Shown: in pieces, positions 1-20,953 of the stretch | Layout: each line of letters starts with the position of its first letter | Position numbering within the stretch: the stretch's first letter is position 1 | Assembly: GCA_048938385.1 (NCBI GenBank) | Contig: JBHLMG010000032.1 | Location: forward strand, 1 to 20,953 | Length of the DNA: 20,953 nt | Direction of reading: 5' to 3' | From: Promethearchaeota archaeon | Lineage (GTDB): Archaea; Asgardarchaeota; Hermodarchaeia; Hermodarchaeales; Hermodarchaeaceae | Translations under genes and position numbers: made by a program | Notes under the pieces: generated by a model | What the model was told of the DNA's origin: nothing | The model's database searches: none | Seen by the model: the letters and a program-made list of their open reading frames with translations, nothing else

Positions 1-204
1 ACACCGCGATCTGCGTCTAGAGTTTCAACGCAAACTAAGGCCGCCCCCAAGGTAAACTCTGAACACGCTCCTGCTGCTGCATCCCAAGCTGCTTCTCCAC
101 CAGAAAAGGTAGATGCTATAGCTGAAACCCATGGCTCTAATCAGCCTTGGCGTGAGAAGATGCGTGAAAAATATGGGCTCAAGAAAGAACCAGGCAAAGT
201 GTAA
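1..204 (+). CDS. 3' end of a protein truncated by the window edge; low-complexity Ala/Pro/Ser tail ending in a short basic helix
   Basis: Frame 1 is open from base 1 to TAA at 202-204: TPRSASRVSTQTKAAPKVNSEHAPAAASQAASPPEKVDAIAETHGSNQPWREKMREKYGLKKEPGKV*. Converges on the ORF ending at 253. Not in the ORF track. Confidence 0.7.
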   Translation, partial: TPRSASRVSTQTKAAPKVNSEHAPAAASQAASPPEKVDAIAETHGSNQPWREKMREKYGLKKEPGKV

Positions 205-252
205 GGAGAACGCTCTATAGGATTACCTCATTCGATGTATAGTGCAACAAAC

Positions 253-708
253 CTACTTTTCTATTAGTTCTAAGTAGCGCCTGATGAGTCGTTCCATCCG
301 AAGACAGTATAAGCCGTCTTGGGCTGCTTGTAAGGTCTCTCGGAGTGATTCTAGAATTTGTGCATCAGCAGACGAAGTACGGAGGTCTCCGAGAGCTTCA
401 AACCCTTGGGCAATCGTAGCAGCTAATTGAGAATAGTGAGTTACGCTACTTCGCCGCTGTTCGCGTAAGTTGGAATGGATTTCCTGAAATTGAGGCTCAA
501 TCGTATCTAATCGAGCTTTTAAGATCTGGTCAAGTTGGGTGATGGTCTCCTTCAGACCTGTTAATTCTTGGCTGAGTTGTGTTATCTTATTGAAAAGATT
601 AGTAAAAGCTTGAGTGACGAAAGGAATAAGGGACGCATCACCCTGTGGGGCGGGGGGTTGTTCTGGTGGTGGAGGTGTAGGCGGGGTGGGGGGTTGTCCG
701 GTCATCAT
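253..708 (-). CDS. Hypothetical coiled-coil protein with polyproline N-terminus (151 aa)
   Basis: PPTPPTPPPPEQPPAP followed by heptad-patterned helices. Strong SD GAGGTGA (712-718, minus) before the ATG; 11 bp after the preceding stop. Confidence 0.85.
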   Translation of the reverse strand: MMTGQPPTPPTPPPPEQPPAPQGDASLIPFVTQAFTNLFNKITQLSQELTGLKETITQLDQILKARLDTIEPQFQEIHSNLREQRRSSVTHYSQLAATIAQGFEALGDLRTSSADAQILESLRETLQAAQDGLYCLRMERLIRRYLELIEK

Positions 709-711
709 GGT

Positions 712-718
712 TCACCTC
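712..718 (-). promoter_or_regulatory. Shine-Dalgarno site for the 253..708 gene
   Basis: Minus strand reads TAAT-GAGGTGA-ACC-ATG-ATG. Confidence 0.7.
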
Positions 719-719
719 A

Positions 720-1109
720 TTAGGTTCCTCCTTTTTTCGAAGCTTCGAATCGCTTGACAGCTTCAACCACATCGTCAAGATTAATCTTGTTTGTTAACTC
801 GTCAACAATTTCGATAATTACACGGATAGCGTCCTCAATATCTTTGAGGTTACTCAGTTCTTTTGCCCTATCGACTTCGGCAATGAGTTGAGTCTCCACA
901 AGCTGGCGTTGTTCACGGAAGGTTTCAATGTCGCGGTGAATTTCCTGTGCTGTAGTATCTGCTTGTTTTATTGTTTGTTCCAATTGGGCTTGCAGATTCT
1001 GTGACATTTCTTCCATGGCTGTTCGTGTTGCTTTAACCTGCTCGGAGAGTGCGTCGATACTTTGTTCAATCTTGCTAATTACTTCTCTTACTGCAGCTGC
1101 ATTAGACAT
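720..1109 (-). CDS. Hypothetical all-helical coiled-coil protein (129 aa)
   Basis: E/Q/A/K-rich, no Pro, heptad pattern; starts 17 bp after the actin-like stop with purine-rich AGGGG upstream. Confidence 0.85.
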   Translation of the reverse strand: MSNAAAVREVISKIEQSIDALSEQVKATRTAMEEMSQNLQAQLEQTIKQADTTAQEIHRDIETFREQRQLVETQLIAEVDRAKELSNLKDIEDAIRVIIEIVDELTNKINLDDVVEAVKRFEASKKGGT

Positions 1110-1126
1110 ACTTTTTCCCCTATTCT

Positions 1127-2137
1127 TTACATTTTGGCTGCTCCCAGCCAGCTACTATACAATGGATGTTCCAGGTCAAAAACCTTCACTGCTAAATGAG
1201 GGAACTGATTATGTAAATCGTTTTCAATGCGTGTCCCTAATCCGAGAAACATAGACCCACCACCAGACATGACGATGTTGGATGCGAGTTCAGCGCGTAC
1301 ACTCGTATCTACTCGTTGTAATACATCTATAAGGGCATCAGTTAAGCCTTTATCTCCTACTCCAAGAAGTGTAGGTTGAAAAAGGACCTCTGGTGCTTGC
1401 CAGGGTAACGAACCTAAAGAAAGCTCAGTTCCTTGGTATCGGAACTGCGCTATCTCTCCAAAGGCTCCATTAGCCTCACAAGGCTGCACTTTACAAAGGG
1501 TTTGTTTAATCTTTGAGATGGCTGCTCCATCGTTTGCTAGTTTGTTGTAAAGGTGGGTTTGAGTTGACTTTGCTTGATGGAATAGCAATTTTCGAATTTC
1601 AGCGGAGATAAAAAAGCTCCCTGTCACAATGGTACATATTTCTTCTTCCAATAGGAATCCACGATAAATAGGTGTAATGAACGACACTGAATAACCAACA
1701 TCTACAATGAGTCCCGTTTTGCGACCCCAATGCCCCCAGGTTAAAACTTGTTGTATCGCTGCATCTACATGCATGCAGCCAAGCGCTTCTTTCACGGCCT
1801 GACAAAGTTGCGTTACTTGTTCAAGGTCAGAGAGAGGAAAAACGAGGAGTGTCACCTCTACATCTTCACGATTGTTATTAAGTTGGGGAAACTGCTCTAG
1901 GGCAAGGGTACAAAGCTTTACTACGGGATCAGGATCTTTAGGTAACAGACCGTCCTCGAGGGGGAATACCCATTTTCTTCGCCCTGGATCTAGTTCACAG
2001 AAAATGGAGTTGCCTTGGCTTAGCGAACTCATCTTAAAAGCTGCAGGGATGACTACAGGTTCAGTAAGCTGTCGAGGGCCGCATTTGAGATAACCGCTTC
2101 CCAGGTCAATGAGAAGGCTTGAGAGAGCTTTATTCAC
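1127..2137 (-). CDS. Divergent actin-related protein, paralog A (336 aa)
   Basis: Phosphate-1 loop LIDLGSGYLKCG, AIQQVL (actin AIQAVL), phosphate-2 loop IVDVGYSVSFITPIYRG (actin VLDSGDGVTHTVPIYEG), APEVLFQPTLLG (actin CPEALFQPSFLG), adenosine motif NIVMSGGGSMFLG, YSSWLGA (actin YSVWIGG). GTG start. Confidence 0.92.
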   Translation of the reverse strand: MNKALSSLLIDLGSGYLKCGPRQLTEPVVIPAAFKMSSLSQGNSIFCELDPGRRKWVFPLEDGLLPKDPDPVVKLCTLALEQFPQLNNNREDVEVTLLVFPLSDLEQVTQLCQAVKEALGCMHVDAAIQQVLTWGHWGRKTGLIVDVGYSVSFITPIYRGFLLEEEICTIVTGSFFISAEIRKLLFHQAKSTQTHLYNKLANDGAAISKIKQTLCKVQPCEANGAFGEIAQFRYQGTELSLGSLPWQAPEVLFQPTLLGVGDKGLTDALIDVLQRVDTSVRAELASNIVMSGGGSMFLGLGTRIENDLHNQFPHLAVKVFDLEHPLYSSWLGAAKM

Positions 2138-2249
2138 AATTGGGTGTAGGAACTAGCTTTGAAAACAGTTTCTATCTCCTTGTTGTGAGCCTCACGATTA
2201 TGGAGTAAAACTTGAGAGTTTTTTTGTCCGCTGTCTCTTTATCTCTTTC

Positions 2250-3269
2250 TTACTGAGTTGGAGGCAGAGCAAGACGAGCAGCTCCCTGCCAAGCATTAGT
2301 CAGTGCGTCTTCTAAGGCATAAACATTAACTGGAAGATGCGGAATCCGTCGCTTCAGCTCTAGCTCAAATCGTTCTCGAAGACCCAAAATAAGAGAACTC
2401 CCACCAGTGAGTACAATATCATTGGAAAGTTCTCGTCGCATTGTTAAATCCACCTGCTCAATTGATTCGATCACTGCATCGACTAAGCCTTTATCGCTAA
2501 TCCCTAATATTGAGGGATCAAACAAGAGTTCTGGAGCCTTCCAAGTGATGTCTCCTAGGGGAACATTGAGGTTTTTTCGTCGGTATCGCCATTCGCGTGG
2601 AGTGGTTTTATCGCGGGAATCAGGGCGAACTTGACAGTAATTTCGTTTAATGTACTCTATGGCCTTAGTATCAGTTGCTAATTTAGCATAATCTGAGTAT
2701 CGGGAAGAACTTTTTGCTTGGTCTTCTAACAGACGACGAATCGCCGCAGAAACATACAACCCTCCAGTAGCTGTATCCACGACATGTTCCTGGAGGAGGA
2801 ATCCTCGGTAAATAGGAGTAATGAGTGAAACTGAGTGACCAATGTCAACTACGGTTCCGGTGTGTTTCTGGAGAAATAACAGCGTCAGAACTTGCTGATA
2901 GGCTGCAAGGAGCTTTTTACATCCTAGTGCAACACGAAGGTTATCGCAAACCTTGTACACATGGTTTTGTGGTACTGTGGAAAACACTAGCAACTGGACT
3001 TCTGTTGCTAAGCGCTGATGCCCTCCTAGGCCAACGCGTTCAAAAATATCGAGGATAAGGGGTTTGAGAATATCGCTTGGTGGAAGGTTTGCGTTTTCCA
3101 TTGGATAGAATTTGCCAACCCGTGTTGGATCGAGAATTGTAAGATAGGGATCTCCGGTTCTGCCATTGATTGCCTTGAGACATGCAGGAAGAATTTTAGG
3201 AGTTGCTTGATTGGGGTAACCGTATTTTAGAAATCCTGTGCCCAAATCAATAATAAGCGGATTTTGCAT
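2250..3269 (-). CDS. Divergent actin-related protein, paralog B (339 aa)
   Basis: IIDLGTGFLKYG, AYQQVL, VVDIGHSVSLITPIYRG, APELLFDPSILG, DIVLTGGSSLILG, NAWQGA; GAGG SD upstream of the ATG. Confidence 0.92.
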   Translation of the reverse strand: MQNPLIIDLGTGFLKYGYPNQATPKILPACLKAINGRTGDPYLTILDPTRVGKFYPMENANLPPSDILKPLILDIFERVGLGGHQRLATEVQLLVFSTVPQNHVYKVCDNLRVALGCKKLLAAYQQVLTLLFLQKHTGTVVDIGHSVSLITPIYRGFLLQEHVVDTATGGLYVSAAIRRLLEDQAKSSSRYSDYAKLATDTKAIEYIKRNYCQVRPDSRDKTTPREWRYRRKNLNVPLGDITWKAPELLFDPSILGISDKGLVDAVIESIEQVDLTMRRELSNDIVLTGGSSLILGLRERFELELKRRIPHLPVNVYALEDALTNAWQGAARLALPPTQ

Positions 3270-3303
3270 GTCGGGTCCTCATTCAGTTCAGTGATAAGAA
3301 ATA

Positions 3304-4119
3304 CTATGGTGGCATGAGGATTGTGGAGTAAGGAATGGATGGTTCAAGGAAGCTAAAGGTCACTTTGGGATGTTCCACACGCAGAATCTGTGTTAGTCGG
3401 CTCATTCCTGGAATTTCGGTGGAAATTTGAGGAACAGCCACTAGCTTCATTTTGAGCTGGCTTGCCTGCATGGCTAACTCGTGAGTGATGTGACCCGTAA
3501 GGTAAGTGTCACAACCTTGTTCTTTCGCGAGTCGTAGCCAATCCTCAGTTATTCCTTTCCCTGTCATTAATAGTAATTGATCAACCTCGTCTTCGAGTTT
3601 TCCAACATAGGTAAGGGAGGGGATTCTTAATCGCTTGGCGATGTATTGAATGAAGGTTTTAAGATTGGTTTCTTTGGGAACTGCACAAACACGACCCAAA
3701 GGAAGTATATCACCGTCAATTGAGACTTTAAAAACATCATTAACTTTGAACCCGAGTGTATGTGCCAAGACATCAGTCATCCCTTGGTCGACAACTGCCC
3801 AGGCGTAGTGTGCAATGTAAACGGTCAAATTTCGCTTCAATAGATGTTGTAGTAGAAGTTGTGATAAGCCTGTAAAATGCGTCGTTGTTTTTGGAAAAGG
3901 GGAACGATGCGCAATGAGGAGTCCGGCACCGAGTTCACTACTTTTGATAATGGTGGGGACTGTGATGTCAACACAGATCGCAGCGGCTGAAAGTCGGATT
4001 CGCTTTTGCTTGTTGATATCACTCGTGCCTAGGATTACACCATTCACATCGCCATTGGGCACATACATGCTCGGTACCAATTTTTCAAGATGTGTGACGA
4101 CCTCCCACAATGTTGCCAT
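3304..4119 (-). CDS. Nif3/YbgI (DUF34)-like protein with degenerate metal site
   Basis: Family pattern D.NG..LG, .CVD.T, LLIAH, VYIAH, LGRV, YLTG.I.H, STE..G. The canonical HH, D and C-terminal H ligands are altered. Confidence 0.85.
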   Translation of the reverse strand: MATLWEVVTHLEKLVPSMYVPNGDVNGVILGTSDINKQKRIRLSAAAICVDITVPTIIKSSELGAGLLIAHRSPFPKTTTHFTGLSQLLLQHLLKRNLTVYIAHYAWAVVDQGMTDVLAHTLGFKVNDVFKVSIDGDILPLGRVCAVPKETNLKTFIQYIAKRLRIPSLTYVGKLEDEVDQLLLMTGKGITEDWLRLAKEQGCDTYLTGHITHELAMQASQLKMKLVAVPQISTEIPGMSRLTQILRVEHPKVTFSFLEPSIPYSTILMPP

Positions 4120-4208
4120 GTTCGCTCAACCTAAAGGATGAATGTACTCATGAAAGGTTATCTATTCCTTTAGTCTTTTGCGCAGGGATAGCACGATAAT
4201 TTCAATAG

Positions 4209-4220
4209 GTTTATTATATA
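4209..4220. promoter_or_regulatory. Candidate TATA box in the divergent Nif3/RsmB intergenic region
   Basis: TTTATTATATA about 37-47 nt upstream of the GTG at 4257. Confidence 0.4.
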
Positions 4221-4256
4221 CGGGTTTTTCTAAGCAACGAGCGGAGAAACCGGACA

Positions 4257-5627
4257 GTGTCTAAAAAATCTCCTCTCAAAGAAATTAGTCGCGAAGAAGC
4301 CGCTGCTGAGGTTCTATCAATCTGGGAGGAGACACACCTTTCGTTACGCACCGCGATGGAACAGTTAGCTGAAGAATGGGGAATCATTGACTGGCCAATT
4401 CGGACCGCTATTCATGGTCTTGTGTTTGAAACAGTTCGTCGGTTAAACACTATTGATTATGTGTTGAATTTAGTGCTAGAAAAGACTCGTGTCTCAGACT
4501 TGGATTCCCTTCTTCGGAATACATTACGAGTTGCCTCCTACTTGATTCTTTTTCGGAAGGTTGTTCCTGCGTTAGCCACAAACGAAGCAGTATCCATTAT
4601 TAAACGGCGAAGAAATAAACGACTAGCGGGTTTAGCTAACGCTGTTTTAAGAACGATACAAGAATATGAGCTTGAAGAAATCTTACAAGGTGTGAATGAG
4701 TCAATAAAGAACGAATTACTCTATAGCGTCCCTCAATGGTTTTATGATTATACGGAACGGCTTTTCGGAACTGAAGAAGCCCGGGCGTTCTTCTCTGCCA
4801 GTCTAGATAATCCTTCAGTCTATATTCGAATAAATACCCTTAGCACAAATGCTAAGGCGGCTTTAAGCCACCTCGAAAGGGACGAATTCCAATGCTTAAG
4901 GGTGCCTCCTCTACTAGAGGTGTATAAGCTGCAACATGGGACAAGACCTGTTACCCAAACCACTCCATATGTTGAAAACGCTATATACATCCAAAGCCTC
5001 GCTAGCGCTTTAGTATCACATGTAGCGAACCCCCGCTCTGATTCCATTATAATCGATTTATGTGCCGCACCTGGAAGTAAGACTTCTCATCTGGCTCAGC
5101 TTATGAAAAACAGGGGTCACATTCTAGCTTTTGACAACCTGGTCTCTAGAACCCAAGAACTATGCCGAAATCTTACCCGGTTGGGAGTAAGAAACACCCA
5201 TGTTCTCTTGGCAAATAGCACCTCACTTCCTCTTCGTAAGGGTTTCCGTGCTGATCGTGTCTTAGTTGACCCCCCTTGTAGTAATACAGGGGTAATTCAA
5301 ACACGACCTGAAGCCAAGTGGATCATAACCGAAGACCTCGTGCAACGATTACAAAAGATCCAATTTGGATTGTTGCAAGAAGGCAGTCGCTTTGTTGCAG
5401 ATAATGGGTTCTTAATATATTCGACATGCTCGATAACTCTCACTGAGAATGAACAATTAGTTCTAAAGTTTCTTGAGAATCAACCCAAGTTTATTCTTGT
5501 ACAGGCTGAGCCACTCGTAGGTAAAGAAGCTTTTATTGGTATGACTCAGTGCCAACGCCTTTTTCCACAACATGACGACACTGAGGGTTTTTTCATTGCT
5601 AAGTTTCAACGAAACCCAGGCAGCTGA
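4257..5627 (+). CDS. rsmB: RsmB/NOP2-family RNA m5C methyltransferase with N-terminal NusB-like domain
   Basis: NusB-like LRVASY..NEAV..K..LANAVLR; IRINTL; SAM motif DLCAAPGSKT; both catalytic Cys motifs (DPPCSNTG, YSTCS); TEGFFIAK. Confidence 0.93.
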   Translation: MSKKSPLKEISREEAAAEVLSIWEETHLSLRTAMEQLAEEWGIIDWPIRTAIHGLVFETVRRLNTIDYVLNLVLEKTRVSDLDSLLRNTLRVASYLILFRKVVPALATNEAVSIIKRRRNKRLAGLANAVLRTIQEYELEEILQGVNESIKNELLYSVPQWFYDYTERLFGTEEARAFFSASLDNPSVYIRINTLSTNAKAALSHLERDEFQCLRVPPLLEVYKLQHGTRPVTQTTPYVENAIYIQSLASALVSHVANPRSDSIIIDLCAAPGSKTSHLAQLMKNRGHILAFDNLVSRTQELCRNLTRLGVRNTHVLLANSTSLPLRKGFRADRVLVDPPCSNTGVIQTRPEAKWIITEDLVQRLQKIQFGLLQEGSRFVADNGFLIYSTCSITLTENEQLVLKFLENQPKFILVQAEPLVGKEAFIGMTQCQRLFPQHDDTEGFFIAKFQRNPGS

Positions 5628-5635
5628 TAATGCAC

Positions 5636-7057
5636 CTAAATAAAAATCGGCCACATAGACATACGAATCGGCATAGAAAGTTGCCGGAATGGTTTACCAA
5701 TACTAGCTTCATTGATGGCTTTTGCTAAGGCTGATACACTCAGGGATTCTGTCTTAGCCTGTTTCACGCTAGATTCCGAACGGACAGTAACTGTGAGGGA
5801 GTTGGTTTCAATCTCTTTATCACCAATCACTACGACATAGGGTATCCATTGGGTTCCTGCGTTACGAATCTTCCAGCTGACGGTTTTTCCCCGGTCATCT
5901 GTTACTGCCCGCACATTTTGTTTCCGTAATTGCCCAACAATCTTCTCTGCGTGGTCTGAATGGCGGTCAGCAACAGGAATAACTACGACCTGTACTGGTG
6001 AAAGCCACAATGGGAGCATCGGGAGTTCTCCTTTCTGTTGACGCTTTACAGCACTTTCTAAAAGTCCGTACACCAATCGTTCTAAACTACCAATACTGGT
6101 GTGTACTATGATACAGCCAACTTCTTCTCCCGCGTTGTTAACATAGGTTATTCCGTATCGCTCTGCATCAGTTACATCTAATTGTACAGTGCATAATTGT
6201 CCAGATCCTTCTGCTGCATCAACAAACTGGAATTCATTTTTCACATTCCAGTAATGGGTCATTTCTGGTAGTAGTTCAACTAGAATTACTCGCTTCAAAT
6301 CCTGGGCAAGTTCTATCAGGAGGTCGCGGGTTTGGTCGTAATACTCTTCGACCATCCGAAATACCAGTAGATACTCGATGCCCAAGCTCTTTATGAGTTG
6401 ATCATAGAATTTAGTGATTCGGGCAAATTCCTCTTTCCCCTGCTCGTAGTCAACACAAAAGCAGTGAATATCCGGCATGGTAAATGCGCGAAGGCGACGA
6501 AGACCAACGCACTCACCGCGCTTTTCTAGCCGGAAAGAGGGGGATAGTTCGAAGATGCGAATGGGTAACTGGCGTTGAGACATCTGGACATTTTTCATTG
6601 TAGAAAAGAGTCCAAAGTCACCTGCAAACCGCAGGAGGAGTTCTTTGTCTTTGCTAAGTTTAATTCGATAGTCTTTTTCTAAGAATTTCGCTGCTTGTTC
6701 AGCGATATCTTTCTGGCTTAATCGATACATTAGTGGAGTTTCGATGCGCATGGCGCCAATCAAATCTACGGCAATAGAATGGACATAATCTTCGAGCAGC
6801 TCCTTTAGGAATGCCCCTTTCGGATAGAACCGAAAATGCCCCACATCCGAAGCGGGTTCATAATCGATAAGCTCCAGTTGTCGCATCACACGAATATGAG
6901 GTGGTTCTCCCTTAGCTGGTCGTCCCAACTCCTCTGTTTCGATAAAGGTGCGAAATTCCCCTTTGATTACCTTATTGTCATCTAACTTAGCTAGATCGAG
7001 TGATTGTTCCTTACCTTTTGAATCAATGAGTAAGTACTTAGCCAAGGTTAACGCCAA
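5636..7057 (-). CDS. thrS: Threonine--tRNA ligase, archaeal type, catalytic plus anticodon-binding domains only (no N-terminal editing domain)
   Basis: DYEPASDVGHFRFYPKG, motif 2 SFRLEKRGECVGLRRLRAFTMPDIH, TVQLD, motif 3 HTSIGSLER, LPLWLSPVQV, archaeal tail GKPF...PIF. TTG start directly after an in-frame stop; exact start uncertain. Confidence 0.93.
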   Translation of the reverse strand: MALTLAKYLLIDSKGKEQSLDLAKLDDNKVIKGEFRTFIETEELGRPAKGEPPHIRVMRQLELIDYEPASDVGHFRFYPKGAFLKELLEDYVHSIAVDLIGAMRIETPLMYRLSQKDIAEQAAKFLEKDYRIKLSKDKELLLRFAGDFGLFSTMKNVQMSQRQLPIRIFELSPSFRLEKRGECVGLRRLRAFTMPDIHCFCVDYEQGKEEFARITKFYDQLIKSLGIEYLLVFRMVEEYYDQTRDLLIELAQDLKRVILVELLPEMTHYWNVKNEFQFVDAAEGSGQLCTVQLDVTDAERYGITYVNNAGEEVGCIIVHTSIGSLERLVYGLLESAVKRQQKGELPMLPLWLSPVQVVVIPVADRHSDHAEKIVGQLRKQNVRAVTDDRGKTVSWKIRNAGTQWIPYVVVIGDKEIETNSLTVTVRSESSVKQAKTESLSVSALAKAINEASIGKPFRQLSMPIRMSMWPIFI

Positions 7058-7151
7058 CTAATATTAAGTTCTAAAGGATACTCGCCATCGTTCGCCCCAC
7101 GCTGAAAAAAAGTTTCTATAGTACCCTTTTCCCTTCCTTGGAGGTAATAAT

Positions 7152-8342
7152 TTGGACCTAAAACTTGCCCAAGCAAAAAATCAGCAAGCCAGTGATCTCC
7201 TCAAGGAGTTAGATTTAGATACATGGATTATCTGGGTACGAGAAACCAAACAAATGGCTGACCCTGCCCTTTCATTAATTCTAGGAATCGATCTGGTTTG
7301 GCAATCTGCTCTGATTTATACGAAAACTGGTAAACGCATCGCCATTGTAGGAAACTTTGATGCGGCAGGCATCCAGCCTTTACAAATCTTTGACGAGATT
7401 ATACCCTATACTCAAAGCATTCGGGAATCCTTGCGTCAGGAACTAAATCGATTGAAACCTAAACGCATTGCATTGAATTTTAGTCGAGATGATGTTGCCT
7501 CAGATGGCATAACCTTTGGTATGTATAACCTGTTAACCGAATACCTTCAAGGAACTCCCTATCCCCAACGCTTCGAAAGCGCTGAATCCCTTTTAAGTCT
7601 GCTGCGGGGACGCAAGACTCCCGAAGAACTCAACCGAATCACACAGGCTATTAAAATCACTGAGAGAATATTCGAAGAAGCTCACCAGTTTCTGCGAATA
7701 GATCAAACAGAACTCGATATCTACCGCTTCTTCCATGAACGCTTGGAAGCTCATGGTGTTGGTTTGGCGTGGGGTGCAGACCATAATCCTGCCGTTGATG
7801 CTGGACCTAACAAACAATTCGGTCATGCTGGGCCAACCGATAACAAGACTAAGGCAGGGCATCTTCTCCACTTTGATTTTGGTGTCCGCTACCAAGGTTA
7901 TTGCTCAGATTTACAACGAATGTTCTTTTTTGGAAATCCCCAAGATATCCCAGAGGAAATTCAATCAGCGTTCAACACCGTACGGGATGCGATTCAAACA
8001 GCATCAGAGTTCATCAAACCAGGGGTGAAAGGGCATGAGGTAGATGCCATCGCTCGCACCTATGTCAAAGACCAAGGATACCAAGAATACCAACATGCGC
8101 TGGGTCACCAAATTGGACAGCAAGCGCACGATGGAGGGACCATCCTAGGACCCCTCTGGGACCGCTACGGATCTAGTCCCCAAGGCCTCCTCGAGGCTGG
8201 GAATGTTTTCACTCTTGAACTTTATGTTACAACGAAAAATTACGGTCAGGTAAGCCTTGAAGAAAACATAGTCGTAACCAAGACTGGATGCCAATTTCTC
8301 TCTAATCCACAGACTCAACTCTTGTGTGTTAGACTAAAATAG
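7152..8342 (+). CDS. Xaa-Pro aminopeptidase family (M24B) metallopeptidase, apparently active
   Basis: All five metal ligands present: HFDFG, YCSDLQR, HALGHQIG, TLELY, SLEENIVV. Confidence 0.92.
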   Translation: MDLKLAQAKNQQASDLLKELDLDTWIIWVRETKQMADPALSLILGIDLVWQSALIYTKTGKRIAIVGNFDAAGIQPLQIFDEIIPYTQSIRESLRQELNRLKPKRIALNFSRDDVASDGITFGMYNLLTEYLQGTPYPQRFESAESLLSLLRGRKTPEELNRITQAIKITERIFEEAHQFLRIDQTELDIYRFFHERLEAHGVGLAWGADHNPAVDAGPNKQFGHAGPTDNKTKAGHLLHFDFGVRYQGYCSDLQRMFFFGNPQDIPEEIQSAFNTVRDAIQTASEFIKPGVKGHEVDAIARTYVKDQGYQEYQHALGHQIGQQAHDGGTILGPLWDRYGSSPQGLLEAGNVFTLELYVTTKNYGQVSLEENIVVTKTGCQFLSNPQTQLLCVRLK

Positions 8343-8356
8343 AAAAAGATAAGAGT

Positions 8357-8468
8357 TGGCGGGCCCGCAGGGATTTGAACCCCGGATCCCCAGATCCGCA
8401 ATCTGGTGCCTTTGACCTGTTACTCTTAACACAAGATTTCCAGTCTATCCAGCCTAGGCCACGGGCCC
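8357..8468 (-). tRNA. tRNA-Arg(GCG) with 34-nt non-canonical D-arm intron (about 8411-8444); CCA encoded
   Basis: Minus strand: acceptor GGGCCCG/CGGGCCC, D-stem start GCCT, anticodon arm CCAGA-TTGCGGA-TCTGG, T arm CGGGG-TTCAAAT-CCCTG, G73-CCA. Removing 34 nt gives a 78-nt cloverleaf. Confidence 0.93.
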
Positions 8469-8520
8469 TTGTGAACGAGGTTTTGTTGTAGGGAAGGAAT
8501 TACCTTTAACTATTTTGCTG

Positions 8521-8649
8521 AGAAGTCCCTTCCTTTCAAGGGGGCGTTGAATCTACACGATAGTTATCTATCTCTCTCACAGCTCTCGCCCGTTTGGCGT
8601 GAGGAATGGACTCGAAGGAAACCTCTAATTTGATGTAAGTGTAGTTCAC
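8521..8649 (+). mobile_element. Possible degraded non-autonomous IS200/IS605-family end remnant
   Basis: Two short hairpins (CCCTT-cctttc-AAGGG; CTCtCGCC-cgttt-GGCGtGAG) and a segment GAAACCTC...GTAGTTCAC resembling recalled IS605/IS1341-type end motifs; no transposase ORF. Confidence 0.4.
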
Positions 8650-8706
8650 TAATTTCGCTAAAAATGCCTAGAATCCAAGGCTCCCTGGAGCGAAGAGGTT
8701 GGGCGG

Positions 8707-9219
8707 TTAGGTTCCGGCGAGAATGCTACGCCAAGAATCAATCTCTTCAAGTAGCCCCTCACGATGTTTATCACTGAGATCTTGGTTGATTTTATACGAT
8801 TCTAGAGTGCGGATCCACCGAGCCCAAGGTCCCATGAGGCGTGGGTCATGTCCAACTAGCCGATGGGATAGTTCTCGGCGTTTTCGCATGGCGTTTAGAA
8901 TGTCCACAGCACGTGTGAATCGTTCGATCTCGCGGCGCATTGCATCGACTTCGTCAAGAGCGGGATTAGTTCCATACGAATCGGAATTTTGGGTGAAACG
9001 ATCCAGGATGGCTTCTACCTCATTTGGTTGAAGTGAAGCTGCACGCGTAGCTTCTTCGAGAATCATAAGCCCCTTTTCGAGGATGGCTGTAACGAGAACC
9101 ATTTTATTTTGCGCAATAACATTTGGTGGATGATCTAATGTTTCAGTGCATCCCTTGACGAGTTTCTCAAGGGCTTTATGATGCTCACGTACTTCCTTTT
9201 CGTATGACAAAGAATTCAC
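8707..9219 (-). CDS. Hypothetical helical protein (170 aa); C-terminal part resembles the Vps28 C-terminal domain
   Basis: WIRTLESYKINQDLSDKHREGLLEEIDSW aligns without gaps to WRNQLQGRDPKETLSAEEAKQLEFQAVRW of the in-window Vps28. The true start may be the TTG three codons downstream, with AGGTGA as SD. Confidence 0.7.
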   Translation of the reverse strand: MNSLSYEKEVREHHKALEKLVKGCTETLDHPPNVIAQNKMVLVTAILEKGLMILEEATRAASLQPNEVEAILDRFTQNSDSYGTNPALDEVDAMRREIERFTRAVDILNAMRKRRELSHRLVGHDPRLMGPWARWIRTLESYKINQDLSDKHREGLLEEIDSWRSILAGT

Positions 9220-9329
9220 CTAAACATGTGATTGGTCTTTTTAACCTCGATGTCCAAGAGAAAATATGAGAAGAGATGTTATAACATTTTCTCGTGTTAT
9301 TAGTTGTTTGGGTTATTTTTGAAGGTAGA

Positions 9330-10433
9330 TTAGATGGTTTCCAAAGGAATTTGATTCAAGGTTTCAAAGGTGCCGTCTCTGTGGAACACATTGGTGTTGC
9401 TGAGGTACACCCCACCTACGTCGGGTTTGAATAATCCGCATTCGATGGTAAACACCATACCTGGTCGAAGAGGGGTTTCGTTGCTAACGATAAAATGAGG
9501 GGGTTCAAATGGTTGTAATCCAACACTACTTCCATGTGTGTCATGTAAGTAGGGAAGACATTCTCGTTCTTCCGCAATTCGTTGAATGCGCAATGCTACA
9601 TCGCGAACAATGGTTTCCGGAGTTAGTTGGTTTTGGGTCTTTGCTATCGCATCCTGGGCACAATTGAAGAGAGTGACGAATTTCTTGGAGGGCTTTCCTG
9701 TCATCACTGTACGAGTTACATTCGAACAGTAATCATCAGAGATTGCTGATACTGAGATGATTACAGATTCGAAGGGACCAATTTCACGCCGGCTAGCTGG
9801 AGCATATGAACAACTCGTACGAGGTCCAGTGGTGATGACAGTGGGAAACCCCGTCCCAGTTGCACCTGCCCTTCGAAGTGTGCGTTCGACCTCTGCAGCC
9901 ACTTCAATTTCTGAAATCCCTGGTTGGACAAATTCAAGAGCAGCGCGAACTCCATTTTCAGCTATTTGAGTGGCAGTTTTTAATTTCTCTATCTCTGCTT
10001 CATCCTTAATCATACGCAAGTCATTCAAAGATGCTGTGATGTTTTTGAAGCCTGCATCTGGAAGTAATCGCTTAAGCTCTTCAAAACGCCTTGCGGAGAT
10101 ATAATTCAATTCTACCCCGATATCGATGGATTGAAGCTTATGCTGCTCAATAGCCTCTTGAAGGCGATTGAAAAGAGTATGCTTAGTCTCAGGTGTTCCC
10201 TGGCGATGGTATCCAAAGATATTTTGAAACCATGAGCTTGAAGTAGCGAGTTTGAGTTCGGCCTGAGGAACAATTAGCCAAGGTTCCTTTTCTTGCGAGA
10301 GAACTGCCACCGAACTACCTAAAACTCCCCCTGGTTTATACCCGGTTAAATACCGAATATTAAAGGGATCAAAAAGCAGGATGCCTTTTATTTCCTCACG
10401 CGACATCACGCGCTGGACTCGATCCAATCGCAT
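9330..10433 (-). CDS. M24/aminopeptidase-P fold protein with creatinase-type N-domain; metal ligands mostly lost (probable pseudopeptidase)
   Basis: NIRYLTGY, LRMIKDEAEI, PGISEIEVAA, YCSNVTRT, LRPGMVFTIE; ligand positions read S, N, S, E, S instead of D, D, H, E, E. Confidence 0.88.
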   Translation of the reverse strand: MRLDRVQRVMSREEIKGILLFDPFNIRYLTGYKPGGVLGSSVAVLSQEKEPWLIVPQAELKLATSSSWFQNIFGYHRQGTPETKHTLFNRLQEAIEQHKLQSIDIGVELNYISARRFEELKRLLPDAGFKNITASLNDLRMIKDEAEIEKLKTATQIAENGVRAALEFVQPGISEIEVAAEVERTLRRAGATGTGFPTVITTGPRTSCSYAPASRREIGPFESVIISVSAISDDYCSNVTRTVMTGKPSKKFVTLFNCAQDAIAKTQNQLTPETIVRDVALRIQRIAEERECLPYLHDTHGSSVGLQPFEPPHFIVSNETPLRPGMVFTIECGLFKPDVGGVYLSNTNVFHRDGTFETLNQIPLETI

Positions 10434-10518
10434 ACCCAGAACACCGCAGTATTTGCGGTTCGGTGTAATTATATTTCTATCGAAATGCTACCACTAGTGC
10501 CGTGATCCACCGGAACTC

Positions 10519-10525
10519 CTTTAAG
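10519..10525 (+). promoter_or_regulatory. Candidate TATA box of tRNA-Arg(CCG)
   Basis: CTTTAAG about 30-36 nt upstream of the mature tRNA 5' end. Confidence 0.45.
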
Positions 10526-10554
10526 CAGAACTAACTCACTGCTCAACATCGCAT

Positions 10555-10667
10555 GGGCCCTTGGCCTAGTATGGATAAACCGCGTATTTGGAATTCAGAT
10601 TGTGGTTCCAAGGGGCGACAGGTTCCGGACCTGTAGATCCCGCGTTCAAATCGCGGAGGGCCCGCCA
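10555..10667 (+). tRNA. tRNA-Arg(CCG) with 35-nt intron at position 21/22 (10578-10612); CCA encoded
   Basis: Acceptor GGGCCCT/AGGGCCC, D-stem GCCT/GGGC, anticodon arm ACAGG-TTCCGGA-CCTGT, T arm CCGCG-TTCAAAT-CGCGG, G73-CCA. BHB-type motif with TGGA/TCCA central helix and bulges TAA and AGG. Confidence 0.95.
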
Positions 10668-10765
10668 CTTTCCTTAAAACTATCAGCATTTTTGGTCATG
10701 GTTTATCTATAACTCTTAAAACGGCATAGATGGTTGGAACTTGGTAATGTTGGAGGCTATGAACG

Positions 10766-11692
10766 GTGCAAATGGAAGCTCAATGTGTGAGCTGTCTAAT
10801 TTCTCGAGCACTTCAAGAAGTTCAGCTAGCAACAACTGAGTTGGAAGACCAATTAGTCGCTTTAACCGAGGTCGTTCGTGTTCTCAACACCTCCTTGACA
10901 GAAGGTGGACCGATGGAGCGCATTCCGGCTTATGTGGGAACGCAGCGCGATCGTATCATTCAACAGGTAACAGGGTGCCCTGATCCATACGCGCAACTTA
11001 AGGATGCATCGAATAAATCAGCTCTAAAGCTCGTTCCCTCCCTAGAAGCCTACATCAAACATGCGAGCAATTCAAGCGAACATTTTCGTCGGGCATGTTT
11101 GGCTGCCTCCTTAGGTAATGTGATTGAGTATGGTGTAGCTGGGCATGAAATTCCTTGGGATGACATGGCTGCACTGATCAGTCAAGCAGAATCTGAACTA
11201 GCGATTGACCACATTCCTCAATTATATCATCTGGCTAAAAACGCTAAAGCGATTCTCTATCTCACTGATAATGCAGGGGAGATTGTCTTTGATCGTCTCT
11301 TCATTCAGTCTCTACTGGACTTGGGATCGATAGTCACGGTTGCTGTCAAGGGCGCTCCGGTCCTTAATGATGCCATGCTCAAGGATGCCAAGGTGGCAGG
11401 ATTAATGGATATCACAGAAGTTGTGACGACGGGGGGTGGCGCTGTGGGGGTTCTTCCACAGTGGTGTTCTAAAGAGTTTCTGACTCGGTTTGAATCCGTG
11501 GATCTCGTGATTGCCAAAGGAATGGGTCACCATGAAACTCTTCCAGAATTTTCACTCTCCTCGCCCACCGCTCACCTGCTACGAACCAAGTGTCAACCTG
11601 TAGCCCAGTCATTAGCGGTTGAGAAAGATCGGAATATCGTTAAAATCTTAGTCAATCACCGAGGTCCATTAGGACCCTTAAATCAACCCTAG
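10766..11692 (+). CDS. DUF89/ARMT1-like damage-control metal-dependent phosphatase
   Basis: CxxC (CVSC), DPY..LK, GNVIEYG, DNAGEIVFD, VLNDA, KGMG..E, KCQPVA. Confidence 0.92.
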   Translation: MQMEAQCVSCLISRALQEVQLATTELEDQLVALTEVVRVLNTSLTEGGPMERIPAYVGTQRDRIIQQVTGCPDPYAQLKDASNKSALKLVPSLEAYIKHASNSSEHFRRACLAASLGNVIEYGVAGHEIPWDDMAALISQAESELAIDHIPQLYHLAKNAKAILYLTDNAGEIVFDRLFIQSLLDLGSIVTVAVKGAPVLNDAMLKDAKVAGLMDITEVVTTGGGAVGVLPQWCSKEFLTRFESVDLVIAKGMGHHETLPEFSLSSPTAHLLRTKCQPVAQSLAVEKDRNIVKILVNHRGPLGPLNQP

Positions 11693-11702
11693 GGTCTCGT
11701 TG

Positions 11703-13508
11703 TTATTCTTCAGCTTCTTCACTGATGTAATAGTATTCTCCACGTTGTTTTTGTTCACGATCCAATCGACTGGCTTCCTTATTCACTCGTGGGCGTCCGG
11801 TCGCGTGATCACGGCGGAATGTAACACCCATATCTTGGAGAAATGTGTTCATACCACTTCGTAAATCAACTGGCTCTTGACAAAGTCCATTGACACCAGG
11901 TTCACCAGTGAAAACGGAAATGGTATCGGCAAACGCTGAGATCGATACCATATCGTGTTCCACCACAAATGCGGCTTTTCCTTGACCGTGCACGATAGAC
12001 CGAATCACCTTAGCTACAGCCAAGCGCTGTTCAATGTCTAGGAAAGCAGAGGGCTCATCTAAGAGAAAAAGTTCAGCGGGACGCGCTAAACAAGCTGCAA
12101 TCGCCACGCGTTGTAATTCTCCTCCGCTCAACTCATTGACGGAACGATCTTCTAGCTGTTCAAGGGCAAGCGGTCGGAGGACCTCCGAGCGAAATACGCT
12201 AGTAAGAACCTTAGCCCCTCCCGCTTCATGGAGAGAATCGAGAACTTTTTCATCGGTGTCTGCACTGATGTATTGCGGTTTATAACTAACCTTGACATCA
12301 CTTTCTGGAAGCGTGCCTTCATCCGGGTCTAAGTCTTTAGCAAGTAATCGGACAAAAGTGGTTTTTCCTATACCGTTGGGACCAAGCACACCAATGACCT
12401 CGCCTTGATGAACCTTACCAGGCATCACTTGGAGATTGAAGTCTTTGAACCGTTTCACCATAGCATCGTATTCAACTAACACCGAGACAGTCGCCCAGAA
12501 CTCCGCTGTGGGTGGGCGGGTTTCGAATCGAATCTCTTCGTTGCGAAATCGCACATTACTATCGGGAAGATAGCCGTTGAGGTAGATGTTGATACCCTCT
12601 CGAACGCCATGGGGGTGAGAGACGATCCCATAAGCTCCTGGCTCTCCGTAGAAGATACACACATAATCGGAGATGTAATCGGCAACTGCTAAATCGTGGA
12701 CGACACTGATGACCATTTTTCCCTCACGAGCTAATGCCCGAATTGCCCGGGCTGCTCGAACACGTTGGTAAACATCCAGATAGGATGTGGGTTCATCAAT
12801 GAGGTAAACATCTGCTGCTCGCGCCATAACAGCAGCAATTGCTACACGTTGAAGCTCGCCTCCACTGAGGACAGACACATCTCGATCGAGAACACTTTGC
12901 AATTCTAGCTGCGTGGTCAATTCGTGTATCTTCCCCTCCTTATCAGTTGACTCAAGAAGCTCGCGAACAGAACCCTGATATGCCTCAGGAATACTGGTCA
13001 CATTTTGAGGCTTATAAGCCACGGTGAGATCACCTCGAGCCGCGCGCTCAAAATACGGCTGTAACCCAGACCCACGATAATGACGAATAATCTCAGACCA
13101 TTCTGGCGGGGTTTCAAAGTTACCAAGGTTGGGTTGGAGTTGTAGAGCCAAGATTTTCAAGGCAGTAGATTTCCCTGTGCCATTCGCACCCACGAGTCCG
13201 GTGACCGCTCCGGGAGAAGGGATAGGAAGACGGAATAATTTGAAACTGTTAGGACCATACCGGTGTGAGGTATCGACTTCCAACTCGTCCGCTAAATTAA
13301 TGATACGCAGAGCTCGAAATGGACATTTTCGAGTGCAAATACCACACCCTGTGCAGAGGAGTTCAACAATCCTTGGTTGACTCTCTTTCTGATTTTTATC
13401 AAATACGACCACTTCGTCTCCCATTCGTTGAGGGGGACAGAACCGCTGACATTCTCGGGTGCACTTAGCTGGGTTACAAGCCCGGGAATCTAACACCGCT
13501 ACACGCAA
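11703..13508 (-). CDS. rli1: Ribosome recycling ATPase ABCE1/RLI1
   Basis: N-terminal 2x[4Fe-4S] Cys motifs (CNPAKC..EC..FCP; CTGCGICTRKCP), two ABC domains (GANGTGKS, GPNGIGKT, LSGGELQRVAIAA twice, DEP), hinge TFRRD..TGRPRVNK. Confidence 0.97.
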   Translation of the reverse strand: MRVAVLDSRACNPAKCTRECQRFCPPQRMGDEVVVFDKNQKESQPRIVELLCTGCGICTRKCPFRALRIINLADELEVDTSHRYGPNSFKLFRLPIPSPGAVTGLVGANGTGKSTALKILALQLQPNLGNFETPPEWSEIIRHYRGSGLQPYFERAARGDLTVAYKPQNVTSIPEAYQGSVRELLESTDKEGKIHELTTQLELQSVLDRDVSVLSGGELQRVAIAAVMARAADVYLIDEPTSYLDVYQRVRAARAIRALAREGKMVISVVHDLAVADYISDYVCIFYGEPGAYGIVSHPHGVREGINIYLNGYLPDSNVRFRNEEIRFETRPPTAEFWATVSVLVEYDAMVKRFKDFNLQVMPGKVHQGEVIGVLGPNGIGKTTFVRLLAKDLDPDEGTLPESDVKVSYKPQYISADTDEKVLDSLHEAGGAKVLTSVFRSEVLRPLALEQLEDRSVNELSGGELQRVAIAACLARPAELFLLDEPSAFLDIEQRLAVAKVIRSIVHGQGKAAFVVEHDMVSISAFADTISVFTGEPGVNGLCQEPVDLRSGMNTFLQDMGVTFRRDHATGRPRVNKEASRLDREQKQRGEYYYISEEAEE

Positions 13509-13584
13509 CTGAAGAACACTCCTTCTGTTTCGATACGAAATTGTGTTTTTAGTGTTATGGGCGCACGAATAATATTACGCTCTC

Positions 13585-14964
13585 TTAATGGAAACGCAGC
13601 CACTCAGCTCGTCGGTACAAAAAAGCTAACGCCGTGGCTGCCCGTTGAGGGGTAGGAAAGTTGGGAATTTTCGCTTGTCTTAGTACTGGAAGTCCTTCAG
13701 CCACGATGTCTTCGGCTAACCAGCAGGTTACAAGAGGCTTTTCAGGATTGTTTTGCTTGGCTTTAGCAATACTCTGAGAGATTGCGCGAATAGATGAGAA
13801 CACAGTGGGTACACAGAGCACTAGGCCCATATCGATGCTATTTTCTGCGAGAAGGAGTTCCGTCACCTGTTGGTAGGTCTGAGGGTGCCCTTCCGGTCCC
13901 AAGTCAACGGGATTCCCCATCGGACAGAATGGAGGAAGAACAGCCTCGAATTCACGGACCAAGGACGGAGGAAAAGGGGCGGTCGCAAGCCCTGCACGAG
14001 CACAGGCATCCACTGCTAACACACCCGGTCCTCCGCTGTTTGTAATAATTCCTACGCGGTTTCCCTGAGGTAGGGGTTGTGTAGATAAGACTTGGCATAC
14101 ATCAATGAACTCATCAAGGGTTTTTACTTGTAACACACCTGCTTGTCGGAATGCGCCAGCGTAGACAGCCTTTGTTCCTGCTAGTTGGCCAGTATGGGAA
14201 TGAATCGCTTGGACTCCATCGGGGGTGTTCCCGGGTTTTAAGATAATCATAGGTTTGTGTGGGACAATTTTTTTAGCAATTTGTAGGAAGGTTCGGGCCT
14301 GTGTAATGCCTTCGATATAACCTCCAATAAGTTGAGTAGGTTTATGCGTATGAAGGTACTCTAAGATGTCCTCGGGTCCTACATCAGCCGCATTACCGTA
14401 ACTGATGAAGATGCTGAGACCCAGACCTACAGCTCTAGCCAAACCAAGAATCACGGCGCACATAGCTCCACTTTGCGAAATGAAGGCCATGTGTCCTTCA
14501 AGCAAGCGATTTTCAAAACTCGCATAGATCCGTTCATGCGTCAAGGCGAATCCCGCACAATTCGGACCCAGCATTCGCATATCGTATTCGTGAACTCGCC
14601 TGACTAGTTCGCGTTCTGTCGATTCATCACCTAATTCGCTAAATCCTGAACTCATTACGATTACCGATTTCACTCCGCTTTTACCACAGCGATCAATGGC
14701 ATTGAGTACTTGATCTTTTTTCAATACGATAATTGCGCAATCCACAGTCTTTGAAACTGCTTCAATTGATGGAAAAACCTGAAGGCCGAGCAGGGTTTTT
14801 AATTTCGGGTTAATGGGATAGATTTCACCCCGAAACCCTCCCTTGATGAGGCTCTCAACAACCTGTCGTCCAATTCGTCCCGACTTAGCTGAAGCACCTA
14901 TAACAGCAATAGATTTTGGATGAAACAGTGCGTCCAGGGTTGAATGAGACACAAGGCACACCAC
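13585..14964 (-). CDS. acdA: ADP-forming acetate/acyl-CoA synthetase alpha subunit (CoA-binding)
   Basis: LFHPKSIAVIGAS, YPINPK, SGFSE, GPNC, SQSGA, phospho-His motif SHTGQLAG, TNSGGPGVLAVD, NPVDL. Confidence 0.9.
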   Translation of the reverse strand: MVCLVSHSTLDALFHPKSIAVIGASAKSGRIGRQVVESLIKGGFRGEIYPINPKLKTLLGLQVFPSIEAVSKTVDCAIIVLKKDQVLNAIDRCGKSGVKSVIVMSSGFSELGDESTERELVRRVHEYDMRMLGPNCAGFALTHERIYASFENRLLEGHMAFISQSGAMCAVILGLARAVGLGLSIFISYGNAADVGPEDILEYLHTHKPTQLIGGYIEGITQARTFLQIAKKIVPHKPMIILKPGNTPDGVQAIHSHTGQLAGTKAVYAGAFRQAGVLQVKTLDEFIDVCQVLSTQPLPQGNRVGIITNSGGPGVLAVDACARAGLATAPFPPSLVREFEAVLPPFCPMGNPVDLGPEGHPQTYQQVTELLLAENSIDMGLVLCVPTVFSSIRAISQSIAKAKQNNPEKPLVTCWLAEDIVAEGLPVLRQAKIPNFPTPQRAATALAFLYRRAEWLRFH

Positions 14965-15083
14965 CGACTCTAAAGTTCTCTCGAACTGTCACTAGTTGCA
15001 AGATGTTTGTTGCACTGCATTACGCCTTGTTGCTTTAAGGCTTGCTGGCAAGTCAATTGAAGAGAATGAAAAGTGGAGAAGGA

Positions 15084-16010
15084 TTAAATGGTTTTGATGA
15101 CTTTGGCGATTTCTCGCTGGCGGGACCGAAGTGTGACTTCAGTGATTCCAAGCGCGGCTGCTACCGCTTGCTGTGACCGTGTTTCACCCAGTTGCTTAGC
15201 TGCTAGGTAGATAGCAGCGGCGACATAACCCTTTGGATCTTTACCAGATAACTGAAGTTTTTCGGAAGTAACGCCCAGGATCTCAATGGCTCGTTGCTCC
15301 ACCGGGGCCGTGAGACCCAGGGCGTTTGCAAAGCGTGGGACAATGGATGCTAGGGTTTGGCGCTTAGGTTTTAGATTAAGGGTTTTCACCAAGAGGACAT
15401 AACATCGTTTAATAACCCGTTCTTCTTCAGTCGATGTTTTGAGGACGCTATCCAAGGTAAGGGGAAAGCCACAGGCTTTGGCTGCACCAAAAACACACGC
15501 GGCTACCATCGCCTTGATACTATGACCCCGAAGTAGGTCGTGTTTGTAGGCCTTCCGATAGTAGATAGCAGCGGTTTCACGAATGTGACCAGGGATGCTG
15601 AGTTTTTCCGCCATTCGGCGAATTTCAGTAAATGCAATCGTGAAGTTTCGTCGGCGCCAAGTCGATCGGGAATTCCACCGCAAAATTCGCTCTAATCGAC
15701 CAACCCGTTCAGGAGATACACCATGTCCGTTTATACGGGTGGATATCTTTGTTGATAACCCAAAATCAGGGAGCATCTGCGAAAGAGGAAGTCCATTGAT
15801 GTTCCGTTGAGCTTTCTCCTCTGGTGTAAATGCACGGACTCCTGCACGATGATCAATCATCGCTTCAGAAAGGACCATTCCACAATCTGTACAGATTAAT
15901 TCGCCCCGTTGCGGGTCATGAACAATATTTTGAGATCCACAATCAGCGCAGCGTGTAACATCAGCATGTTTTGCTGCGACGGCTTCATTGCTGGAGTACT
16001 CTATAGTCAA
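15084..16010 (-). CDS. tfb: Transcription initiation factor IIB (TFB) family protein
   Basis: Zn ribbon CADC...GELICTDCG, RAFT B-reader, two cyclin repeats (ETAAIYYRKA, GKDPKGYVAAAIY), HTH TEVTLRSR. Confidence 0.93.
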   Translation of the reverse strand: MTIEYSSNEAVAAKHADVTRCADCGSQNIVHDPQRGELICTDCGMVLSEAMIDHRAGVRAFTPEEKAQRNINGLPLSQMLPDFGLSTKISTRINGHGVSPERVGRLERILRWNSRSTWRRRNFTIAFTEIRRMAEKLSIPGHIRETAAIYYRKAYKHDLLRGHSIKAMVAACVFGAAKACGFPLTLDSVLKTSTEEERVIKRCYVLLVKTLNLKPKRQTLASIVPRFANALGLTAPVEQRAIEILGVTSEKLQLSGKDPKGYVAAAIYLAAKQLGETRSQQAVAAALGITEVTLRSRQREIAKVIKTI

Positions 16011-16046
16011 GAAGCTTCTAACCTCACTAGATAGGATGCGATGGCG

Positions 16047-16100
16047 ATTTTTTATAGCTCCGCACTAATAGCACAAAAAACATCAACTTTTGCTTATAAA
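16047..16100. promoter_or_regulatory. Back-to-back candidate TATA boxes for tfb (minus) and the alkylation repair gene (plus)
   Basis: TTTTTTATA (TATAAAAA on minus) near 16048-16056 and CTTATAAA at 16093-16100, each roughly 25-45 nt from the respective start. Confidence 0.45.
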
Positions 16101-16123
16101 TCTCAAGGCTTTCCTAAGGAACT

Positions 16124-16954
16124 GTGATACTGATGAACATTTTAAACTCGGAACTCGAGCAACGGATCACAGAAGAGGTTATCACACCTATTCTTCAAGG
16201 TGACTTCAAAACCGTGTTCGAGAGAACACCCACAATCCTTGATGCCCTAATCGGGAACATACCACCAAATCGACGGAGCTCTTATGGGCGGGTACATGCA
16301 ATCAAAATTCTAAGCCAACATCTGTTCATCGAGCTCTCTAACCGGCAAGTAAGAATTTTGGATGTAGCATCGGATCTATTCAGGCAAACTCAGGAATCCC
16401 GCAGCAAAGGCGTTTGGCTAGGAGTTCTCTCCCATTTTGGGCTAGAAGAATTCCAACCGGTTCTCCCGATTTTTAGAACTGCCGCTGCATCGACGAATTG
16501 GGAAATCCGTGAGTTCGCTCAAATGCTTTTCCGTAAAATCATCAAAAGACACCCGAATGCAGCACAGACATTTCTCCTGAATCTTGTCAGTTCAAAAGAT
16601 CCCAATGTCCGTCGGTTCGTTGCTGAAACATTGAGGCCTGTCCAAGAGAATCAGTGGTTTTACACAAATCCTGAGTATCCTCTTCGTGTTCTACGCCATC
16701 TTTTTACCGAGAAAGTACCTTATGCTCGAACCTCTGTAGGGAATAACCTTAGTGACCTAGCTCGTCGTATTCCTGACTTGGTTTACACCCTCATAGGCGA
16801 ACTGGTAGCAAGCGAGAATAAGGACTCCTTTTGGATTGCCTACCGTGCTTGCCGTAATCTTGTAAAAACAGATCCTAAAAAGGTCATGAAACTTTTAGGT
16901 GTGAAAGAATACCGATACAAGTCTCGTGTATATTCTCTCAGCGACTATGAATGA
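16124..16954 (+). CDS. DNA alkylation repair protein, HEAT-like repeat (AlkC/AlkD superfamily)
   Basis: NWEIRE, DPNVRRFVAETLRP, YARTSVGNNLSDLAR; start may be the ATG at 16133. Confidence 0.8.
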   Translation: MILMNILNSELEQRITEEVITPILQGDFKTVFERTPTILDALIGNIPPNRRSSYGRVHAIKILSQHLFIELSNRQVRILDVASDLFRQTQESRSKGVWLGVLSHFGLEEFQPVLPIFRTAAASTNWEIREFAQMLFRKIIKRHPNAAQTFLLNLVSSKDPNVRRFVAETLRPVQENQWFYTNPEYPLRVLRHLFTEKVPYARTSVGNNLSDLARRIPDLVYTLIGELVASENKDSFWIAYRACRNLVKTDPKKVMKLLGVKEYRYKSRVYSLSDYE

Positions 16955-16983
16955 AGAACATGGTGCAGGTAGTGCTTCCTTCT

Positions 16984-18321
16984 CTAAGGAACCTTCCCCA
17001 CCTTCCAAAGCGCATCAGGAATGAGGTTCGTCGTATCCACCAGATGGTTTTTATAAGCTTTAAGCTGGGTCTCAGCTTTTCGAAATTCCTGGTGAGGTGC
17101 TATCAGGATGATGCAATCAGCTTTCAGGGCTTCATCAAAGGATGCGGGCGAAAATCCCATTGCGCTTATTTCTGAATTCGAGAAATAAGGGTCGTATGCT
17201 AGAACCGCGTTCGGTTTGTACCTTTTGAGATATTTTAGGATTTTCAGACTTGCTGCGAATCTCATTTCTTTGACATCTGCTCGAAAGGAAACTCCCAACA
17301 AGCTAATTTTTGAATCGTTAACTGATTTTCCTTGAGCGTTAAGGCAGCGAATAGCGAGCCCTACTGTATGTAAAGGCATGCCATCGTTAACAAACCGGGC
17401 GTCAAGGAGTAAACTAGGATCAACACCAAGTTCTTGGGCTTCATTGATGAGGAACCAAGGATAGACTGGAATGCAGTGTCCACCAACACCAGCACTAGGA
17501 CGGTGGATTTGGCAATGCTCACTGGTACCCTTATTTGCTATGCTTATCACTTCCCAGACATCGATCCCCAAGGGCTCGCACAGTTTGGCTAAAAAGTTCG
17601 CGTAGCCAATGTTCACATCACGATAGGTTCCCTCCGCCACTTTAACAAGTTCTGCGGTGAGAAGTGAAGAAGTTCTAACAACTTCACCGAAAACGGCGTA
17701 GATCCCTGCGGCGGCTTCTGTGCTGGCTTGATCGATTCCTCCTACAACCTTAGGGAACTTGTAGAGGTTTCTCATCACCCGGCCAACCATGAGGCGTTCA
17801 GGACTATGCGCTAGACCAAAGTCTCTACCCGCCTGCAAGCTGCTAGCCTTTTCAAGAGTGGGTTTTACCACCTTTTCAGTGGCTCCAGGTGGCATGGTAG
17901 TTGAAGTAATTACCAGGCCCCCTTTCTGAAGACCTTTTCCAGCATCTTCTGCTGCGCTGCGAATTATCGAGTAATCCTCTTCTCCGGTTTCATCAACTAA
18001 GAGGGGGACAAGAAGGATGATGACATCGGACACCTTCGCGGCGGCTGTACCATCCGTGGTTGCTCGAAAACGGTCCAGTCTAATAGCTTCTTTGAGCAGT
18101 TCTGAAATATCAGGCTCGTCAACGAGGGGTGATATCCCATTATTGATTTGGTCTACGACATCCTGTTTCCGACGGACTCCCACTACCTTTGCACCTTCCT
18201 TTGCAAAGGCCAGCGCCATAGGAAGCCCCATACTTCCGATGCCAACCAAATCGATGGTGACTTTTCCCTGGCGTAGTAGCTTTTGCGCCTCGTCAGCTGG
18301 CTTCCCGTAGATTTTGACCAT
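16984..18321 (-). CDS. Nucleotide-sugar dehydrogenase (UDP-glucose/UDP-ManNAc/GDP-mannose dehydrogenase family)
   Basis: Rossmann GIGSMG, STTMPPG, SPERL, AELVKVAEGTYRDVNI, catalytic GVGGHCIP, YDP. Confidence 0.93.
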   Translation of the reverse strand: MVKIYGKPADEAQKLLRQGKVTIDLVGIGSMGLPMALAFAKEGAKVVGVRRKQDVVDQINNGISPLVDEPDISELLKEAIRLDRFRATTDGTAAAKVSDVIILLVPLLVDETGEEDYSIIRSAAEDAGKGLQKGGLVITSTTMPPGATEKVVKPTLEKASSLQAGRDFGLAHSPERLMVGRVMRNLYKFPKVVGGIDQASTEAAAGIYAVFGEVVRTSSLLTAELVKVAEGTYRDVNIGYANFLAKLCEPLGIDVWEVISIANKGTSEHCQIHRPSAGVGGHCIPVYPWFLINEAQELGVDPSLLLDARFVNDGMPLHTVGLAIRCLNAQGKSVNDSKISLLGVSFRADVKEMRFAASLKILKYLKRYKPNAVLAYDPYFSNSEISAMGFSPASFDEALKADCIILIAPHQEFRKAETQLKAYKNHLVDTTNLIPDALWKVGKVP

Positions 18322-18493
18322 TCGGGCAACCTCGGCTGTAGCACCGTTAGGCTCCTCTTAAGCATTGTTGTTCCTAGAATATCGCCTTCGGGTCAAGATT
18401 GGGTGTCGGACTCATTGTTTTTGCTGGCTGAATTAAAGCTTAAAAGTGTAGGGTGAGTACAAATGAACGAGAGCTTCGGGGGTTATTCTAACC

Positions 18494-19051
18494 GTGTCCT
18501 CTGAATCACCTAAATACGCTATTGAAATAGAAGCCATCAAAACACCTAAGGGGTTAGTGCCAACCGTTGAGTCCCTGAAGCGGATTGTGAAAGGTCTGAA
18601 CTTATTAGATTCAGATCTGGGACGGATGAATCTCAAGATGGAAGCCAATATTCGCGCACTCCTTCGGGAGGTGAAAACGCTTCAGAAGCTGGTAGCTGAT
18701 GATACCATTGCCTCAGAATCTTCTGTTGAGCAACTTGGAGTTCTAGCTACGCAATTTGATTCCTTTGAAAAAACCCTTAAGAAAGTGATTAAGGAGAAAC
18801 CCACTGCTAGTCCCAAGGACTCCCTGAAGGAACTTCAAAAAGAACTTGTACCCACACTAACCTTGACCGTACAGCGGCTCGAAGAAACCATTGCCCTCTT
18901 TGAAACGCGCTTCGAAGAATTCCTTCGTGAACTCCAAAGTAATATTCTTGTAACAGTCCGACAAGCCGTGAAAAGTGAAACCCCAAAGGAGATGGTGACC
19001 TCGAAGCCAGAGCCCTCTGCAAAGCGAAAAACTAAGACTACTTCAAACTGA
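18494..19051 (+). CDS. Hypothetical coiled-coil protein (185 aa) upstream of the ESCRT cluster
   Basis: Long ORF with heptad-patterned helices and a Lys/Thr/Pro-rich tail; TTAAAA TATA-like element at 18439-18444. Confidence 0.8.
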   Translation: MSSESPKYAIEIEAIKTPKGLVPTVESLKRIVKGLNLLDSDLGRMNLKMEANIRALLREVKTLQKLVADDTIASESSVEQLGVLATQFDSFEKTLKKVIKEKPTASPKDSLKELQKELVPTLTLTVQRLEETIALFETRFEEFLRELQSNILVTVRQAVKSETPKEMVTSKPEPSAKRKTKTTSN

Positions 19052-19136
19052 TTGGCTTAAGCATGCTCTAGTTGCCAAAGATTAAATGTCCGCTCTCACA
19101 AGCAAGCTTCGAATATAGATTATATGGTGTGTTCCC

Positions 19137-19892
19137 ATGGCACAGGCTGTACGAAGTTCCCAAGAATTATCAATTGCTCGTGAAGCACAATTGATGTTTC
19201 GCAGAGCACCCACCTTTACTCCAGTCGGATCCAATCTTCGTCGTTGGCGAGGAAAAATCAAAGGTGGACCGCGAGGTAAAGATGAGTTTCTAGTCGAAAT
19301 AATTGTGCCCCCGAATTTTCCTGCTCAACCGCCAGTCGCCCGAATGCTTTCACCCACTCAGCATCCTCGAGTTGACTCTGAATCAGGGGCCATCCACCTT
19401 CGGATTGTTACACAGTGGCAACCTCATTATCATGTCTACCAAGTGGTTAACAGTATCAAGGGCCTCTTTGCTCGTGAGCCCCCTGTGCCCGATCAAACTC
19501 GAGAAGCTCCTAAAGTAGAAATGCCTCCAAAGGAGGAGGTTCTACAGCAACGCTATCAGCAACTAGAACGTGAAGTTTCTCGGCTCACAAAGAAAATCCA
19601 AGATCGTGATGAACGAATCGCCCGCATGAATGCTCAAATTGATACGGGTTCCATTACGACAGGTGAAGTCACCGAGGAAGAGGAACTAGATGCCTTAATT
19701 CTTCCAACGGATCCGAAGGAACGCGAACGCTTAGAACTTGAAAGTGAAAAGTTAGCGATTGAAGACCTACTCCAGAATCTTGAGCAGAAATTCGATTCAG
19801 CTGAGATTAACTCTACAGAGTATACTAAGCTCTATAAACGGTATAAGAAGCGCCTGTATCAAATCGATAAGGCTCTCGAGCGCTACACCTAA
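19137..19892 (+). CDS. vps23: ESCRT-I Vps23/TSG101-like protein (UEV domain, Pro linker, coiled coil, steadiness box)
   Basis: E2 fold WRGKIKG..NFPAQPP..HPRVD..GAIHL..WQP with His in place of the catalytic Cys; coiled coil YQQLEREVSRLTKKIQ; steadiness box EKLAIEDLLQNLEQKFDSAEINSTEYTKLYK. Confidence 0.88.
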   Translation: MAQAVRSSQELSIAREAQLMFRRAPTFTPVGSNLRRWRGKIKGGPRGKDEFLVEIIVPPNFPAQPPVARMLSPTQHPRVDSESGAIHLRIVTQWQPHYHVYQVVNSIKGLFAREPPVPDQTREAPKVEMPPKEEVLQQRYQQLEREVSRLTKKIQDRDERIARMNAQIDTGSITTGEVTEEEELDALILPTDPKERERLELESEKLAIEDLLQNLEQKFDSAEINSTEYTKLYKRYKKRLYQIDKALERYT

Positions 19893-19917
19893 CCTATGGT
19901 TGCCAGAGGAGATTTCT

Positions 19918-20562
19918 ATGGCTGTACGCGAGCGACAAAGGAAGAAGCGCAAAGCGCCCGAACTGAAGGCAGAGCTTTACGGAACCATTGCCACACTGGA
20001 TAGTATCGTTGAGAAGTTCGAGGAAGGCGATTTGAGTCCTACGCTCTATAAGCGGCAATTCAAGTCTCTTGTTCGTGATACTCTCACCACGCGGCAACTT
20101 TTAGAAAGCGAAGGTGAAAGTTGGGACGGATTCGTTCAAGAAGAAAAGATCACTGAACGTTTTCCTATGGCCATCGAAAAACTCCAAATTGGGGAACGCG
20201 CCCCGGAAGGTGAAAAAACCGTTGAGCTGCAAGCGCAAGCCTCCGCCAAAATGGCTGCGAAGGCAGCTGATATCGTTTCGGATCTTATCACCCTAATAGA
20301 TATTGCCAAACTCGGCGACGTTGCGAGGATGAGCTTAATTGTCCCCCTGTTAGATGACGCCATTATCATCCTGACCAAGTATCCTAACTTTCCTCCCGAA
20401 TACTGGATTCTCGTAAGTCTCAAGGAGTGGCGAAATCAACTCCAAGGACGCGATCCAAAAGAAACCCTATCTGCAGAGGAAGCCAAACAGCTGGAATTCC
20501 AGGCTGTCCGATGGTTGAATGATTTTAAGCGACGACTCCGAGAAATGGCGGTCGATGAATAG
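19918..20562 (+). CDS. vps28: ESCRT-I Vps28-like protein (214 aa; start reassigned from 19759 to ATG 19918)
   Basis: N-terminal hairpin AELYGTIATLDSIVEKFEEGDLSPTLY; CTD ADIVSDLITLID, PLLDD, KEW..QL...ETLSAEEAKQLEF. GAGGAG SD at 19906-19911, and this start removes the overlap with vps23. Confidence 0.88.
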   Translation: MAVRERQRKKRKAPELKAELYGTIATLDSIVEKFEEGDLSPTLYKRQFKSLVRDTLTTRQLLESEGESWDGFVQEEKITERFPMAIEKLQIGERAPEGEKTVELQAQASAKMAAKAADIVSDLITLIDIAKLGDVARMSLIVPLLDDAIIILTKYPNFPPEYWILVSLKEWRNQLQGRDPKETLSAEEAKQLEFQAVRWLNDFKRRLREMAVDE

Positions 20563-20581
20563 ATGTTGAGGCAGAAAGCTG

Positions 20582-20875
20582 ATGGCACACCCCATGCGAT
20601 CATTTGCAGAAATGCGCGAACGGTTGGTGAACGCCATCAACAAAGCTAATCTGCGTATCAACGCTGAATACATCCTAGAAGATTTAGATGTGGTTGCAGC
20701 CTTCGCTGAAGCCATGCTAGGCTCTGAACATCCAATCACCGTCGAAGCCCAAGAATGGTATCAGTATTTCTGGCAGAAATATGGACTTAACCTGTCTCAA
20801 CATGTTGAGGAGGTAGAAGCGCGACACTTTGCCATGCGGGCTGAAACTTGGCTAAATTACATCCGACAAATATGA
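20582..20875 (+). CDS. Stand-alone Vps28 C-terminal-domain-like protein (97 aa)
   Basis: Colinear similarity to the CTD of the adjacent Vps28 in three blocks (see findings); 19 bp downstream of the vps28 stop with GAGG upstream. Confidence 0.75.
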   Translation: MAHPMRSFAEMRERLVNAINKANLRINAEYILEDLDVVAAFAEAMLGSEHPITVEAQEWYQYFWQKYGLNLSQHVEEVEARHFAMRAETWLNYIRQI

Positions 20876-20888
20876 GGAGAAAATAGCA

Positions 20889-20953
20889 ATGGGATTATGG
20901 GAAATAGAGAAACAAATGGAAATGGATGCTGCCTACAAGAAAAAGCGCGTTGA
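20889..20953 (+). CDS. 5' end of a probable ESCRT-II Vps22/Vps36 (EAP30)-like gene, truncated by the window edge
   Basis: GAGGAG SD at 20874-20879, then MGLWEIEKQMEMDAAYKKKRV open to the window end. The G-hydrophobic..I...Y-K-basic pattern resembles the Vps22/SNF8 N-terminal helix and the context fits, but only 21 codons are visible. Confidence 0.55.
   Translation, partial: MGLWEIEKQMEMDAAYKKKRV

Follow-up and report, generated by a model that had tools for sequence, protein, structure and literature searches.

Accounts of how the eukaryotic actin cytoskeleton and the actin-related proteins (Arps) arose take Asgard archaea as their reference, and among the actins of these archaea Lokiactin alone has, to our knowledge, been studied functionally. 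The stretch of Hermodarchaeota DNA analysed here (the window, 20,953 nt) carries two further actin-like genes beside genes for long helical proteins, which raises the question of what an archaeon might do with such a set. A sequence-only reading of the window had proposed an undescribed Arp-like complex: a heterodimer of two locally duplicated actins, scaffolded by dedicated coiled-coil subunits. No description of the cluster was found in the open literature, in keeping with that proposal, and the actin pair with its coiled-coil (CC) cluster is apparently undescribed, real and conserved. The parts of the locus are the following (window positions):

3304-4119, minus strand: NIF3/DUF34 gene, at the head of the co-oriented run (Pfam DUF34_NIF3, 4.6e-34)
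2250-3269, minus strand: actin B, 339 aa, ATG start (Pfam Actin, 3e-34)
2156-2173, minus strand: conserved 18-nt element, AG(A/C)AACTGTTTTCAA(A/G)CA, its core AAC-N-GTT palindromic
1127-2137, minus strand: actin A, 336 aa, GTG start (Pfam Actin, 9e-31)
720-1109, minus strand: CC1, 129 aa, acidic and all-helical, with heptad periodicity
253-708, minus strand: CC2, 151 aa, one long helix in an AF2 single-chain model
643-708, minus strand: N-terminus of CC2, proline-rich and disordered, PPTPPTPPPPEQPPAP (pLDDT ~50)
1-204, plus strand: C-terminal end of CC3, a convergent, 5'-open ORF (full gene ~186 aa)

The four co-oriented genes B, A, CC1 and CC2 that had been read at 253-3269 are confirmed as open reading frames, all on the minus strand, and the ORF coordinates reproduce the intergenic gaps of 112, 17 and 11 bp. 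SD sites had also been claimed for the run: SD-like sequences do precede B (GAGGA), CC1 (GGGGA) and CC2 (GAGGTG), but actin A has none; its GTG start is the same in all 10 of the genomes aligned. NIF3 lies upstream on the same strand, with 34 bp between its stop and the start of actin B, and it precedes the actin in every lineage (on a contig from Guaymas Basin the two genes overlap by 4 nt). The source genome holds a single NIF3/DUF34 copy, and NIF3 is probably a housekeeping gene that is merely a co-transcribed neighbour. The same genome also encodes a canonical Lokiactin-type gene, two gelsolins and a profilin-like gene, all away from the locus, so the locus of these "minimal actins" is an additional system.

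A and B are true actin-fold proteins from the actin/Lokiactin lineage. Pfam Actin (PF00022), with a cut-off of 27 bits, scores B at 118.6 and A at 107.3, covering profile positions 5-382 of 410, and the AF2 model of B (pLDDT 88, pTM 0.87) has actin-fold chains as all of its best 50 Foldseek matches (actins and dynactin Arp1; E ~1e-22, TM 0.75-0.83). Over 336 residues A and B share 42% identity (E 3e-86), and both contain every one of the private motifs that had been listed for them (LDPxR, LLVF, QQVLT, ITPIYRGFLL and W.APE.LF.P..LG..DKGL.DA.I). The label "Arp-like" did not survive comparison with known proteins: the family profile scores no better for Arp1 (6e-37) and Arp2 (9e-36) than for actin (2e-37), with the Lokiactin-type HC1 actin at 2e-39, and the top Foldseek matches to B are ordinary actins (TM 0.80-0.83). 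Actin, Lokiactin, Arp1 and Arp2 all stand equally far from the minimal-actin family. A profile search against structures puts the Hodarchaeales HC1 actin (9wc4) first among its solved relatives; in Pfam, Salactin, MreB and Volactin are matched weakly, below threshold and within the C-terminal 60-70 residues only. Two-domain "double actin" proteins of 740-895 aa, which rank just below the family and looked like a natural A-B fusion, are gene models from the eukaryote Anaeramoeba; they rank high only because two domain scores add, each domain alone scoring below ordinary actins.

The residues that the family has kept and lost (actin numbering) bear on what these proteins could do. The nucleotide loops (D11, G13, S14, G15, K18, D154, G156, K213 and G301-G302) are kept in A, in B, in the actin of the sister genus (g2; the genus of the source genome is g1) and in the Guaymas member; A and B probably bind ATP, to judge by these residues. 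Q137, D157 and H161 are the catalytic set for polymerisation-coupled ATP hydrolysis. Q137 is kept in the family; D157 is replaced by H or Y, G158 by S and H161 by L, F or I in every member, whereas a Lokiactin-type control retains all three. Deletions accompany these replacements: all members lack seven residues inside the D-loop (38-52) and a further three at 64-66, the 243-248 hairpin is gone from the family, and the sequences stop at ~349-352, so that 24-29 residues (helices ~350-375) are absent. The hydrophobic plug (262-272) keeps its normal length, and conservation is highest in the plug stretch at 255-269 (the top 15-residue window) and the W-loop stretch at 163-177. In actins that form F-actin the D-loop inserts into the barbed-end cleft of the next subunit, and the C-terminal helices complete subdomain 1 and the cleft; we take the D-loop, the 243-248 hairpin and the C-terminal helices to be longitudinal contact elements of F-actin, and the plug to be a cross-strand contact. 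As three of the four deletions fall in longitudinal-contact elements and the cross-strand plug is kept, these proteins probably do not build dynamic F-actin. MreB and ParM have no eukaryote-type D-loop and yet polymerise, so the deletions seen here are compatible with filaments of some kind.

The family is small, and the duplication within it is old. Among 1.84 billion representatives it comprises only four clusters at 50% identity, and it is confined to Hermodarchaeota, a single class. In the tree it is monophyletic (100/100) on a long stem of ~1.1 substitutions per site and stands apart from the other representatives of the actin family, of which only an ARP6 group carried names. A synteny check found the gene order conserved: NIF3-B-A-CC1-CC2 occurs in 14 of 14 genomes of the same genus and on a more distant JGI contig, from a lineage 53% identical that again has two actins. 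Genus g2 has NIF3-actin-CC1-CC2 in 4 of 4 genomes, with one actin each, and the Guaymas Basin lineage likewise has one actin plus CC1-CC2, the actin overlapping CC1 by 31 nt. Because these lineages keep a single actin with CC1-CC2, the proposed A/B heterodimer is not obligatory. Nor is the duplication recent or local, as had been supposed: the A clade (98/99) and the B clade (97/98) are each well supported, and the single g2 actin joins B (92/88; an AU test rejects a clade of A and B only, p 0.022), which makes the duplication old. All lineages of the family have kept a B-type actin; A is absent from g2, and tblastn found no remnant of it in the g2 gap between actin and CC1. Mean identity within g1 is 76.5% for B, 67% for A and 84.8% for CC2: A evolves faster than B, and no gene in the neighbourhood is better conserved than CC2. 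The sites that are fixed within A, fixed within B and different between them number 28 and are scattered along the chain with no cluster; the g2 actin agrees with B at 8 of them and with A at 9.

The coiled-coil genes turn out to have a wider distribution. Both CC1 (pI 4.7) and CC2 have long heptad registers, and the CC2 model (pLDDT 80.6) is one continuous helix over residues 27-150 (124 residues) with a dip in confidence near 100-120. The polyproline tract of CC2 is conserved in genus g1 only; neither g2 nor the Guaymas lineage has it. CC1 orthologs lie directly after the actin in 18 of 18 family genomes, the Guaymas ortholog aligning with CC1 at 99.9% in hhalign. CC3, with a helical N-terminal half and a charged low-complexity tail, is collinear in all g1 loci. 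The same layout of a CC1-like gene, CC2 and a convergent CC3-like gene recurs, with no adjacent actin, in families f7, f18, f20 and the Odin-like f2. CC2 aligns with its homologs in other Asgard families at 97.6% in hhalign, a wide CC2 profile has matches in 68 of 301 genomes of the phylum, and the CC2 of this locus fits the cassette type, which is marked by the N-terminal motif I-P-(F/L)-x-T-Q-A. The likeness between CC1 and the CC1-like genes is weak (21%), as is that between CC3 and the convergent genes (BLASTP, 7e-6 to 1e-4), which occupy the same position in the Odin-like family and f20. Judged from these comparisons, CC1-CC2 with the convergent CC3 is an older, Asgard-wide cassette. Its presence without a neighbouring actin in the Odin-like and several other Asgard families tells against coiled-coil subunits dedicated to the actins, and it means that the adjacency of actin and CC genes could be historical.

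Searches with the helical proteins themselves gave little further. CC1 has no Pfam family above cut-off, and the Pfam matches of CC1 and CC2 are sub-threshold coiled-coil ones; the ESM Atlas held no usable look-alike of either, Foldseek found no match to the CC2 model in the PDB, and CC1 and CC2 profiles against PDB sequences returned generic coiled-coil noise only (Sso1/syntaxin Habc at 0.018, apolipoproteins, designed coils). CC1 and CC2 as paralogs of each other were considered and rejected (BLASTP E 6.4; hhalign probability 3.3%). Upstream of the cassette, other Asgard families have a gene for an unrelated 230-aa protein, for which the source genome offers only a marginal match (E 0.066), a 223-aa protein of similar layout. 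By eye the 230-aa protein looks roadblock/longin-like, with a winged-helix-like tail.

What, then, ties the actins to the helices? Synteny alone is weak evidence, because collinearity within the family extends over the entire neighbourhood, even to flanks that are unrelated. The link rests on operon structure (with genes that overlap in the Guaymas lineage), a joint rate jump and the 18-nt element. From comparisons within a genus to comparisons between genera, identity drops from 76 to 41% for actin, from 77 to 38% for CC1 and from 85 to 49% for CC2, with a much smaller change in the flanks (NIF3 from 73 to 57, the flanking genes W6 from 64 to 55 and W7 from 75 to 69): actin, CC1 and CC2 share a joint rate jump between genera that the flanks, NIF3 included, do not. 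The 18-nt element is found 18 nt upstream of the GTG of A in all g1 genomes, and ~60 nt upstream of CC1 in 4 of 4 g2 genomes, where TATAATA follows it. It occurs a single time in the 2.48-Mb genome and is a candidate operator or promoter of an A-CC1-CC2 unit. The idea of a regulon or general promoter motif was discarded, given its single occurrence in the source genome and one other match to the 12-mer core, which is the chance expectation. In g2 the distance between actin and CC1 is 109-279 bp, with the element and the TATA box in between, and the actin and CC genes may be separate transcripts there.

The reading that we favour, and to which we would give slightly less than an even chance, is that the minimal actins of Hermodarchaeota form an assembly other than F-actin that is docked on CC helices. 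Actins specific to this group would be wired to the older Asgard-wide CC1/CC2/CC3 cassette, CC1/CC2 having taken actin as a client in Hermodarchaeota. They would pair side by side as a dimer, or build a short non-canonical oligomer, rather than F-actin, B assembling with A in g1 and B-type actin with itself elsewhere, and ATP turnover would be expected to be slow. The assembly would dock on the ~18-nm CC1/CC2 helices through a contact that we infer, and A-CC1-CC2 (in g2, CC1-CC2) would be controlled jointly through the genome-unique 18-nt element.

Several known systems resemble this arrangement in part. Eukaryotic Arp4-actin and Arp7-Arp9 sit on an HSA helix, and dynactin has an Arp1 rod with helical p50/p24; in Arp-on-helix modules a long partner helix lies across both actin-fold subunits at their barbed-end faces, and these subunits do not polymerise freely. 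The likeness here, two actin-fold paralogs plus long helical partners, is one of architecture only: the minimal actins are not orthologs of any Arp class, a single actin suffices in some lineages, and CC1 and CC2 have no similarity to HSA, p24 or p50 detectable with Pfam or with profiles against PDB sequences. Structures of Arp1 and of Arp4-actin do occur among the matches retrieved. ParM/ParR, AlfA/AlfB, MamK/MamJ, Salactin and Volactin also pair a lineage-specific actin homolog with small partners in an operon, but no DNA-binding adaptor is evident here; CC1 and CC2 are acidic helices. Crenactin, as Ettema et al. 2011 and Izore et al. 2016 are said to have described, lies beside arcadin genes in the "arcade" cluster of Thermoproteales, where the small partners reportedly include coiled coils and at least one binder of crenactin's hydrophobic groove, and it has reportedly retained a D-loop-like element and assembles into F-actin-like filaments. 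The layout of an archaeal actin homolog next to small partner genes is shared; unlike crenactin, the minimal actins have their longitudinal-contact elements deleted, and the helical genes beside them are an independent Asgard-wide cassette. Closest by family, fold and phylum are Lokiactin and the divergent Asgard "ARPs" of PF00022 (Rodrigues-Oliveira et al., 2022, PMC9834061), from which the minimal actins differ in being ~35-40 residues shorter, in the replacement of D157/G158/H161, in their restriction to Hermodarchaeota and in always being followed by CC1-CC2.

The same genes would also suit a filament-forming, lineage-specific cytoskeletal or cytomotive actin (compare crenactin, ParM, MamK and Salactin), with B or a B/A copolymer held together by non-canonical contacts and CC1/CC2/CC3 serving as side-binding regulators or adaptors, tropomyosin- or arcadin-like. 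Actin-fold proteins of the prokaryotic cytoskeleton usually polymerise, conservation is strong in the ATP-binding loops, at Q137 and in the plug and W-loop stretches, a helix as long as that of CC2 could cover ~3 subunits along a strand, and single-actin lineages fit a homopolymer. We nevertheless consider filaments somewhat unlikely, with the D-loop, the 243-248 hairpin and the C-terminal helices all hit by deletions and D157, G158 and H161 replaced. That actin and cassette are neighbours by history, the actin having landed between NIF3 and an existing CC1-CC2 in the Hermodarchaeota ancestor and working independently, seems quite unlikely: the rate jump is common to actin, CC1 and CC2 and spares the flanks, the Guaymas actin and CC1 overlap, A lies between the 18-nt element and CC1 with a gap of 17 bp, and among the lineages found none has the actin apart from the cassette. 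In its favour the cassette is the older part and does without actin in Odin-like and other families, the flanks are collinear as well, and the g2 CC genes have a promoter-like region of their own.

An Arp2/3-like or capping module on Lokiactin filaments, in which A/B would mimic the short-pitch dimer and nucleate or cap while the CC2 polyproline recruits profilin-actin, is very unlikely in our judgement. The two paralogs, the conserved plug region, the polyproline N-terminus of CC2 in g1 and the profilin-like and Lokiactin genes of the genome are what speak for it. The family, however, does not group with Arp2, Arp3 or other named Arps, the barbed-end C-terminal helices that a daughter filament would contact are missing, and g2 and the Guaymas lineage have no polyproline and manage with one actin; the source genome (89.8% complete) has no match to ARPC4 (PF05856), although the search gave no match in the control genomes either. 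A more specific version of the docked assembly strikes us as unlikely: a side-by-side pair of actins, homo- or heterodimeric, clamped onto a helical rod of CC1/CC2(/CC3) as the prokaryotic counterpart of Arp4-actin-HSA or of the dynactin rod, the CC trio being a general adaptor rod whose clients differ by lineage (actin in Hermodarchaeota, the 230-aa protein in others).

In this family a Lokiactin-type actin has been re-engineered within one Asgard lineage: its longitudinal-contact elements were removed, its gene was duplicated, and it was tied to a helical cassette shared among many Asgard lineages. Should the proteins make up a defined complex, they would offer an independent and experimentally tractable case of actin-fold polymers becoming complex subunits, like the eukaryotic Arps, and would give a first functional handle on the CC cassette; the narrow range, one class, limits its direct bearing on eukaryogenesis.

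Two minor observations may be added. In g1, B is neutral to basic and CC2 acidic; in g2 the actin has a charge of -16 and CC2 is basic. Charge complementarity between actin and CC2, which flips in this way between the genera, was dropped as an explanation, since the Guaymas lineage (actin +11, CC2 +1) does not show it. Finally, none of the sequencing runs listed as containing the sequence is an RNA run; the DNA runs come from sediment and mangrove metagenomes.

Five co-oriented genes, NIF3/DUF34-B-A-CC1-CC2, follow one another on the window's minus strand; A and B are short actin paralogs, and CC1 and CC2 encode small helical proteins:

3304-4119, minus strand, NIF3/DUF34 gene
2250-3269, minus strand, actin B, 339 aa
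1127-2137, minus strand, actin A, 336 aa, GTG start
720-1109, minus strand, CC1, 129 aa
253-708, minus strand, CC2, 151 aa

The intergenic gaps, in order from NIF3, are 34, 112, 17 and 11 bp; B, CC1 and CC2 each have a Shine-Dalgarno-like site ahead of the start codon, and inspection of the upstream sequence found none for A. The sequence-only reading had proposed that the last four genes form a heterodimeric Arp-like module on dedicated coiled-coil subunits. The four-gene cluster with two paralogous actins is confirmed by the ORFs, the Pfam Actin scores (118.6 and 107.3 bits against a cut-off of 27) and an A-B identity of 42% (E 3e-86), and all the actin motifs quoted are present. The cluster is real and conserved, and a search of the open literature gave no description of it. 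The proposed module is partly supported: the parts of the reading that call for a recent duplication, Arp identity, partners dedicated to the actins and a heterodimer in every case do not survive the comparisons below. The Pfam search gave no family above cut-off for CC1 or CC2, and paralogy between the two is undetectable (BLASTP E 6.4, hhalign 3.3%). The NIF3/DUF34 gene is the sole copy in the genome, and its conserved His-His, aligned to a solved NIF3 protein, reads His-Arg (IAHRSP). Further along (4257-8342), homology to a related JGI contig identifies genes for a NusB/RsmB-type methyltransferase, a class II aminoacyl-tRNA synthetase and an M24 peptidase.

Within the genus of the window's genome (g1), 14 of 14 genomes have the order NIF3-B-A-CC1-CC2; in the sister genus (g2) all four have NIF3-actin-CC1-CC2. 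The JGI contig again has two actins, though its B-type gene is just 53% identical; a Guaymas Basin contig has one, sharing 4 nt with NIF3 and 31 nt with CC1, beside clear orthologs of CC1 and CC2. An actin accompanied by CC1-CC2 thus occurs singly in two lineages, which argues against an obligatory heterodimer. Gene order alone is weak evidence, because the flanking genes are collinear as well. In a careful tree the g2 actin groups with B (support 92/88), and the AU test rejects a clade of A and B only (p 0.022, for a hypothesis chosen after the tree was seen). This topology contradicts a recent local duplication: it places the duplication before the g1/g2 split and implies loss of A in g2. 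The B type is the core paralog.

Evidence pointing to a link between the actins and the cassette (the CC1-CC2 pair) comes from tight packing of the genes, with overlap in the Guaymas lineage, and from a joint fall in identity from g1 to g2: actin 76 to 41%, CC1 77 to 38% and CC2 85 to 49%, with NIF3 at 73 to 57% and two flanking genes at 64 to 55% and 75 to 69%. A shared 18-nt element, AG(A/C)AACTGTTTTCAA(A/G)CA, points the same way. It occurs once in the genome; in all g1 genomes it sits 18 nt ahead of the conserved GTG of A, and in g2 about 60 nt ahead of CC1, followed by a TATAATA box. These positions and the single occurrence suggest a candidate dedicated control element shared by A-CC1-CC2, or by CC1-CC2 where A is missing; B comes after NIF3 and has a ribosome-binding site of its own. 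In one g1 genome, G007, a 288-aa gene that matches no Pfam family stands between B and the element (L026:4195-5061, plus strand). The element's spacing to A is unchanged even there, and the insertion shows that B and A are separable while A stays joined to the element and CC1. In G018 (g2), the 279-bp actin-CC1 spacer (L037:4290-4570) includes, ahead of the conserved element, a G+C-rich stretch that may be structured. A physical actin-CC complex is a reasonable candidate model.

The actin family is narrow. Among 1.84 billion 50%-identity representatives, a profile built from 25 members gave family-level scores (380-533 bits) for four clusters and one fragment only, below which scores drop to about 139 bits, those of ordinary actins. 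Intermediate matches (147-199 bits) are proteins of 541-895 aa with two or three matched stretches each; this lead was rejected, since the five that were looked up by name are gene models from Anaeramoeba or other eukaryotes whose rank comes from summed domains. In trees the family is a single clade (support 100/100, stem about 1.1 substitutions per site), nested in none of the other groups sampled, ARP6 included. Against solved structures its profile is nearly equidistant from actin of HC1, a Hodarchaeales strain in culture (E 2e-39), actin (2e-37), Arp1 (6e-37) and Arp2 (9e-36), and the AF2 model of B (pLDDT 88, pTM 0.87) is closest to eukaryotic actins (TM 0.80-0.83). The family is a divergent actin outside the named Arp classes.

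All members keep D11, G13, S/T14, G15, K18, Q137, D154, G156, K213 and G301-G302 (actin numbering), and this makes ATP binding likely. Every member has H or Y in place of D157, S in place of G158, and L, F or I in place of H161. Compared with actin, 7 residues are missing from the D-loop, 3 at positions 64-66, 6 from the 243-248 hairpin and the last 24-29 at the C-terminal end, and about 8 are inserted near position 200. In established actin structures, longitudinal F-actin contacts involve the C-terminal cleft helices as well as the D-loop and the 241-247 loop. Across four lineages conservation is highest in the hydrophobic-plug region (255-269), then in the W-loop region (163-177), then in the nucleotide loops. 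From this combination we infer, indirectly, that the family would form an assembly different from canonical F-actin. The window's genome (2.48 Mb, 51 contigs, 89.8% complete; related contigs are from Candidatus Hermodarchaeota, including Ca. Hermodarchaeum yapensis) also encodes a canonical Lokiactin-type gene truncated at the end of its contig (the N-half scores 240 bits), two gelsolins, each two-domain, and a profilin-like gene slightly under the Pfam cut-off; the two short actins thus form a system in addition to the main actin. An ARPC4 search found nothing in this 89.8% complete genome, and control genomes likewise gave no match.

CC1 and CC2 had been read as dedicated partners of the actins, and their wider distribution speaks against this. 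CC2 has homologs in other Asgard families (hhalign 97.6%), with profile matches in 29 (narrow) or 68 (wide) of 301 phylum genomes. The homolog lies behind a CC1-like gene, opposite a convergent CC3-like gene and without a neighbouring actin, in families f7, f18 and f20 and in Odin-like genomes of 1.4 Mb. Two families with larger genomes (f9, f23) have a related pair, then a 290-305-aa protein. The helical genes belong to an older cassette that is spread across the Asgard archaea. Window ORF 1-204 (plus strand), which converges on CC2, encodes the C-terminal end of the Hermodarchaeota CC3; since CC3-like genes hold the same position in other families, the conserved unit may be a trio. A complete CC3 (L026:7289-7849, minus strand) has about 186 aa, a heptad-rich N-half and a Pro/Lys-rich tail, and similarly built genes occupy this position in the Odin-like, f7, f18 and f20 genomes. 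Relatives have, downstream of CC3, a queuosine-salvage (Q_salvage) gene and one that resembles an adaptor-complex subunit. The AF2 model of CC2 is a single helix (27-150) with a disordered N-terminus, and its polyproline tract is confined to g1; no solved or named relative of CC1 or CC2 appeared in the ESM Atlas, in Foldseek of the CC2 model against PDB or in profile searches of PDB sequences.

In f7 and f18 the gene upstream of the cassette encodes a conserved protein of 230 aa that matches no Pfam family. Such proteins ahead of the pair in other families are 222-235 aa long (L041:6221-6907, L042:3974-4678, L038:2801-3466) and by eye look roadblock/longin-like in the N-half and winged-helix-like at the C-end; they may be the cassette's partner where actin is absent. 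In the Odin-like genome G019 the CC2 homolog (L039:3847-4245, minus strand) is an open frame that lacks an ATG, GTG or TTG near the conserved N-terminal motif, and it begins directly behind the stop codon of the CC1-like gene. This arrangement suggests translational coupling or a non-standard start.

Follow-up and report, generated by a model that had tools for sequence, protein, structure and literature searches.

The 97-aa open reading frame (ORF) close to the end of the window, by which we mean the whole 20,953-nucleotide stretch of DNA that was analysed, is in our judgement (at a probability of about 0.7) a real gene of an Asgard ESCRT operon that specifies a four-helix bundle like the C-terminal domain (CTD) of Vps28 and nothing else, belongs to an old paralogue family of that domain, is equivalent by position to the asCOG cog.004115, and has been inherited together with vps28 and vps22. 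We refer to this ORF as the orphan. The gene family, as well as the idea that it forms a link to ESCRT-II, is already known (Makarova et al. 2024, mBio; PMC10936438), and the orphan is not a new kind of element. What the window contributes is one more member of the family together with quantitative support, in the form of an apparently old duplication, strict synteny and strong purifying selection. The relevant features are as follows.

18494 to 19051, plus strand: gene for a 185-aa helical, coiled-coil-like protein that heads the co-directed row before vps23 and is grouped with it by position alone

19137 to 19892, plus strand: vps23/TSG101-like gene (UEV/E2-variant domain, coiled coil and Vps23 core hairpin), called by Pfam

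19918 to 20562, plus strand: full-length vps28, 214 aa, with its own CTD at about residues 108-214 (Pfam PF03997, E 7e-15)

20568 to 20571, plus strand: Shine-Dalgarno-like GAGG, 10 nt 5' of the ATG at 20582, read directly from the sequence

20582 to 20875, plus strand: the orphan gene, which encodes a Vps28-C-like four-helix bundle standing alone (97 aa; stop codon TGA, 20873-20875; predicted helices at residues 4-24, 28-46, 51-67 and 77-96)

20889 to 20953, plus strand: 5' end of a vps22/EAP30-like ESCRT-II gene (ATG at 20889), the rest of which lies on contig C30

L003:13-747, on C30: the vps22/EAP30-like gene, 244 aa (Pfam EAP30, E 4.2e-24)

The earlier note had placed the orphan between ESCRT-I and ESCRT-II genes, and the Pfam calls on the neighbouring Vps23, Vps28 and EAP30 proteins show this placement to be correct. 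The Vps23 protein of the window matches UQ_con (E 5e-15), Vps23_core (E 3.2e-5) and UEV (E 3e-4), and the PF03997 match of Vps28, whose stop codon lies at 20560-20562, spans profile positions 2-186 of 188. This Vps28 has 37 homologues, 33 of which carry a precomputed PF03997 annotation. The orphan begins 19 nt after the vps28 stop and is followed after 13 nt by the ATG of vps22/EAP30. The window is the complete contig C47 of an Asgard-type MAG, and its last 77 nt (20877-20953) are identical to the start of C30 (L003:1-77), a contig of the same genome. The assembly break cuts vps22 in its 5' end, and vps22, vps25 and vps4 carry on in C30, where vps22 is followed by two convergent genes, vps25 (Pfam ESCRT-II, E 2e-10) and vps4 (AAA, MIT and Vps4_C domains). 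The 185-aa protein at the head of the row has no significant Pfam family, and a single-sequence hhalign comparison of it with Vps28 profiles came back blank; homologous ORFs occupy the same position in two related loci (L020:1037-1483 and L021:891-1418), and the protein could be an ESCRT-I subunit of stalk or steadiness-box type. Further upstream, in place of the ubiquitin-like gene that relatives have near the ESCRT cluster (see below), the window carries genes for a UDP-glucose dehydrogenase (16984-18321, minus strand) and a HEAT-repeat protein (16124-16954, plus strand).

Several lines of evidence indicate that the orphan is a gene. The ORF is short, lacks a Pfam family and is overlapped by a 90-aa ORF on the opposite strand, features that would fit a spurious ORF. 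With regard to close relatives, in which the earlier note had left room for the gene to be absent or decaying, whole-genome searches identified exactly one copy in each of the 18 genomes of the same family (18/18), all of them intact bar one, and the 17 homologues are 74-99% identical to the orphan and 92-97 aa long. The single exception, the copy of genome G007 (contig C3, L020:3018-3351), was the sole 'partial' match within the genus, covering profile positions 1-55, and it is broken by a run of masked or N bases within the gene and not by decay. In a wider survey of 400 genomes sampled from across the phylum, the orphan was present in all sampled genomes of families f1 (18/18), f4 (31/31), f14 (4/4), f3 (2/2), f8 (1/1) and f17 (1/1), and in 7 of the 12 genomes of f21. 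Another 75 genomes hold the gene in intact form, the G007 copy excepted, and the intact copies are all separate frames of 93-132 aa. Comparison with seven same-genus copies by the Nei-Gojobori method gave a dN/dS of 0.05-0.10 at a dS of 0.8-1.5, where synonymous divergence is near-saturated. The orphan thus codes for a protein, and the purifying selection on it is strong. Given the genome survey and the dN/dS values, the notion that it is a spurious ORF and no gene has already been refuted and retains almost no probability, and the confident fold prediction described below likewise speaks against it. A search with the family profile (A2) revealed no fused or longer forms of the orphan at E up to 0.01, which is weak evidence, and among public sequencing runs we found no RNA runs that hold the orphan stretch, the only runs that do being DNA runs from sediment and mangrove metagenomes.

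Profile comparison shows a remote homology between the orphan and the Vps28 CTD. Pairwise, the resemblance is faint: BLASTP of the orphan against the adjacent Vps28 aligned 41 positions, 12 of them identical, at E 0.018, and the identity between orphan and eukaryotic Vps28 CTD is about 15-23%, with the PF03997 gathering score not reached. Pfam returned no family for the orphan at E up to 1, PF03997 matched none of six orphan family members (distant ones included) at E up to 10, and a profile search of PDB sequences with the orphan family yielded neither a Vps28 nor any other meaningful match. Because the plain BLASTP pair is weak, the similarity rises beyond chance at the profile level only. 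When the orphan family (A2 or A4) was compared by hhalign with 14 Asgard full-length Vps28 proteins (A3), the two matched at a probability of 74-84% and E 8e-6 to 3e-5 over 85-87 columns that belong exclusively to the CTD, with orphan residues 9-97 paired with Vps28 residues 120-210, which constitute the entire CTD. The real CTD scored 35 in this comparison and the controls at most 17: the reversed CTD reached 17 (E 0.025), 30 column-shuffled CTDs reached at most 16 (E at least 0.04), and the N-terminal half of Vps28 reached 10 (E 0.42). The earlier note had recommended just such a profile comparison, and its E-value of about 1e-5 bears out the expected relationship; the colinear alignment with the adjacent Vps28 CTD that had been drawn by eye also survives, its four segments lying in the same register in hhalign.

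Searches of whole genomes translated in six frames point in the same direction. The orphan profile retrieved weak matches (per-genome E 2e-4 to 9e-3) that lie nearly end-to-end on CTDs, and the frames so matched score E 1e-52 to 1e-67 with a Vps28 profile, identifying them as true full-length Vps28 proteins. Such matches to CTDs were found in lineages without an orphan and also in a Vps23-Vps28 fusion adjoining an orphan. In the orphan's own genome, Vps28 was the best non-self match of the orphan profile, ranking second of 17,345 frames at E 0.26; in the reverse search the CTD profile placed the orphan tenth at E 5, profile-to-sequence comparison being too weak alone. An exhaustive search of representative sequences with a further profile (A1) added only four small families of 94-103 aa, one fragment and two long repetitive proteins that are apparently spurious, and at that database size it retrieved no Vps28.

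The structural predictions single out the same domain. An AlphaFold2 (AF2) model of the orphan built with no templates has four helices and a pLDDT of 83.9. In a Foldseek search of the PDB with this model, the top two matches were chains B and A of the Xenopus Vps28 CTD (2j9w; TM 0.81 and 0.80), superposing with an rmsd of 2.1 Å over 99 columns, and all other PDB matches had a TM of about 0.45. In the ESM Atlas, the nearest structure to the AF2 model was that of an Asgard 788-aa multidomain family annotated E3_UFM1_ligase/PCI/DDRGK (TM 0.88; rmsd 1.5 Å over 94 residues), with a chordate Vps28 as runner-up (TM 0.81), and the Atlas's own independent model of the exact orphan sequence gave the same two top rows. 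As modelled, then, the orphan is a compact up-and-down four-helix bundle that superposes on the solved Vps28 CTDs. The earlier note had proposed a Vps28-CTD-like bundle lacking the ESCRT-I core hairpin and had named Foldseek as one way to check it; both the AF2 fold, with 2j9w as its closest PDB match, and the low hhalign score of the N-terminal half of Vps28 agree with that proposal. The four-helix fold and the same hhalign result (E 0.42) also led us to discard the orphan as an ESCRT-I steadiness box, that is, a hairpin of the Vps23_core or Vps28 N-terminal kind.

A bundle of this sort could in principle be a generic one, HPt-like or other, whose likeness to the Vps28 CTD arose by convergence and whose role is unrelated. 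We regard this as very improbable, and it has largely been refuted already. The profile-profile and profile-to-genome matches are specific, run end-to-end along Vps28 CTDs and stand well above the controls; Foldseek and both Atlas searches single out proteins that contain Vps28-C; and the place of the gene within the ESCRT operon is fixed. As for a phosphotransfer (HPt) domain in particular, the residues invariant in a 20-sequence orphan alignment are M1, Y30, L32, E33, Y67 and W90, and no phospho-accepting histidine is among them. His50 of the orphan is kept in close relatives only and sits in the loop that joins helix 2 to helix 3. Because the family has no conserved histidine, we rejected the HPt reading. 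The orphan differs from the four-helix bundles of HPt and CheA P1 domains further in having no two-component neighbours and in showing no sequence-profile signal for them.

The orphan occupies the same place wherever its surroundings could be read. Of about 30 related loci, all those with enough flank, drawn from no fewer than seven families, have vps28 (or a vps23-vps28 fusion) ahead of the orphan and vps22 behind it, a result that answers the earlier suggestion to survey the gene between vps28 and vps22 in Asgard genomes. The spacing between orphan and vps22 is tight, some relatives having ORF calls for the two that abut or overlap. In family f4, Vps23 (UEV plus Vps23 core) is fused to a complete Vps28 in proteins of 466-489 aa that retain the CTD (L019:2142-3611, plus strand; L035:1838-3235, L037:1866-3233 and L045:3388-4806, all minus strand), and the fusion gene is still trailed by the free Vps28-C gene and then by vps22. 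Hatano et al. 2022 (PMC9192718) described a Vps23-Vps28 fusion from Heimdallarchaeota, with which this arrangement agrees. A separate observation concerns family f31, in which no free Vps28-C gene is detectable: here a longer Vps28 of 268 aa, with an N-terminal extension rich in Lys and Glu, directly abuts vps22 (L040:314-1867 and L041:1238-2791, both minus strand).

We computed a maximum-likelihood tree from 10 orphan sequences and 13 CTDs of Vps28. Orphans and CTDs are split on one branch with 100/100 support, and the lineage groups match on both sides of the split. This topology indicates that the orphan belongs to an old paralogue family and did not arise recently as a copy of the CTD encoded next to it. 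The simplest reading of the clean split and the matching lineage groups is one old duplication followed by co-inheritance. Because the tree has no root and was built from short sequences, we claim no direction for the duplication.

The earlier note knew of no described free-standing Vps28 CTD, and in this respect it was wrong. Makarova et al. 2024 (PMC10936438) report that some Asgard genomes have, besides a full vps28, a separate gene for the Vps28 C-terminal domain, and their neighbourhood table contains asCOG cog.004115, 'Vps28 protein, C-terminal region'. They place cog.004115 of Heimdallarchaeota AB_125 between EAP30/Vps22 and a UEV-Vps23 fusion, beside Vps25 and Vps4. Like the orphan, cog.004115 is a small Vps28-C-only gene at the same place in an ESCRT cluster that also holds a full vps28, and two loci with members of the orphan family (L019 and L045) share their neighbouring genes with the published AB_125 locus. 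We saw no difference in kind between the two; the published Heimdall gene specifies 78 aa, as compared with ORFs of 94-107 aa in the orphan family. From position, size and annotation, we infer that the orphan is equivalent to cog.004115.

The orphan also has relatives from which it is readily told apart. Relative to the eukaryotic Vps28 CTD (the C-terminal half of PF03997; 2J9U and 2J9W), it is detached from the N-terminal steadiness-box hairpin, has an acidic helix 2 specific to its family and lacks the basic C-terminal tail. Many Asgard multidomain proteins carry a Vps28-C domain (PMC10936438), among them cog.003822, which combines an E3 UFM1-ligase-like domain, Zn-binding domains and adaptin-C with a C-terminal Vps28-C. 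Proteins of this type are large (788 aa) and bear cargo or adaptor domains, whereas the orphan is a bare bundle in the core operon. The 788-aa E3-UFM1-ligase/PCI family found in the Atlas is probably a multidomain Vps28-C protein of the kind described by Makarova et al. Both the orphan type and the multidomain type of Vps28-C have been proposed to dock onto ESCRT-II (PMC10936438). We also observed weak matches of the orphan profile to two proteins of other Asgard families, one of 466 aa (L046:330-1730, plus strand) that is matched at its C-terminus (residues 374-461) and one of 550 aa (L047:375-2027, plus strand) that is matched near its N-terminus; these two proteins may be multidomain Vps28-C proteins of the same type. 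Interactions between Asgard ESCRT proteins have been tested by Hatano et al. 2022 (PMC9192718), in which we found no mention of a Vps28 C-terminal domain or of a four-helix bundle, and the small protein apparently falls outside the coverage of that study. A search of the literature retrieved no experimental work on the orphan family.

[quoted passage not shown] In eukaryotes, the sole activity known for the Vps28 CTD is to dock ESCRT-I to ESCRT-II (Vps36/Vps22) and to ESCRT-III of the Vps20 type. By analogy, the orphan may carry this docking of ESCRT-I to ESCRT-II and to Vps20-type ESCRT-III, and Makarova et al. (PMC10936438), arguing likewise from eukaryotes, suggest that Vps28_C contacts ESCRT-II. 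The same authors place the NZF and GLUE inserts in eukaryotic Vps36. These inserts, which are the partners of the eukaryotic CTD, were not detected in the Vps22-like protein of the window, for which EAP30 is the only Pfam match. Since Asgard Vps22-like proteins are without NZF and GLUE inserts, the partner is not simply transferable from yeast; and with no inserts of the kind to which the Vps28 CTD binds in eukaryotic Vps36, the hand-over from ESCRT-I to ESCRT-II/III in Asgard archaea is not easily explained. As a candidate for this link, a free Vps28-C subunit that is conserved readily suggests itself.

We considered what kind of subunit the orphan might be. Most likely it would be a small extra subunit co-produced with Vps22, in keeping with the 13-nt gap to vps22 and the abutting or overlapping ORF calls in relatives, and as such it might provide a second Vps28-C contact, or tune one, where ESCRT-I hands off to ESCRT-II/III. 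A more ambitious version, which we offer tentatively and consider possible at best, is that the orphan would be an obligatory, Asgard-specific extra subunit translated with Vps22 that gives ESCRT-II (or, directly, ESCRT-III) the docking surface for ESCRT-I, a role taken later in eukaryotes by the GLUE and NZF inserts of Vps36. If a docking subunit co-translated with Vps22 were indeed at work, it would represent a missing step in the evolution of the link between ESCRT-I and ESCRT-II. A complex prediction for the orphan (A4) and the Vps22/EAP30-like protein (A5) scored 0.00 against a mark of 0.32 without controls, a result that weighs neither way.

Conserved residues bear on how such a subunit might bind. 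Helix 2 of the orphan family carries the acidic motif EYILE[DE]L[DE] (EYILEDLD in the window), in place of the I-x-P-x-L-D of Asgard Vps28, and the orphan lacks the basic tail (RWLNDF[KR]RRL[RK]) of the Asgard Vps28 CTD. These differences suggest that the binding surface of the orphan is distinct from that of Vps28. They matter for another role that the free bundle could play, namely that of a competitive regulator or decoy that blocks the site at which Vps28-C docks onto ESCRT-II or onto ESCRT-III, and that thereby restricts or times the hand-off from ESCRT-I with no bridging of its own. Such a role would suit a protein that has the CTD fold without a steadiness-box hairpin to tie it to the ESCRT-I head (hhalign score 10, E 0.42) and that is always encoded alongside a complete Vps28 with its own CTD. 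However, the acidic helix 2 and the missing basic tail set the orphan apart from the Vps28 CTD, and because its surface motifs differ, competition for an identical site is not obvious; constant co-inheritance and tight spacing to vps22 are, moreover, more typical of a stoichiometric subunit. We consider the decoy role unlikely and, because the conserved motifs differ, favour an adaptor, additional or tuning, that has a surface of its own over a pure competitor for the same site.

To our knowledge, functional dimerisation of the Vps28 CTD has not been reported, which counts against the further idea that the free bundle pairs with the CTD of Vps28, or with that of a multidomain Vps28-C protein, to form a two-bundle module on ESCRT-I. 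This idea, which we hold to be improbable, has in its favour that orphan and Vps28 would be an old paralogue pair lying side by side in every orphan-bearing genome. Also on its side are the many multidomain Vps28-C proteins of Asgard archaea (PMC10936438) and the closest Atlas structure, which would come from one such family (TM 0.88).

Returning to the window and its related loci, two minor observations remain. A 170-aa ORF (8707-9219, minus strand) that had been proposed to be Vps28-CTD-like reached an hhalign probability of at most 1.2% against the Vps28, Vps28-CTD and orphan profiles, a comparison made with the single sequence, which does not amount to a refutation. Finally, a gene for a ubiquitin-like protein of 77-78 aa lies near the ESCRT cluster in four loci (L020:249-485, L021:235-471 and L018:716-949, all minus strand, and L019:722-958, plus strand), accompanied by a small Cys-containing ORF in L020 and L021 and by a ThiF/E1-like gene in L019.
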